A stretch of 64,000 nt of DNA from a virus. The first letter of the stretch is position 1; every line of letters starts with the position of its first letter. Positions 1 to 64,000 of the stretch are shown here, piece by piece. Both the position numbers and the translations under genes were made by a program. Under the pieces are notes generated by a model, which worked only from the letters and a program-made list of their open reading frames with translations, ran no database searches and was not told the DNA's origin. Location: positions 1 through 64,000 of IMG/VR virus record IMGVR_UViG_3300032213_001637. One strand, written 5' to 3'.

Positions 1-43
1 AAAAAGACGCAAGAAATAAAAGTCCGTTTTATTTTTTATAGAT

Positions 44-52
44 ATATTTATA
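44..52 (+). promoter_or_regulatory. Putative late promoter motif ATATTTATA
   Basis: 5 nt upstream of ATG 58; the same motif recurs at similar spacing before several other genes in the window. Confidence 0.6.
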
Positions 53-57
53 AACAT

Positions 58-300
58 ATGACAAAATTAGAACTTAAAAAATTAATCAAGGAAGTTTTAT
101 CTGAAACCCAATTCGTAAACGAAGGTTTGCCAATGGGACAATCTAAAGAGGCGCAAGAGGCTGCTCATAAATTAAACTATATTGTTCATAGTTTGATATC
201 TCGTCCAGATCTACAACGGAAAGGTATAGTGGCGGCGGGTGAACTCATTCGTCTAATCGACCAAGATAGAGATCCAAACTCACCTTTTAATAAGCCCTGA
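58..300 (+). CDS. Small hypothetical protein with putative head-targeting leader
   Basis: N-terminus MTKLELKKLIKEVLSETQFVNE; ATATTTATA upstream. Confidence 0.65.
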   Translation: MTKLELKKLIKEVLSETQFVNEGLPMGQSKEAQEAAHKLNYIVHSLISRPDLQRKGIVAAGELIRLIDQDRDPNSPFNKP

Positions 301-342
301 GTCTGCCTTTTAATTAGAGCAGAACGAGTTTGTAAGAAGTAT

Positions 343-374
343 AAAAAACCCCACCGTTAAAAGTGGGGTTATTT
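343..374. terminator. Intrinsic, probably bidirectional, terminator
   Basis: Stem AACCCCAC (347-354) / GTGGGGTT (363-370), A-run on left, ATTT on right, between convergent genes. Confidence 0.75.
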
Positions 375-377
375 GAT

Positions 378-710
378 TTAATCTTTCTTTGGTTTACTTG
401 GTCTATCACCATCTTTTGGTGGACCATCGTGTTTTGGTCCTTTTGGTCCGCCTGGTGGTGGTCCAAAACTTCTCATTAATTTACGGTCAGCATCACTGAC
501 TTTGGCTCGTTCTTCCTTGTCCAATTTGCCATCTTTGTTTGCGTCATACTTGGCAACCAATGCAATACGTTGTGTTTTTTGTTCCTCCGTCAACTTTGGA
601 CGGAATGGACGGCCTTCACCGGGAGGTTTACCTTGTTGAGCATTTGGGGGGCCTAAAAGCTCAGCGTTTAGGGTAAATGTTGCGACTAACACTAATAGAT
701 ACTTATACAT
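378..710 (-). CDS. Secreted EF-hand protein with Pro/Gly-rich arms
   Basis: Signal peptide MYKYLLVLVATFTLNA; EF-hand loop DANKDGKLDKEE; LTEEQ motif; SD AAAGGA upstream. Confidence 0.75.
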   Translation of the reverse strand: MYKYLLVLVATFTLNAELLGPPNAQQGKPPGEGRPFRPKLTEEQKTQRIALVAKYDANKDGKLDKEERAKVSDADRKLMRSFGPPPGGPKGPKHDGPPKDGDRPSKPKKD

Positions 711-809
711 ATATTTTCCTTTCGTTGGTCAGCATGATGCTGATGTTCAAAGATACATATGGCTCAATCGTGTGAAAGTTTTTTCTTTTACATCACCTTT
801 ACAAAATTC

Positions 810-837
810 TTGACATTTTGGTCTTTATGGTGATAAT
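810..837 (+). promoter_or_regulatory. Sigma70-type early promoter
   Basis: TTGACA-16 nt-GATAAT upstream of ATG 847. Confidence 0.55.
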
Positions 838-846
838 AAAACTATC

Positions 847-1098
847 ATGAAAAACTGTGGCTGTGGAAATTCTATTCCCGAAGATCGTCTCAATTTGGGA
901 TTTAAAGTATGCATTATCTGTGGAGAAAAGATTGCACTCAAGAAGAAGCCATTTGGTTACGTACACTACGGTCATAAAACGGCCGGCAGCATCGTTATTA
1001 CCTCCAAGTCGGGGTTTGACAACTACAGCAAGGTTTCTTATCGTATGAACAAAGGCAGCAACATGGGTTACGCAAGCAGAATCTGTACATCTTTTTAA
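847..1098 (+). CDS. DksA/TraR-like C4 zinc-finger protein
   Basis: C-x-C-GNSIPEDRL...C-x2-C resembles the DksA/TraR finger (IP-x2-RL). Confidence 0.55.
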   Translation: MKNCGCGNSIPEDRLNLGFKVCIICGEKIALKKKPFGYVHYGHKTAGSIVITSKSGFDNYSKVSYRMNKGSNMGYASRICTSF

Positions 1099-1103
1099 TC
1101 AAT

Positions 1104-1322
1104 ATGACAATGTCCGAGATCTACAAAAAAATCTACGATGATGAATTTAACAAACTTGCACGTTGGAAGCAAGTGGCAGTTAATGATGATGTGGCAAACA
1201 AAAAGTCGTCGGGATTAACAGATGAATTTATCAAACTTGTAATAGAAAAGGCTGAAAAGTATTACGATCAAAATAAAAATTCTACAAAACCAAAAAAAGA
1301 GTTGATTAAAACATCTAAGTGA
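1104..1322 (+). CDS. Hypothetical protein
   Basis: 72-aa ORF in operon context. Confidence 0.6.
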   Translation: MTMSEIYKKIYDDEFNKLARWKQVAVNDDVANKKSSGLTDEFIKLVIEKAEKYYDQNKNSTKPKKELIKTSK

Positions 1323-1340
1323 TGTAGTATATCAGAAATT

Positions 1341-2360
1341 ATGAAAGTCGCTACTATCGAAGAAATTGCAGAGGTTATTCCACATCCTAACGCTGATGCT
1401 CTTGAACTCGCCAAGATCAAGGGATGGCAGGTATGTATCAAGAAAGGTGAATTCAAGAAAGGAGATCTGTGCATCTACATTTGTGTTGACAGCGTTCTTG
1501 AAGACAAGTCGGTCTACGAGTTCTTGCGTAACAAGAACTTTCGTATTCGTACCGTCAAACTTCGTGGTCAAATCAGTCAGGGAATTGCTTTTCCAATGTC
1601 AATGTTCAAGAGTCTTGGACATGATACCGTTGTGTTTACTGAACCAAATGTGGTGGGAAGTGACGTTAGTCATTATGTTTATGCCAAACACTATGAGAAG
1701 CCTCTTTCCGCACAACTTTCTGGACAAGTATATGGTCTGATGCCTTCATATCTTCGTAAGACGGATGAAGACAACATTAAGAACAATCCAGAGATCCTTC
1801 AGGAACTTGCTGGTAAGTCATATTACATCACCATGAAGGTGGATGGAAGTAGCGGAACTTACTTCTACAAGGATGATGTTGGATTTGGCGTTTGTAGTCG
1901 TAACTACCAACTTAAGGAAGACGATAAGAATAGTTTTTGGGTTGTTGCTAGAAAGTATGATCTTGAGAACAAGTTGAAGAATGACGGTCGTAATCTTGCC
2001 ATTCAAGGTGAGGTTTACGGACCTGGCATTCAAGGAAATCTACTTGGTGTTAAGGATATTCAGTTTCGTGCATTCAATCTATTTGACATTGACAACTACA
2101 AGTATCTTGATCGTAATGAGCTTTTGAGATTTTGTGATGTGAATGATATTCCTGTTGTTGAAACCATTGACGATGGTACTTCTTTCAACAAGACTCTTCG
2201 AGAATTGCAGGAGTTTGCCAACAATCTCGTTTATGAGAATAATAATCTTGCAGAAGGTATTGTAGTTCGTCCTACTGTAGAGACGTATAGTGAGACTCTA
2301 AAGGGACGATTGTCAGGTAAGATTATTAGTGAGCCATTCGAACTTAAATACAACGATTAA
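1341..2360 (+). CDS. RNA ligase, DRB0094/Rnl2-like family
   Basis: N-terminal HPNADALELAKIKGWQV...KKGEF module; ligase motifs KVDGSS, QGEVYG, FNLF, EGIVVR, KIIS. Confidence 0.9.
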   Translation: MKVATIEEIAEVIPHPNADALELAKIKGWQVCIKKGEFKKGDLCIYICVDSVLEDKSVYEFLRNKNFRIRTVKLRGQISQGIAFPMSMFKSLGHDTVVFTEPNVVGSDVSHYVYAKHYEKPLSAQLSGQVYGLMPSYLRKTDEDNIKNNPEILQELAGKSYYITMKVDGSSGTYFYKDDVGFGVCSRNYQLKEDDKNSFWVVARKYDLENKLKNDGRNLAIQGEVYGPGIQGNLLGVKDIQFRAFNLFDIDNYKYLDRNELLRFCDVNDIPVVETIDDGTSFNKTLRELQEFANNLVYENNNLAEGIVVRPTVETYSETLKGRLSGKIISEPFELKYND

Positions 2361-3145
2361 CTATAGTGTGGTGGTTCTTTTTCTTGACTGCCACTTTCTT
2401 TTTCAACAACAATACTAGGTTTTCCATTAAAATTTCGACCTATTTTTCCGTATAACTTTTCTGCGGTAGGTATTAATTCACTTGGAGTACGTATTGGGAT
2501 AGTATCAATCAATTCATATTTATCATACCACCAACCACCTTCCTCATATCCTCCTAGTGCTCTTGTAATATCATATAAACTGACGTATAACGGATAATTC
2601 AATTCATTGTGAGAATCATTACGATGATGTATCAAACTATACAATTTATGATACGTATCGTGTATTTTTTTAACATTTTCAATATCCTGATCTGTAATAT
2701 TTAGGTTTTTAAGTTCATCGGGGATATTCTTATGAGAAGGATCGGTTTTTGCCAAATCAATAAAACTAATTAACCAATGGTGCATGGACCAATAATTTTC
2801 GTATTCTGCAAATAGACGGTCTATGTAAGACTGAAACTTTTGATAAAACTCTGGCATTTTATCTTTTATGTACTTATAAAGAACCCCGGTACGTTTTTTA
2901 TCATCTTGATCTGAGTGTTCATATGGAACATCAACTATGTGATCAATATGTGCGGTTTCTTTAAAATCTTCATCATCGTTGTGTTTGGGTCTATAATTTG
3001 GATAACCCAATCCATGAGGAAAATTCGTTCCTCCAATTTTCATTCCCGGTTCCAAATCGCTGCCTGGTCTAACCCAATCGTCTCCTTCATCACCGTTTGG
3101 TTTTTTAGCTTCAAATAAATGTTTAAAAAAGTCTTTATAGTCCAT
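2357..3145 (-). CDS. Hypothetical protein with YKDFF leader (putative internal virion protein)
   Basis: Starts MDYKDFFKHLFE; C-terminal LGGYEEGGWWYD motif; ATATTTAT upstream. Confidence 0.7.
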   Translation of the reverse strand: MDYKDFFKHLFEAKKPNGDEGDDWVRPGSDLEPGMKIGGTNFPHGLGYPNYRPKHNDDEDFKETAHIDHIVDVPYEHSDQDDKKRTGVLYKYIKDKMPEFYQKFQSYIDRLFAEYENYWSMHHWLISFIDLAKTDPSHKNIPDELKNLNITDQDIENVKKIHDTYHKLYSLIHHRNDSHNELNYPLYVSLYDITRALGGYEEGGWWYDKYELIDTIPIRTPSELIPTAEKLYGKIGRNFNGKPSIVVEKESGSQEKEPPHYS

Positions 3146-3149
3146 GATG

Positions 3150-3157
3150 ATAAATAT
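3150..3157 (-). promoter_or_regulatory. Putative late promoter motif ATATTTAT
   Basis: 4 nt upstream of minus-strand ATG at 3145. Confidence 0.6.
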
Positions 3158-3171
3158 AAATAAAAAACGAC

Positions 3172-3200
3172 TTTACAAACTATTTTTCTTACTATACAGT
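3172..3200 (+). promoter_or_regulatory. Sigma70-type promoter
   Basis: TTTACA-17 nt-TACAGT, 6 nt before ATG 3207. Confidence 0.5.
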
Positions 3201-3206
3201 AACCAT

Positions 3207-3665
3207 ATGAACAACTTTATAATTACAGTTGGAGCACCCGGAAGTGGAAAATCAACGTGGGTTGAAAAGTATAAGACAACTCATGCCGATACCACATTTT
3301 TGAGCAGTGATGCTCTTCGTGCAGTATTTGGCAAGAATGAAAACGATCAAACTGTTAGTGGTCGTGTATTTGAACACATGGAGAACGAAGTTGATCGACT
3401 TTTGCGTGAAGGAAAAGATGTGTGTATTGACGCAACCAATATGCACCGTAAGGCACGTAAAGTGTGGATTACTTTGGCAAAACAACATGGTGCAATATTG
3501 ACTGCCTACGTTTTTGTTGTGAATCGTGATACATTGATAGAACGTAATCAAAAGCGTGGGATAACGGGAGGCAGAAACGTTCCTGTTGATGTTATTGATC
3601 GTATGTTGACTAATTATGTTGAACCTTCAAAAGAAGAGGGATTTAATCAGATACATTTTGTATGA
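3207..3665 (+). CDS. Polynucleotide kinase-like P-loop kinase (AAA_33)
   Basis: GAPGSGKST, SSDALR, DATN, RNQKR...VP; start moved to MNNFIITVG. Confidence 0.85.
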   Translation: MNNFIITVGAPGSGKSTWVEKYKTTHADTTFLSSDALRAVFGKNENDQTVSGRVFEHMENEVDRLLREGKDVCIDATNMHRKARKVWITLAKQHGAILTAYVFVVNRDTLIERNQKRGITGGRNVPVDVIDRMLTNYVEPSKEEGFNQIHFV

Positions 3666-4042
3666 ACAAGTATTATTTATTTTTGGACGATATTAGAATG
3701 CCAACCGATGTTAGATGGGTTAAACTGCCTAACGTGGAGTGGACTATTATTCGTAACTATTCAGAATTTCGTAACATTATACTAAATTTGGGTATACCCG
3801 AGTTTGTTGCGTATGATCATGATTTGGCAGACACCCATTATGGTCATGGATTGAATGAGGATGAAATTGATTATAATAAATACACAGAAAAAACTGGTTA
3901 TGACTGTTGTCAGTTTCTACTTAATCAATGTAACAATAAGAGCATTAAACACCCACCATATGCGGTTCATAGTATGAATCCTGTGGGTGCCAGTAATATT
4001 CGTAACATTATTGAAAGGTATAACAGAACTATATCTGTATGA
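3662..4042 (+). CDS. Cyclic-phosphate-processing receiver-domain protein
   Basis: LFLDDIR-x-P, YDHDL, KTGYDC, VHSMNPVG motifs; coupled to the kinase by ATGA overlap. Confidence 0.75.
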   Translation: MNKYYLFLDDIRMPTDVRWVKLPNVEWTIIRNYSEFRNIILNLGIPEFVAYDHDLADTHYGHGLNEDEIDYNKYTEKTGYDCCQFLLNQCNNKSIKHPPYAVHSMNPVGASNIRNIIERYNRTISV

Positions 4043-4506
4043 TTATTTGGATCACTGGGCAACCCGCAAGTGGTAAAAGTACGCTTTCAAAGAAGTTAAC
4101 TGAATGTTTCGTTGATAAGTCATATCGTATTATTGATGGTGATATTTTTCGTAACCAGACATCAAACAATGATTATTCTGAAAAAGGACGTAGACTAAAC
4201 GTGGAACGCATAATGATATTTGCGTTGGGAGAAGAACGTTACTATGATTATGTTATTGTTGCTGCGGTGAGTCCATTTAAAGATCAACGTGACTGGATTA
4301 AAACCAAGACTAACGTCAAAGAAATTTATTTGACTAGCAGTCGTCAACGTGATGGTAAAATGGTTGAATATTATTCTCCACCCACCGACAATTATTTACA
4401 TATTGACACCGACACACATACTGTGGTAGAAACACAACTCAAATCGTTAACTTATATTTTGACACCATGTTTAAAGCAATTGCAGCAATGGATAAAAACC
4501 GTCTGA
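4039..4506 (+). CDS. cysC: Adenylylsulfate kinase-like protein
   Basis: WITGQPASGKSTL, IDGDIFR, SPFKDQR, YSPP. Confidence 0.7.
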   Translation: MIIWITGQPASGKSTLSKKLTECFVDKSYRIIDGDIFRNQTSNNDYSEKGRRLNVERIMIFALGEERYYDYVIVAAVSPFKDQRDWIKTKTNVKEIYLTSSRQRDGKMVEYYSPPTDNYLHIDTDTHTVVETQLKSLTYILTPCLKQLQQWIKTV

Positions 4507-4940
4507 TTGGACGGGGTGGTGGACTTCCTTGGCCAAGTATCAAGGAAGACTTTCAGTGGTTCAAGACATTTACTGCCAATCAGTATCTTGTTGTTGGATC
4601 TACTACGTATCGAACACTTCCACCTCTTCCTGGCAGAAAGTTGTTGGTATTGACGGATAACTTTACAGACCGTTGGTTCAATCCGTTTAACGACACTGCA
4701 ATGTGTACGTTGTCATATGTTGATGTACTAAAGGTTGCTGAAAAACGTGATGTCATCGTTATTGGAGGTGCAAAAACATATGAATTGTTTATGGACTCAA
4801 TTGATGAATTTTATATTACACAGGTTAATGGTGAATATGAAGGTGATACTTATATGCCAGAACTTGGTAAACACTTAAACAAGGTTTCAAAGTTTATTGA
4901 ATTTGAAGGTGGTCACAAAGTTTGTAAATATACAAGATAA
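4467..4940 (+). CDS. folA: Dihydrofolate reductase
   Basis: AAMDKNRLIG, LPW, EDFQWFK, LPGR, IGGAKTY, EGDTY. Confidence 0.92.
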   Translation: MFKAIAAMDKNRLIGRGGGLPWPSIKEDFQWFKTFTANQYLVVGSTTYRTLPPLPGRKLLVLTDNFTDRWFNPFNDTAMCTLSYVDVLKVAEKRDVIVIGGAKTYELFMDSIDEFYITQVNGEYEGDTYMPELGKHLNKVSKFIEFEGGHKVCKYTR

Positions 4941-4944
4941 TAAT

Positions 4945-5169
4945 ATGAATTATACAATTTGGGAAAGTACAATAGATAAGAAGTTTAAAGTATGTGTGAC
5001 ACGGGTGGCGCCATACGAAGGTGAATTGATTATCAGTGAAGATGATAAAATGTTGACAATCCAACAGGTTACGATATCACACGATGCAAAATTTGGACCT
5101 GATATAAGTGATATAACTGAATGGGAAAGAGTGTGCATTGATTTCATTGACAATAAATTAAACAAGTAA
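4945..5169 (+). CDS. Hypothetical protein
   Basis: ORF between folA and thyA; start moved to ATG 4945. Confidence 0.6.
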   Translation: MNYTIWESTIDKKFKVCVTRVAPYEGELIISEDDKMLTIQQVTISHDAKFGPDISDITEWERVCIDFIDNKLNK

Positions 5170-5170
5170 T

Positions 5171-6331
5171 ATGAACAAAGTAGACACAGAATATTTCAGA
5201 ATTGTCAATGATATTTTGACAAACGGAAAACTTAAAAAGAACAGAACTGGTGTAGATACAATTGGTATTTTTGGTGCTCAAGCCAAATACAATGTGGATC
5301 TAAATGCATTTCCTCTATTAACCACCAAGAAAGTTCATTGGCCAGCAATTGTTCACGAACTATTGTGGTTTATCAGTGGCAGCACTAATATCAAGTATCT
5401 GGTTGATAATAATGTTCGTATTTGGAATGAATGGGCATACAAGAAATATTCTGATTGGTGGGAAAATAGAGCAAAATTCTATACTTCTCCAGAAAACATG
5501 GAGAGAGAAATTCCAGCGGCGCAAGAGAACAAATTGACACAAGAAGAATTTGTTGACAAAATTAAATTTGACGAATCGTTTGCAAATAGATGGGGTGAAT
5601 TGGGTGAAGGAACTTATGGTGGAATGTGGCGAGATTTTCCATTTTTTACAATTGTTGATAAAACAGATCCATCAACGATGCCAAAATTCAAATCATTAGG
5701 AACAAAGGGAATGTATTGTGGAGATGAACCATTAACTTTTCTAGGAAGAATTGATCAAATTACAAAAGTACTTGAAAAGTTAAAGAACAATCCAGATGAT
5801 AGACGCATGATTGTAAGTGCATGGCATCCATATTGGGTAGATCATTGCGCATTACCTCCGTGCCATTGTCTATTCCATTTTCATACTGAAGAATTGACTT
5901 TGGAAGAACGAATTGATATTTTACAGAAACAAGTTGGTCCTGTAAATCTTCCTAAATCTGATGTGTGGATCATTCAAAAACTGAACGAGGACAATATTCC
6001 AACCCGTCGTTTGAATTGTTTGTTATACCAAAGATCCGTGGACACTGCACTTGGAAAGCCATTTAATATTGCAAGTTATGCACTGTTAACTGCTATGATT
6101 GCACAAACTGTTAATATGGTTTCAGGTATGTTTACGCATTCAATGGGTGATACGCATATCTATGTAAATCACATTGACGGATTGAAGTTACAATTAACAC
6201 GGGAACCAAAGAAGCTACCTAGAGTTTGGTTGAATCCAGAAGTTAAATCACTGTTTGATTTCAAATACGATGATATTAAACTATTAGATTATGAGTTTCA
6301 TCCAACAATTAAGTTTAATGTAGCTGTATAA
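5171..6331 (+). CDS. thyA: Thymidylate synthase
   Basis: RTG, FPLLTTKK, ELLWF, RRMIVSAW, LPPCH, YQRS-x-D, PFNIASY, DTHIY. Confidence 0.96.
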   Translation: MNKVDTEYFRIVNDILTNGKLKKNRTGVDTIGIFGAQAKYNVDLNAFPLLTTKKVHWPAIVHELLWFISGSTNIKYLVDNNVRIWNEWAYKKYSDWWENRAKFYTSPENMEREIPAAQENKLTQEEFVDKIKFDESFANRWGELGEGTYGGMWRDFPFFTIVDKTDPSTMPKFKSLGTKGMYCGDEPLTFLGRIDQITKVLEKLKNNPDDRRMIVSAWHPYWVDHCALPPCHCLFHFHTEELTLEERIDILQKQVGPVNLPKSDVWIIQKLNEDNIPTRRLNCLLYQRSVDTALGKPFNIASYALLTAMIAQTVNMVSGMFTHSMGDTHIYVNHIDGLKLQLTREPKKLPRVWLNPEVKSLFDFKYDDIKLLDYEFHPTIKFNVAV

Positions 6332-6343
6332 CAAATTAATTAT

Positions 6344-6589
6344 ATGACTGACGACATAAAAGAAATAATTGAAGAACACAATCTTCTAACTATGGATGGA
6401 TTCGATGATTGTATCGACGGTGTTGTATATGGAAAAATGCGTGAATTGGTAGTTGTATATGATCGTGAAAAGGTTATTGAAAAAATTATGTCATACGGTA
6501 TGACTTATGCTGAAGCAGAAGAATATCATGAATATAATCAAGCAGACGCGTGGGTAGGAGATACTACACCGATATTCATAATCAAATGA
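6344..6589 (+). CDS. Conserved phage hypothetical protein
   Basis: DGFDDCI...VVYD...EA-x-EY...AWVG-x2-TP pattern familiar from small phage proteins. Confidence 0.65.
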   Translation: MTDDIKEIIEEHNLLTMDGFDDCIDGVVYGKMRELVVVYDREKVIEKIMSYGMTYAEAEEYHEYNQADAWVGDTTPIFIIK

Positions 6590-6924
6590 AACTACTACTG
6601 GGAATCGGAATATTAACTTTTGTATACATTATTGGGTGGCATCAACTATATGGTCAGTTTATTGCCGAATGGTACAAAAAGTACCAAAATTGGTTGGTGA
6701 TCTTAAGCATACCCAATACATTGTTGTCAATTTATTCTGTCAAACTTATCAGTGAACACTTTGAAGGCAAGATGTGGCCAAATCGCATTCTCACATTTAG
6801 TATTGGAATTGTGATGTTTACATTGTTGACTCAAATATATTTTAATGAGAAAATTAACCTCAAAACACTTGTACTGATTGCATTAAGTGGTCTTATTGTG
6901 GCACTACAAGTTATCTGGAAATAA
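6586..6924 (+). CDS. Small multi-pass membrane protein
   Basis: About four hydrophobic helices; ATGA overlap at 6586. Confidence 0.65.
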   Translation: MKLLLGIGILTFVYIIGWHQLYGQFIAEWYKKYQNWLVILSIPNTLLSIYSVKLISEHFEGKMWPNRILTFSIGIVMFTLLTQIYFNEKINLKTLVLIALSGLIVALQVIWK

Positions 6925-6929
6925 ACAAT

Positions 6930-7118
6930 ATGAACAATACTATTACCAAACTTGAAAACAACGATTTCAAAGTAGAACAAAACGAAACATGTATTATGTG
7001 TGATGTAGAAACTGACGTTCCACGTTCTATGCACATCGATTTTAGACACAACTATATTGAAGGTGTTGGTCAACTGTGTACATCATGTGCATCAGAAATA
7101 AATAACGCTGAAATCTAA
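6930..7118 (+). CDS. Small Zn-ribbon-like hypothetical protein
   Basis: CIMC...HID-x-R...EGVGQLCTSC. Confidence 0.65.
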   Translation: MNNTITKLENNDFKVEQNETCIMCDVETDVPRSMHIDFRHNYIEGVGQLCTSCASEINNAEI

Positions 7119-7127
7119 TTTTTGGTG

Positions 7128-7169
7128 TTGACATTAATGTCAGTTTTACCTATAGTTACACGATAGGAG
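7128..7169 (+). promoter_or_regulatory. Sigma70 promoter with overlapping palindrome and SD
   Basis: TTGACA (7128)-17 nt-TATAGT (7151); AGGAG at 7165; palindrome TGACATTAATGTCA 7129-7142. Confidence 0.8.
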
Positions 7170-7174
7170 ATAAC

Positions 7175-7795
7175 ATGCCAAATTATTTCAAATTACCGTT
7201 GGTCACATTGACCGAAAAACATTCGAAAATAACGGAGATGGAATATCTCGTTGATATTCTTCCACCATTTACTGAAGATGGACCGTGGATTGCAGGTGGA
7301 TCATTGTTGAGAACCAAGATGGGACTTCCAATGATTACTGATATTGACATTTTCTTTAAAAGTGCAGAACAATGTTCAAACTATTACGCTAAATTGAAAT
7401 CAGGATACGATGGAAAACAATTTAGTTATGTAACTGACTCTGATAGTAAATCTGCAAAAAATGTATTTATCAAATACATGGATCGTAACTATAAACTTCA
7501 GTTAATTAAAAGAAAGTTTTATGATAGTCCGTGTAAAGTTTTGGATGACTTTGATATAAATATATGTCAACTTGCGTATGATGGAACAAGTTTATATGTT
7601 GAACAAAATGCAATAAATTCTATAGAAGAACGAACTTTCTATTTGAATAAAATTTCAAATGGTGCAGACGTTATGTCAAGATGTATGAAATATGCACGTC
7701 TTGGATTTTATTTGTCTCACAGTGAAATTAACAAATTTTTTGAAACGATAACCAAAAACAACTCTCACACATCAACCGATACATATGAATTCTAA
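7175..7795 (+). CDS. Nucleotidyltransferase (CCA-adding/poly(A) polymerase head-like)
   Basis: WIAGGSL, DIDIFF, DDFDINICQLAYDG. Confidence 0.75.
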   Translation: MPNYFKLPLVTLTEKHSKITEMEYLVDILPPFTEDGPWIAGGSLLRTKMGLPMITDIDIFFKSAEQCSNYYAKLKSGYDGKQFSYVTDSDSKSAKNVFIKYMDRNYKLQLIKRKFYDSPCKVLDDFDINICQLAYDGTSLYVEQNAINSIEERTFYLNKISNGADVMSRCMKYARLGFYLSHSEINKFFETITKNNSHTSTDTYEF

Positions 7796-7904
7796 TAGTT
7801 CAGGACAAAATGGAAAAGGTGACGCTCCTCGTCCGGTAAATAAAAGCGTCTATGATAAAAACTACGATAATATTAACTGGGGAAGACCAAAAAAGAAGAA
7901 ATGA
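7785..7904 (+). CDS. 39-aa phage micro-protein (not in ORF track)
   Basis: MNSNSSGQNGKGDAPRPVNKSVYDKNYDNINWGRPKKKK; fills the gap and couples to the next gene by ATGA. Confidence 0.7.
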   Translation: MNSNSSGQNGKGDAPRPVNKSVYDKNYDNINWGRPKKKK

Positions 7905-8638
7905 AAAGAACACTTATTATATCTGATATCCATCTTAGATGGAAGTTAGTAGACAATATTATCAATGAGGAATCGCCCGATGAAATTATTTTCTTGGGTG
8001 ATTACTTTGATGATTTTGGTGATACACCCGAAAAGAATCTGGTGATGGCAGAATGGTTGGTTCATTCACTTGAACAACCAAATCGAATCCATCTAATGGG
8101 CAATCATGACATCATGTATGGTACACGTGATCGTAAGTATCAATGCTCTGGTTATAGTGAAGATAAAGAGTATTTGATCAATACGGTGATGACCCGTGAT
8201 CATTGGAAGAAGTTCAAGATGTATCATTGGTTGGATGATATTCTTTGTAGTCATGCGGGTGTACACGTTCACTTTCACAAACAAAATAGTGCTAATGGAC
8301 GTGATTTGAAGACTTGGTTGGAACAAGAATCGAAGTTAGCTCTTCGTAATGCGTTTGAACGTCTTTCTCAAATTCACGAAATGTTTAGCGCTGGTTATAG
8401 TCGTGGTGGAATTCAATTGCACGGTGGTATTGTGTGGTGTGACTTTACAGAGTTTAAAGGTATTCCCGGTGTCAAACAAGTTTTTGGACACACTCCACAA
8501 TCAATTCCAACGTGGAAGAATTATGATGAAGACATGTTGACAAGTGAAAATCTATGTTTGGATACACATAACAGAGATTATGTGATATATAGCAATGGTA
8601 AGTTGGAGATTAAATCTTCGATTGATATTAGTCGATAG
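7901..8638 (+). CDS. Calcineurin-like metallophosphoesterase
   Basis: SDIH, GDYFD, GNHD, SHAG, GHT. Confidence 0.9.
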   Translation: MKRTLIISDIHLRWKLVDNIINEESPDEIIFLGDYFDDFGDTPEKNLVMAEWLVHSLEQPNRIHLMGNHDIMYGTRDRKYQCSGYSEDKEYLINTVMTRDHWKKFKMYHWLDDILCSHAGVHVHFHKQNSANGRDLKTWLEQESKLALRNAFERLSQIHEMFSAGYSRGGIQLHGGIVWCDFTEFKGIPGVKQVFGHTPQSIPTWKNYDEDMLTSENLCLDTHNRDYVIYSNGKLEIKSSIDISR

Positions 8639-8643
8639 AAATA

Positions 8644-9303
8644 ATGATCATGAATAAACATGTAATTGTATCACGTTATAAAGACAATATAAACTGGGTT
8701 AATAAACTTACCAATCCATATACAATTATAGATAAAGAAAATACAGCGAATGTAGGAAATGAAGCTTGGTCCTACATTCGTTTTCTCATTGATAATTACT
8801 ATAATTTACCTGATAGAATGCTATTTGTACATGGCCACGAAAATTCGTATCATCAAGATTATCCGACATGGTACATTGCTAACAATTTAAACTGGAATCT
8901 TGAATTTATGAACATTAATAGTCGTAGATTTGAAGAGCAATATATCAGTTTGATTAATGATTTTGAAGATAATGAACACAACTATCGTAAAAGTTATGAG
9001 TCGTGGATTAAAACTCCATGGAAACATATATTTGGTCAGTTTCCAATACCACATACATTAACTTTTTTGGGTCATGCACAGTTTTTGGTATCAAAAAATT
9101 ATGTGTTACGTCATCCCATTCACTTTTATAAACATATTCTAAATTGGTTAGAAACAACTAATATTGACCGAGATCTTTATACTGGAAAAATCGAACACTT
9201 TAATAAAAATAATGCGTATGTTAGTGCACGTATACTAGAATATACATGGCATTATGTATTTACTGGTGATCCAGAAGAACAACTTGGTAACTATTTGTTG
9301 TAA
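8644..9303 (+). CDS. DUF3431-like (glycan-associated) protein
   Basis: GNEA-x-SY...IDNY-x-NLPD...F-x-HGH, AQFLVS, LEYTWH-x-VF. Confidence 0.7.
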   Translation: MIMNKHVIVSRYKDNINWVNKLTNPYTIIDKENTANVGNEAWSYIRFLIDNYYNLPDRMLFVHGHENSYHQDYPTWYIANNLNWNLEFMNINSRRFEEQYISLINDFEDNEHNYRKSYESWIKTPWKHIFGQFPIPHTLTFLGHAQFLVSKNYVLRHPIHFYKHILNWLETTNIDRDLYTGKIEHFNKNNAYVSARILEYTWHYVFTGDPEEQLGNYLL

Positions 9304-9375
9304 CAATACAGTAACACATGTAACAAATCAATTACGTATTCAAATTTGATATATTAACTTCATATTTTAACATGT

Positions 9376-9585
9376 ATGAATTTTTTGTGTACATGTTGTA
9401 ACGCACCAACAAAAAAATCCGGTTCAATTGTAAAAATGTGTTGTATTTGTGACGACGATTACAGACATTTACAGTTGGATGAGATATTATTGGGATTTCA
9501 TACTGACAAAGTATATTTATTAAGTGGTGAATTAAATAACGTTTATGACAAAAAAGACTTACACACCGGTTTATCTCATGGCTGA
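9376..9585 (+). CDS. Possible small Cys-rich protein
   Basis: CTCC...CCIC pairs; overlaps the ClpP-like start, may be spurious. Confidence 0.3.
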   Translation: MNFLCTCCNAPTKKSGSIVKMCCICDDDYRHLQLDEILLGFHTDKVYLLSGELNNVYDKKDLHTGLSHG

Positions 9586-10159
9586 CGATGACACAGATAG
9601 TGATTCTACAAAGTCATCCAAAGAAACACTCAACATAAGTAACAATCAAATTTTCTTTTACGATGATGTTACCCGTCAAAGTATATACACTTTGAACCGT
9701 CAATTAGACGCAACATCCAAATCAATTCAGATATTTAAAATACACTACAGTCTACCCATACTAACGCCAATTCAGTTATTCATCAACAGTGAAGGTGGAG
9801 AAGTATTTAGCGCATTCAGTACAGTTGACCGTATAACGTCATCGACGGTTCCAGTACATTCATACGTAGAAGGATTTTGCGCAAGTGCAGCAACCTTACT
9901 TAGTGTGTGTTGTCATAAACGATATATTCGTAAAAACGGATTTATGATGATTCATCAATTGAGCGGAGGCGTGTGGGGAAATTTTGAAACAATCAAAGAA
10001 GAATCTGAAAACATGGAACTACTCATGAAATGTATCAAAAGGATATATTTGCAACACACCAAGATTCCAGAAAATGATTTGATTGAAATACTTAAACATG
10101 ATACCTATTTGGACGCTGAAGAATGTCTGAAATATGGATTGGTTGATGAAATTGTGTGA
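9545..10159 (+). CDS. clpP: ClpP-like serine protease (S14)
   Basis: INSEGG, catalytic Ser in GFCASAA, His in MIHQ, Asp in HDTYL, LKYGLVDEI; alternative start 9578. Confidence 0.85.
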   Translation: MTKKTYTPVYLMADDDTDSDSTKSSKETLNISNNQIFFYDDVTRQSIYTLNRQLDATSKSIQIFKIHYSLPILTPIQLFINSEGGEVFSAFSTVDRITSSTVPVHSYVEGFCASAATLLSVCCHKRYIRKNGFMMIHQLSGGVWGNFETIKEESENMELLMKCIKRIYLQHTKIPENDLIEILKHDTYLDAEECLKYGLVDEIV

Positions 10160-10171
10160 TATGTATCCAAT

Positions 10172-10483
10172 ATGGCGGTGGGTGGATACTTGTATATAAT
10201 AACCAATGAAAACTTTCCGGGGTGGGTCAAAGTAGGTGTTACTAAAGACCTTGACGCACGTTTGAATAACTATCAAACATCAAGTCCGTATCGAAATTAT
10301 CGGTTGGTATATTCAATTCAACATCCCAAATACCTTGAAGCGGAAAAACGTATCAAGGAAACCATGAAACCGTTTGCTAAAGCCATCAGAAATGAATGGT
10401 TCGAAGTGGATCTTCACATGGCAAAACCACGGCTAGATGAACAACTGGAAGAATACGATAAAAAAGGTATTGACTTATTTTAA
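10172..10483 (+). CDS. T5orf172/GIY-YIG-like domain protein
   Basis: GYLYII...VKVGVT...RL-x2-YQTSSP...EWF. Confidence 0.8.
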   Translation: MAVGGYLYIITNENFPGWVKVGVTKDLDARLNNYQTSSPYRNYRLVYSIQHPKYLEAEKRIKETMKPFAKAIRNEWFEVDLHMAKPRLDEQLEEYDKKGIDLF

Positions 10484-10497
10484 TTTTTTGATATGAT
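10470..10497 (+). promoter_or_regulatory. Sigma70 promoter with extended -10
   Basis: TTGACT-16 nt-TATGAT with TG at the extended position; 6 nt before ATG 10504. Confidence 0.65.
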
Positions 10498-10503
10498 GAT
10501 GTT

Positions 10504-11148
10504 ATGAATGGAAGTATTGTAAATAAAGCAGTTTGTCTAAATCTAAACGCAAATTGGCAACCCGTTGGGTTTAAAACTGTGAAGGATGCAATTACTGATC
10601 TTTGCGGTTATGATATCAATGGTAAACCTACTTCCTTGGCTCTGGACATCGAATATGAAATTGACGATAATGGAGAGCCAATCATGAGTGAAGCTAAAAG
10701 TATGAATCCAATCAGTTGGACTGAATGGATGAATCTTCCTATTCGTAGTTGGGATCTTACCATCTCAAGCGTCAATCGAATTTACCGTGTTCCTACTGTT
10801 ATTATTGCAATCAACTATTCCAAAATGCCAGTAAAATATTTCAAGAATAAACCTAGTAAGGAAGCAATATATAATCGTGACAATGGTATTTGTCAATATA
10901 CTGGTAAGAAGGTTGACCGTCACACTGCTACCGTAGATCATATTGTTCCTCGTAGTAAGGGTGGCGCTGATACTTGGACTAATCTGGTGTTATGTTCAAA
11001 AGACATCAACAGCAAGAAGGGTAACAAGAGTAACAGTGAAGCTGGTTTGATTCTTTTGAAAAATCCAAGTGCACCTACTCCAATTCCTGCTTACGCTTTG
11101 ATTAGAGAAGCCAAACATGAAGATTGGAAACATTTTTTGGTGAATTAA
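10504..11148 (+). CDS. HNH endonuclease (McrA-like)
   Basis: LNANWQP, VPTVI, RDNGICQYTG, TVDHIVPRSKGG, N-x2-KGN. Confidence 0.88.
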   Translation: MNGSIVNKAVCLNLNANWQPVGFKTVKDAITDLCGYDINGKPTSLALDIEYEIDDNGEPIMSEAKSMNPISWTEWMNLPIRSWDLTISSVNRIYRVPTVIIAINYSKMPVKYFKNKPSKEAIYNRDNGICQYTGKKVDRHTATVDHIVPRSKGGADTWTNLVLCSKDINSKKGNKSNSEAGLILLKNPSAPTPIPAYALIREAKHEDWKHFLVN

Positions 11149-11171
11149 TCTAAAATGTTTAAATTAAAATT

Positions 11172-11205
11172 TCCAGATGATATTTATTTGTCATCTGGAT
11201 TTTTT
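11172..11205 (+). terminator. Intrinsic terminator with ATATTTAT motif in its loop
   Basis: TCCAGATGA/TCATCTGGA stem followed by a T-run. Confidence 0.7.
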
Positions 11206-11370
11206 ATGCTTAAATTTCAAACCATTGTTGTTGATAATACTGAAGTTGAATTAACACATGATTTGATTGAACGATACAAAAATACTACACGCAAAAAGAG
11301 AGTAACTAAACGCGGTATTGAAAAGTTTTATAACAAACTTATTTCGTTTATGACAAATCAATTTCAATAA
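11206..11370 (+). CDS. Hypothetical protein
   Basis: Start moved to MLKFQTIVV, after the hairpin. Confidence 0.5.
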   Translation: MLKFQTIVVDNTEVELTHDLIERYKNTTRKKRVTKRGIEKFYNKLISFMTNQFQ

Positions 11371-12293
11371 AGTTCATCAACATATTTTATACCCAAATCA
11401 AACTCCACGTTATCCTTGATTGCATGAAAACCAATCAAATCATTTTTATTAACAGGGAACACTGAAGCATCGCCAATATATGGGTAAGAATATTCGTCGG
11501 GAGTCCAAACATGTGTTTTGTTATAATCCGGGTGAAACGTTACATCTATTGGATTTTTGTAAAAGGACAATACGTATTTAACACAATCAGATTTGGAAGT
11601 CCATACCATCGGTCCAATGTGTTGATCGTATCCATACAACCACATTAAAGCATTAACTCCAGATTCATCGTTAATTTGACATATTTCTAAATTACCATAT
11701 TGATCTGGTTTAACAAACGCATCAATATACACTTTACTTTGAATCAAAGATGCCCATGTTTGTAAAAAAGATAAGCAATTTCGGTTAAAGAAAAATAAAC
11801 AGGAAGACAACGAACATACAGATTGTTGGTTTCTTGAGATACCCAATATATTCAATACTCTATCTAATACAAATGGTCTTCCCTCAATATAATAGTTGTT
11901 TGGTGGAAATTTACTCAATAGTGGATATTTTGTACATTTGGACGACCACACATCAAACATGTTATCAATATTTGGTGTAAATAATACATCCAAATCCATA
12001 TAAATAAACTCACTATAATTTGTATTTTTTATAGCTAATTGACACACAGTTGGTTTGAATGTAGTCAAATACACACCACGTACACTAGACGGATTGTGTT
12101 TAGCAACATTAAAATCAAACACATACGGTATATCCATGTAAATAGTTTTCAACCGTATATGAGTAAAGTTAACAGTTCCCTCCGAATAACATAACACTAC
12201 GTCATATGAAGAATATCGTAGAAGATACTCCATAAATGGCTTTACTTTATCGATAAAAGACTGTCCCACCGCATACAAAACATAAGCTCTCAT
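11364..12293 (-). CDS. Glycosyltransferase-like protein (GT-A)
   Basis: FIYMDLDV DxD motif; NDES-x2-N; GFHAIK. Confidence 0.6.
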   Translation of the reverse strand: MRAYVLYAVGQSFIDKVKPFMEYLLRYSSYDVVLCYSEGTVNFTHIRLKTIYMDIPYVFDFNVAKHNPSSVRGVYLTTFKPTVCQLAIKNTNYSEFIYMDLDVLFTPNIDNMFDVWSSKCTKYPLLSKFPPNNYYIEGRPFVLDRVLNILGISRNQQSVCSLSSCLFFFNRNCLSFLQTWASLIQSKVYIDAFVKPDQYGNLEICQINDESGVNALMWLYGYDQHIGPMVWTSKSDCVKYVLSFYKNPIDVTFHPDYNKTHVWTPDEYSYPYIGDASVFPVNKNDLIGFHAIKDNVEFDLGIKYVDELY

Positions 12294-12694
12294 TACAACC
12301 CTTTTCGTGTCTTATAATCATCTAATGCAGCTTTCAACGCTTCGTGTGCCAGTACGCTGCAATGAATTTTTACAGGAGGTAAACCACCCAACGCATCAAC
12401 AATTTGGTCGTTGGTAAAGTTGGATTGCAAATCATCTATTTTACGACCCTTAATCAATTCGGTTGCCATTGACGATGCTGCAATAGCACTTCCGCAACCA
12501 AATGTTTTAAACCGAGCATCTGTCACTATTTGTGTTTCAGGATCAATTTTAAGACTGATCTTCATAATATCACCACATGCAGCTGCGCCAACCTCACCTA
12601 CCGCATCGGCGTCTTTTATATCACCTAGGTTACGAGGATTCATAAAATGATCCATTACAGTGTCGTTGTAGAGTGTGTAAGTTTCGTTTGACAT
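12293..12694 (-). CDS. iscU: Fe-S cluster scaffold IscU/NifU-N
   Basis: DHFMNPRN, CGD, FKTFGCGSAIAASS, LPPVKIHCSVLA. Confidence 0.95.
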   Translation of the reverse strand: MSNETYTLYNDTVMDHFMNPRNLGDIKDADAVGEVGAAACGDIMKISLKIDPETQIVTDARFKTFGCGSAIAASSMATELIKGRKIDDLQSNFTNDQIVDALGGLPPVKIHCSVLAHEALKAALDDYKTRKGL

Positions 12695-12706
12695 ATTATA
12701 TAAATA

Positions 12707-13936
12707 TTACTTGTTTAGATACGCTTTACACCTTAAATAGTGATCGTGTTTGACCATCTTTTGTACCAATTCTTGAAAAGAAGTTTTTGGAGTCCAATTG
12801 AAATCGTTTCTGAACTGGTTACTATCACCGAGTAGAAGTTCAACTTCAGCGGGTCTGTAAAAGTTACTATTGATGGTTACAAGTATATGGTTGGTATCAT
12901 TTTGTATAAACTTTTCATTGATATCAGATCCTTCCCAATAACCATGAACGTTTAGACACTTAAATGCCAATTCTACAAATTCTTTGATTGTGTGAGTTTC
13001 ATTACTTGACAACACATATTCTTTGAGATTTTCAACTGACTCTTTTGTATGTATCAAACAGTTATACATCTTTGGGTTTAATTCTTTACGATACTGTTCT
13101 TGATTCAACATCATCCAAACACACTGAACAAAGTCTTCACTGTCGCTCCAGTCTCGTTTAGCATATACGTTACCAAGTTCAATAGGTGTAGGAACTCTAC
13201 CCTCACTTAATTCTTCAGAAATACGTGCAACGTTTTTTGATATCTTACGTGTTACAAATTCTTCACCTCGACGTGTTCCTTCGTGATTAAACAACCAACT
13301 TTGAATTGCATATAAGTTATAACTATCACGATATACTTTGACAAGTTGTCTAGCAGCGGCTTTACTAGCACCATATGGACTACGTGGTTTAAGAGGATGT
13401 GTTTCGTCTTGTGGAGAAAATGATACATTTCCAAATTCTTCAGATGACCCCGCGTTATAAAACCTACAACTTGGTTTATATAACCGAATTGCTTCAAGAA
13501 TATCTAACACCGCAGTACAATTGGTTTCCCATGTTTGTCTTGGAAAATCCCAACTACTTGCTACAAAACTCTGCGCAGCAAAGTTGATGAAGTAATCGGG
13601 TTTCATTTTTTCGATGAATTGACCAATTGAATGTGAATCGGTAAGATCAAAGTTAACCAAAAAGAATCTGTCAGATGAAATATGAGAAAGGTTACTATGA
13701 TTGTATACGCTCAATCGACGTACACCACCAAATATAATTACGTCAGTGTGTTCCAATAGATAGTCAACCATATGACTACCATCCTGACCTGTCACTCCTG
13801 TGATAATGACTATATTTGCATAAATATTTTTCTTTAACTTATTATCTCTTATTATTTTTGCATCAGATACGCTAAGAATATTTGCGGTATCAATTTTTTT
13901 GCCGTACAATGTAACTTCTAGATTTTTGGATATCAT
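12707..13936 (-). CDS. gmd: GDP-mannose 4,6-dehydratase
   Basis: ITGVTGQDGS, AAQSFV, SSEEFG, SPYGASK, FNHEG, RDW, RPAEV; start uncertain (13936 or 13966). Confidence 0.95.
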   Translation of the reverse strand: MISKNLEVTLYGKKIDTANILSVSDAKIIRDNKLKKNIYANIVIITGVTGQDGSHMVDYLLEHTDVIIFGGVRRLSVYNHSNLSHISSDRFFLVNFDLTDSHSIGQFIEKMKPDYFINFAAQSFVASSWDFPRQTWETNCTAVLDILEAIRLYKPSCRFYNAGSSEEFGNVSFSPQDETHPLKPRSPYGASKAAARQLVKVYRDSYNLYAIQSWLFNHEGTRRGEEFVTRKISKNVARISEELSEGRVPTPIELGNVYAKRDWSDSEDFVQCVWMMLNQEQYRKELNPKMYNCLIHTKESVENLKEYVLSSNETHTIKEFVELAFKCLNVHGYWEGSDINEKFIQNDTNHILVTINSNFYRPAEVELLLGDSNQFRNDFNWTPKTSFQELVQKMVKHDHYLRCKAYLNK

Positions 13937-13984
13937 ATTTAAAATAACCCTTGAATGTGATGACAATCATATATATGATAGACT

Positions 13985-14347
13985 ATGAAAGATGAATTAT
14001 TCTATTTGATTATTAGTGACAATAAATTCAGCAATGAACTGATCAAAAAATTTCCGGGTCTATACTCTTATATTACCTCATATCGTCAGAATGCTTCACC
14101 CGAACACAATGAAAAGTGTAAAAATATTATTAATAAGTTTTACGATGAAAACGAACATTTTCGTAAACATTTGTTAAACTATATCAAGGATAATTCAAAC
14201 GAACCCCGAGTGGATGGCAAGGTTTTTGAAATTGCAAATGATGAAGAGTATTTACGTTTAATTCGTAAATTAAAAACTGAAAATTGGAAGTATGAAGGAT
14301 TGAGTGTAGTACACTTACATGACAAAATCAAAGTATATTTTTACTAA
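13985..14347 (+). CDS. Hypothetical protein
   Basis: 120-aa ORF; ATATATAT variant upstream. Confidence 0.6.
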   Translation: MKDELFYLIISDNKFSNELIKKFPGLYSYITSYRQNASPEHNEKCKNIINKFYDENEHFRKHLLNYIKDNSNEPRVDGKVFEIANDEEYLRLIRKLKTENWKYEGLSVVHLHDKIKVYFY

Positions 14348-14832
14348 TAGTCTTCTTCATCTTCGTCATCGTCATCGTCATAATGATCATCTTCGTCGTC
14401 ATTATCGTTTTGGATATAGTACTTGTTGGTAAAATCCTTAAAGTCTGAATCTTTTAATCCAAAAGCTCTAACCAGTTGAATGATCAACAAACATGTTTCG
14501 TCTTTGGTCAAATTCTTTTTTAGTATGGTTTGAAAGATTATGGCAGATAATAAAGTTACTTTACGTTTGTCTTTATCATTTATTAACTTTTTTTTGATTT
14601 GAGATTTAACTTTAGCATTGGTAATCAATCCGGGTATCGTGTTGTTGAATATCGCAACCTGAGTTTCTTTTAGTATTTCTTGTTTCAACGATTCTTGAAA
14701 CTCTAAAGAAGTTTCGTCTTCGGTGTTTAACCGTTCAGACATTCTTTTAATGCGTTCTTTGGTGACCTTTTTTGCAATTGAAAAGTTGGCCATCACTCCA
14801 TACCTTGCTAATATATGATCACATGTATTCAT
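14344..14832 (-). CDS. Hypothetical protein with acidic C-terminal tail
   Basis: Ends DNDDEDDHYDDDDDEDEEDY; ATATTTATA upstream. Confidence 0.65.
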   Translation of the reverse strand: MNTCDHILARYGVMANFSIAKKVTKERIKRMSERLNTEDETSLEFQESLKQEILKETQVAIFNNTIPGLITNAKVKSQIKKKLINDKDKRKVTLLSAIIFQTILKKNLTKDETCLLIIQLVRAFGLKDSDFKDFTNKYYIQNDNDDEDDHYDDDDDEDEEDY

Positions 14833-14846
14833 ACCGTATAAATATG

Positions 14847-15563
14847 TTAGAATCTAGTAATAAACAAGTGTTTTGATCCTTGCATAACATCTGGATCAAA
14901 ATGTTTTTGTCCTCTCTTTATAAATCCTTTACCCGCTACAAATGTGCAATTATAACATAACAGCTTGATATTTTCAAGTTTATGGTTCGTTGAGTCGCCG
15001 TCTTCAAAATTCAACAACAATGGTATCTTTCCATCTACAACTCTACGTTCTCTATAATCACACATTTCACAACAAGCGTCTTTTTTGCGTGATCGGATCA
15101 ACTTATCTTTGAGTCTATATACGGGATAATCAGGATGTTTTCCATCAAGCAATTCTTTCAATGGATACTTACCAACTTCAGGATCAACATCTTTTTTGAT
15201 TCCTTTGTTAAACGGATTCAATAGAGTGTGCATATCATACATTCTTGCGTACTTACGATATGTCAAATAATTAACTCCTAACTTACGTGATGCTTCACGA
15301 CCGCTTTTTGATACGGCTTGAGCAGCAGCAATTTCAGACTGTAATAATGGTCTTGCACCGTGACCACGTTTTAACTTGATCTTCAAACTATCTTGTTTGT
15401 CACGAAGATGTGGTACATCAAGAGTCTCTGCGATTTCTTTTTGTATTTCTTCAGCAACGGATTCACCTAATCCTTGAAGTTTCTTAATTTCACGTACTTC
15501 TTGTTTTAGTTTTTCAATTTCTGCCATAAAAGATGGAGAAATATTATCTGGTATACTATCCAT
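14847..15563 (-). CDS. HTH plus degenerate HNH-like protein
   Basis: SGREASRKLGVNY HTH-like segment; CEMC...DGD-x2-N-x3-EN-x2-LLCYNC. Confidence 0.65.
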   Translation of the reverse strand: MDSIPDNISPSFMAEIEKLKQEVREIKKLQGLGESVAEEIQKEIAETLDVPHLRDKQDSLKIKLKRGHGARPLLQSEIAAAQAVSKSGREASRKLGVNYLTYRKYARMYDMHTLLNPFNKGIKKDVDPEVGKYPLKELLDGKHPDYPVYRLKDKLIRSRKKDACCEMCDYRERRVVDGKIPLLLNFEDGDSTNHKLENIKLLCYNCTFVAGKGFIKRGQKHFDPDVMQGSKHLFITRF

Positions 15564-15564
15564 A

Positions 15565-15876
15565 CTATTTAGATTTTAACGGTTCTTTTTGTAAATCAAT
15601 TCCACTTGAGTTCATGAATTTTACCCGTAGAGTTTCGGCAAATTTATGTAAACCCGCATTGATTAAAACATTATAGGTATTATACACATGCGTTTTGGCA
15701 CCTTTACGTTCCAAACAAGCAACAATACACGGTGGCGCCGATAGTTTACCAGCGGTTTTGTATTTAAACTCTATTGCTCGAGTACACGCTTCCATAAAAG
15801 GATCATCAAAAATATCCTCTACGTCTATCGTAAAATATTCAGAGGAAAACCTCACTAAAACTTTAGTTCTTTTCAT
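15565..15876 (-). CDS. Hypothetical protein
   Basis: 103-aa ORF in operon. Confidence 0.6.
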   Translation of the reverse strand: MKRTKVLVRFSSEYFTIDVEDIFDDPFMEACTRAIEFKYKTAGKLSAPPCIVACLERKGAKTHVYNTYNVLINAGLHKFAETLRVKFMNSSGIDLQKEPLKSK

Positions 15877-17476
15877 ATTTCAAATCTCCATCGTTCAACA
15901 AATCCATATTCTTTAGTTTTTCATTTACCGAAGTACATACTTTTTCTTCAACCGTCTTTGTAACAAATACAATCTTTTGAATACTCTTACTCTTTGCACT
16001 ATCACGCCAAACACGTCCTGTAGCCTGTCTCATTTGTACCGCACTATACGATGGACTGATCAACGCCATACGTGGATGATTGCCATTTAAGTCATGTAAT
16101 GACAAACCAGCACCACCGGCAGCAATATTCACCAATATAACTCGTTGTGTATCCGCTTGAAAATCATCAATGCTTTGTTGTCGTTCATCATCAGACACGA
16201 CACCATTAACAATACATTTGGTATTGAGACGTTTTGATAACGCTGTAATAGTTTCTGTAAAGTTAACAAATACCACTACGCTCATGTTGTTTTCAAGAGC
16301 CTCCTCAACCATTTCTACAAACAATGGAACTTTTACTAATTCCACCTTTTGTCTTGCTCTCAAAATTGCAGTCAACTCGCTGGCATTATCATTCTTTTCT
16401 TTCTTCATCTTCTTTTTGAGTTTTGCCAATTCAGTTTCCATTTCGTTATAAATGGAATTGATTTTGTGTTGAGCCTCTTCTTCCATGTCATAACACTCAG
16501 CGATAATTTGACTCTCTGGAAAGTTCGGAATGGTATCTCTGGTAAGACGAGTTCCACGGTTAACAAAGATGTCTTTGTGTAGTTTCTTTAACACATCTTT
16601 ATTTCCATTGAATTGTAAACCAAATCTACCTTTAGATACACCATGTGAATACAACCACTGATAATACTGACGGTTGTTTTCAAATAATTTGATCGCCATA
16701 CCCACTGTTCGTAGTTCCAATGGATTGGTAGCGTTTGTAGCACTGCAAAACAACATTTTATAACCATCTTTAAGTGCTTTGAGACACACTTCACTATTTT
16801 TGGTGGTTGCTCCTTTCAATTTCTGACTCTCATCAAACACAATTAAGGTAGATTTAGGAATCTTCCATCTAAACTCGTCTACGTGGGTTTTACGGTTTTT
16901 AACGTAGGATGCAATCATTGAATCAGATCGACCCATACGAAGAAGTTCATAGTTGATAATACCAATTAACCGTGTCTTCATTTTAAAATGGTTAACGATA
17001 ACACGTTTCCAACTCTCCATAACCGCTTTGGGACATACAATTAAAATATCCATGTCCAATTCACGTGCAACACCACATGCTACATAGGTTTTGCCTACGC
17101 CTACATCGCTTCCATCAATACCACATCCCCATGTCTTGATTACAGAACATAGTTTGACAACGCTTTCAACTTGCCATGGACGCAATCCATTTGGATCCTT
17201 CATAACATGTGTCTTTAACACCACATCTTCTGATATCAACTTTTTAGATGCGGTTTTTGTAAATTGATCTTTGGTGGTTTTTATTTGAGTTAAAAACCAA
17301 TCTTTATCCTTTTTAACTACACCAAATCCATTTTCCTTTAACTTATAACTGTTTACCTTCCAATAAGCGAAAAACTCATTACGATACGACGTAGGTATTA
17401 ATCCTTCACGTCTCCACATCGCTTTTTCATCTGTCATTTGATAGGGTTCACCCCACTCAATATCAATGTTAACCAT
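15863..17476 (-). CDS. SF2 (SNF2-like) helicase
   Basis: LRPWQ, GVGKT, DESQ, SAT, GGAGLSL, QATGRVWR. Confidence 0.88.
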   Translation of the reverse strand: MVNIDIEWGEPYQMTDEKAMWRREGLIPTSYRNEFFAYWKVNSYKLKENGFGVVKKDKDWFLTQIKTTKDQFTKTASKKLISEDVVLKTHVMKDPNGLRPWQVESVVKLCSVIKTWGCGIDGSDVGVGKTYVACGVARELDMDILIVCPKAVMESWKRVIVNHFKMKTRLIGIINYELLRMGRSDSMIASYVKNRKTHVDEFRWKIPKSTLIVFDESQKLKGATTKNSEVCLKALKDGYKMLFCSATNATNPLELRTVGMAIKLFENNRQYYQWLYSHGVSKGRFGLQFNGNKDVLKKLHKDIFVNRGTRLTRDTIPNFPESQIIAECYDMEEEAQHKINSIYNEMETELAKLKKKMKKEKNDNASELTAILRARQKVELVKVPLFVEMVEEALENNMSVVVFVNFTETITALSKRLNTKCIVNGVVSDDERQQSIDDFQADTQRVILVNIAAGGAGLSLHDLNGNHPRMALISPSYSAVQMRQATGRVWRDSAKSKSIQKIVFVTKTVEEKVCTSVNEKLKNMDLLNDGDLKYEKN

Positions 17477-17479
17477 ATA

Positions 17480-17785
17480 TCAATGACCCATTTCGTTAAC
17501 ATACTTAGCGTGATGAGCAACTTCATGTATATTACAACGTACACATGAATTGTTTTTAATCACTCCAATTTCAACGCATTCAGACATTGACTCTGTAAAA
17601 GTACGTCCAATATTATCATCCATTCCATAACCCAGATCAATCAAGTTCTGCATATACTGATTGCGAGTCATCTTAAACTTATACTGTACAACACGTTCAA
17701 GTGTCGTTACAAGTTCTTGTAAAGAATTAAAAATAGCAGGTTTGTTACTAACTTGTTTGTCGATAATATAATATTGTATGTTCAT
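17480..17785 (-). CDS. Hypothetical protein
   Basis: 101-aa ORF; TTATTTATA variant upstream. Confidence 0.6.
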   Translation of the reverse strand: MNIQYYIIDKQVSNKPAIFNSLQELVTTLERVVQYKFKMTRNQYMQNLIDLGYGMDDNIGRTFTESMSECVEIGVIKNNSCVRCNIHEVAHHAKYVNEMGH

Positions 17786-17845
17786 ATTTGTATAAATAAC
17801 TATTCAAAATCAATGAACGTTATTTTAATTACACTCTATGTACAC

Positions 17846-17874
17846 ACTATACCCTGTGTGTATAACAAAATCAA
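17846..17874 (-). promoter_or_regulatory. Sigma70 promoter for the helicase operon
   Basis: Minus strand TTGATT-17 nt-TATAGT. Confidence 0.6.
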
Positions 17875-17875
17875 T

Positions 17876-18832
17876 TTACTTTATCCACTTTTGTTCTTTT
17901 AAAATATCATCAATCAAATCTTTTTCTGCACTGTCCATCTCTTTATCAAATCTCTTTAATATCTCATTTAACGGATACACTCTATCAGGGGATTCCTTTT
18001 GTTTTTCTTTTAATTCTTGAATCACATCAACAATTTTGACCAATGGTGATTTGTATTCATGTACACTATCTTTTGACGCAAAATTTGCCATTTCAAACGC
18101 TTTGGGTGTCAATCCTTTAACCAATGATAATACTGCGGATCCTAACATATTGAAAATGGAAAAAACAGCACCAGCTGCTGGATGTACTGTGGCTAATACT
18201 CTTAATATAACGAAAACCACAACAAATATGATAATAGCGGTCATTGCACTAATAAAGAATTTTTTCAATCCCCAAAAAACAGCATTAAGACCAAACATAC
18301 CGCTCATAGAATCAAGAGTAGCCTTATTTTGGTCAGCTTCTTTTGCAACCTCTTTGGCTGTATCTGTCATTTTCCAAAGTTGATCATCATATTGTGTTTT
18401 TAAATCTTCTTTTTGTCGTTGAAGTCCTACAATAATGGTATCACGTTGTGACAACAATTCATCACCCTTTTTACGTTCTTCTGATAATGCGGAATTTAAT
18501 AAGTCAACTGTGGCTTTAATACGTTTGATTTCATCCAAATGTGGTGATCCTACTATTGAAACAACTCTTTCATTGAGATTTTTTGCTGTTTGTACTTGAA
18601 TTGGCGGATTCGTTACTTGGTTCAATGTATATTGAATTCCTTGTGATAACACCGATGCTTGTACACGTTTACTCTTTTCATTCTTTACAAGTTCATCATA
18701 TGTTTCATCTACCTTTTTTTCTTGCTTTGCAACAGCATCTTGCGCCTCTGTAACTTGTTTAGAAGGTGTTATTTTTGAAGAAAAACAACCAGTCAAAACT
18801 AATAGAAAAACCAAAGTAAGTACGTATCTCAT
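17876..18832 (-). CDS. Lipoprotein with coiled-coil and C-proximal TM segments (spanin-like architecture)
   Basis: Lipobox LTGC; helical/coiled-coil middle; hydrophobic FFISAMTAIIIFVVVFVIL; ATATTTAT upstream. Confidence 0.6.
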   Translation of the reverse strand: MRYVLTLVFLLVLTGCFSSKITPSKQVTEAQDAVAKQEKKVDETYDELVKNEKSKRVQASVLSQGIQYTLNQVTNPPIQVQTAKNLNERVVSIVGSPHLDEIKRIKATVDLLNSALSEERKKGDELLSQRDTIIVGLQRQKEDLKTQYDDQLWKMTDTAKEVAKEADQNKATLDSMSGMFGLNAVFWGLKKFFISAMTAIIIFVVVFVILRVLATVHPAAGAVFSIFNMLGSAVLSLVKGLTPKAFEMANFASKDSVHEYKSPLVKIVDVIQELKEKQKESPDRVYPLNEILKRFDKEMDSAEKDLIDDILKEQKWIK

Positions 18833-18867
18833 ATTAGCAATAAATATGGGGTTTTATAATTAAACAA

Positions 18868-19236
18868 TTATAAATCTCTTTCGGTTTGACCCCTAATAGT
18901 TTCAAAATACTGAATTAATCGATTTATTAAATCATCAGCCATAGGTTCAATCCAATCTTGTGTTTTAAACTCAGTAGTACTAAGTCCTTGATGTAACGAT
19001 TTCAAGTTATCATTACGAAATTCACTATCTAAAAACAATATTAAATCTTTTTTCAACTTATTTTTATCATTAATAGTAAATACTTCACGCAATTCTTCTT
19101 TGTAACTGACTCTTACTGGTGACTTACCTTTACCACCACTACCAGTTGAACTACCAGTCGGACCTTTGCCAAACCATTGTTTTAGATCTTCATCCAATTG
19201 AAGAATTTTATTTAAAAGTTTTTGTTCGTGGTCCAT
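18868..19236 (-). CDS. Hypothetical protein (putative virion-associated)
   Basis: LDEDLKQWFGKG motif; ATATTTAT upstream. Confidence 0.6.
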   Translation of the reverse strand: MDHEQKLLNKILQLDEDLKQWFGKGPTGSSTGSGGKGKSPVRVSYKEELREVFTINDKNKLKKDLILFLDSEFRNDNLKSLHQGLSTTEFKTQDWIEPMADDLINRLIQYFETIRGQTERDL

Positions 19237-19242
19237 TAATCA

Positions 19243-19290
19243 ATAAATATATTTTAAAACGTAGATCTACCGGTTTTTATTATATTTATA
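19243..19290. promoter_or_regulatory. Divergent pair of ATATTTAT motifs around palindrome GTAGATCTAC
   Basis: ATAAATAT 19243-19250 (minus gene), ATATTTAT 19282-19289 (plus gene), palindrome 19261-19270. Confidence 0.55.
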
Positions 19291-19298
19291 CGTATTGT

Positions 19299-19772
19299 AT
19301 GCCACTATATCCATTAAGCATCATATTTTCACAGAGAAATGCTTCTAATACGAAGTTCGATGAAAAGTATCTGTCTGGCTCCAACATTGTATTTGGTACC
19401 GATGGATCTGGAAATTTAGCAACCATCAGCATTGGGAATATAGTTACAAGTATTAGTAGCAGTGCTAGTACTGGAAGCAATACATTTAATGGAAACCAAA
19501 TTATCAGTGGTAGTTTAGTTATAGTACCAAGTGATGTAAGTTCAAGTCTTAGTGGCAGCGGCGGTGAGATTACTGCTTCTAACGCATACTTTACTAACTC
19601 AATATCATCTCCAAGTGGATCATTTGTATCATTTCAACTGAATACAACAGCATCAGCACCAACCAATCCTACGGCTGGTGGATTGGTTGGCGAAGTGCGT
19701 TTGGATGATAATTATATTTATGTATACGTTAACAATAATTGGAAACGTATCGCAGTAAATCTTTGGGTTTAA
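19299..19772 (+). CDS. Ser/Gly/Thr-rich fibre-like virion protein
   Basis: TGSNTFNGNQIISGSL; C-terminal GEVRLDDNYIYVYVNNNWKR fibre-type motif; start moved to MPLYP. Confidence 0.6.
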   Translation: MPLYPLSIIFSQRNASNTKFDEKYLSGSNIVFGTDGSGNLATISIGNIVTSISSSASTGSNTFNGNQIISGSLVIVPSDVSSSLSGSGGEITASNAYFTNSISSPSGSFVSFQLNTTASAPTNPTAGGLVGEVRLDDNYIYVYVNNNWKRIAVNLWV

Positions 19773-20050
19773 CCCTTTAATATCTGTTTTATTTGAGTAT
19801 TAGTAACTTCGTTGTGACTTAATACTCCCAATTTACCCTTCAACATTTGTAATGCTGCTTTAGGATTCATTCTTCCACAGTTGAATCCTAATATGCTATG
19901 TGATCTACAAAAAGATTCCAACTCGTCAATATCTGCCTGTGGAAACTCCTGAACAGGAGGAAGTGTTGTATCTTCACCTTGTTGTTTTCTACGAACCAAA
20001 CTTTGAAAGATTGGGTCGTTCATAGATGTCGAAAATTCAGGAAAGTTCAT
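19769..20050 (-). CDS. Hypothetical protein
   Basis: 93-aa ORF coupled by ATGA overlap. Confidence 0.6.
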   Translation of the reverse strand: MNFPEFSTSMNDPIFQSLVRRKQQGEDTTLPPVQEFPQADIDELESFCRSHSILGFNCGRMNPKAALQMLKGKLGVLSHNEVTNTQIKQILKG

Positions 20051-22104
20051 ATCGCTTCGTTTTTTGTCTTACTAATGGAAGCGATTGACGAATCTGCTCC
20101 TTTAAGAAGTTCAGCGTTACGTTTCATACGAACAAATACACCACTACCTTTACCTTCGCTTGAACGATACTCATCATCATCCAAATAAACTTTTGCAACT
20201 TGATTCCAATCTGGATTTGGAGAATTAACCAACTTATCAGTTGTTGGATGTTTTTCACCTCTGAAAATACTATCAACCAACATTGTCTGTACCAACGCTG
20301 GAAACTTATTGAAGTTTTTATACTTCTTTTTTGCAATTTCTACTTTTTCTTCATAATCGTATTTAAACAACATAGAAATTTGATCGTTTGATAATAATAC
20401 TTCGGAGAAAGTTTGTGCCGTTGCAGGACCACCTTCCACATATCTTATCAACTGTTCATTTGTTTTTGGATTGTCATTAGGCATTGATGCAATACGACGT
20501 ATATTGTTTCGACTCCCAGCACTTCCATCCAAATGATGCCCCCCGCCAATATGTGGTTTATCTCCAATTAAATAATAGTTTCTAACAGCACCTTCATTCT
20601 TCAATGTATATTTTTGTGATGGAGTTGATGTTTTAATTTCATCAACATTAACATAGATTTTACTACCTTGTTTTTTGATAGCTGTCACTGGCGATTTTCC
20701 TTTTGTTGCAGCATCTACATTAGGGGTACCAAACGCAGCCGCAGCTGCTAATGCAACTGTAGATAACGTTTTTGCTCCCCATGATTCGTTCATAATCTCG
20801 TCAATTCGTATTATACCACGATCATCTGAAACTAAAAGAATATTCTTTTCTTTAATAAACTCACGTATTGTGTTTTTTGTTTTTGGAGTCACTGGTGGTG
20901 TGCCAGTACTTTTATTTCCATCTACATAAAATCCATAACTTTTATCTTCACCTGAGTTTTGTAAATAGATGGTACTATCATTTGGAAGATATTTCAAACG
21001 TACATAACCCTTTCTAAATGCAGATGTATATGGTTCCTTTTCATTAAATCCCATTATCTTATCACTATTATCTTTTACCCACTGTTTGTGATCTCTAACC
21101 ATAATAAGGTCACCACTTGGTGAAATCCAATATGCAATTTCTAAAATGACAGGACGTGAAGCGTTTCTTAACCGTTGTTGTTGATTTCTTTTATAAAATT
21201 GTGGGTCACTGGGTAAATCATTTTCGGTGATGTTATGAAGTGTCATTCCAGTAACTTGATGTATCAAATCTTTAACACACTCAACGTTTTTATCAGCCAA
21301 ACAGTCATCCATTTGTTGACGTTGTTCATCTGACGCTTTTCCATAAAACATCATCAATTCATGAAATCCAACCATGCCTCGATAATCCTCTTCGTTAATG
21401 TTTTCATCAAACTTACGTCCATCTGAACCGAAATGATCCAAGTGATGATAAACATCATCCAAATATTCACCTGCTAAATTCAATTTGGCTTTAACCCAAT
21501 CTTCCAATTTAGTCTCAGGTTTCAACATAGATTGAAGTTCTTTGGCATCATTGTTGATTTGTTTCAACGCACCCATAGCCATATTACTATTGCCAATATC
21601 TTCAATCAACTCTGCAACTAGATTTTTCAGTACCTCATTGTACAGTTCAACTTCACTCACAGAACTACTCTTGGTACGTTTTCCGGCCTGTCTAGCTCTA
21701 CGACCTGCACAATGTGCTCGTTGACTAAATCCTTTGGGATTTGAACAATCAATGCCCTGTTTGTATTTTCTACTCCACTTTTCGTTGATTTGATCTTCTG
21801 GTGTTCCCGCATCTTTTTCGTCACGATAAAACTTCAAATAATCACGAACTGTGGCAACATAATCACATGCGTGATTGAGCTTTGCTTCCACCCAATCCTC
21901 AAGATCTTCAGATGGATTGAACATCTTCTGTAAATCTTCACTGTACTTGATAAGTTTGGTTACATCGCTCATAGCCATTTCAGCGTTTTCTAACTTAACC
22001 ATCAATTTATCGGGATGTGGATTGTCATGATTAATAGGATGATCACTGTCACCCAATCCAGTTGACATACTTTTTTTCCATTGATCTTTTGTAAGTTCGT
22101 TCAT
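20047..22104 (-). CDS. Multi-module putative virion polyprotein with C-terminal T4-lysozyme-like domain
   Basis: Two LEDWV-x-AKL repeats, KWS-x-KYK-x2-IDC-x-NPKGFSQ-x-AHC module, YWISPSG module, hydrophobic TVALAAAAAFG, NEG...HIGGGHHL lysozyme-like motif. Confidence 0.7.
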   Translation of the reverse strand: MNELTKDQWKKSMSTGLGDSDHPINHDNPHPDKLMVKLENAEMAMSDVTKLIKYSEDLQKMFNPSEDLEDWVEAKLNHACDYVATVRDYLKFYRDEKDAGTPEDQINEKWSRKYKQGIDCSNPKGFSQRAHCAGRRARQAGKRTKSSSVSEVELYNEVLKNLVAELIEDIGNSNMAMGALKQINNDAKELQSMLKPETKLEDWVKAKLNLAGEYLDDVYHHLDHFGSDGRKFDENINEEDYRGMVGFHELMMFYGKASDEQRQQMDDCLADKNVECVKDLIHQVTGMTLHNITENDLPSDPQFYKRNQQQRLRNASRPVILEIAYWISPSGDLIMVRDHKQWVKDNSDKIMGFNEKEPYTSAFRKGYVRLKYLPNDSTIYLQNSGEDKSYGFYVDGNKSTGTPPVTPKTKNTIREFIKEKNILLVSDDRGIIRIDEIMNESWGAKTLSTVALAAAAAFGTPNVDAATKGKSPVTAIKKQGSKIYVNVDEIKTSTPSQKYTLKNEGAVRNYYLIGDKPHIGGGHHLDGSAGSRNNIRRIASMPNDNPKTNEQLIRYVEGGPATAQTFSEVLLSNDQISMLFKYDYEEKVEIAKKKYKNFNKFPALVQTMLVDSIFRGEKHPTTDKLVNSPNPDWNQVAKVYLDDDEYRSSEGKGSGVFVRMKRNAELLKGADSSIASISKTKNEAI

Positions 22105-22123
22105 AATTTATAAATATACAGAA

Positions 22124-22552
22124 TCAATCTAATGATCCTTCTAGTATTCGTTTTTTTATATTGGTGGTACTGATACCTTTTGTATACGATAAATAAACCA
22201 ACACAATATCTTGTTCATCTAACCAGTCTTGTGTAAAATTCATTTGAGCAAAATAATCTTTTTTTGCCCAATCATCTCCAATTGCAACAATGTTAGGATG
22301 AACGGATAATATTGAAGGTTTACTATCTTCTCCACCAATATTAGGAATCACTTCGTCAACATATCTAACACCCTCTAAAGAACGTTTTCGTTCATCATAT
22401 GTCATTATAGGGTATTTGTTTTTATATTTAAAAATGAATTCATCCGTATTTAGAGAAACGATGACTCTATCTGAAATTTTTGAACACTGTTTCAAAAAGT
22501 TCATATGACCATAGTGTAATAAGTCAAACGTACCGCCGGTATACAGTATCAT
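22124..22552 (-). CDS. Cytidylyltransferase (TagD/RfaE-II-like)
   Basis: GGTFDLLHYGH, ER...RYVDEV, GDDW, GISTT. Confidence 0.88.
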   Translation of the reverse strand: MILYTGGTFDLLHYGHMNFLKQCSKISDRVIVSLNTDEFIFKYKNKYPIMTYDERKRSLEGVRYVDEVIPNIGGEDSKPSILSVHPNIVAIGDDWAKKDYFAQMNFTQDWLDEQDIVLVYLSYTKGISTTNIKKRILEGSLD

Positions 22553-23631
22553 AACGTGGATATATAGTTTTTAACAAAATCAATCACTTCTTCTTCTGGA
22601 GTTGTGTCTAGATTATCACCATACTGTTTGTTCAAAACGTTTTTAATATCGCCTATAACCTTACCAGGCTTCAAATTGAACGTATTCATGATCCATTCAC
22701 CAGTATACTTTTCAGTACTAACTATGTCAGCGTCTAACTTTTGTTTTTCTTGTTCTACTTTGTCATACAAAGATGGAAACAATGACTTAAAGAAAAAGTC
22801 ATTGTCACCCACATTACGACGTTGACCACTCTGTAACAATTGATCACTTATATACTGTGCGGATTGACGTTCACTACGCATCTTTCTACGATCACCACGA
22901 TTTAATTCTCCACTCAATTGACGAACGTCAAACAATGGAGAAGTTTTGATATACTCAACGATGTCATCTTCGCTCTTAATATTGGAGAAATTGGTATCTA
23001 CATTACGAAAACCAAGAATCTTTTGAGCGTCACGAAGGTTTTTAGTGATAAAAATAGATCTATTTTGACCTTTCTTATCAACAAAGATCTTAAAGAAACC
23101 GTCACTACCATACTTAAATCCGAGTTTTCTAGATATAACGCCAACAATACCTGAAAAGTCGTTGTATGCTAGATAATCTTGTTTGTTACGTGCATCTTCT
23201 TCATCTTTTGCTATAATAAAGTCGATGTGTACTTGTTTATCTAATTTATCCGGACGATACAAAATAGAAAATATGTTACCATTGGTAGTTGCGTACATTT
23301 GTTTTGGTTGATATACGTTACCATTTGATGTTACTATCACAGTTGGTTCGGTGTTTCTGACAATGTTTGAACCAATTATATTTGTTACAATATCTTTTGT
23401 AGATTGTCCAGATGGTGGTACAACCACAATATCAATATCGCCATGATCTTGACGACTTGACAACTTGGTTGTGTTATTGAAGCTAGAAAACTTCTTGGCG
23501 AGTTTCTTTTTCAACTCACCAAATACGCCATGCATTTCTTCGGTTGTTACTCTGTTAGATAAAGATCCAAAGAGTTTTTTAACATTTTCCTCCGAAAGAA
23601 TTTTTCTTGCTATGTCCGATAGTTTGATCAT
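22549..23631 (-). CDS. Pol-beta/PolX-like nucleotidyltransferase with putative head-targeting leader
   Basis: HGDIDIVV and VHIDFI acidic triad; RKLGFKYG; C-terminal LKPGKVIG; leader MIKLSDIARKILSEE. Confidence 0.65.
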   Translation of the reverse strand: MIKLSDIARKILSEENVKKLFGSLSNRVTTEEMHGVFGELKKKLAKKFSSFNNTTKLSSRQDHGDIDIVVVPPSGQSTKDIVTNIIGSNIVRNTEPTVIVTSNGNVYQPKQMYATTNGNIFSILYRPDKLDKQVHIDFIIAKDEEDARNKQDYLAYNDFSGIVGVISRKLGFKYGSDGFFKIFVDKKGQNRSIFITKNLRDAQKILGFRNVDTNFSNIKSEDDIVEYIKTSPLFDVRQLSGELNRGDRRKMRSERQSAQYISDQLLQSGQRRNVGDNDFFFKSLFPSLYDKVEQEKQKLDADIVSTEKYTGEWIMNTFNLKPGKVIGDIKNVLNKQYGDNLDTTPEEEVIDFVKNYISTL

Positions 23632-24548
23632 GTGTCTTTCAATATGTCTTTAAGTATATCAGTTAACTTGATGGGACTTGATTGTTCAACTGATTCATTC
23701 TTTTTCTTTTGCCAAGAAACTGGACTTGGACCTTTTTTCTTACTGGTTCCCTTTTTATTACACTGTGATGGTGTTGGACGGCATGCTGGATACTTGGCTC
23801 TTTTCTCACCAGCTTGACGACCACATGCTTTACATGTTTTACGACTAGTTTTTTTATTTTTACGACAAGTATTACAATCTACCCAACCTTTGCTTTTTCC
23901 TTTTCCACCTTGTCTTGCAAACCATCCATGTAGACCTTGTTTCTTTTCTTTACTAAAGTCTTTTTTCTCTTCTAACTCAACAGATTCTTCTTTTTTCTCC
24001 CAAATTTCACCTGTTCTGCATCGAACCATCGCACCCGATTTGTAAGCAGATGTTTTAGGACCATACACACTATCTGCTTTTTTATGACATCTATCTTTAT
24101 TCTTTTTACGTTCATCTAAAGATGGTTCATCGATATCAAGATCGATACCTGACACCTTACTTGGACCAACTGGTTCACTATCTTTGACTTGTCCAACAGG
24201 TGTAGTTCCTATCTTACCTACCACATTGTTTCCCGGTGTACAAGATATTTCACTTCCCAATCTGGATTTATCATTAAAACTCTGTTTAGGATCACCAAAT
24301 CCAGAATTGGCTTGTGGTTGGAATTCCTTGGCAAGTCCAGCAGCAACCAACTTGGTATAATATTCTGGATCTTCTGTCAAATGATCCAATGCAATTTCGG
24401 TTGCAATCTTTTCATTATTCGTATGTTCCATTTCTACTTGAACACCAATTGCAAGTTGTGCGGGGTTAACAGTTGAAGACGCAGTTGCGTCACCAACTCC
24501 ACCTTTTAGTTGTCCATCTTCATTGATAAAAAAGTCTTTGTATTTCAT
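23628..24548 (-). CDS. DUF5661-like multi-module protein with YKDFF leader
   Basis: MKYKDFFINE; GVQVEMEHT...EIALDHLTEDPEYYTKL; SAYKSGAMVRCR; basic Cys-rich WVDC...CGR...YPACRP module. Confidence 0.7.
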   Translation of the reverse strand: MKYKDFFINEDGQLKGGVGDATASSTVNPAQLAIGVQVEMEHTNNEKIATEIALDHLTEDPEYYTKLVAAGLAKEFQPQANSGFGDPKQSFNDKSRLGSEISCTPGNNVVGKIGTTPVGQVKDSEPVGPSKVSGIDLDIDEPSLDERKKNKDRCHKKADSVYGPKTSAYKSGAMVRCRTGEIWEKKEESVELEEKKDFSKEKKQGLHGWFARQGGKGKSKGWVDCNTCRKNKKTSRKTCKACGRQAGEKRAKYPACRPTPSQCNKKGTSKKKGPSPVSWQKKKNESVEQSSPIKLTDILKDILKDT

Positions 24549-24742
24549 GGTCGGTTATTACCTTTATGTTTATGTTGTGACGCTTCTTGTTCTGCTTGTT
24601 GCATTTTACTATAACCATTTGAAGGATATGCATAATCGATTTGCCATCTACGACCTTTCATCGCAGGATGGCCAATCAATGGATCTTGAAGTTTCTTCTG
24701 AGATCCAATTATATACCAATCCCCCGGTGGTTTAGAGTCCAT
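24545..24742 (-). CDS. Small hypothetical protein
   Basis: MDSKPPGDWY...; fills the gap and overlaps both neighbours. Confidence 0.5.
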   Translation of the reverse strand: MDSKPPGDWYIIGSQKKLQDPLIGHPAMKGRRWQIDYAYPSNGYSKMQQAEQEASQHKHKGNNRP

Positions 24743-26648
24743 AATTACGTCTCTTTTTCTTTTCTTCCCACTTTTCATCCATCAACTTCTTAATAGCTTC
24801 AAAGTTACCATATTTTTGTTCAACACGTTCACGTGTTTTAGATGCATTAGCCATATCACGTATGATACTTCCAATCGTCTCCTTTTGAGTTTCGTTCATT
24901 GTAGGTTGTTCTTTCTGTTTTTCTTCTGCAATTTCATCAATACCTAAAATAATAAATCTAGCAACTGTGTGTATCACAGTTAAATTTTTCTGTATTGCAT
25001 CTTTATTGCCTTGCCATAATGCAATATATGTTGCACCATGTTTTGTATCCAAATTATAATGATTTGTTACAGTGTATGCAACTGCTTCTGCTTGAAGTTC
25101 AGCTTCTGCTCTGGTTAATCTCATTGTTTCATCATTTCCATAGAACACTGAACTATCTTTGAAATGCAATAGTGAATGTGCAATTTCATGAACCAACGTA
25201 GACAAACGATTTATTCCGGAAACATTACTTGTCAAGTTAATATGGTCACCGCTTGCCCATCCCATTTCTCCACCTTTTGCGTCACTATGAGTAACCTTGA
25301 TTTGTTTATCCTTACAAAACTTTAAAAGATACTCATATATTTTATCTGCTGTTTCACTTGGTGTATTTTGATCGTGCCATACTGGAGCTTCTGGAATTTT
25401 TCCTTTTTCAGCAGCGTTGGTGTCTGAAATATCATATACGATGCCGATTCTAAATTTTGTTATTTGATTTTTTGAAATTTCATCATCTACTCCTTCATCA
25501 TCTCCGGGTTTAAAACGATCACCTGGCTTACTTTCACTATCGTCTTTCTTGTTTTTAATAGGTACCCATATTCTAATATGAGTAGCAGTTTTTAAATTTA
25601 CGGTTACGCCAAGTTCTCTCCATTTTGATTTACCAGCAACCTGTGTTGCGTTTGGTTTTTGTGCCCAAATCAATAAACTGTTAGTAAAACTATACTTTTT
25701 AAATTTCTTTTTAAAATCTAAAAACGATTTCAATTTGTCGCTAACTTTAACACCTTCAACGGCATCAGCCAATCCGTCAATGATTGTTTTAACTTTTTCA
25801 GCGAGTTCTCTTCTTTTATTAAAATCGTCTCTCTCCACAAACACTTTGAGATTTTCAAAGGTGTGTAACAACTCTTCAAATTGTATTGGACCGGACTTTG
25901 GAGGTGTCCATGTTTTAGTCTTCCAATTATATGAATAACCAGCATTTATTTTATCAATCGCTTTCATATAATATCTTAAATCTTCATCAGTAGTATATGG
26001 TTTTTCCCATCCTATATCTGGATTCCATGTAAAGCCTAAAGATTTAATACCATCCTTGGATTTGTAGGTTTCATTACCAGCCGCTCTAGAACTGGCAAGA
26101 GTATTTTTGGGATCGTTATCAGGAGATTCTGGTTTATCTGGATCATATGGTTTGTATAAATCAGAAACCACAATAATGTACTGTTTGCCAGTTTCTTCGT
26201 CATCATACCGATGAAGTTCTAACTTTTCATTGATATCACCATCAACCGATTCGTTCATCATATCAGTAGTCATTCCTAACATACCAAGATCACGATAATA
26301 ACGTGGGTTTTCTTTCAAATTTTGAACAACATTTTGTTTAGCAACCATCTTGTTCTTGAAAATCTGTTTCTTGAGTTCATAGTCCATTCCCTGAATGATA
26401 TCATCAGGGGTGACCTTGGTTTTGATATCCTCAATATCTTTTTTGTACTGTTCTGGATCAATTTTTGATTTAATGTCTTGATCGACTGGTTGTACAACAT
26501 TGACATTTGAACTGTCAGCAGGAAAAGATCCGGGGTTCTGAACGACATCAGGTGATGAATATGTCCCAGATTGACCAGATAAGGGTGATTGACCCCCTAC
26601 CGCAATCTGACTCATGTTATATTCTTTGAAGAAGTCTTTATATGTCAT
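24732..26648 (-). CDS. Polyvalent protein: YKDFF leader, DUF5661-like, ArdC-N and zincin metallopeptidase
   Basis: MTYKDFFKE; KYSFTNSLLIWAQKPNATQVAG-x3-W-x2-LG (ArdC-N); LVHEIAH...AELQAE-x-VAY (HExxH); ATATTTATA upstream. Confidence 0.8.
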   Translation of the reverse strand: MTYKDFFKEYNMSQIAVGGQSPLSGQSGTYSSPDVVQNPGSFPADSSNVNVVQPVDQDIKSKIDPEQYKKDIEDIKTKVTPDDIIQGMDYELKKQIFKNKMVAKQNVVQNLKENPRYYRDLGMLGMTTDMMNESVDGDINEKLELHRYDDEETGKQYIIVVSDLYKPYDPDKPESPDNDPKNTLASSRAAGNETYKSKDGIKSLGFTWNPDIGWEKPYTTDEDLRYYMKAIDKINAGYSYNWKTKTWTPPKSGPIQFEELLHTFENLKVFVERDDFNKRRELAEKVKTIIDGLADAVEGVKVSDKLKSFLDFKKKFKKYSFTNSLLIWAQKPNATQVAGKSKWRELGVTVNLKTATHIRIWVPIKNKKDDSESKPGDRFKPGDDEGVDDEISKNQITKFRIGIVYDISDTNAAEKGKIPEAPVWHDQNTPSETADKIYEYLLKFCKDKQIKVTHSDAKGGEMGWASGDHINLTSNVSGINRLSTLVHEIAHSLLHFKDSSVFYGNDETMRLTRAEAELQAEAVAYTVTNHYNLDTKHGATYIALWQGNKDAIQKNLTVIHTVARFIILGIDEIAEEKQKEQPTMNETQKETIGSIIRDMANASKTRERVEQKYGNFEAIKKLMDEKWEEKKKRRNYGL

Positions 26649-26694
26649 AATCTATAAATATGTTAGAAATAACAAACAACACTGGATATTATAG

Positions 26695-27732
26695 TTAAAA
26701 CTTAACAAACTTATTGTATATCTCAATCATTTCAAAGATAACGGTACTTAAATAATCTTGTGAAAAGTGATTCATTACAAAGTTACGTCGTTCCTTTAAA
26801 TTCGAATTATTATCAATCAACGACTCAATAGAATTTAAAAACTGTGTATTAGGAGTATCACAGACGGCGTTAACCAATGGATAATCACAAGATTCAACCA
26901 TTAAATCAATTAACCCCTTATAATGTGACGGTCCAATTCTGATGATATGTCCATTATTGTATAACGCCATCAAGTAACGAGCATGTGATACCGATGAGTT
27001 TCCTTCATTTAATAAGTTAATTTGAACTTTTAATTGATCGTTCCACAGTTCATGTATATCGATTTGGTCATACGTTTGTCCATATATTGGCAATTTATCA
27101 ATAAAATCTTGCATGTCTCCAAGATGACCTTTACGAGCGTTTTCATGTACAAAAAAAAGTTTAAAATCACATTTATCTGGAAACATATTGGAAAATAAAG
27201 CAAATTTCATCTTATAATGATTAAACCATGTATCTTTGTTAAATACGTCTTTATTAATTCCAGTTAGTCCTATTCTTGCGTATGCTACTTTTTTCTTATC
27301 TTCAAAATTTATTTGGTTGAATGACTTATCAATAAACATGGGAACTTCAAATAAACAATCGTGAAAACATAATGGATTAAACGATCCATCATTGGGAACG
27401 TTAGAAACCACAAATATAGGAAAATTAACAATATCTCCAATCAGGTTATCATACTTCCAAAATAAAAACTGAGTTTCTAATTGTGGATATTTTTTTAAAA
27501 CTATTGAAAGAGATAATTTCAATTGATACGGATGACCGTTAATACCAACATCAATATGATTACCGTCGAGATCAGTAACAATAATGTCTCCGTTTTTAAT
27601 TGTATACCAACATATATGATCTTGAAGATTTTTAGATTTCAACCAGTCAATTGTATCTTTTAATGAAACTTTAAAATTAACGTGATGATATTGGTTTTCT
27701 ATTTCAATCAATAGTTTTTCTTTCATAAGCAT
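26695..27732 (-). CDS. GT90-like glycosyltransferase
   Basis: KKKVAYARIGLTG and LLNEGNS-x-S-x2-RY resemble GT90/CAP10 motifs. Confidence 0.45.
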   Translation of the reverse strand: MLMKEKLLIEIENQYHHVNFKVSLKDTIDWLKSKNLQDHICWYTIKNGDIIVTDLDGNHIDVGINGHPYQLKLSLSIVLKKYPQLETQFLFWKYDNLIGDIVNFPIFVVSNVPNDGSFNPLCFHDCLFEVPMFIDKSFNQINFEDKKKVAYARIGLTGINKDVFNKDTWFNHYKMKFALFSNMFPDKCDFKLFFVHENARKGHLGDMQDFIDKLPIYGQTYDQIDIHELWNDQLKVQINLLNEGNSSVSHARYLMALYNNGHIIRIGPSHYKGLIDLMVESCDYPLVNAVCDTPNTQFLNSIESLIDNNSNLKERRNFVMNHFSQDYLSTVIFEMIEIYNKFVKF

Positions 27733-27829
27733 TTTGATGACACAGACTTAAATATATCGAATGGTAACTCTTCGTTATAACAAACGCATATCGTGACAAT
27801 TCTCATATTAAATAACTATATATTATAAT

Positions 27830-28495
27830 ATGCATATTGTTTTATCCCTGTGTGAAAAATCAAGATCCCCATATTCAAAACGAAAGTGTTTTGAAAACCT
27901 ATATAAAGTCTTTTCAAAACATTCTATTCACGTTTTAGGCGATGATTTGGACGATGATATGGAAACATATGTAAAGTCTTTTGATAACGTAAACTTAGAA
28001 AATAAAGTTCGTGGTAAAAATCAATACATGGTTGATAAGTTTAATTTCTGTATAAACAACTTCAACGTTGATGATACAATTTACATGTTAGAGGACGACT
28101 ATATGCACTATCCAGACTCAGATGTTCTTATAGAAGAAGGATTACAACATGCAGATTATGTTACACTATATGATCATCCTGACAAATATGAAGGGTTCAC
28201 GTATAAAAATCCAGAAATACAATGTATAGGAGAACAAACCGTCGTATTTTTAACTAAACATTCACATTGGAAATATACAAACTCTACAACTGGTACGTTT
28301 GCATTCAAAAAACAAACATTGATCGAAGACTATGACATTTGGATGGATCAAGTCGTTAATAATATTTGGAATTACGATTACCAAGGATTTGTTAATTTAA
28401 GAACAAACAACAGAAAAATAGCATCATGTATACCCGGACGTAGTTCACATATGTATCCGGATCAATGTCACAGTCCATTTTTTAATATTGTTTGA
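27830..28495 (+). CDS. Glycosyltransferase-like protein (GT-A)
   Basis: YMLEDDYMH, DYVTLYDHPDKY, STTGTFA. Confidence 0.7.
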   Translation: MHIVLSLCEKSRSPYSKRKCFENLYKVFSKHSIHVLGDDLDDDMETYVKSFDNVNLENKVRGKNQYMVDKFNFCINNFNVDDTIYMLEDDYMHYPDSDVLIEEGLQHADYVTLYDHPDKYEGFTYKNPEIQCIGEQTVVFLTKHSHWKYTNSTTGTFAFKKQTLIEDYDIWMDQVVNNIWNYDYQGFVNLRTNNRKIASCIPGRSSHMYPDQCHSPFFNIV

Positions 28496-29387
28496 ACTCA
28501 TTAATTGCAGCAAGTATTTTCGTTGATGATATATAACTACATTTTGGATATGATGAAAACTTCCACTGTACATTAAAATCCGGTCGATTATCTAACGCAC
28601 ATCCACCATGCATTTTACAATTCAGACATTCTAAATCTACATTTATAGATACTATATTTGATTTGGTATTGTATGCATACTCTTTAGAGTGCCATGCTTG
28701 TTCGATAGATACAATATTTTTATTAAATGCAAAACCAAAGTGTAAACTACTAGTGTTGCTTGAAACCAACAAGTCACAACAATCGATTGCTGTTATATAA
28801 TAAAAGAGTTCGTTACCAAACACATCTACAATATTGTTTTTTAACAATTTGTCGTTATTTCCAATCCAAAATATAGTCCCTGATCCGTTATATAACGATT
28901 GAACTTCTTGTGCAATTGAAATTGGAATACTTCTATTTGCAATCGACGATGTTGTATTAATCACTATCCACGGTCGTGGAAAATTATTTAAATAAAACAT
29001 CATTTGATCACGGTATTCGGATGGATACTTTATATCATATTCCAATTCCGATCTATTGACAATTCCACCCAGAATTGAATTGACATATCGTATATAAACT
29101 TCAGATGATGGATCTTTTTGCCATTCATGAATTTTTTGAACATTTTTCATCCATTCATCACAAAATCTGGTATCATGTTCTATACCTTCAAAATCAATAA
29201 TATTATCGTTATTGTTTACCTCGTTTACGGTATCAATGTAATTCTGATATTTTAGAAATGATGTTAGATGTCCACCGGTTGTAAAATCAATAGTATATCC
29301 ACGATTAAATAAAAATTTAGCGATTGATAATATCATTACTACATCACCAAGTCCACCAAGTCGTTTGATATTAATTCGATTCATCAA
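28482..29387 (-). CDS. GT9 (heptosyltransferase-like) glycosyltransferase
   Basis: RLGGLGDVVM; DLLVSSNTSSLHFG. Confidence 0.75.
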   Translation of the reverse strand: MMNRINIKRLGGLGDVVMILSIAKFLFNRGYTIDFTTGGHLTSFLKYQNYIDTVNEVNNNDNIIDFEGIEHDTRFCDEWMKNVQKIHEWQKDPSSEVYIRYVNSILGGIVNRSELEYDIKYPSEYRDQMMFYLNNFPRPWIVINTTSSIANRSIPISIAQEVQSLYNGSGTIFWIGNNDKLLKNNIVDVFGNELFYYITAIDCCDLLVSSNTSSLHFGFAFNKNIVSIEQAWHSKEYAYNTKSNIVSINVDLECLNCKMHGGCALDNRPDFNVQWKFSSYPKCSYISSTKILAAINEFKQY

Positions 29388-31921
29388 ATGATATATTTAT
29401 CGATATACATTTTAATGTTTTTATAATCAACTGAGTCTTTAGTATCAGTCAAATATGAATTATATCTTCGGTACATGCAATTAGGAACAAGATCAATTGA
29501 CGTTTCCTGTATAGAATTCAACTTCATACCTTCTACTAATGAATACGGAAAACTTTGATTTCCTATAAAAAGTTTGCCTCCACTTAAAATATTTGCAAGA
29601 TCAATCATACGATCTGTTTTATAGTAATCAACATGACCAAATTCTTCAACGAACAAAGAATGTTCTTTTGGAGTACCTACAAATATAATTTGATTACAAT
29701 AATCATTTACAATCGATTTCCACGGAAAGTTTTTATTGTGATATCTTTCTGTTCTATTAACAACAATTGGTTTTCCATCCACAACTTTTTTATCAAAGTT
29801 TAACCACTCGGATTGATCAAAATCAGCGTTTATTTTTGGATCTATACATTGTCTATATAACTGTGTTAATGGTATACGTCGAACCTGTTCAACTTCTTTT
29901 TCAGAGAATCTACCTTCTCCCCATTTTGTAAAGATCTTTCTAAAGTCATTCAAATCATAATCAACGTCAACCGGCTTGGTTAAACTGAACTGAATATCAT
30001 AAAGATAGGGTGTTTTCTTTAATAACTCTCTAATGGTCATAGCCTTATCATAAGTCATTGGACATCTGATATCCATTTTATAATAGTTAGGTGTCAATAC
30101 CAACACTCCTCCACCCAATTTCTTAATAAACGGTAAAGAGTAAATAACATCACCCAAATCTCCAGAATGATGAAATTTCATTTTATAGTACTTCTGTGCA
30201 CCAGCGTTGTTACTTGTTGAAAAGTTATGGAAACCAAATGATCCATTTGACATTTCATTTTCTACAGAAAACTTTCTGGCAAAATCAGGAGTAGGAAATT
30301 TAAACCCATTTTTAACCAAGTATGGACCATGAATTTCACATATGAATTCATCTTCCGGATTTTTTCCATCATACGGAATATACTGAATCTCGTTCATCAA
30401 CTTCTTGGAGCGTAATGAAAATCCTCCATTTCCCCCAACAACTTTATCATATTTCCAAAACCAAGGAGCGCCAATATAATCGTAATTGAGAAAATTGTTA
30501 TCCCACGCATTATAATTGATTATGAAGCCGTCCCATTGACTAATCAAACAAAATTCAGTATCAATATAATCATTTAACTCTTTCAAAACAAAGTGACTAT
30601 ATTCGGTTGTTGAATTTATTGGATTAATTTTAACCACATATGGAGAAGATATATCTTTTGACGTAAATAACTTAATGTTAGTTATTCCATGTTCAACGTA
30701 ATCATCAATGATTTTTAAACAACGATCCGTGTACAAATCGTCAATAAATACATAAGTAATCAAAGAATTTAATCGTTCAAACACGTTGTTTTGTAATGTA
30801 TCAATTGACAAAAAACTTAATATGTTAGAACATACAGTATTCACAGAAACTCTATTTTTCAAGTGTCTATGATAAGTGTTTTTATTATATTGAATCGTTC
30901 GATCTTTCAATCGGGATTGAATATCTATAATCGACTTTATAACATCGTTTACATTATACTTATTCAAAACTTCATCGTGTGGAGTAACATATAAATGTGA
31001 GTCGCCTGAAGATTTTAGTGTTACAACACCCAATCCAAGATATAAAGATTCTAACACAACTAACGGACATGGATCTTCCCTTGAAAGCAATAAGAATATA
31101 TCTGATTGATGAACTTGATCATATACTGATTTCAATTCTCCTACAAAATTAACAGGATATGGATCAACTACAACATCATTGTAAATGTTATAACCTTCCA
31201 CGGTTATATAACAGTTGTTCGTCTTTTTAGGAGCGCTACCAATCCATATAAATTCATAATCATCTGGATTAAATTGTTTAGCAACTTCGATAAATCGATC
31301 TAATCCTTTACGTATTGATGGTGTACCAATTCCAATCACTCTTTTTTTAGAATGACCAGTTTTTTTCTTGGTCAATACAATATCCAACATGTCTGTATCA
31401 ATGCACGCCGGTGTGTAAATGATTCTTTCATTGGGTATCGACTTTGACAATAGATACTTCAGTTGCCATTCAGACACCACAATAAACTTATCAATATAAT
31501 CTAATGCAACATCAATGTTTCCAATGTCAGACTGAACATAATTAAACATATCTTCATTTTCATGAAAATGTACCGTCGTCGTAATATTTGGATTTAGTTT
31601 CTTGAATATCACCAAATGTGGGATGGACAATATTGTATTTCCATACACAAGATCGGGATTAATTGTTTCAACAATTAAATTGACCGATTCAAAGTTATTT
31701 TTCTTTTCTTTCTTGATTTGATTAATCTTGAAACAATTGTACTTTCTTACCCATTCTTGATATCCAGTCGAAGAAACATAACCGGTATCAATGCATGAAA
31801 CGTATGTGTTAACGTTTTTGACATTTGAAATAAAGTGATTGATCACATATTCTAAAACAAGAGGAGCACCTGTTAGAGTACAATCATGTGTAATAAATAA
31901 AACACTTTTTAATTTTGACAT
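29384..31921 (-). CDS. Tri-domain glycosyltransferase (GT4, DUF5672-like, GT9-like)
   Basis: HD-x3-TGAP and SREDPCPLVVLES; QWDGFIIN, YDYIGAPW, GNGGFSLRS; HSGDLGDVIYSLP, FIGNQS. Confidence 0.8.
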   Translation of the reverse strand: MSKLKSVLFITHDCTLTGAPLVLEYVINHFISNVKNVNTYVSCIDTGYVSSTGYQEWVRKYNCFKINQIKKEKKNNFESVNLIVETINPDLVYGNTILSIPHLVIFKKLNPNITTTVHFHENEDMFNYVQSDIGNIDVALDYIDKFIVVSEWQLKYLLSKSIPNERIIYTPACIDTDMLDIVLTKKKTGHSKKRVIGIGTPSIRKGLDRFIEVAKQFNPDDYEFIWIGSAPKKTNNCYITVEGYNIYNDVVVDPYPVNFVGELKSVYDQVHQSDIFLLLSREDPCPLVVLESLYLGLGVVTLKSSGDSHLYVTPHDEVLNKYNVNDVIKSIIDIQSRLKDRTIQYNKNTYHRHLKNRVSVNTVCSNILSFLSIDTLQNNVFERLNSLITYVFIDDLYTDRCLKIIDDYVEHGITNIKLFTSKDISSPYVVKINPINSTTEYSHFVLKELNDYIDTEFCLISQWDGFIINYNAWDNNFLNYDYIGAPWFWKYDKVVGGNGGFSLRSKKLMNEIQYIPYDGKNPEDEFICEIHGPYLVKNGFKFPTPDFARKFSVENEMSNGSFGFHNFSTSNNAGAQKYYKMKFHHSGDLGDVIYSLPFIKKLGGGVLVLTPNYYKMDIRCPMTYDKAMTIRELLKKTPYLYDIQFSLTKPVDVDYDLNDFRKIFTKWGEGRFSEKEVEQVRRIPLTQLYRQCIDPKINADFDQSEWLNFDKKVVDGKPIVVNRTERYHNKNFPWKSIVNDYCNQIIFVGTPKEHSLFVEEFGHVDYYKTDRMIDLANILSGGKLFIGNQSFPYSLVEGMKLNSIQETSIDLVPNCMYRRYNSYLTDTKDSVDYKNIKMYIDKYII

Positions 31922-32463
31922 ACTGATATGGGAGTTATATCACTCAACCTAAATTGCATCAAGTGATTATATGGAATTATGTTTTTCTTTAAATCCAAAT
32001 CGATAATAGATATTTCACTAATATATAAACCTAATTCTCTATTATCATTATCTGGAATCATTGGTTTGCTTTTAAACTTATAACTAGATGCATATGGTAT
32101 TTCTATATCAACATGTCCATCCATATATGAAGTTTCAAATAGTATTTGATCTTGTGATGTAACCACCAATTTATTGTTTTCAACTGACGCTAAACCTATA
32201 CGCATGTTTAATGAAATAAACGGAATGTTGACTGGAAATATAACTTCCAAAATAAACTCTGATTTTGACCAAAATAATCCATCTTGTTCAAGATCATACT
32301 TATTATTAAAGTACAAAAACCAAGACTCCGATTTTTGATATTCGGTCTTGATAATTTCTCCAATAACACCAGATGTCACAACTTGTACACGTTTTTCGGA
32401 ACGAGAAATTTTTGACTGTTTATTTACATAATCAGGTAAAAAGTTAAACTTATCTCTCGTCAT
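31909..32463 (-). CDS. Hypothetical protein
   Basis: Start moved to ATGA overlap at 32463. Confidence 0.55.
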   Translation of the reverse strand: MTRDKFNFLPDYVNKQSKISRSEKRVQVVTSGVIGEIIKTEYQKSESWFLYFNNKYDLEQDGLFWSKSEFILEVIFPVNIPFISLNMRIGLASVENNKLVVTSQDQILFETSYMDGHVDIEIPYASSYKFKSKPMIPDNDNRELGLYISEISIIDLDLKKNIIPYNHLMQFRLSDITPISVCQN

Positions 32464-33044
32464 ATAGTTAATTTGCGTTCCAATTTCCAAACTTTAGCAA
32501 TCAAAAATGAACCAAATTTATATATCAATCTACAGATAAATCGAATAACCTTGTTATATGGTTTGATGATTAATCTATAAAACATAGTGGATTCAACCAC
32601 TTTTCGATTTTTAAGTTCTTCAATATGTTGTTTATGGAGTTCTTTTCGTTTGGTGTTATCGTTTATTTCAAACTTAATTGGTTTAATCTTGTCAATAACT
32701 CCGTCAATAAATACAACTTCAAATTCAACCCAATAGTCATATACACCACCATCATTATTTTGATAATCATACATACGGATGGTTCTGGTTGTTTTTACAT
32801 GAGTCCACCAATGTTTGATTTCTTTTATAATACCAAACTTTTGTGAAAATGTTTTACCATTCGGATCGCCATCGATGTGTTCTCGTTCACATTCACGTAA
32901 CCACAATGTACCATCTTCACGGATTTCATAAGAATCCAATCCGCAATCTAAATCTTTGGTTTGAAAAGACTCAACGATATACCCTTTAGTATCTTCCGGC
33001 AGCGGAAGTGGATACTTACATACTATGTCATCGAACATTCCCAT
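32460..33044 (-). CDS. Conserved phage hypothetical protein
   Basis: MGMFD...PLP...FQTKDL-x-C...Y-x-I-x2-DG-x-L. Confidence 0.65.
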   Translation of the reverse strand: MGMFDDIVCKYPLPLPEDTKGYIVESFQTKDLDCGLDSYEIREDGTLWLRECEREHIDGDPNGKTFSQKFGIIKEIKHWWTHVKTTRTIRMYDYQNNDGGVYDYWVEFEVVFIDGVIDKIKPIKFEINDNTKRKELHKQHIEELKNRKVVESTMFYRLIIKPYNKVIRFICRLIYKFGSFLIAKVWKLERKLTI

Positions 33045-33047
33045 AAA

Positions 33048-33251
33048 TCATCCTTTTGGATATGTAATTTCATACTGAATTTCATGATACTTGCCCATAA
33101 AAATACGAAATTGAGGCATTTCTAATGTAGGATAATAGTTGGCTTGAATCACAATCTTGTTTGATTGTTCATTTTCATAGTTAGCATACTTGAACCACTC
33201 TTTTGCAGCCCAATTATCCCAAACATCTTTAAGAATTTGACGTTTATTCAT
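33048..33251 (-). CDS. Small hypothetical protein (ANYYP paralogue A)
   Basis: Shares I-x-ANYYP with 33634-33822. Confidence 0.55.
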   Translation of the reverse strand: MNKRQILKDVWDNWAAKEWFKYANYENEQSNKIVIQANYYPTLEMPQFRIFMGKYHEIQYEITYPKG

Positions 33252-33615
33252 GTTTTGTTTTAGTTTCTACCATCGGTGAATTAAAAAATTTCGACTGTAA
33301 ACGGCGCTTACAGTCGAAACGGGTTAAATTAGTGTTATCAATATCTTTTCCAATTGAAACTTCTTCACTAGAACGAATTTTATCTACCAATAGGAATGTT
33401 TTACAATTTTCATCATACAGATCTCGATACTCTTGTGAAGTAATTATTTCTGTGACCTTTTCATATCCCAATTGGTGATACAATTCATCAAAGAGTTTAT
33501 TAAACCCAAGTTGTGATGCCGCAATCTTTGAGGGATCAATACAATTAGCAATCTTGACTTGAAAAATAGTCAAGATATCAAACGCATAACCTTCATCGAC
33601 ACTGATTGTAACCAT
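33244..33615 (-). CDS. DUF6165-like hypothetical protein
   Basis: ISVDEGYAFDILTIFQVK...R-x3-K...S-x3-E-x-K pattern seen in phage glycan islands. Confidence 0.5.
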   Translation of the reverse strand: MVTISVDEGYAFDILTIFQVKIANCIDPSKIAASQLGFNKLFDELYHQLGYEKVTEIITSQEYRDLYDENCKTFLLVDKIRSSEEVSIGKDIDNTNLTRFDCKRRLQSKFFNSPMVETKTKHE

Positions 33616-33633
33616 AATTTGTGGGTATATATA

Positions 33634-33822
33634 TTAGATACCTAATGTACGGATACTTATTTTAATTTTATTTGATTTGGCAAAATCATAAACCTTACCG
33701 TCTTCAGTATATGGATAGTAATTTGCATAAATAATAAACTCACGTTTATTTAATCCATTTTCTATACGATTATACCAAGGACGTTTGCCAAATGTATTTG
33801 TAATTAATTCAATCGGTGTCAT
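33634..33822 (-). CDS. Small hypothetical protein (ANYYP paralogue B)
   Basis: IIYANYYP; ATGA overlap with clamp loader. Confidence 0.55.
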   Translation of the reverse strand: MTPIELITNTFGKRPWYNRIENGLNKREFIIYANYYPYTEDGKVYDFAKSNKIKISIRTLGI

Positions 33823-34787
33823 TTTCGTAAATCAGTCAGAAGTTTGCTGATACATGCCATCAAAGCAATCTCCTTCAAAGGAGTAATCAACAAACTACAC
33901 TGATACATATATTCCGAAATGATTATTGTAGCAATAGCTTGTTTGCCATTTGCGTATTCATCCACCTTCTGATATAAAACCGCAAAGTAATCATCGTAGA
34001 CCTTAATACGTTGATCCGCAATAAATTGTCGAATCTCATTAAAAGTTGTAGGTTTACCAATACCATTCTTGATCATTTCAATCAACTTCTGATGGGTATC
34101 AGTCTTTAAGGATGACTCCTTATTGATCTTCAACTTACCTTCAAAAGTAGACTGTTGTGCAACATTGATAACCTTACGAATGTCAGGATAATACGTGTTA
34201 ACAATATACGCCAAGTCGTCGTTTTGATATTCAACATTCTCAGTCTTGAGAATCTTGGTCATATGAACTGCGACCGAAACCTTGGTCATTGGTGCAATCT
34301 CAAACGTCATACAACGTGAAACAATCGGAAGAATCATCTTCTCATGATAGTTACATGTCAGAATGAACCTAGTAGACATACTAAACGTCTCCATCAAGTT
34401 ACGCAAAGCCGCTTGTGCTTCTGGTGACATATAATCACATTCGTCAAGAATGATAACCTTCAAAGGTTTGATACCTACACAAGACGCAAAACTCTTGATC
34501 TTGGTTCGAACATTATCGACCTTATTTTCATCAGACGCATTAATATACAATACATCACAGCTGATCTGTTTAGTCAACAGTTTAGCCAACGTGGTCTTTC
34601 CAGTGCCAGCACCACCATACAACATCAAATGTGGAATGTTCTGTTGATCGATATACGACTTAACCGTATTGGTGATATTCTCATTACCGATGTAGTTTTC
34701 AATAGTTGTAGGTCGATACTTCTCAACCCACAAACTATGAACCTTAGTATCATCAGTATGACTGACCTCTTCAAAAAAGGCATCCAT
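33819..34787 (-). CDS. Clamp loader AAA+ subunit (gp44/RFC-small-like)
   Basis: LWVEKYRP, GAGTGKTT, INASDE, ILDECD, SRC. Confidence 0.93.
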   Translation of the reverse strand: MDAFFEEVSHTDDTKVHSLWVEKYRPTTIENYIGNENITNTVKSYIDQQNIPHLMLYGGAGTGKTTLAKLLTKQISCDVLYINASDENKVDNVRTKIKSFASCVGIKPLKVIILDECDYMSPEAQAALRNLMETFSMSTRFILTCNYHEKMILPIVSRCMTFEIAPMTKVSVAVHMTKILKTENVEYQNDDLAYIVNTYYPDIRKVINVAQQSTFEGKLKINKESSLKTDTHQKLIEMIKNGIGKPTTFNEIRQFIADQRIKVYDDYFAVLYQKVDEYANGKQAIATIIISEYMYQCSLLITPLKEIALMACISKLLTDLRK

Positions 34788-34792
34788 AAGAA

Positions 34793-35536
34793 TTATTCTC
34801 TGGCTTGAACAGGACCAAAGTGATAAGTAGCATCAAAGGTATCGGTACTGAACTGAACAGTTGCCAATCCTGACTCAGAAACCTTCAATACAGCGTTTTC
34901 ACACTCGTTGTTAGAATCCAACACACTCTTGAGAAAATCTGCATTAAAGTTCAAAGGCTTGTCAAGCTTCGCCGTTCCAGTCTTGATAGGAACATCCAAA
35001 GTTACACGATTGCTGTTGATTGAAGCGTATCCGATTACCAATTGAACCGTATTAGTCTTTTTGTTCATCAAAAGAGTAAACTTGGATTCGTCAGACAACG
35101 CATCCTTGGCACTACGATACTTAGAAATGAACTCCTTGTTGAGATCAATTTCAAAGTGATATGTAGGTTGTTTCGCAAGACGTGAAGACTTAGGAATCAC
35201 AGTCAACTCAGCCGTCATAAACTGAATCTCAGAGGTTTTATCAGAGAATGATAGAGAAGTCACACGTCCATCGTTCTGATTGATCGTCATGGTGATATCT
35301 TCACCCAGAGCCTTCAACATCTTCTGCAACTTATCAGTGTCATACACACCAATCTCATAATCGGCAGAAAGTCCTTCGACGTTCTTCCAGTTCACATCAT
35401 AAACCAAACTTTTGTCGCTGGTGATGGCACTCAGACTGATCTGATTGTCCTTGGTGGAAAGATTCCACTTAACTGCGGTTACTTCTCCGTTAAGAGAATA
35501 TTTATTAATGAATTTTTGTAGGTTTGTCTTTGTCAT
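34793..35536 (-). CDS. DNA sliding clamp (gp45-like)
   Basis: About 247 aa alpha/beta two-domain pattern, adjacent to clamp loader; start moved to MTKTNLQKF. Confidence 0.75.
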   Translation of the reverse strand: MTKTNLQKFINKYSLNGEVTAVKWNLSTKDNQISLSAITSDKSLVYDVNWKNVEGLSADYEIGVYDTDKLQKMLKALGEDITMTINQNDGRVTSLSFSDKTSEIQFMTAELTVIPKSSRLAKQPTYHFEIDLNKEFISKYRSAKDALSDESKFTLLMNKKTNTVQLVIGYASINSNRVTLDVPIKTGTAKLDKPLNFNADFLKSVLDSNNECENAVLKVSESGLATVQFSTDTFDATYHFGPVQARE

Positions 35537-35559
35537 AACTTTTTTAAGTTGTTCTTTAT

Positions 35560-35588
35560 ACTGTAGTCTAACTATCTCGATCTGTCCA
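35560..35588 (-). promoter_or_regulatory. Sigma70-type promoter for clamp and clamp loader
   Basis: Minus strand TGGACA-17 nt-TACAGT. Confidence 0.55.
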
Positions 35589-35589
35589 T

Positions 35590-36051
35590 TTAATTTATCC
35601 AATATTCGTTCTCAGACTGTTCGGGGAATTCTTTCACAAAGTCCGTACATATAGCATGGCATTTGGTACGATCTCCAATCCATCCTCTTTCTGGCAAAAC
35701 ACACACGCTTTCAGGATACAACTGTTTGCCCGGATAGGTCCAAATGTATCGTTTGCTGGTCAATACCCAATCTTCGGTGGTATGCCAAAATACGTTAACT
35801 GAATAATCCTGAAACAACATATTAAATGCGTCTCCATTTTTTGCATGAAGCCAAAACTTATGATTGGTTAGAAAATCATACTTGACTTCATACAATGGTT
35901 CATCATGTCCCAGATACCACTTGGTTTTAATATACCAGACATCAATTTCAACATCATGTCCAGCCTTTTCAGCAAATTTGATATAATCCGGATGGTTTTC
36001 CTTTTCAGGAATAGATCCATTCAAATTACCTCGGTGTGATATTAGTTTCAT
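35590..36051 (-). CDS. PLC/GDPD-like phosphodiesterase-fold protein
   Basis: ISHRGN...EN...DVEIDVW...LGHD. Confidence 0.7.
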   Translation of the reverse strand: MKLISHRGNLNGSIPEKENHPDYIKFAEKAGHDVEIDVWYIKTKWYLGHDEPLYEVKYDFLTNHKFWLHAKNGDAFNMLFQDYSVNVFWHTTEDWVLTSKRYIWTYPGKQLYPESVCVLPERGWIGDRTKCHAICTDFVKEFPEQSENEYWIN

Positions 36052-37411
36052 AATACTTCAAAAAATACTCCAAATCTTCTGGTGTTCCCAATCCCCACAT
36101 CTTTTCAATGTTAAATGTACGAATACGTTTACCATCCATAATAGCTTCATTGAATACGGGACAAACATAAAACTCGTTATTAACCCGAATATTCTTTTGA
36201 ATCATCTGTTCGGCATACTTAACATAATCACTTCCACGTCTCCAATAGTATATGCCTACCGTCGCCACGTCACTTATAGGACGTTTTTCAGCAACTTCGG
36301 TAACATACCCAAATTCGTTCAGTTTTACATAACTCCACTTAGGATGTGTAGACTTAAAGGTAAGAATGTTACCGTCCAAATCCCCCGTTGTCGAGACATA
36401 AATGAACTCTTCATTGTTCCACTCCACAAACTGATCACTATTGGCAATAATAAGAGGTTCATCTTTATCGATAAATGTTTTTGCCAACAAGGTTGTACAT
36501 GCCGCGCCCTCAGTGATTCCCTCGACCTGAACAATTTCATTGTTGGGACAGAAATTATTCAATGTATCTTTTAGATTATACTTTTCAAAATGACTCTTTT
36601 GAACAATAAAGATATACTTCGATTCTACATTCAAATTGTCAACAACCCATTGAATCATAGGCTTTCCTCTTACATCAATCAAAGGTTTTGGAAATGTATA
36701 TCCCGCCTTTTCAAATCGACTTCCAGCTCCTGCCATTGGTATTAAAACATTCATTTTTCCTCCTTGCCACTTTGGTATTTTAACATTCTTATTTATACAA
36801 TCAATATGTCCAGTAATATGTTCATATGTTACATCTGATGAATTATTTACTCCAAGTAAATATGCCCCACTGTTGTTTGCCGCGTTACGTCCAATCACAC
36901 TATCTTCAATGATAAACGTTTCTTTAGGTGTTACACCAGCGGTAATCATTGATCTCAAATAAATTTCCGGGTGGGGTTTTGGATATTTAACATCTTCATT
37001 AGACAAATAAAAGTCAACATATTCCAATAATCCCAACTTCAATAAAGTAATCTTTACACTATCACGAATGCTGTTACTAGCAACTGCAATTGTATAACGA
37101 TGTTCATTTTTTAACTTTTTAAGAACTTCAATTAGTCGATTATCAGGTGATAACTCTTTCAACATTTGATAAGTATATGATTGTTTCCGTAGCCATATAC
37201 ATTGAAACTCTGTTCCAGATAATCCCTTTTCACGACCAAGTAAATCCAATTTCTTATGAGTACTCAGTCCATCATACTTGGCAAGATGTTCATCATATGA
37301 AATTTCATACTTTGGATCAACATCACGTAACGATTTGTTGAAGGCATCATAGTGAAGTTTCTTGGTTTCAACCAAAACTCCATCCAAATCAAAAACAATT
37401 AATTTAATCAT
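36026..37411 (-). CDS. HAD phosphatase fused to sugar nucleotidyltransferase
   Basis: FDLDGVL, ASNS, KPHPE, IEDS; second domain IPMAGAGSRF...PKPLI, EGAA, ANSD, GLGTPEDL. Confidence 0.88.
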   Translation of the reverse strand: MIKLIVFDLDGVLVETKKLHYDAFNKSLRDVDPKYEISYDEHLAKYDGLSTHKKLDLLGREKGLSGTEFQCIWLRKQSYTYQMLKELSPDNRLIEVLKKLKNEHRYTIAVASNSIRDSVKITLLKLGLLEYVDFYLSNEDVKYPKPHPEIYLRSMITAGVTPKETFIIEDSVIGRNAANNSGAYLLGVNNSSDVTYEHITGHIDCINKNVKIPKWQGGKMNVLIPMAGAGSRFEKAGYTFPKPLIDVRGKPMIQWVVDNLNVESKYIFIVQKSHFEKYNLKDTLNNFCPNNEIVQVEGITEGAACTTLLAKTFIDKDEPLIIANSDQFVEWNNEEFIYVSTTGDLDGNILTFKSTHPKWSYVKLNEFGYVTEVAEKRPISDVATVGIYYWRRGSDYVKYAEQMIQKNIRVNNEFYVCPVFNEAIMDGKRIRTFNIEKMWGLGTPEDLEYFLKYYETNITPR

Positions 37412-38196
37412 ACGTACTGAGTAACATCAAAATTTGGGTATACATGTTCAAAGTAATGAAACATATATGTACCCTCAGATGTTTTACGACTCATAATTAA
37501 CGAAGAATTAGGAAGTAAAGTTTTTATATTATTCAATTCGAATTGTTTTTTAAACAACAAATGAGATATACAGTTCTGACACATATCACATAGTGACAAT
37601 ATATCATCGTATACACTACAATAGACCTCAAATGGATGTTGTTTAGCAATACAGAAATTGTCATCTATCCATCCTTCTCCACATCCATATATCTTACCAC
37701 CACAATTAACTACGTGGTCAACGTGGGTAATAATAGAATCATCCGTTAACCGATTTAAATGATCTACATTAAATGGATGTCTCAATCCAACGTCAGGTCG
37801 AATACGAACATAATAGTCATATTTCATACTATTCATACGTTCATACTGTTTAACAATTTTATATAAACGATTTAACTTATAAAGCCAATACAATGTATTT
37901 GAAACTTTATTATCAGTGCTATGTTGATACTTCTTAATACGTTCCTGATGTTCGTTAAAATTATTAACAATACCACCGGTAAAAGGTGTCAGCGTTTCAA
38001 TGTCAGTAATTTTAAAATGTGGTTGAAACGCATCAATACATGATTCAGTATCGTGTTCATCCCAGAAAGATCCAAACATATCAACATTATGACCCGAATC
38101 TAAAAGTGGTTGAATCAAATTGTTTTTATTCAAATCTAACACCAAATTAAACCGTTCGGTTCTTCCTGACATCAAAATAGCAATATTCATAATCAA
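37408..38196 (-). CDS. Putative glycosyltransferase-like protein
   Basis: IAILMSGR...YDYYVRIRPD...DDNF pattern of glycan-locus proteins. Confidence 0.5.
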   Translation of the reverse strand: MIMNIAILMSGRTERFNLVLDLNKNNLIQPLLDSGHNVDMFGSFWDEHDTESCIDAFQPHFKITDIETLTPFTGGIVNNFNEHQERIKKYQHSTDNKVSNTLYWLYKLNRLYKIVKQYERMNSMKYDYYVRIRPDVGLRHPFNVDHLNRLTDDSIITHVDHVVNCGGKIYGCGEGWIDDNFCIAKQHPFEVYCSVYDDILSLCDMCQNCISHLLFKKQFELNNIKTLLPNSSLIMSRKTSEGTYMFHYFEHVYPNFDVTQYV

Positions 38197-40736
38197 AACT
38201 CAAAAAACTCAGATGCAGCTTTCCAATTTGAATTAGGATACTCCCACTTCAAAACCGTGTAAAAGTCAACAAGTTTACTCTTCAACTCTTGTTCATACAT
38301 GGTATCACGATCCATATACTTGGTGATAATATCCATAATCTGATGAGGATCCGTACCATCTGCCTTCATCGCAAGACACTCAATACCATACTCATTCTGT
38401 TTTAGATACACCCACTTGATTTTCTGACCATGAAATATCGGCGGAATAATCTTTGTCAAATTGAAATGAGTCAACAAATCATTATAGTACAACGACGCTT
38501 TAACCTGTGCAGGAGTACCAGATATAATTTGAAACGGTTGACGACTCTTAGGATTATAGTCAGCCTTAGTGGCTTCACTCTTGAACTTCACACTCGTATT
38601 CTTTGCAAGTTCAATAACACCAAAATTCTTCATGTCCTCTGTGAACTGTAGAATGTTGTTATTGATCGTCTCTTTATCAACATTCTTCAACAGATCAATC
38701 AAAAACTGTTTCATGAAGGTACGAAATTTGGCAGGAAACGACGTTCTAACTACGTCAATACCTTTAACTTCCAATTCGTCACACTCAACACCACCCTTGT
38801 TAATGATGAACTGACAATACCTTTTCTTAGCCAGCCAAAACGATGACTTAGCAATCACCTCTTGTTTTGCATCAAAACGATGATTCTTAACATTAAACAA
38901 ACGAACCGCCATAATGTCAAACATCTGATTAACATACTTCTGAACTTCTTCAGTAACTTTCAGAATAGCTTCAGTCATCTGTTTTTCATCATTCACATCA
39001 ATGTCAGGCATCGTTTTCTTGATAATAGGTAACGCACTGGCAAAACAAGAATCGGTATCAACATAAATGACATAATCGTTTCCATTAGCGTCATCACCCA
39101 ATACATTCTTATAATACTGGTTGATTGCCATATTCGCCGTCTTGATAATACTGACACCACTCAATGTAACTGCTTCAGCGTTGTCCTTATCATAAAAACG
39201 AAACACAGGAAGACCCAAACAACCATAAATGGAGTTTAGCAAGATCTTCTGCACCTTTTGACGTTGATCATAGAACTCATACATTTCCCATTCCTTTGCA
39301 TCAGCGTGTTTCTTAGCCAACTTACGCATTTCTTTACGTTCATTGAACCACTTAATTAGAATACTAGGAATTGTACCTTCTTGACCTTCTCCCTTTGGAA
39401 GTTTGTATACCGCTCCATTACTAGCAACGCTGAGATTGTTTTGAACCAACATTTCGTTAAAGTCCTGAGTAGAATACTTCTGACCACTGAGAATTACTTC
39501 AGTCAACTTACCACGAACAAAATCTTCGGCATTCCAATTTTCAACCTTCGCTATCTTAGTCTCAGGACTAATGTTGAGGCTGATAATGATATTAGGATAC
39601 ATTGATGTAAGGTCCAAGTCAAAAACCCAATCATAACGGCCAGGCACAGGAGGTTTAACATACGCACCTTCAAATCCTTCTTCTCCGTCTTCCAATCGTT
39701 GTTCATATTCTTCACGTCCTTCCAAAGGTTTGTTCGGAGCCACACGACCTTGACGACGCAAATAAATCAATATTGCACCTTCAAGGTAACGTGATGAAGT
39801 TCCAAAGTGTTCATAACCAACGTGTCCGGTATGACAAATACGACGTGCCAGATCAATGAATTGGAGTTTCTTATCAAGCGCCACAACGATCTTAACGTCA
39901 TTCAAGTTATATTCGATATATGTTTGAATGTCATCACGATACAAGTCGTTAAGACTTCCAGTATAAGTGATCTTATCAATATTGACTACCTTTTTACCAA
40001 TAGCACCAAGGGTATAACTCGGTTCATTTTTGCCACTGAACTTCTTGTAGAGTTCAATGTAGTCCATACATGAAACACCTGCTACGACCATTCGTTTGGC
40101 AAAGTTGTTATAATAACACTCATGAATTGGACTCAACCTCTTGGCAAAGTTGACACCCATCACACGTTTGATACGATTGTACAAATAAGGAACGTCGAAT
40201 CCATCAATGTTCCATCCTGTGATGATTGTGGGTTGAATTTCTTCCCATTTATTCATGAAGTGACTGATTAAAGATTCTTCATTATTGAAACTCTGAATAA
40301 TTGTATCATTGGTTTCACTGTCTTGAAGTTTACCTTCCTTATCCAAAATAAACGCTGTGTACTTGGATGTAGCACCATCATACAAAGCGATAGCAGTCAG
40401 TTCCTTATCACCCTCATCAATAATTGGAAATCCACCTTCGGAACTAACTTCAATATCGAAAAACACCACACGATGTCCCTTGGAAGGTTCATCACTGTCT
40501 TCGTAAGCGTCAATCAACACTCTTGTTTCGGGAGGAACGTCTCCTTCAAAGATTGAAGGATCGTTACGGTTGAAGTTTGTAACCTTTTCTAGTTCATCAC
40601 CGTAAACGGAACGATAACGTCCACCTGACTTCTTACGATACGCATACTTAGGTTGGGGAAACGTAACGTATCCCTTTTGATCGTCCCACAGGTGGACGGT
40701 TTCAGTTTTCTTGTCGATATAAATATTTTGATACAT
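38193..40736 (-). CDS. DNA polymerase, family B (gp43-like)
   Basis: Exonuclease FFDIE, GWNIDGFD, YNLND; polymerase DLTSMYP, KILLNSIYG, YVDTDS, KKRY. Confidence 0.97.
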   Translation of the reverse strand: MYQNIYIDKKTETVHLWDDQKGYVTFPQPKYAYRKKSGGRYRSVYGDELEKVTNFNRNDPSIFEGDVPPETRVLIDAYEDSDEPSKGHRVVFFDIEVSSEGGFPIIDEGDKELTAIALYDGATSKYTAFILDKEGKLQDSETNDTIIQSFNNEESLISHFMNKWEEIQPTIITGWNIDGFDVPYLYNRIKRVMGVNFAKRLSPIHECYYNNFAKRMVVAGVSCMDYIELYKKFSGKNEPSYTLGAIGKKVVNIDKITYTGSLNDLYRDDIQTYIEYNLNDVKIVVALDKKLQFIDLARRICHTGHVGYEHFGTSSRYLEGAILIYLRRQGRVAPNKPLEGREEYEQRLEDGEEGFEGAYVKPPVPGRYDWVFDLDLTSMYPNIIISLNISPETKIAKVENWNAEDFVRGKLTEVILSGQKYSTQDFNEMLVQNNLSVASNGAVYKLPKGEGQEGTIPSILIKWFNERKEMRKLAKKHADAKEWEMYEFYDQRQKVQKILLNSIYGCLGLPVFRFYDKDNAEAVTLSGVSIIKTANMAINQYYKNVLGDDANGNDYVIYVDTDSCFASALPIIKKTMPDIDVNDEKQMTEAILKVTEEVQKYVNQMFDIMAVRLFNVKNHRFDAKQEVIAKSSFWLAKKRYCQFIINKGGVECDELEVKGIDVVRTSFPAKFRTFMKQFLIDLLKNVDKETINNNILQFTEDMKNFGVIELAKNTSVKFKSEATKADYNPKSRQPFQIISGTPAQVKASLYYNDLLTHFNLTKIIPPIFHGQKIKWVYLKQNEYGIECLAMKADGTDPHQIMDIITKYMDRDTMYEQELKSKLVDFYTVLKWEYPNSNWKAASEFFEF

Positions 40737-40739
40737 AAC

Positions 40740-40973
40740 TTATTTGATATAACCCAACTTTGACTTCAAACTTTCATAGATGGAAAGGTGTTCTTCCTTA
40801 ATAGCAGTTTGTGTTGACAATACCCGTTCTGTCAACCAATGTTTTTGAATTGAAGGAAACAGCGCGGGTTCAATTTCAATGTCTGTAATAGCGGGCTTAT
40901 AAATCTTATTGACCATAAACCACAACATGGCTGTTTCATCCTCGTTTAGAGAATGTAGTTGTTCTAATGTCAT
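40740..40973 (-). CDS. Hypothetical protein
   Basis: 77-aa ORF; TTGACG-17 nt-TAAGGT upstream. Confidence 0.6.
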   Translation of the reverse strand: MTLEQLHSLNEDETAMLWFMVNKIYKPAITDIEIEPALFPSIQKHWLTERVLSTQTAIKEEHLSIYESLKSKLGYIK

Positions 40974-41004
40974 CGTATAACCTTAATCTACATTCGTCAA
41001 AACG

Positions 41005-41760
41005 TCAATTAATTTTAATCCCACGAACGTTTTTATCGATTACGCAAAATCGAACGTTCTTTGAATCTTCAACCAACGAATTGACTCCCAATAGATATGA
41101 TTCAGAGTCTCCATTTACAGTTTCTTTAATTGAGAATATATTGCCACGACGTATGGTGTCAACTCCTCTTCCTTGAAATTTGGGAGCGGGAACAATAACC
41201 ACGGTTTGGTTAACTTTGACGCTTTCTTTTCTCTTGGACGAATTATCCAAAATAACGGCTGATCCGTCAAGAACAATAACCACGGTGGTACGGTCATCGG
41301 CCTGAATGACAAATTTACCCTTGGATAAAATGATTGATGCCAATTTGGTGTTGATGGTAGCAATTGATTCGGCATTTCCTCCTTGATTAGAATAAACATC
41401 AAGTTCACCTTCAATCAGTGACAAAGATTTTGAGTAAGTTTCGTACTTAACCGTTTCTGGTAAAGCGTTTGTATTAACGAAGGTTTGATCAAAGTTGTCA
41501 ACGGTAACATGTGCCAATTCTTTAACTTTAACAAAAACATCGTCTGAAAATGCCACAGTTACTTCTGAATTGGTGGCTGTTTTGAACGCATAGTTTTGAC
41601 CGTTGACAGTATATGTTTGACCAATAACGGGAGAATTGGTGGATAAAACATTATTAACCACATTTTCTAAAACGACATCTCCGGTTGATTTTTGGATGTA
41701 AAGCACTCCGTTAGCGTAGGTGGTTAACGTGAACAATAGGGTGAATATTATATTTCGCAT
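41005..41760 (-). CDS. Secreted FecR-like beta-rich protein
   Basis: Signal peptide MRNIIFTLLFTLTTYA; L-x-EG-x-L, T-x-LA-x-I, GKF, VLDGS FecR-like pattern. Confidence 0.55.
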   Translation of the reverse strand: MRNIIFTLLFTLTTYANGVLYIQKSTGDVVLENVVNNVLSTNSPVIGQTYTVNGQNYAFKTATNSEVTVAFSDDVFVKVKELAHVTVDNFDQTFVNTNALPETVKYETYSKSLSLIEGELDVYSNQGGNAESIATINTKLASIILSKGKFVIQADDRTTVVIVLDGSAVILDNSSKRKESVKVNQTVVIVPAPKFQGRGVDTIRRGNIFSIKETVNGDSESYLLGVNSLVEDSKNVRFCVIDKNVRGIKIN

Positions 41761-41811
41761 AGGATTAGAAGATCTGGACTTTGAATATCGTATATGATAC
41801 TGTATATAAGT

Positions 41812-42729
41812 ATGTCTGAAATTACAGAAGAAAAAAACAAAAAGACTGTTAGCTTTTCACAATATTCGGGATGGTTTAAGTGTCCACACAGTTGGTATCT
41901 TAACTATTTGAAAGGTTTGCGTAAATATGAAGCGAGTTTAAACACGTGTTTTGGTACGGCTATTCACAACACCATTCAAGATTATATTAAGTTGCTATAT
42001 ACTGAAGGCGTTGAACAAGCAGATGAAATTGATTTGATCAAAAAGTTCCGTGAGGAATTTACAAGAATTCTTTCAGAAGAAAAGGATACTATTAAGGATC
42101 CATATACTGATGATGATGTTACTGGGTTCATGTTTGACGGTGAAGATATTTTGAAAACGTTTAGTAGTTCTGCTAATCGTATCAAGTATTTTCCAAGTCG
42201 TAAGTATGAGTTTATCGGTGTTGAAGTTCCGTTGGATGTTCCAATCAAGAATAACGTCCGATTCATTGCATATGTTGACTTGATTCTACGTGATAAAACT
42301 ACCGGTAAATACAAAATCTGGGATTTTAAAACCAGTACCATGGGATGGAACAAGTATCAGATTGCAGATGAAAGTAAGTATTCTCAATTGTTGTTGTACA
42401 AGGCTTTTTATTCCAAACAGTTTAACGTACATTTGGATGATATTGACGTTGAATTCTTTATCCTAAAACGTAAACTTTATGAGAATGCTGCGTTTCCTCA
42501 AAATCGAATTCAAATATTTGAACCATCTAACGCTAAAAACTATGTTTCAAAGTCTTTGGTGACATTTACATCTTTCATTGACGAGTGTTTTACGGCTGAA
42601 GGAACTTATAAAGAAGATGGTTATTATCCAAAGGTTCCGGGTAAGGCTAAAAAGAACTGTAAATACTGTACACATTATAAGACAAATTGTGACGGTAAAG
42701 AAACCAAAGACGATAAACAAGACAATTAA
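41812..42729 (+). CDS. PD-(D/E)xK Cas4/RecB-like exonuclease with probable Fe-S cysteines
   Basis: SFSQY...KCP, FGTAIH, YVDLI, WDFKT, QLLLY, CKYC-x6-C. Confidence 0.85.
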   Translation: MSEITEEKNKKTVSFSQYSGWFKCPHSWYLNYLKGLRKYEASLNTCFGTAIHNTIQDYIKLLYTEGVEQADEIDLIKKFREEFTRILSEEKDTIKDPYTDDDVTGFMFDGEDILKTFSSSANRIKYFPSRKYEFIGVEVPLDVPIKNNVRFIAYVDLILRDKTTGKYKIWDFKTSTMGWNKYQIADESKYSQLLLYKAFYSKQFNVHLDDIDVEFFILKRKLYENAAFPQNRIQIFEPSNAKNYVSKSLVTFTSFIDECFTAEGTYKEDGYYPKVPGKAKKNCKYCTHYKTNCDGKETKDDKQDN

Positions 42730-42772
42730 AAATAACAATTTTTAATTCGTATATATACGTATATACAAAGTT

Positions 42773-43003
42773 ATGTCAAAAGTCTTAACTAGCGTCAAAG
42801 TGGAACCAGATGTATATAATCAGTTCAAGCAAAATACAACACACACAAAGTTTCATTTACAAGACCTAGTTAATAGGTCAATGCATTTATTTTTAAATGA
42901 TTCATCGTTTAGAGACACGGTATTAAACTATAATATTCCAGTGTTATCCACAGAGAGTCAACAAACAAAATTACCAAGTTTAGAAAAATCAGAAACAGTA
43001 TAA
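42773..43003 (+). CDS. Small putative DNA-binding (ribbon-helix-helix-like) protein
   Basis: LTSVKV-x2-D-x-Y-x2-FK...LQDLVNRS. Confidence 0.55.
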   Translation: MSKVLTSVKVEPDVYNQFKQNTTHTKFHLQDLVNRSMHLFLNDSSFRDTVLNYNIPVLSTESQQTKLPSLEKSETV

Positions 43004-43009
43004 TAAGTT

Positions 43010-43561
43010 ATGAAAAAAAAGAAAATTCTCTTATTGAGTGATGATTTACGTATGCATAGTGGCATATCCACAATGAGTCGTGAATTAGTTATTGGTACCG
43101 TTCATCAGTATGATTGGGTTCAGATCGCAGGTGCGATTAACCACCCTGATCAAGGAAAGATTATCAACCTGAGCGACGAAATCAAAAAGAATACCAACAT
43201 CAACGATGCGTATGTCGTACTGTATCCTACTGCAGGATATGGTAACGAAGATATCTTGTACACGGTTATTGCACGAGAAAATCCCGATGCAATCATGCAT
43301 TTCACAGATCCTCGTTATTGGACTTGGTTGTACGCTATTGAACGTGAACTTCGTAAGAAGATTCCTATCACATATCTTAATATTTGGGATGATCTACCAT
43401 ATCCAATGTGGAATCGTCCATTTTATGAAAGCTGTGATGCGTTATTTAGCATCAGTAAACAAACATACAATATCAATAAGTGGGTACTTGGACCTGAAAA
43501 CTGTACCACTTTAGACGGTGATTTTGACAAAGAAGGTAACATTATCAAGGAGAACGTTTAA
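43010..43561 (+). CDS. GT4 glycosyltransferase, N-terminal half
   Basis: ILLLSDDLRMHSG, PDAIMHFTDPR, WDDLPYP, ISKQT. Confidence 0.8.
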   Translation: MKKKKILLLSDDLRMHSGISTMSRELVIGTVHQYDWVQIAGAINHPDQGKIINLSDEIKKNTNINDAYVVLYPTAGYGNEDILYTVIARENPDAIMHFTDPRYWTWLYAIERELRKKIPITYLNIWDDLPYPMWNRPFYESCDALFSISKQTYNINKWVLGPENCTTLDGDFDKEGNIIKENV

Positions 43562-43564
43562 TAT

Positions 43565-44536
43565 ATGTCAATCAAAAGAAAAACACTTTTACATTATGTA
43601 CCCCACGGAATTAATAGTGAGGTATTTAAACCAGTTGATGCGTCTGATAAAAATCTAATCGAAGGAAAGAAGAGATTCTTTAACGGTAACGAATATGACT
43701 ATACGATCTTTTTCAATAGTCGTAACGTCAAACGTAAACAGGTTTCAAATGTAATTCTTGCATACCGAATTTTCTGTGACAGTCTTCCCAAAGAAGACGC
43801 AAAAAAGGTATGTTTGATTTTACATACTGAGGTGATTGGTCAAAACGGTCACGGTACAGATCTTCCCTCAGTGAAAGAAGCAATTTGTCGTGATTATGTT
43901 GTATACTTTTCTCAACGTAAAATTACACCGGGAGAAATGAACTTGATGTATAATTTGTCAGATGTCACAATTAACGCGTCAAGTAACGAGGGATTTGGAT
44001 TGAGTATTAACGAGTCAATTATGTCCGGCACTCCAGTTATTGTGAGTGTTACTGGTGGTTTACAAGATCAAATTGGTCAAGTGGATGACAATGGAAATCA
44101 AATTGAATTCACCAAGGAATTTGGTTCCAACAATATTGGAAAGTATAAGAACCACGGTGTATGGGCAAAACCAGTCTGGCCACGGGTGCATGATATGCAC
44201 GGCAGTAATCAAACTCCATACATTTTTGATGACATGGTTGATTCACGTGATTTGGCAGAAGCAATGATGTATTGGTACCTACTTCCAAACGAAGAACGTG
44301 TTCGTCGTGGTGAAGAAGGTCGTAGATGGGCACTCAATGAAGGTGGATTGAACGCCGTCAACATGTGTAACCAGTTTATCAAAGCAATGGATTATACGAT
44401 AAACAACTTTCAACCCAGTGAAACTTTTAGTGTCCACACCACCAAAGAATTCATTGGACAATCACAACCCGATAATTGTATGGGCATTGACTTTGGTAAA
44501 GTTGATGTTGAAAAAATCAGAAAGGAAATTGTATGA
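43565..44536 (+). CDS. GT4 glycosyltransferase, C-terminal half
   Basis: YVPHGIN, RN-x2-RK, NEGFGLSINES, TGGLQDQ. Confidence 0.85.
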   Translation: MSIKRKTLLHYVPHGINSEVFKPVDASDKNLIEGKKRFFNGNEYDYTIFFNSRNVKRKQVSNVILAYRIFCDSLPKEDAKKVCLILHTEVIGQNGHGTDLPSVKEAICRDYVVYFSQRKITPGEMNLMYNLSDVTINASSNEGFGLSINESIMSGTPVIVSVTGGLQDQIGQVDDNGNQIEFTKEFGSNNIGKYKNHGVWAKPVWPRVHDMHGSNQTPYIFDDMVDSRDLAEAMMYWYLLPNEERVRRGEEGRRWALNEGGLNAVNMCNQFIKAMDYTINNFQPSETFSVHTTKEFIGQSQPDNCMGIDFGKVDVEKIRKEIV

Positions 44537-45222
44537 AGATTCAGATACTAAAAAATGAAACATATCAATCCGTAGATAATCTTCCCAAGAAGGGTACAGA
44601 TAGAGCTACAGGTTATGATGTAATTGCAACTAGTGGTCCAGAAATTATTGGAGAGACCAATGATCGTGGTGGATATAAACGTGTTGATTATATTCAATAT
44701 CGAACCAATCTAAAACTAGCCGTTCAAAAAGACCGTGTATTTAGTAACTTTGGTTATAATGATTTTGATCATGATATTCTAGCGTTTCCACGTAGTAGTA
44801 TCAGTAAATATAATCTAGTATTGGCTAATTGTATTGGACTGATTGATGCTGATTATCGTGGCGAAGTTTTACTTCGTTTCAAGTATATCTTTCAGCCAGA
44901 AGATTATAATATCATAGACAATCAAATTATAGGTGGTGTTAACCAAACTAAGATCTATAGTATTGGAGACAAAATCTGTCAACTTAAAGTGACTAAGGTA
45001 GAAAACGTAGAGTTCACACTTGTTGATGAATTGGACGTGACTGACCGTGGTGATGGTGGTTTTGGAAGTACTGATATTCCTAAACCAACAACAACCACAT
45101 CCGCATCTACTGGAAAAAGTATTGAAGATTTAATCAAACAAAAGGAAGGATATTTTCAAGCTAACGCTCAAAAGTATTCAGATATGATCAAGGAAAGAGA
45201 CAATAAAGTTTTTGGAAATTAA
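44533..45222 (+). CDS. dut: Trimeric dUTPase
   Basis: ATGYD, PRSSIS, GLIDADYRGE, ICQL, RGDGGFGST. Confidence 0.92.
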   Translation: MKIQILKNETYQSVDNLPKKGTDRATGYDVIATSGPEIIGETNDRGGYKRVDYIQYRTNLKLAVQKDRVFSNFGYNDFDHDILAFPRSSISKYNLVLANCIGLIDADYRGEVLLRFKYIFQPEDYNIIDNQIIGGVNQTKIYSIGDKICQLKVTKVENVEFTLVDELDVTDRGDGGFGSTDIPKPTTTTSASTGKSIEDLIKQKEGYFQANAQKYSDMIKERDNKVFGN

Positions 45223-45223
45223 T

Positions 45224-46540
45224 ATGAGTAAACCATTATGTGTTATACAAGGACCAATCTTTAGTCGAAGTGGCTATGGTGATTGGTCCAGAGAAGTCGC
45301 TAAAAGCATTCTACGTTACAATAAGTACGATCTACGTATTGCAACTACCAAGTGGGGTGCCAATCCAATTAAACGTTTTCAGGATGACTTGGATTGTAAT
45401 GATCCTCTCAATCTTGCATTGTTTGATAAAATGTTGAAGGAACCTTTAAATAGACAACCCGATTTGTTTATTCAAATCGCAATACCAAACGAGTTCAAAC
45501 CGATTGGCAAATACAACATCGGAATGACAGCTGGTATTGAAACAACAGCTGCTGCTGGAGAATGGATTGAAGGATTAAACAAGATGGACATGAACATTGT
45601 TACATCTCGTCATTCCAAAAAGGTATTTGATGAAGCAGACTATACCAAGGAGTATAAGGATGGAAGTGGACGTAAAGAGCAATTACGTAATAACAAACCT
45701 ATGGAAATATGTTTCTGGGGAGCCAATACCGAAATCTATAAGATTACCAATGAAAAAGTTGAGTCTGTAGAAAAGGTATTAAATCAAATTCCTGAAACCT
45801 TTGCGTTCTTGTTTGTTGGTCAATGGACTCACGAAAATCCATTCGCTGATCGAAAAGATATTGGTAACTTGATTAAGACGTTTCTTACTACGTTTAGAAA
45901 TCGTCCGCAAAAACCATGTTTGATTCTCAAGACAAGTGGAACTAACTACTCCAAAGTTGATAAGGATTCAATTTTGAAGAAGATTAAAGCGGCAGAATCA
46001 CAGGTTGACGGTGATAAACCCAACGTGTATTTAATCCATGGAGAACTCAATGATGTTGAAATGAACGCACTATTTAACCATGAAAAGGTTAAATGTCATG
46101 TCAGCTTTACACATGGTGAGGGTTTTGGTCACCCATTGTTGTTGGCATCACTCAGTGGAAAACCCGTTCTAGCTCCAGATTGGAGTGGACATTTGGATTT
46201 CTTGGAATCTAACAAAGAAGGTTTGTTGCAAGGAAAGGTCGATGTTATCGATTCCGCATCAGTTAACCAGTGGTTGATCAAGGAATCTGCATGGTTTACA
46301 GTATCATATAGTTTAGCAGAAGAACGATTGAAACAGTATTATTTCAGTATGAATCAAAGGACTAAAGATAACGCACTTGCATTGTCTGAACGTAATGCTG
46401 AACAATTTTCTACACATGCAATGGATAAGAAACTACATGAAATTTTAGAAAAATATGTTCCTCAATTTGCGGTAGAACAAAAGATAGTTATTCCTCAACT
46501 GAAAATGAATATACCATCTGTTCCTCAAATTAATGTATGA
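45224..46540 (+). CDS. GT4-like glycosyltransferase
   Basis: SRSGYG, TAGIET, FLFVGQW, RKDIG, GEGFG-x-PLL, WSGHLDF. Confidence 0.82.
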   Translation: MSKPLCVIQGPIFSRSGYGDWSREVAKSILRYNKYDLRIATTKWGANPIKRFQDDLDCNDPLNLALFDKMLKEPLNRQPDLFIQIAIPNEFKPIGKYNIGMTAGIETTAAAGEWIEGLNKMDMNIVTSRHSKKVFDEADYTKEYKDGSGRKEQLRNNKPMEICFWGANTEIYKITNEKVESVEKVLNQIPETFAFLFVGQWTHENPFADRKDIGNLIKTFLTTFRNRPQKPCLILKTSGTNYSKVDKDSILKKIKAAESQVDGDKPNVYLIHGELNDVEMNALFNHEKVKCHVSFTHGEGFGHPLLLASLSGKPVLAPDWSGHLDFLESNKEGLLQGKVDVIDSASVNQWLIKESAWFTVSYSLAEERLKQYYFSMNQRTKDNALALSERNAEQFSTHAMDKKLHEILEKYVPQFAVEQKIVIPQLKMNIPSVPQINV

Positions 46541-47187
46541 AACCGTTTATTTCGTATTTAGTTACTTGTCATAATGAGGGTGTGCAACTGCGTGCCCTTT
46601 TATCTCTTCTTTTAAAGTACTCAGAAGGAAATCAAATTGTAGTATTAGATGATTATTCTACAGATCCAATTACTTTAGAAGTATTACATGAATATCAATC
46701 AGTTGTTGGTGTTAAATTGGTTGCACACCATCTCAATAAAGATTATGGTACACATAAAACTTATGGCACACAACAGTGTGACGGTGAATATGTGTTTCAA
46801 ATTGACGCAGACGAATTGCCCAGCGAAATTTTGTTGGCTAACTTATACGAACTTCTCAGATCAAATCCAAAATGTGAAATGTTTTGGGTTCCACGTGTAA
46901 ATAATTTCATTGGTGTAACCCCAGAAGATATCAAAAATTATGGTTGGCAAGTAAATGAAAAAGGTCACGTCATGTGGCCAGATTATCAATCTCGTATATA
47001 CAAAAACCAACCGAATATTCGGTGGGAACGTAAACTACATGAAACCATCATAGGATTCAAAGAGTTTACACGTATTCCCGCAATGGAAGAATTGTCGTTA
47101 TATCACACCAAGACAATTGAAAAACAACGTAACGATAACAAGAGATACATGAATGAATTTTCACTAGAAGATAATGTTAGAAAGTAA
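46537..47187 (+). CDS. GT2 glycosyltransferase (WaaE-like)
   Basis: TCHNE, DDYSTD, IDADE, PDYQ-x-R, LHE. Confidence 0.85.
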   Translation: MKPFISYLVTCHNEGVQLRALLSLLLKYSEGNQIVVLDDYSTDPITLEVLHEYQSVVGVKLVAHHLNKDYGTHKTYGTQQCDGEYVFQIDADELPSEILLANLYELLRSNPKCEMFWVPRVNNFIGVTPEDIKNYGWQVNEKGHVMWPDYQSRIYKNQPNIRWERKLHETIIGFKEFTRIPAMEELSLYHTKTIEKQRNDNKRYMNEFSLEDNVRK

Positions 47188-47189
47188 TC

Positions 47190-47906
47190 ATGGAAAAGAC
47201 ACCCGTATATTGTTTATATTCATCACAGATGGACGAAATATTTCACAGACATTTCCATCCGTCTTTTATAAAGTTTAATAAATATAATTATGATCTTCGT
47301 ATCTTTGAAACCAATGTTAATGGAAACGGAGATTATAATACAGATGAATACATTGAATGTTTACACAATAAAACAAGGTTGATGTTACATACTACAAAAG
47401 AAAATCTTGGTAGAACAATAATATGGACCGACATTGATATTAAGTTTTTCTCTACTATTGATTTAACATCGTTTGATAAAACATTTACGGCGTTAAAAGA
47501 AGATGAAAATCCATCAGATACCTTTGTAAATCCAGCATTTTGTAAAATAGAATGTAACGATATAATGGTAGATTTTTTTGAAAAACTATTAATTAGTTGT
47601 AAAAATAATGATGTACATGATATGGATGTTATCAATTACTTTGCGGATACCATTCCTAGTATCGAAGTTGGTACATTTGATTTTCGATATCTTCAATACA
47701 CATCATTGTCATATAGAAATGATACAATCCAATGTAATATATGTTCAAATAACCATGGATGTTATAAATGTACACATCAATTATCAAATTTAGATACAAT
47801 TGACACGTCAAAAATAATACTTTATCATGCAAATTGTACAATTAACACCGATAGAAGTACCAGCATGGAACTAAAACTAGAACAACTAAACTATCTATCA
47901 AAATGA
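47190..47906 (+). CDS. Nucleotide-diphospho-sugar transferase (GT77-like)
   Basis: WTDIDI, D-x3-IN, YHANC. Confidence 0.65.
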   Translation: MEKTPVYCLYSSQMDEIFHRHFHPSFIKFNKYNYDLRIFETNVNGNGDYNTDEYIECLHNKTRLMLHTTKENLGRTIIWTDIDIKFFSTIDLTSFDKTFTALKEDENPSDTFVNPAFCKIECNDIMVDFFEKLLISCKNNDVHDMDVINYFADTIPSIEVGTFDFRYLQYTSLSYRNDTIQCNICSNNHGCYKCTHQLSNLDTIDTSKIILYHANCTINTDRSTSMELKLEQLNYLSK

Positions 47907-48715
47907 TTACAGTTACAATAGGATCAAATGGAAGGTTTGGCAATCAAATGTTTCAATACGCATCGTTGATGGGTATTGCAGACAAACAAAATTGTTTATA
48001 CGGCGTTGATTATTCAGGTGAAAATACAATACCGTGGAATGAATTTACAGATAATGAAATTATTAACAAACAAACGTTTGTGTTGCCAAAAGCATTTCAA
48101 CTATCTGCATTACAATGTAATGAAAAGTATCGAATGGTTCATGAAGGACAACACTTTCACTTTAACCAAGACCTTTTTAAAATTGGTGATAATGTACATC
48201 TTCATGGGTATTTTCAAACCGAAAAGTATTTTAAACACATAGAATCTAAAGTTAGGTCGGAATTTACATTTAGACCAGATATTGTCAATACAGTAAATGA
48301 CTATTTAAAAAATAAACAATCATATGAAACTGTTTCTATTCATGCTCGTAGAGGTGATTATGTACATTTGTCACATCATGGTACATGTGATTTAACATAC
48401 TATACCAATGCCTTAAGTCATTTTACGGACAAATCATATAATTTTATAGTTGTATCAGATGATATTGATTGGGCAAAATCAACATTTAGTGGATGTGATA
48501 ACTTTTTTGTGTCAGAATATCGTAACCAATTTGTTGATATGTGTATTATGACTCAATGTAATCACAATATTATTGCTAATAGTACATTTAGTTGGTGGGG
48601 AGCGTGGTTAAATGCAAATCCAAATAAAAAGGTTATTTCACCATCACGATGGTTTGGTCCAAATGTTCTCTTAGACACAAAAGATTTATATATTCCAGAT
48701 TGGATTATAATATGA
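47903..48715 (+). CDS. GT11 alpha-1,2-fucosyltransferase-like
   Basis: GRFGNQMFQYA, GYFQTEKYF, H-x-RRGDY, SDD, NSTFSWWGAWL. Confidence 0.92.
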   Translation: MITVTIGSNGRFGNQMFQYASLMGIADKQNCLYGVDYSGENTIPWNEFTDNEIINKQTFVLPKAFQLSALQCNEKYRMVHEGQHFHFNQDLFKIGDNVHLHGYFQTEKYFKHIESKVRSEFTFRPDIVNTVNDYLKNKQSYETVSIHARRGDYVHLSHHGTCDLTYYTNALSHFTDKSYNFIVVSDDIDWAKSTFSGCDNFFVSEYRNQFVDMCIMTQCNHNIIANSTFSWWGAWLNANPNKKVISPSRWFGPNVLLDTKDLYIPDWIII

Positions 48716-49542
48716 AAATTCCAACAGAAATTCAAACAATACAAAAAGCAAAAACAATCACGGATGGATTGATTCCATTACAAGAGTGTACGTTTATTAT
48801 ACCCGTTTGCATCGAAAGTGAAGATAGAAAGAAGAACTTTACTATTATATATGATTATCTACGTCGTAACTTTGAAACAAACATTATTGTATACGAATGT
48901 TCCAAAGAACCTATCGTTTCATCTTTGATTAAAGATGATGTAACTTATATACATCAAAACATCCCAGATGAGTCATTTCATAGAACACGGTATCTAAACC
49001 GAATGTTAGCGTTATCAAACACCACAGTTACGGTAAATTATGACGCAGATGTAATTCTACCCATCGAATCATACCTAATGGCATACAAAAAAATAACTCG
49101 TCAAAATCATGATTTGGTATATCCGTTTGCTATTGGAAAATTCCAAAAGAAAGTTGATGCATCTGGAAGAGAAAAGTTGTTAAATCAATCATCTGTTGTA
49201 GAACTTACACCTCAAGATTACTCAGAGTGTGTTGCAGAATATGGTCACTGTCAATTTTTCAAAACATCATCTTATAAAAATTATGGTTGGGAAAATGAAA
49301 ACTTTATATCGTATGGTCCAGAAGATAGAGAACGATATGACAGATTCAAGAAGTTTAATACCGTGGTTACGCACCTTGATAAAGGGTTTGTATATCACAT
49401 CGAACATAGTCGTGGATCAGACTCCAGCGAAAAAAATCCTTATTTCAAATCCAACAATGATTTATATAAAAAATTGAGTGATATGAATCAAGATCAATTA
49501 AATACCTATTATAACGGCGTTGAGTATTTGAAGAATTATTAA
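48712..49542 (+). CDS. GT7/GT2-like galactosyltransferase-domain protein
   Basis: YDADV, ENENF-x2-YG-x-ED, H-x-EH; start moved to 48712. Confidence 0.75.
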   Translation: MKIPTEIQTIQKAKTITDGLIPLQECTFIIPVCIESEDRKKNFTIIYDYLRRNFETNIIVYECSKEPIVSSLIKDDVTYIHQNIPDESFHRTRYLNRMLALSNTTVTVNYDADVILPIESYLMAYKKITRQNHDLVYPFAIGKFQKKVDASGREKLLNQSSVVELTPQDYSECVAEYGHCQFFKTSSYKNYGWENENFISYGPEDRERYDRFKKFNTVVTHLDKGFVYHIEHSRGSDSSEKNPYFKSNNDLYKKLSDMNQDQLNTYYNGVEYLKNY

Positions 49543-49545
49543 GTT

Positions 49546-50256
49546 ATGAAGATTGCCATTATTACGTTAGCTACTAATAAATACAAATCGTTTTTACACC
49601 CGTTGTGGACATCGGTTAAAACACACTTTTTGCCAAGTGCACAAAAAGATTTTTACTTTTTTACGGATGAAAAGTTAGAATGGTTTGACGACTCAATTAA
49701 ATGGTGTCAAATTGACCATCAACCTTGGCCATACATTACATTAAAACGTTTTGAGTTTATATCATCGTATCTAAAAGAACTAACTCAATATGATTATGTA
49801 TTCTATGTCGATAGTGATATGGAATTTGTAGATACATTAAGTCGTTTTGATATTGGAGATAAAAAATATTACGCTGTTTGTCATCCATCTGTTGTAGCTA
49901 ATTTAAACTTCTGGCCTGTTGAAACCAATTCTAATTCAACCGCATATATTCCAGAACGTCACCGTTGTGTTTACGTTCAAGGATGTGTGTGGGGTGCAAA
50001 AGGAAGTCACATCGAATATATGGTCAGTTTGATGAAGAATAACATCAATATAGATCTTCAGAACGATATCATTGCGGTATGGCATGATGAATCTCACCTT
50101 AACAAATTCATAGTTGATCATCGAACCGAAGTAGCTATTTTGAGTCCTAGTATGGCATATCCAGAACATTGGAATTTGCCTGTAAATAAATTGATGATAC
50201 ATAAAGATAAGAATATGGTTGAGTATCCAAGATTCAAAGGAGCCTCACCAACATGA
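49546..50256 (+). CDS. GT6 (ABO/alpha-1,3-Gal(NAc) transferase family)
   Basis: ATNKY, FFTD, WP-x2-TL-x-RF, YVDSDM, WHDESHLNK. Confidence 0.9.
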   Translation: MKIAIITLATNKYKSFLHPLWTSVKTHFLPSAQKDFYFFTDEKLEWFDDSIKWCQIDHQPWPYITLKRFEFISSYLKELTQYDYVFYVDSDMEFVDTLSRFDIGDKKYYAVCHPSVVANLNFWPVETNSNSTAYIPERHRCVYVQGCVWGAKGSHIEYMVSLMKNNINIDLQNDIIAVWHDESHLNKFIVDHRTEVAILSPSMAYPEHWNLPVNKLMIHKDKNMVEYPRFKGASPT

Positions 50257-51215
50257 AAATAGTTATTTGGGGTCATCCTCTATATTCACATACTCATTCG
50301 TATGTTCATTCTTCATACTACAAAGCATTATCTCATATGGGTCATGAAGTACATTGGTTTCATGACAAAGATTATCCCAAAGATTTTGACTATTCCGATT
50401 GTATTTTTATCACCGAAGGATTTGCGGATCAGAACATTCCTCTAAATAATACAAGTACATACTTTGTAATGTATTGTCCGTCACCAAAAAAGTATTTGGA
50501 AGCGGGTGTTAAACGTTATATTGACGTTAGATGTGTAGCAAAAGATCATAAAGATCACATACACGAATACTCAATAGATAAAACAATAACTCAAAAGGTT
50601 GGTCCATCATGTTATTATGTACCAAAAACCAACCAACAAGTACACATAAAAAACAATTATGTAGATTACATCATTGATGATTTTGATAAGTTTTACTTGA
50701 GTTGGGCAACCAATTTATTGCCTGAAGAATTTAACCTCGACGACGTTTATCTTCCCAGAGAAAACGCAATTTATTTCTGCGGAAGTCTTTCCAATTCAGG
50801 TGTATGTGAAAACATGAGCAATTGGCTTCCATTTATGCAAGAGTGTAAACGTAATAATATCACGTTTTATCACAACGATCCATGGAAAAATCCTTTGTCA
50901 GATGATAAAGTAAAAGAACTTGTTCAAAAATCATTATTGGGAATTGATATTCGTGGACCAGAACACGAAAGAACTGGCATCATTACATGTCGAATATTTA
51001 AAAACGTCAGTTATGGTCATTTGGGATTGACCAATTCCAAAGAAATATACAATGAAATGGAAGGAAATTGTTTATACAATCCAAATCCATCAGAGTTGTT
51101 TAATATTGGTATACGAAACCGAACAAACTATGATTTCATCAAAAAATCAATGTTGTATGTAAAAGAGAATCATACTTATGTGAACAGAATTAATAGTCTA
51201 TTTTCAATTTTATAA
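50253..51215 (+). CDS. GT-B glycosyltransferase-like protein
   Basis: HTHSY-x-H, CRIFKN-x-SYG, HTYVNR. Confidence 0.6.
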   Translation: MKIVIWGHPLYSHTHSYVHSSYYKALSHMGHEVHWFHDKDYPKDFDYSDCIFITEGFADQNIPLNNTSTYFVMYCPSPKKYLEAGVKRYIDVRCVAKDHKDHIHEYSIDKTITQKVGPSCYYVPKTNQQVHIKNNYVDYIIDDFDKFYLSWATNLLPEEFNLDDVYLPRENAIYFCGSLSNSGVCENMSNWLPFMQECKRNNITFYHNDPWKNPLSDDKVKELVQKSLLGIDIRGPEHERTGIITCRIFKNVSYGHLGLTNSKEIYNEMEGNCLYNPNPSELFNIGIRNRTNYDFIKKSMLYVKENHTYVNRINSLFSIL

Positions 51216-51218
51216 TTT

Positions 51219-51824
51219 ATGTTTAGATCACAAGCACATCAAGATCAATTTGCACACAAGATTCTAAATGGAAAACACAATGGTTATTTCGTAGACATTG
51301 GAAGTTGTGGTGCAGTAGATCATAACAATAGTTACTTTTTTGAATCCATCGGATGGAAAGGTATTTGCGTTGAAATCGAAAAAGGATACGCTCCTACATA
51401 TTCATCAAGGACATGTCAATTTATAAATCAAAACGCACTAACAGTTGATTATAAAAATCTATTCGAAAGTCTTTCTTATCCATCTGTGATTGACTACCTC
51501 TCACTTGATATAGACCAATTTAGTACTGACGCTCTTAAATTGTTACCACATGACTCTTATCAATTTAGCGTTATTACTATTGAACATGATGCATACATTT
51601 ATGGAGACACATTTCGTATACCACAACGTGAATATCTAAAAAATCTTGGATATCATCTATTAGGATCAAATGTACGTGTTCCAGATTTACATTTTAAATC
51701 ATTAAGTACATTAAATCATTTGAATAATAATGGGTTTGAAGATTGGTGGGTACATCCTTCTTTGAATAAAAATAATTACTATTTCGAAAGTTCATTTCCA
51801 GAAAATCTAATTGCACAATTGTGA
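51219..51824 (+). CDS. FkbM-like SAM methyltransferase
   Basis: SQ-x2-QD, GYFVDIG, GWKGICVE, IDYLSLDID, TIEHD. Confidence 0.8.
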   Translation: MFRSQAHQDQFAHKILNGKHNGYFVDIGSCGAVDHNNSYFFESIGWKGICVEIEKGYAPTYSSRTCQFINQNALTVDYKNLFESLSYPSVIDYLSLDIDQFSTDALKLLPHDSYQFSVITIEHDAYIYGDTFRIPQREYLKNLGYHLLGSNVRVPDLHFKSLSTLNHLNNNGFEDWWVHPSLNKNNYYFESSFPENLIAQL

Positions 51825-52759
51825 AATTATTTTTAGTTAACCATAAAGTAAAAAATTGTGGCGTGTACCAATATGGTAAACGTGTTGCATCTATTATTTC
51901 CAAGTCAAAAAACCTAATCGTTCATTATTTGGAAATGGATAACCGAGATGAATTTAAAAAAGAAGTTGATCTGCATAAACCTCAAGTGATTGTTTATAAT
52001 CATCTCACAGGTACAATGCCGTGGGTTGACGGTGAGTATGTTAACCAACTTCGTCAATTGGGAATTAAACAAGGAACTATTGTTCACAATGTTGCGTACT
52101 CTACATTCTTTGATTTTTATCTACACCAAGATCCCAATTATAAACCTAACGAAAACAATTATCGGTTATTGAGACCATTGTTTCAATATACCAACAAGAC
52201 CAATTTAAATCCAAACAAACTAAAGATTGGGTCATTTGGATTCGGATTTGCATCAAAACAATATGAAAGTCTATGTGCGTGTATACGAGACAATTTTCAT
52301 CGAACCACATTTCCAGTTGAATTAAGGTTACATCTTACACATTCACATTTCTGTGAAAATTCCAGAGACATTGAAACGATTAAGTTTGTATCAAATAGAA
52401 TACTAAACAATCCTAATATCACTTTGAATATTACCACAAATTTTATCAGTGATGACGAACTGTTGGAATTTCTTGCCGGTAATGATCTCAATATCTTCTT
52501 CTATCAAAAATATCCAAGTTACAATGGTATATCATCATCCATAGATTACGCATTGTCAGTAAAACGTCCTATTGCGATTTGTCGTAGCAACATGTTTTCA
52601 CACATTTGGAATACAACTCCATCTATTTGCGCCGAAGATTCTTCATTAAAAGAAATAATCAACAACGGTTTTGGTCCTTTAGAACACTATTATAATCAGT
52701 GGTCACATTCAAATTTCATTAAAGTATTCGAAGACAATATTAAAAATGTAGTGTTATGA
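51821..52759 (+). CDS. GT-B glycosyltransferase-like protein
   Basis: CGVYQYG, GSFGF, GISS-x2-DYALS-x2-RP; GTG start. Confidence 0.6.
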   Translation: MKLFLVNHKVKNCGVYQYGKRVASIISKSKNLIVHYLEMDNRDEFKKEVDLHKPQVIVYNHLTGTMPWVDGEYVNQLRQLGIKQGTIVHNVAYSTFFDFYLHQDPNYKPNENNYRLLRPLFQYTNKTNLNPNKLKIGSFGFGFASKQYESLCACIRDNFHRTTFPVELRLHLTHSHFCENSRDIETIKFVSNRILNNPNITLNITTNFISDDELLEFLAGNDLNIFFYQKYPSYNGISSSIDYALSVKRPIAICRSNMFSHIWNTTPSICAEDSSLKEIINNGFGPLEHYYNQWSHSNFIKVFEDNIKNVVL

Positions 52760-53502
52760 TAACGTTGGGAGTTTTAGTTACATGTTATAATGAAGTACGA
52801 GCGGTAGAATATTCCTTAACATATTTCAGGAAAATATACCGCTCTACAAATATTTACCTTACCACCGAAAGTCACGATTCAGACTACAATAGTTTATTGA
52901 ATCTAAATAACATTAGTATCAATCATGTTGACGATACAATGTATTTTATAAAAGAAGTCACAGATCAGAACTTTTTAGAGCCATATTTTCAAGAAAAAAT
53001 ACTATTTGCAACACGATCATTCTTAAATCGTGTCAAACAAGCAATTGAATACTGTCAAAGTGATTATTTGTTATTAATGGATCCTGACACCCTTGTTCGT
53101 GGACCATTATCAATTCCACAAGGAGCCAAGTTATTAGGATCTAGAATAAATTGGGGATTGCCTATGGCGTTGAGAACCATATTGACACAAACACCCGGCG
53201 CAATTGATATTAACTGTTGGGGAGCAACTCCAGCAATAATTCATTGTGATACTTTTTTGAAATCATATAAGTATGTGATGGAACAAGATCCAACCTTTTT
53301 ACCACGTATTGCAAAAACGTTTTATGCTATTTTTGCACATGACGTAATTCTCCCAATTTTATTTGCATTACAAGGAGAGCAAGAAATATTTAATAGTCAG
53401 ATTATCGAGTGTGGTCGATATCCGTATTGGCAACAAACATCACATCCAATAGTACATCAATTTAAATATTTATATGACAACAATCGTAACATCGTTTATT
53501 AA
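52756..53502 (+). CDS. GT2-like glycosyltransferase
   Basis: TCYNE; DYLLLMDPD. Confidence 0.55.
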   Translation: MITLGVLVTCYNEVRAVEYSLTYFRKIYRSTNIYLTTESHDSDYNSLLNLNNISINHVDDTMYFIKEVTDQNFLEPYFQEKILFATRSFLNRVKQAIEYCQSDYLLLMDPDTLVRGPLSIPQGAKLLGSRINWGLPMALRTILTQTPGAIDINCWGATPAIIHCDTFLKSYKYVMEQDPTFLPRIAKTFYAIFAHDVILPILFALQGEQEIFNSQIIECGRYPYWQQTSHPIVHQFKYLYDNNRNIVY

Positions 53503-53541
53503 CGGTATACTACAAATCGGTGTAAATGTTACATAAAACTT

Positions 53542-54360
53542 ATGAGTAAATTATCTGCTGTATTTATTGGAAATTGTCAAAATTCTGGAATTGTTACTTA
53601 TCTTAAAAAGAACAAAGAATTTGCAGACAATTACGAGGTAAAAATTTACGCAAATTGGGAAATGATTAAAAATAAAGATTCTTTGCCGATCAAAGAATTA
53701 TTAACTGCTGATTTATTTGTGTATCAACCATTACCCGATATATATGGCTGTTATTCTACAGATCCAACCGTCCCCGATTCTTTAATTCACTATTTAAAGT
53801 CATCATGTATTCAAATTTCGTATCCATACGTATTTAACTCAGCATTATGGCCTATATATCAAAAAGGACATGAACAAAATTCTTGGTTTGGAGATAGTGT
53901 TATAAATAAATTGTTATTATCAAAAGCAACTCATGATGATATAATTAAACTATATCAATCAAATCAAATTGATTGGGAATATGAAAATAGGTTCAATGAA
54001 TCAATGTCAATTCTAAAAACTAAAGAAATTATAACCGACGTAAAGATTTCTAATTATATCGAATCAGAATTACAAAATCGTCTTTTGTTTTTAATTCCAC
54101 AACATCCTACAAGCATTATATTTTTAAACATGGTTAATCAAATTTTAACAAAACTAAAAATGAATCAATTAAATGAGGATGTTATATTAGACAAAAATGA
54201 AACAAAATTACCAGACTCAACATATAACAATCCCAATGGAATGTTTCCAATTCACGCATCAGTAATTAATCATTATGGATTAAAAAACTGTGATGGTTAT
54301 GTACTTGATGCAAATCAGTTTTATTTGGATAAACTTATAAAATATATAAATATGTTATAG
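53542..54360 (+). CDS. WcbI-like polysaccharide-modification protein
   Basis: GNCQ, DLFVYQP, HPT motifs. Confidence 0.65.
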   Translation: MSKLSAVFIGNCQNSGIVTYLKKNKEFADNYEVKIYANWEMIKNKDSLPIKELLTADLFVYQPLPDIYGCYSTDPTVPDSLIHYLKSSCIQISYPYVFNSALWPIYQKGHEQNSWFGDSVINKLLLSKATHDDIIKLYQSNQIDWEYENRFNESMSILKTKEIITDVKISNYIESELQNRLLFLIPQHPTSIIFLNMVNQILTKLKMNQLNEDVILDKNETKLPDSTYNNPNGMFPIHASVINHYGLKNCDGYVLDANQFYLDKLIKYINML

Positions 54361-54383
54361 TATTTACTATTAAAATAATAATT

Positions 54384-55133
54384 ATGACAACAATAGTTAC
54401 AGCGTTATTTGATATTAACAGAAAACAATACGGCGACGGACGGTCATTTGAAAAATATTTAGAATGGCTTCCGGAAACATTATCATTATCTTCAAATTAT
54501 GTTATCTACACTGAAGATAAAGTTGTACCATATATTCCAAAAAAAGATAACATCAAGGTTATAGTTTCATCATTGGAAGAAGTTCCACTATATCACAAAC
54601 ACGATCAAATTGAATCAATACTTAAAAATCCAGAGTATTTAAACAAAATTAAAGATCCTCACCGCGTTGAATGTGTTTTACCGTTATATAACATAATTCA
54701 ATATTCAAAGTTTGAATGGTTAAAACGAACAATCAAAGAAAATCCATTCAATTCATCATACTTTTTTTGGATGGACGCTGGGTGTAGTCGTTTTTTTGAT
54801 AACCTCCCAAACTCTTTTCCCAATCCAGATAAACTTCCACCCAAGTTTTTGATTCAAGGTAATGCCAATACTAATAGAATTGTTATTGACGATAGTTACA
54901 AATGGATGTCAGACTGTGTATTGGTAGGCACGTTCTTTGGAGGTCATTACGAATACGTAACCAAGGTTTCTGATCTCACGTTACAGTTCTTACAAGAAGA
55001 AATGTTGGATCAAAATATGATTAATAACGAACAAATTGCATTAGCTTACATTTGTAAGCGTAATCCATCATTGTTTAATGTATATATACAGTTGAACGGA
55101 CAACACTTACCCGTGTTAAAAATACTTGTATGA
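54384..55133 (+). CDS. HtrL/WlaTC-like glycosyltransferase
   Basis: TIVTA-x-FDI-x-R, SKF...NPF-x-S-x-YFFWMDAG, FFGG, NEQ. Confidence 0.75.
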   Translation: MTTIVTALFDINRKQYGDGRSFEKYLEWLPETLSLSSNYVIYTEDKVVPYIPKKDNIKVIVSSLEEVPLYHKHDQIESILKNPEYLNKIKDPHRVECVLPLYNIIQYSKFEWLKRTIKENPFNSSYFFWMDAGCSRFFDNLPNSFPNPDKLPPKFLIQGNANTNRIVIDDSYKWMSDCVLVGTFFGGHYEYVTKVSDLTLQFLQEEMLDQNMINNEQIALAYICKRNPSLFNVYIQLNGQHLPVLKILV

Positions 55134-55750
55134 ACGAAACATTTTTTGCAGAACATAAAGAGGATCAATTTCTTAGATTAAAATACTTTCCTGATTATAG
55201 TTACAAAGGTACTTTGGTTGAAGTCGGTGGAGCAACTCCCGAGTTTATATCTGTATCTCGTCACTTCACATTAAACGAATGGAGAACAGTTATTGTAGAA
55301 CCAAATCCTACATTTGCTAAACAACACCGTGATATTGGAAATGAAATATACGAATATGCACTATCTGACACTGAGGAAGATGATGTTGATTTTACATTGG
55401 TACATATCACCGGAGGCAATGTCACCGATCACGCATTTTCTTCTTTAAAGATTAAAGACTCATATCAGTCAATATCAAATGGATGGGTGAATAAATTAAA
55501 TAAAACCCAAATTAAAGTTAAACAACGTCGTTTGGACACAATAATTAAAGAAGCGAACATCGAACATATAGACATTCTTTCAGTTGATACCGAAGGTTGG
55601 GAATTAGAAGTTATGAAAGGACTTAGTTTACTTAGACCCAAGGTAATCATGTTGGAAAATCTATTTAATGAAAACTCGTATCGTGAATATATGACCGAAA
55701 GAGGTTATAAGTTTGATACACGAATTAAAGACTGTGACATTTATCTATGA
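55130..55750 (+). CDS. FkbM family methyltransferase
   Basis: VEVGG, VEPNP, IDILSVDTEGWELEVMKG. Confidence 0.85.
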   Translation: MNETFFAEHKEDQFLRLKYFPDYSYKGTLVEVGGATPEFISVSRHFTLNEWRTVIVEPNPTFAKQHRDIGNEIYEYALSDTEEDDVDFTLVHITGGNVTDHAFSSLKIKDSYQSISNGWVNKLNKTQIKVKQRRLDTIIKEANIEHIDILSVDTEGWELEVMKGLSLLRPKVIMLENLFNENSYREYMTERGYKFDTRIKDCDIYL

Positions 55751-56694
55751 AAATTTCAATTATTGGACCCGGAATTATGCCCATACCTCCTAAAGGATGG
55801 GGTGCTGTAGAATCTCTGATATGGGATTATAATATCGAATTAACCAAACTTGGTTACGATGTGCAAATTGTCAACACACAAAATCGTCAAGAGATTATTA
55901 ATCAAGTTAATCAATATAATCCTGACTTTGTACATCTTCAATACGACGACTTGTTTGATGTGTTACCATATATCAAATGTAAACACAAAGCCGCAACTAC
56001 CCATTATGGCTACCTAGAACAACCACATCGTTACGGTGGATATGCTCGAATCTTTGAAGCATTTCTTCGTGGAGACTTTAACATCATCTGTTTATCAGAA
56101 GGTATCAAAAACGTATATAAAAAATATGGTGCCAATGAAAATAGATTGTACATAGTGTGTAACGGTGCAAGACAAGACATGTTCCGATATACCTCCACGC
56201 CATCTAAACCCGAAAAGAGCGTTTATCTCGCTAAAATCACAGATCGAAAACGTCAGTGGATGTATCAAAACATCAATGACATTGACTTTATTGGCAATAA
56301 GGACGATAATCGGTTTAATTTCTCTCGTCCAAACTATATTGGAGAATGGGATAAGCCTACATTGTATGACAATCTAACCAATTATGCCAACTTGGTATTA
56401 TTGAGTGATGGAGAAGCAGATCCACTTGTGACTAAGGAAGCGTTAATTGCGGGTCTTGGAGTGGTTATTTCAGAATGTTCTGTTGCTAATTTGGACTTGT
56501 CAAAACCATATATTAGTGTAATATCTGAAGATAAAATTTACGATTTAAACTACATTCGTGGCGTTATTGAAACCAACAGACAACAATCGTTGTTACACCG
56601 TGATGAAATTCGTCAATATGGAATTACTAATTTTGCGTGGGAAAACGTTGTGAAACAATATATTAATGTAGTAAATCAAATTATCTCAAAATAA
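55747..56694 (+). CDS. GT4 glycosyltransferase
   Basis: IPPKGWGAVE, RKRQ, EADPLVTKEAL, F-x-W. Confidence 0.82.
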   Translation: MKISIIGPGIMPIPPKGWGAVESLIWDYNIELTKLGYDVQIVNTQNRQEIINQVNQYNPDFVHLQYDDLFDVLPYIKCKHKAATTHYGYLEQPHRYGGYARIFEAFLRGDFNIICLSEGIKNVYKKYGANENRLYIVCNGARQDMFRYTSTPSKPEKSVYLAKITDRKRQWMYQNINDIDFIGNKDDNRFNFSRPNYIGEWDKPTLYDNLTNYANLVLLSDGEADPLVTKEALIAGLGVVISECSVANLDLSKPYISVISEDKIYDLNYIRGVIETNRQQSLLHRDEIRQYGITNFAWENVVKQYINVVNQIISK

Positions 56695-56697
56695 GTT

Positions 56698-57783
56698 ATG
56701 TACGATTATTTAATTGTAGGCAGTGGTATGTTTGGATCAGTGTGTGCAAGAGAACTCACTGATAAAGGTTACAAGTGTTTGGTGATTGAAAAACGCAATC
56801 ATATTGGTGGCAATTGTTATACTGAAAACAAAGATGGTATTAACATTCACAAGTATGGCGCTCACATATTTCACACATCCAATAAAGAGATTTGGGATTA
56901 TATCAATAAGTTTGCGAAGTTTAATAACTTTGTAAATCATGTCAAGGTCAATTATAACGGTCAAATTTATTCTTTTCCGGTTAACATGATGACACTGCAT
57001 CAAATCTATGGAGTAACCACACCAGAACAAGCAAAAAAGAAACTAGATGAAGTTCGTATTCACAATGAAAATCCAAAGAACTTAGAAGAGTGGATACTAT
57101 CGCAAGTAGGAAAAGAAATATACGAAATATTCATCAAAGGATATACCACAAAACAATGGGGAAGACATCCCGTAGATTTACCATCTTCCATTATTAAACG
57201 TCTTCCTATTCGATTTACCTACGATGATAGTTACTATGGACTTGACTATCAAGGTGTTCCTATCGGTGGTTACACTCAAATATTTGAAAAGTTATTGGAT
57301 GGAATCGAAGTACGGTTGAATGAGGACTATCTTCAAAACAAAGAGTCACTTAACAATGTCGCTAAAAAAGTTATTTATACCGGTTCAATTGATGCATACT
57401 ATAACTACTGTTTTGGAAACTTGAACTACAGAAGTCTAAAGTTTGAAACTGAACGAATTGAAATACCGGATTATCAAGGAAACGCAGTTGTCAACTATAC
57501 AGAACTTCATGTTCCATTTACCCGAATTCTTGAACATAAACATTTTGATCCTGTTAATACAAACTTCACCTATATTACACGTGAATATCCAAGAGAATAT
57601 GGTGAAGGACTTGAACCATATTATCCTATAAATGATAAAGTTAATACACCAATATATGAGAAGTATAAAACATTAACTGAAAAAGAATCGAATGTTATAT
57701 TTGGTGGTCGGTTGGCTGAATATAGATACTATGATATGCATCAAGTGATTGGTTCCGCATTACACACCTGTAAAAAACTATGA
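56698..57783 (+). CDS. glf: UDP-galactopyranose mutase
   Basis: IVGSG, GGNCY, HKYGAHIFHT, YT-x-KQWG, EHKHF, PYYP, GRLAEY-x-YYDM. Confidence 0.96.
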   Translation: MYDYLIVGSGMFGSVCARELTDKGYKCLVIEKRNHIGGNCYTENKDGINIHKYGAHIFHTSNKEIWDYINKFAKFNNFVNHVKVNYNGQIYSFPVNMMTLHQIYGVTTPEQAKKKLDEVRIHNENPKNLEEWILSQVGKEIYEIFIKGYTTKQWGRHPVDLPSSIIKRLPIRFTYDDSYYGLDYQGVPIGGYTQIFEKLLDGIEVRLNEDYLQNKESLNNVAKKVIYTGSIDAYYNYCFGNLNYRSLKFETERIEIPDYQGNAVVNYTELHVPFTRILEHKHFDPVNTNFTYITREYPREYGEGLEPYYPINDKVNTPIYEKYKTLTEKESNVIFGGRLAEYRYYDMHQVIGSALHTCKKL

Positions 57784-58685
57784 AAATACAAATTGTTACA
57801 CACCTTCTTCCCCACGAATTAGATGAATTTGAACGTCAATTGACCGTATTGAGTCAAGAAATGATTGATTGTCATGAAGTTACCTTGGATGTTACATTGA
57901 ATTTGAACACAGTTGATTGGAACAAAACAAAAATTCCAAAGGATTTCTTTATTGAGAAGTTCGAATCATTGTCAAAGTACGTTACTCATACCAGTTGGGC
58001 AAGAAACTACATCTTTGATGTAGATGACCATGGTACTTGTAGAGGGATCAACGACAAACGTCGTAATAGCATACGTAAATACGGTAAAGATGTAGACGCA
58101 TTTATATACTTGGATTCAGACTTGGTATTTCCTCCAGCAACTTTGTCATATTCGATACACTGTGCTACTCAGGTAAAGAACAAATATTATATTATTTCAC
58201 CTCAAATCACCAAAATTTGGGATCAAACATGGGACCATTTGGTAAATCATCAGTTCATTAACAACAAATATGGAAGTGAAAAGACGATCAATCCATATTT
58301 TGAAGTCAACCGTAAATCATATTTGAATCACATCAATCTTATCAAATGTGATCCTACCAAATTTGGTGGTGGATGGTTCAATTTAATTAGTTCCAACCTA
58401 TTAACATTTACAGATATACCCGATGCACTTGGACCCTATGGCGTTGATGATACCTATGTTATGTTCGCGGCTCAAATCATGAAAGTCAATAATATTGATT
58501 TCCAACAATATTTAATGGAACACATTATTGTAGCTGAGAACTATTTATTGAGACACAATTCATACAAAGATTACATAACCTATTTCGAAGACAGAAACAA
58601 CTTCAAAAGCAAGGCGGAGGCATCATTAGGCGACTGCCTAAGAGACTTTGTTAACAAAAACCAATACACATTCAAACATCTATGA
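57780..58685 (+). CDS. Glycosyltransferase-like protein
   Basis: YLDSD DxD; WD-x-TWD; YG-x-DDT. Confidence 0.55.
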   Translation: MKIQIVTHLLPHELDEFERQLTVLSQEMIDCHEVTLDVTLNLNTVDWNKTKIPKDFFIEKFESLSKYVTHTSWARNYIFDVDDHGTCRGINDKRRNSIRKYGKDVDAFIYLDSDLVFPPATLSYSIHCATQVKNKYYIISPQITKIWDQTWDHLVNHQFINNKYGSEKTINPYFEVNRKSYLNHINLIKCDPTKFGGGWFNLISSNLLTFTDIPDALGPYGVDDTYVMFAAQIMKVNNIDFQQYLMEHIIVAENYLLRHNSYKDYITYFEDRNNFKSKAEASLGDCLRDFVNKNQYTFKHL

Positions 58686-59035
58686 TAAACCTGATAAACA
58701 TACTAAATACTACATTTATTGGAGTTGCATTTTTGGTTGTGTGGTTTCATACAGAAGCGTTTCTTGAATACAGTGGTTTGTTTAAAATGAAACGTCTTTT
58801 TAAAATAGATGAATTTGAAAAAGCACAAGAAAACGATTTCAGTTTAGAATACTTACAGTGGATAAAACAAACCTATCCAAACTTCTTCACTAAACTTGTC
58901 AATTGCCCGTGGTGTATTGGGTTTTGGTTTACCGTATTATCTTCATGGATTTTCTCCACGTTTTACATATTTCCCGTAACTTATGTGTTTACACTTGTTA
59001 TATATTTACTTATCGTAAATAAGTTTTTTAAATAA
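58682..59035 (+). CDS. Membrane protein with CPWC motif (DUF1360-like)
   Basis: LVNCPWCIGFW plus hydrophobic helices. Confidence 0.55.
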   Translation: MINLINILNTTFIGVAFLVVWFHTEAFLEYSGLFKMKRLFKIDEFEKAQENDFSLEYLQWIKQTYPNFFTKLVNCPWCIGFWFTVLSSWIFSTFYIFPVTYVFTLVIYLLIVNKFFK

Positions 59036-59036
59036 T

Positions 59037-59330
59037 ATGATACTGGTTCAAAACTTCACCGAATTTTACAACATATTAAAAACGCACAATGGAATACCCA
59101 ATTCAGTTTCTAAACTGAAAGAGTATGTATTATTGGTAGAACGTTTTAAAAATACGTGCAGTTGTAGAGGTACCGAAAAACAACGTGTAAAAAACGAGTG
59201 TGAATCCCAATACCGATTATTGGTTATAACCGAAGTTAGTAACCATATCAATCTATTCAAAAACTCTTTGGGTGATGGTAACATTAAATTTATTCAAAAT
59301 AATGTTATCATCCAAGAGTTTAATGTTTGA
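59037..59330 (+). CDS. Hypothetical protein
   Basis: 97-aa ORF, CSC motif. Confidence 0.55.
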   Translation: MILVQNFTEFYNILKTHNGIPNSVSKLKEYVLLVERFKNTCSCRGTEKQRVKNECESQYRLLVITEVSNHINLFKNSLGDGNIKFIQNNVIIQEFNV

Positions 59331-60293
59331 TTATAGATAACTTTCAATAGTTGTCTTTAAAGCGTTTGAAAAGTCTGTAAGGTTCATTTGTCCAAACTTC
59401 TGTTCATAATCAAAGGTCTCAATCGAATAACGCAAGTCATGTCCCTTGCGATCTTCTACATAGTTGATATAATCATAGTCGATCTTAGTGTTAGTAACAT
59501 CTTCATAAACAGATTTAATATGTTCAATCAACTCAAGATTGGTTAATTCATTCTTTCCGCCAATCAAATACTGACTTCCTACATCCCCAGTTTCAAGAAC
59601 GTCCCAAATACAGTTAACGTGATCTTTTACATAAATCCAATCACGTACATTTTGACCAGTTCCATATACAGGAATTGGTTCACGGTTTTTCAACTTACGA
59701 ATACAAGTTGGAATTAACTTTTCACCATTTTGTCTTGGTCCAAAATTATTGCTACAATTAGTAATGATAGCAGGTAACTTATATGTCTTAACATAACTAC
59801 GTACAAGTAAGTCACTTGCAGCCTTTGTGGCAGAATATGGACTGTTGGGTCGATATGGACTATCTACAGTAAATGAAGACTCCTTTGCATTCAATGATCC
59901 ATACACTTCATCAGTGGATATATGAATAAACTTCTCTACCTTTCCATAATCATATATCGCTTTAATCAAATTAAATGTTCCCAAAACATTGGTGGTAACA
60001 AACGGATCGGGAGAATAAATTGAATTATCAACATGAGTTTCTGCGGCAAAGTTTACTACATGAGTAATCTCAAACTTATTCAACGTCTGCCACAGAATAA
60101 CACCATCGTTAATATCCGCAACATAATGTTTATATCGTGGATCAACATTAAACTGTAAATTCTTATTGGCAGCATATGTTAACTTATCAAAGTTAATGAT
60201 ATTGTCAATATCAGGATTGTTCAATAACTTCTCTACAAAATGTGATCCTATAAAACCACATCCACCTGTGACTAAAACGTTTTTCTTATTCAT
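59331..60293 (-). CDS. rmlB: dTDP-glucose 4,6-dehydratase
   Basis: TGGCGFIGS, DKLTYA, AAETHVD, STDEVYG, YSATK, CSNN-x-GP-x-Q, GHDLRY. Confidence 0.95.
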   Translation of the reverse strand: MNKKNVLVTGGCGFIGSHFVEKLLNNPDIDNIINFDKLTYAANKNLQFNVDPRYKHYVADINDGVILWQTLNKFEITHVVNFAAETHVDNSIYSPDPFVTTNVLGTFNLIKAIYDYGKVEKFIHISTDEVYGSLNAKESSFTVDSPYRPNSPYSATKAASDLLVRSYVKTYKLPAIITNCSNNFGPRQNGEKLIPTCIRKLKNREPIPVYGTGQNVRDWIYVKDHVNCIWDVLETGDVGSQYLIGGKNELTNLELIEHIKSVYEDVTNTKIDYDYINYVEDRKGHDLRYSIETFDYEQKFGQMNLTDFSNALKTTIESYL

Positions 60294-61549
60294 ATAATTT
60301 CAAATGTGGGACACGGAACAATAAAATGACCACCAGCCATCAAATACGGTGCTTCTCTCCTCTTGAATTCATCAATAAAATGCCAAGGCAAAATCAAAAG
60401 ATAATCTGGTCTAGCCTTTCTCATTTCATTTTCAGAATATATAGGAATGTCAGTGCCAACTGTTCTTAGTCCAAATTTATATGGACTACGTTCAGCCGCA
60501 CCATCAATCAACCGTTTATCCAATCCAAAGTACTGTAATAATGTATTTCCCTTAGTAGATGCTCCGTATACCCAAATCTTTTTACCTTTCAACTTCTCTT
60601 GTTTGATGAAGTTATACGTTTTAATCTTCAACTCTTGAAGTTTCTTATAGAAATCCATGTAAAATTCAATAGTGTTTGCACCAATCTTGTTTTCATATTC
60701 CAAAATAGAGTTTACACGATAACGAGCGACATCACGATATGGCGCAGTAGCGAAAGAAGTAACCTTAGCGACATCTTTCTGTAGATATACTCTAAATGAT
60801 CCACCGTTAACATCATTCAACTCACAATCAACAATTTTAAACTTGGCTCTATCAGCAACATGTTTAAATGAATGTAATGAATAGTACATTAAATGTTCAT
60901 GACAAATGTTATCAAATGCCATTTGTTGAATCATCAACGGAGTATAACTCATTTGAACCACAAACATTCCTTCATCACCCAACACGTCATAAATCTCATT
61001 CATGAACGCAACTGGGTCAGGCAAGTCATAGAACATCGCAATACATGTGATTACGTCACACTTACGTCCTTTAAAAATACTTCGATCAAATGCGTCCTTA
61101 GAGAAGTAGTCTTGAATTACCTGATCAGCAAACTTAACACTCTCTTTGGTATATGAATCATCCGCTGGATCAATTCCTAGACGAGCATATGGTGTGGGAA
61201 CATAGTTCAACAACGTTCCATCGTTACACGCAATATCCAACCATAACGGAGTATCACATGGAATGTGCACATTGATACAACTATCAACCACGTTTTTAAG
61301 TTGATTACGCATGGTTTGATTAGTACCAGAACGATACCAATACTGACCATACATTTTGTTTGGATCGGCGCCCTGTTCTAACTGTACCAACTTTGATGTC
61401 GGTGAAAACATCAACTTCATTTCAGACTTATAATCGTCAGATGGTTGTTTTTTTACAAAGTTTGAAATGAACAAATTACCCAACGTAAACAACGGAGTTA
61501 ATGTATCATTTGATACCCGACAATTTGTAACTTTTTCAGTATATTTCAT
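60290..61549 (-). CDS. NDP-hexose C-methyltransferase
   Basis: Y-x-YRS, LDIACNDG, FDNICHEH, GGS-x-R, YGASTKGNTLL, ILPW-x-F. Confidence 0.85.
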   Translation of the reverse strand: MKYTEKVTNCRVSNDTLTPLFTLGNLFISNFVKKQPSDDYKSEMKLMFSPTSKLVQLEQGADPNKMYGQYWYRSGTNQTMRNQLKNVVDSCINVHIPCDTPLWLDIACNDGTLLNYVPTPYARLGIDPADDSYTKESVKFADQVIQDYFSKDAFDRSIFKGRKCDVITCIAMFYDLPDPVAFMNEIYDVLGDEGMFVVQMSYTPLMIQQMAFDNICHEHLMYYSLHSFKHVADRAKFKIVDCELNDVNGGSFRVYLQKDVAKVTSFATAPYRDVARYRVNSILEYENKIGANTIEFYMDFYKKLQELKIKTYNFIKQEKLKGKKIWVYGASTKGNTLLQYFGLDKRLIDGAAERSPYKFGLRTVGTDIPIYSENEMRKARPDYLLILPWHFIDEFKRREAPYLMAGGHFIVPCPTFEII

Positions 61550-61550
61550 A

Positions 61551-62411
61551 TTATTTCCAGTTCTCTAAACAGTAATCTAATGCTTCATCTACAGTTCTCA
61601 TTTTAATTCCAGTTGATAACAATTTTTGATTGTTCATAACACAGTTGGAACGTGGTGTTTTTGCGGCTGTGGTATAAAACGATTCTTCATTATCAAAAAA
61701 TTCGAAGACTTTATCTTTAGCAATAGTCTTTTGCATTTTTTCAATAACTTGTTTTGTAGTTATAAATCCAGTATTAGTAACGTTGTAAATACCATACGGT
61801 ACATCTCGCGTAATAGTTTCAATACAAGCACGTACAAACTCTTGTTTATTAGATATAGAATTTTCAGCATCTAATAGTTTTTTATAATTCAACATTTTGG
61901 ATAGATAATTACGAGGATTGTCAATATCTTCAAATGGAATTCTCAATCGCCAAATATAATGTTTAGGAGAATTCTTTATGATGATATTTTCCGCCATAGC
62001 CTTTGTTCCACTATAAAAGCTACAATTGTTTTGTTCAAAACTGAAATTGGGAGGATCAAATTCGGTAAACGGACTTCCATCACTACGCCGTCCAGTATAA
62101 ATACACCCACTTGACACATGTGCAAACGTAATATTATTGTTTCCACAAAACGTTGACAATATAGTAGGTAGTACAACATTACCATAAATGGTGTTATGTT
62201 TATCAGTTTCACACGCATCTACATTTGGTTTGCCAGTGTATCCAGCACAATTAATGATTGCAGTTAACTTTAACGATTTGTGTAGAAGTTGTAATTGTGT
62301 GTATGTAATGTCCCTAGAAGGAATATGTGTACGAGTTGGAATTCCTTTTTGAAATAGTTGTTTATAAAACTCTTTTCCAACATAACCATTTGAACCTAAT
62401 AATAAAATCAT
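61551..62411 (-). CDS. RmlD-like NDP-4-keto-6-deoxyglucose epimerase/reductase
   Basis: G-x2-GYVG, GYTGKPNVDACE, SSGCIY, FYSGTK, RLRIP. Confidence 0.82.
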   Translation of the reverse strand: MILLLGSNGYVGKEFYKQLFQKGIPTRTHIPSRDITYTQLQLLHKSLKLTAIINCAGYTGKPNVDACETDKHNTIYGNVVLPTILSTFCGNNNITFAHVSSGCIYTGRRSDGSPFTEFDPPNFSFEQNNCSFYSGTKAMAENIIIKNSPKHYIWRLRIPFEDIDNPRNYLSKMLNYKKLLDAENSISNKQEFVRACIETITRDVPYGIYNVTNTGFITTKQVIEKMQKTIAKDKVFEFFDNEESFYTTAAKTPRSNCVMNNQKLLSTGIKMRTVDEALDYCLENWK

Positions 62412-62426
62412 AACCGGGAATATATA

Positions 62427-63266
62427 TCAAAGAATAGATTCCAAATAATTTCTATATTCGGATTTTGGTGTTTTTTCAATTATAATTTTGTATTGATCCA
62501 CATTGATAAAGCCATTGTTTAAACAATCTTCTTCAATACAAGCAATTTTGATACCCTGACGTTCCTGAATAGTTTGAACATAACTACTAGCTTGTGCTAA
62601 TGTAGTTGGTGTTCCAGCGTCCAACCATACAGATCCACGTTTCATTAACGTGGCATACAACTCATTTCTTTCCAAAAACACTTTGTTTACGTCAGTGATT
62701 TCCAATTCACCTCTAGCAGATGGTTTTAACTTTTTAGCAATACCAACCACCGCATTATCATAAAAATATAAACCCGGAACCGCATATTTACTCTTAGGAA
62801 CCTCTGGTTTTTCTTCTATTGACTTTACTCGTCCATCATAAGAAAACTCAACCACACCATAATCCCGTGGGTTTGTTACTGAATATGCAAAGATTTGTGC
62901 CGGTGAAAACAACGTATCAACCAAGGTTCCAAAAATAATGTTATCACCCAATATCAAAGATACACAATCCTTCTTAATAAAATCTTCAGCGATCAAAAAT
63001 GATTGAGCAATACCTTTTGGTTGTGGTTGTACACCATATACAATCTTTAATCCCAAATGTTTTCCATTTCCAAATAACGCCTTGTACTCAGGAATCCATT
63101 TGGGCGTAGATATAATCATGATTTCTCGGATTCCTTTGTTAATCAATGTTGACAAAGGATAATAAATCATGGGTTTATCAAATACAGGCAACAACTGTTT
63201 GTTACATGTACATGTAAGTGGATATAACCTACTACCAGTTCCACCAGATAAAATAATGCCTTTCAT
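62427..63266 (-). CDS. rmlA: Glucose-1-phosphate thymidylyltransferase
   Basis: GIIL-x-GG-x-GSRLYP, KQLLP, LGDN, EEKP, RGELEITD, WLDAGT. Confidence 0.96.
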   Translation of the reverse strand: MKGIILSGGTGSRLYPLTCTCNKQLLPVFDKPMIYYPLSTLINKGIREIMIISTPKWIPEYKALFGNGKHLGLKIVYGVQPQPKGIAQSFLIAEDFIKKDCVSLILGDNIIFGTLVDTLFSPAQIFAYSVTNPRDYGVVEFSYDGRVKSIEEKPEVPKSKYAVPGLYFYDNAVVGIAKKLKPSARGELEITDVNKVFLERNELYATLMKRGSVWLDAGTPTTLAQASSYVQTIQERQGIKIACIEEDCLNNGFINVDQYKIIIEKTPKSEYRNYLESIL

Positions 63267-63928
63267 TTTTTGAACATCGTTTCGTAAATTGGTGACACAA
63301 TCTTGTTCAGAGTTTCATCGTTCATAATATCCTGATATGTTTTACCGGTGGAATTTATATGTTCCCATTCAACCAAAACGTCGGATTCATCCTTAACCTT
63401 AGGATCGTTCCAACGTTCATGATCATTCGCAGGATCAGTCCAAATCTTTTTGGTTGTATTGGCAATATCACTACGAATACGTCTTCCATCTGTAGGAAAA
63501 CCATATGTGTACTTGGAAACGTGAATTAACTTACCTTGCAAATCGTTGGTAATCCAATACACTTCGTCTTTTGGATAAAAGTTATACCGAATATCTGTTA
63601 TAAAAATAACATCCGAATTATCCTTTTCCATATCAGATTGAAGTTTCTCGGTCCAATAACGACCATGTGTTTGTTTACGTTTTACATCACCATACCAAAC
63701 AAGCATATCTCGAAATACCTTTTTTTCTTCAGTATTCTCCGTAAAAACATCCACCCCCAACTTATCCTGTATAAACTCCTTACAGTCATTCTTGAGATAA
63801 TACGCTAAAGCATAAGAACTGACTGACAATCCATATGTTTCGGCAATGATTTTCTTTGATATATCACAAAACAAGTTCTTGCCTGATCTTGCGACTCCAG
63901 ATATTCCGATATAAACTTTTTTATTCAT
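63263..63928 (-). CDS. Deoxynucleoside monophosphate kinase-like protein
   Basis: GISGVARSGK, R-x2-LV-x-YG-x3-R...YW, ITDIRY. Confidence 0.7.
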   Translation of the reverse strand: MNKKVYIGISGVARSGKNLFCDISKKIIAETYGLSVSSYALAYYLKNDCKEFIQDKLGVDVFTENTEEKKVFRDMLVWYGDVKRKQTHGRYWTEKLQSDMEKDNSDVIFITDIRYNFYPKDEVYWITNDLQGKLIHVSKYTYGFPTDGRRIRSDIANTTKKIWTDPANDHERWNDPKVKDESDVLVEWEHINSTGKTYQDIMNDETLNKIVSPIYETMFKK

Positions 63929-63998
63929 TTGTCATTAGTTTTTCCGCTTCTTCGTCGGTCAAACCATACGCTTTACATATATTGATCATTTCTGTTAA
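63921..63998 (-). CDS. 3' end of a CDS truncated by the window edge
   Basis: ...LTEMINICKAYGLTDEEAEKLMTNE*, overlapping the next start. Confidence 0.55.
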   Translation of the reverse strand, partial: LTEMINICKAYGLTDEEAEKLMTNE

Positions 63999-64000
63999 AC

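Follow-up and report, generated by a model that had tools for sequence, protein, structure and literature searches.

Leader-bearing genes in the window

The window analyzed here, a 64,000-nucleotide stretch of the IMG/VR virus record IMGVR_UViG_3300032213_001637, comes from a T4-related myovirus of roughly 300 kb, which probably infects Bacteroidota or other aquatic bacteria. Its own record is a 109-kb fragment (35%) without head genes. A preliminary description had reported the same N-terminal tag on three otherwise mostly dissimilar proteins, and we found M-x-YKDFF at the head of three long minus-strand ORFs starting at 3145, 24548 and 26648. The leaders are MDYKDFFKHLFE (residues 1-12 of ORF 2357-3145), MKYKDFFINE (residues 1-10 of ORF 23628-24548) and MTYKDFFKE (residues 1-9 of ORF 24732-26648, encoded at 26622-26648). 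There is a second class of leader, MIKLxDIxxxIxxE (type 2, with M-x-YKDFF as type 1). It begins the minus-strand ORF 22549-23631 (MIKLSDIARKILSEE) and the 80-aa plus-strand ORF 58-300 (MTKLELKKLIKEVLSE), and it recurs as IKLTDILKDILKD at residues 293-305 of the 306-aa product of 23628-24548, directly ahead of the next gene's overlapping start. Both starts (23631, minus; 58, plus) and the C-terminal recurrence were as first described; apart from ORF 58-300, all of the quoted strings are on the minus strand.

The type 1 tag is strongly biased to protein starts. Across all six frames, the 109-kb record contains four occurrences of the pattern Y[KQR][DE]F[FILV], and three of these stand at residue 3 of long ORFs (N-terminal versus internal placement, Fisher p = 1e-4). 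The leaders were expected to end in I/L-x-E. This holds for the 306-aa protein (I-N-E, residues 8-10) and the 262-aa protein (L-F-E, residues 10-12), but the 638-aa leader MTYKDFFKE ends in F-K-E (residues 7-9).

Several of these genes follow a short motif, TATTTATA, which is probably a late promoter element. It is found on the minus strand at 26653-26660, 4 nt upstream of the ATG of the 638-aa gene, with further copies at 22109-22116 (685-aa gene), 3155-3162 (262-aa gene) and 45-52 (plus strand). There were 17 matches compared to 9.5 expected, seven of which stand 4-9 nt before a start codon, and elsewhere in the record, as well as in the relative G004 and in phage immuto, the motif stands upstream of genes for tail and head. 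A 122-aa ORF (18868-19236, minus strand) likewise has a late-type motif upstream and an amphipathic start ending L-D-E. By eye, its WFGKG...GGKGK resembles the start of the GWVDC module described below.

Distribution of the leaders

We scanned IMG/VR with a back-translated tag pattern, taking ORFs of at least 60 aa, and found the tag at the start of 53 ORFs representing at least 18 unrelated cargo families. After the first 12 residues were trimmed, 18 families still had no detectable similarity to one another; the largest is a single homologous group of 19 members. Synonymous codon positions within the tag vary freely (TAT 22, TAC 14; GAT 19, GAC 17). Endings of the form [ILMV]-x-E at residues 9-13 were found in 6 of the 18 families, compared to a background of 8-13% (p = 0.02). 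The proposal that one leader is carried by unrelated cargo was thus borne out across many T4-like contigs. Judged from sequence comparison, the leaders are real, specific to the N-terminus and under selection at the protein level. The exact tag was absent from the cultured relatives.

In 12 contigs, proteins of about 100 aa with MxYKDFF and a DUF5872-like part are encoded between terminase and portal, adjoined by DUF5661, GWVDC and basic-peptide genes with MIKL-type leaders. In a sister clade, the cargo modules are separate leader-bearing genes at this place, between terminase and portal.

Organization of the proposed cargo proteins

The 638-aa protein (24732-26648, minus strand) has, in order, its leader (residues 1-9), a conserved N-module (about 15-129), the tandem joints MMNE (130-133) and DINE (138-141), an ArdC-like cassette containing HEIAH (487-491), the joint TMNE (583-586) and a basic C-terminal tail. 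It matches the Pfam ssDNA-binding domain ArdcN at 22.9 bits (cut-off 22.6), and its Peptidase_M78 score of 19.9 is under the cut-off of 22. Among the matches listed, 38 of 39 other proteins homologous to it have a precomputed PF08401. The leader, MMNES, H487, E488 and H491 are invariant across 15 orthologues. The structure model reached a pLDDT of about 70 only around HEIAH and is too poor for placing domains. Homology to the 290-aa L116 protein ends exactly past MMNE/DINE, downstream of which L116 has a replacement for the ArdC cassette.

As candidate cargo, the ArdC-like cassette, with its ssDNA-binding and putative metalloprotease parts, is probably anti-restriction. ArdC of plasmid R388 combines an ssDNA-binding N-domain with a metalloprotease and overcomes restriction in the recipient (PMC7213743). 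The 638-aa protein resembles it in its ArdcN match and invariant HExxH, and in its proposed delivery, or action, at DNA entry. It differs in that the cassette is flanked by a leader-bearing N-module on one side and a basic tail on the other, its peptidase match is below cut-off, and the source is a phage rather than a conjugative plasmid.

The 306-aa protein (23628-24548, minus strand) continues from its leader through DUF5661 (Pfam E = 6.6e-12), a linker ending SLDE (143-146), a PSAY/DUF5872-like basic module, VELEE (190-194) and a GWVDC...KYPxCRP Cys module to the type 2 copy at its C-terminus (293-305). It matches free-standing L026 genes by BLASTP (E = 7e-9 and 2e-5).

The 360-aa protein (22549-23631, minus strand) has a type 2 leader and is predicted, from its model and conserved residues, to be a Pol-beta-superfamily nucleotidyltransferase with a Pol-X-like palm fold. 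AlphaFold2 gave a mean pLDDT of 89.5, with residues 1-4 and 9-17 below 50; the leader is modeled as a detached low-confidence helix (4-13) ahead of a well-folded core. The best Foldseek matches were Pol beta/lambda (probability 1.0, TM 0.35-0.49), and G64, D65 and D67 of the GD.D carboxylate motif are invariant in the family. The leader persists to 38% identity and is missing from some members. In P0195 and P0199, tag, DUF5661 and nucleotidyltransferase are fused, with the type 2 motif as an internal joint.

The idea of a cargo cluster is plausible for the leader-bearing genes and weaker for the cytidylyltransferase-like gene within it (22124-22552, minus strand; Pfam PF01467, E = 8e-19). That gene has no leader and is missing between the two neighboring genes in the relatives G001, G002 and G003, suggesting that it is probably an insertion.

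The 685-aa chain (20047-22104, minus strand) begins with an acidic helical module, which is followed by QINE (105-108), a basic WSRKYK...Cys peptide (109-151), a second helical module, FDE/NINE (NINE at 235-238), an optional module, NITE (291-294), a middle domain, IMNE (437-440), an Ala-rich hydrophobic stretch (445-461) and a putative GH24-like lysozyme. The net charge of successive segments alternates between acidic and very basic (-11, +10, -8 and so on). Members of the family differ in their C-terminal wall hydrolase, which may be PF07486, PF00959 or PF05497. The C-terminus of the 685-aa protein itself did not match PF00959 in Pfam; by BLASTP it matches the homologue P0098 (E = 1e-13), which has a precomputed PF00959. 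The gene is adjoined by a 93-aa ORF (19769-20050, minus strand) that is conserved there in relatives, and a 318-aa lipoprotein with membrane segments follows at 17876-18832.

The 262-aa protein (2357-3145, minus strand) has an acidic run after its leader, a TNFPHG core and a C-terminal GGxEEGGWWYD-type domain. We found 153 representatives of its family, and leader types differ among the homologues. A hydrophobic-x-E leader ending by residue 24 was present in 18 of 20 proteins with the core motif, compared to a background of 42% (p = 1e-5).

Modules exchange at hydrophobic-x-Glu joints

All of the x-x-E strings quoted for the 685-aa and 638-aa proteins were located, and the claim that module boundaries coincide with [ILM]-x-E held in one respect and failed in another. 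Swaps, deletions and gene splits fall exactly at the joints, but the general density of the motif is not elevated: generic [ILM]-x-E was not enriched in the proteins with these strings. The narrower [IM]-N-E was enriched (4 and 3 sites where 0.44 and 0.41 would be expected; p = 1e-3 and 8e-3), a post hoc result that does not hold once about 123 proteins are corrected for. Support for the joints therefore comes from comparison and not from motif density.

Four module families either change partners or go between free gene and fused domain exactly at a hydrophobic-x-Glu joint: a WTKKYKK peptide that is small and basic, the PSAY/DUF5872-like module, the GWVDC module and the ArdC-like cassette. 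The basic peptide is preceded by LIPE, IILE or SIDE in free genes and by QINE in the 685-aa chain; the PSAY module by a leader ending LLEE in G004 and by SLDE in the 306-aa protein; and the GWVDC module by DLDE in L026 and by LEE in the 306-aa protein. In G001, a clean deletion has removed the optional module that lies between NINE and NITE. In the 685-aa family, aligned with a mean column identity of 25%, [IL]-x-E at reference position 108 is kept in 24 of 24 sequences and [ILMV]-x-E at position 440 in 25 of 25; conserved sites with Asp in place of Glu ([ILMV]-x-D) are equally frequent. Conserved joints have I, L, M or V at P3 and so do not fit the phiKZ-type S/A-x-E cleavage motif.

Head machinery of the clade

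We found no protease, scaffold or capsid genes in the 109-kb record or in eight lineage fragments, and so we infer a prohead protease by bracketing. The relative G004, in which 28 proteins are co-linear with the record, encodes a 1238-aa MEYKDFF protein together with matches to S77 protease and Gp23. Between these two matches is an ORF that, from its position and acidic composition, is a candidate scaffold; it had no PHROG match. The nearest complete genomes (immuto, Mel-JY01 and LR756508) all have an S77 (gp21-type) protease, in line with the assignment to a T4-related clade with such an enzyme. Gp23 was searched for as a family in G004 only, and in immuto it is an annotation. At the N-termini of the clade's capsid proteins, Q-[LI]-[VL]-[ST]-E is conserved about 40 residues ahead of the QPMN core.

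Comparison with known packaged proteins

[quoted passage not shown] The T4 CTS is MKTYQEFIAE (PMC8442874); its residues 4 and 7 steer targeting, and residues 8 and 10 steer processing (PMC9026906). MKYKDFFINE resembles it in having 10 residues, Tyr and Phe three apart and I-x-E at 8-10; the likeness is limited to length, Y..F spacing and I-x-E, and the leader is too short for statistics. In both systems, proteins that are otherwise unrelated begin with a leader of about 10 residues, with I-x-E at 8-10 in one of the three tags here, and the proposed cargo here, like that of T4, includes basic and anti-restriction-type proteins. The clade also has an S77 protease and a capsid protein of Gp23 type, along with an acidic ORF that is a candidate scaffold. 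They differ in leader sequence, with at least two classes here. The cargo here is often a multi-module chain with the same motif at internal joints, and clade proteins reach 685-1238 aa, whereas T4 internal proteins are about 10-20 kDa. The probable hosts differ as well, and the clade system is a proposal from sequence.

T4 Alt, gp67 and gp68 belong to the prohead core and are cut at several L/I-x-E sites, Alt at both ends (PMC9026906). They offer a parallel: relatively large core proteins or enzymes enter the head, and one and the same protease trims them at two or more positions. Alt is a single enzyme, whereas the chains here are made of exchangeable modules, and the comparison revealed no sequence similarity. 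In phiKZ, 201phi2-1 and SPN3US, inner-body or ejection proteins are processed by the gp175/gp245 proteases (PMC9026906, PMC5694885). There, a gp21 relative cleaves many head proteins after Glu, enzymes among them; these proteins are ejected, and propeptides have redundant sites. The motif in those phages is S/A-x-E, in contrast to the hydrophobic P3 of this phage and of T4, and a shared N-terminal address tag has not been described for them.

A proposed packaging system and its alternatives

We favor, as somewhat more likely than not, a system of T4 style in which capsid targeting and a prohead protease serve to load modular cargo. From the observations above, we infer core binding, cleavage, retention and injection. 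The short amphipathic leader on several late proteins would act like the T4 CTS, binding the scaffolding core so that the protein is built into the prohead. A gp21-type protease would then cut after Glu in hydrophobic-x-Glu, removing the leader and separating the modules of longer chains. The pieces would remain in the head and exit with the DNA. The cargo would include the ArdC-like cassette, the Pol-X-like nucleotidyltransferase, a hydrophobic-anchored peptidoglycan hydrolase and several very basic Cys-containing peptides that are probably internal proteins associated with DNA.

The leaders could instead address the prohead or virion while the long proteins stay uncut as intact multidomain ejection proteins, with the hydrophobic-x-Glu strings being linker or helix-end features that are incidentally tolerant of recombination. 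We consider this unlikely. Multidomain virion hydrolases are common, T7 gp16 is an intact multidomain ejection protein, and a hydrophobic stretch with a hydrolase is like channel-forming ejection proteins. The frequency of conserved x-D sites and the lack of generic x-x-E enrichment also fit uncut chains. However, free-gene versions have a leader ending in the same hydrophobic-x-E directly before the module, and the alternation of acidic with very basic stretches is of the kind seen in propeptide/mature pairs. T4-type proteases, moreover, cleave every accessible L/I-x-E in the core (PMC9026906).

Alternatively, these proteins may not be head cargo. The adjoining lipoprotein/membrane protein gene (17876-18832) makes it conceivable that the 685-aa chain belongs to a lysis or tail-lysin module, with the N-terminal helices serving oligomerization, chaperone or membrane targeting, or leaderless late mRNA translation. 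A swappable wall hydrolase with an Ala-rich hydrophobic stretch ahead of it does recall signal-anchor-release endolysins, and the first codons might affect translation because TATTTATA is just 4-5 nt ahead of several ATGs. We regard this explanation as decidedly improbable. The variation at synonymous positions of the tag speaks against a signal at the RNA level, and the tag is also found behind quite different upstream sequence. The sister clade has tagged genes and all module types inside head-gene modules, the ArdC-like and nucleotidyltransferase cargo has no lysis role, and we know of no endolysin with 440 residues in front of it.

That the shared N-termini are functionless leftovers of paralogy or cassette recombination is very improbable: a DUF5661-like helical region follows the tag in the 306-aa and 638-aa proteins (by eye) and the members of the largest tag family are all homologous, but 18 families stay mutually dissimilar once trimmed, homologues of the 262-aa and 360-aa cargo have other leader classes or none, and the motif is strictly N-terminal.

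Implications

Beyond the packaging system itself, we tentatively suggest, as a possibility that we hold at a little less than even, that this abundant aquatic clade of T4-related jumbo phages carries plug-in cargo in which an interchangeable short leader helix with a hydrophobic-x-Glu end is both the prohead address and the cutting joint. Any module could then move between free gene and polyprotein with packaging kept. Candidates include domains for anti-restriction, nucleotidyl transfer and wall hydrolysis, as well as basic peptides that coat DNA.

If the proposed system is correct, the capsid-targeting principle of T4 would be a general, evolvable delivery platform of large environmental phages and not a peculiarity of the T-even phages. 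Domain shuffling in these cargo genes would be explained, and injected proteins, such as counter-defense enzymes that act ahead of gene expression, would become predictable from sequence. The leaders would also provide new short tags for loading foreign proteins into the heads of phages that infect non-model hosts.

Arrangement of the gene cluster

The preliminary description had proposed that a late cluster encodes head-packaged polyproteins with a common N-terminal tag (M-x-YKDFF) and [ILM]-x-E strings at module boundaries, and we found every string that it quoted at its given position. The window covers the first 64 kb of the IMG/VR record, which has 109,021 bp (CheckV completeness 35%). 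The cluster encodes on the minus strand a 638-aa protein (24732-26648), a 306-aa protein (23628-24548), a 360-aa protein (22549-23631), a 142-aa cytidylyltransferase (22124-22552) and a 685-aa protein (20047-22104), together with a 93-aa and a 122-aa ORF. A 262-aa gene (2357-3145, minus strand) lies outside the span of the finding. The 638-aa and 306-aa genes are 183 nt apart, and this gap contains a small ORF of 65-77 aa (24545-24778, minus strand) that overlaps both neighbors; it is of the MDSKPPGDWY... type and is kept in three related contigs (G001, G002 and G008), and the relatives' counterpart is at L126 4216-4413. The cytidylyltransferase gene has no leader, and the stop codon upstream of it overlaps with its start. 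It lies between the nucleotidyltransferase and 685-aa genes in this phage only, and is missing at the same position in the related contigs G001-G003.

Cultured phages yielded no megablast match to the 18-28 kb region. In PHROGs, the portal-to-protease genes and the small tagged genes had no functional name, and their few matches were all to families of unknown function.

Leader peptides shared by dissimilar proteins

The shared tag on three ORFs was borne out. The six frames of the 109-kb record contain four matches to the pattern Y[KQR][DE]F[FILV], three of them at residue 3 of long ORFs (p = 1e-4, N-terminal versus internal). A scan of IMG/VR with the back-translated pattern recovered at least 113 loci, in which at least 53 ORFs of 60 aa or more begin exactly with M-x-YKDFF and have no in-frame ATG upstream. 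Once 12 residues are trimmed, these ORFs fall into at least 18 families without mutual similarity. The third positions of the tag codons vary freely, which argues that selection acts on the tag peptide and not on the RNA. One tagged protein, of 1238 aa and beginning MEYKDFF, is encoded by G004, a 128-kb contig that has 28 co-linear proteins in common with the record. The exact tag was absent from the cultured relatives searched (Flavobacterium phage immuto, Microcystis phage Mel-JY01 and LR756508), and neither a small tagged protein nor the 1238-aa protein had a cultured homologue by tblastn.

A second leader class, MIKLxDIxxxIxxE with its looser amphipathic relatives, was enriched at N-termini (odds 12-19, for a pattern defined post hoc). 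In the family of the 360-aa protein it is retained down to 38% identity and is wholly missing in some members. Leaders of this second class (type 2) are also borne by gp072, gp080, gp084, gp094 and gp095 of phage immuto. The AlphaFold2 model of this protein is confident (pLDDT 89.5) and places the leader as a detached helix before the fold, most of residues 1-17 having pLDDT below 50. Many homologues of the 360-aa protein read ...I-x-x-E-G-G, and we therefore considered double-glycine leaders of the bacteriocin type. These were ruled out by other leader-bearing modules that have no GG, by cargo consisting of cytoplasmic-type enzymes, and by the lack of an export peptidase nearby.

A canonical site at residues 9-13 is present in just one tag family out of three, and the leader of the 638-aa protein ends F-K-E. 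In the 262-aa family, which keeps a TNFPHG core while the class of leader in front of it differs between phages, a hydrophobic-x-E occurs by residue 24 in 18 of 20 representatives, against a background of 42% (p = 1e-5).

Another motif, RMQ(K/Q)LAG(I/L), is found at the C-terminus of the candidate scaffold ORF of G004 (L124 5024-6004). It recurs close to the N-termini of three proteins that are otherwise unrelated, of 140 and 914 aa in G004 (contig positions 125519-125941 and 112288-115032) and of 154 aa in immuto (L136 11676-12140). It may be a third class of address, modeled on the end by which the scaffold itself binds the capsid.

Joints between modules

In line with the proposal that [ILM]-x-E strings mark module boundaries, five comparisons show the putative modules starting exactly after hydrophobic-x-Glu. 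Generic [ILM]-x-E was not enriched in these proteins. Conserved x-x-D sites were as frequent as x-x-E sites in the 685-aa family. The WTKKYKK-type basic peptide is preceded by LIPE, IILE or SIDE in free genes and by QINE in the 685-aa chain. The QINE position is [IL]-x-E in all 24 of 24 diverse homologues, with x variable, and large insertions in these homologues stop right before it. The PSAY/DUF5872-like module is preceded in G004 by a leader that ends LLEE, and in the window by the linker SLDE; the GWVDC module follows DLDE in the related locus L026 and LEE in the window. An optional module between NINE and NITE is cleanly missing in G001 and many homologues, and the homologues without it end at an invariant L/F-D-E. 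The 638-aa protein is homologous to a 290-aa protein of the related locus L116 (E = 7e-23) up to and including MMNE...DINE, and no further; past these joints, L116 has unrelated sequence in place of the ArdC-like cassette. MMNES is invariant in 15 orthologues of the 638-aa protein.

In two homologous proteins, P0195 and P0199, the tag, DUF5661 and the nucleotidyltransferase are fused, and the type-2 motif forms the junction inside the chain; this accounts for the 306-aa protein ending in a copy of the next gene's leader. The putative pieces are acidic and strongly basic in alternation.

Predicted cargo proteins

The 638-aa protein has an ArdcN match barely over the cut-off, with an invariant HExxH; ArdC of R388 overcomes restriction in the recipient (PMC7213743). 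An AlphaFold2 model of this protein from 15 orthologues had a pLDDT of 41.8 and was discarded for setting domain limits. The 360-aa protein is predicted to have a Pol beta/lambda-like fold, with GD.D invariant. Sequence searches of the PDB with the 638-, 360- and 685-aa proteins gave marginal matches only.

At the C-terminal end, members of the 685-aa family have an Ala-rich hydrophobic stretch and then a wall hydrolase (window 20050-20784, minus strand; homologues P0046-P0160) that is swapped among three families. These are SleB-like (PF07486), GH24 (PF00959) and destabilase/i-type lysozyme (PF05497), always preceded by an invariant Glu and by a hydrophobic stretch, rich in Ala, Gly and Thr, that resembles a signal-anchor-release element. 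Judged by its sequence, the window's copy is GH24-like. This 685-aa chain could instead belong to lysis or the tail.

Genes beside the cluster and a late-promoter-like motif

Beside the cluster, and conserved there in every relative, is the gene for a 318-aa lipoprotein (17876-18832, minus strand; lipobox LTGC) that has a coiled coil and several membrane segments. A late-type motif precedes this gene, whose product might act in lysis or entry. The plus strand carries a Ser/Gly/Thr-rich ORF of 157 aa (19299-19772), flanked by the 93-aa and 122-aa genes and 90% conserved in relatives; it has a C-terminal motif of the YIYVYVNNNWKR type and is possibly fiber-related. A motif similar to YIYVYVNNNWKR lies just upstream of a 63-aa ORF (record 66287-66478).

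The word TATTTATA, the reverse complement of the T4 late promoter word, occurs at seven genes (45-52 on the plus strand; 3155-3162, 12699-12706, 14837-14844, 17791-17798, 22109-22116 and 26653-26660 on the minus strand), merely 4-9 nt before the ATG and without a Shine-Dalgarno sequence. Structural genes of G004 and immuto are preceded by this word as well, at a distance of 10-20 nt. If TATTTATA is the late promoter, the late mRNAs of the seven genes would have little or no leader.

Head genes in sister contigs and relatives

The remainder of the record carries tail sheath, tube, hub and tape-measure genes. Searches for S77 and Gp23 gave no match in this record or in eight lineage fragments (15-49% complete); the head genes of this phage presumably are in the unsampled part. 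G004 has a gp21-type protease of the Peptidase_S77 family (101202-101846) as well as a Gp23 capsid protein, and the candidate scaffold ORF, which is acidic, lies between the two. S77 is also present in all three complete genomes that are closest by sheath and terminase (immuto, where the protease is gp070, Mel-JY01 and LR756508). Because the record and the eight fragments are without head genes, we infer this phage's own prohead protease by bracketing. In capsid proteins of the clade, the N-terminal part retains Q-[LI]-[VL]-[ST]-E some 40 residues ahead of the QPMN core; T4 gp23 is cut after L-T-E at roughly this position.

In sister contigs, proteins of about 100 aa with M-x-YKDFF, an acidic run and a DUF5872-like basic end are encoded between the large terminase and the portal. 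That slot holds free-standing genes for every module type of the window's long proteins, including a DUF5661 gene (E = 7e-9 to the 306-aa protein), a gene for the GWVDC...KYPxCRP module with a MIRFADLL-type leader (E = 2e-5), a tiny gene joining a 10-residue MIKL-type leader to a very basic Cys peptide, a gene for a 294-aa MQYKSFF protein and, beside the protease, one for an HExxH protein.

Comparison with phage T4

The T4 capsid-targeting sequence (CTS) is MKTYQEFIAE (PMC8442874). Its residues 4 and 7 serve targeting and residues 8 and 10 processing, and gp21 cuts after L/I-x-E (PMC9026906). The internal proteins of T-even phages are a diverse defense-countering set with only the CTS in common. 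MKYKDFFINE is of equal length to the T4 CTS, has its Tyr and Phe equally far apart and likewise carries I-x-E at positions 8-10. The system described here differs in that its leader sequences are new, in that there are at least two leader classes, and in that several modules are chained. Strong comparative evidence gives partial support to the interpretation of these chains as head-cargo polyproteins, whose cargo would be packaged, cut and injected. On this interpretation, the system would be the known T4 system of CTS and prohead protease in a new form.
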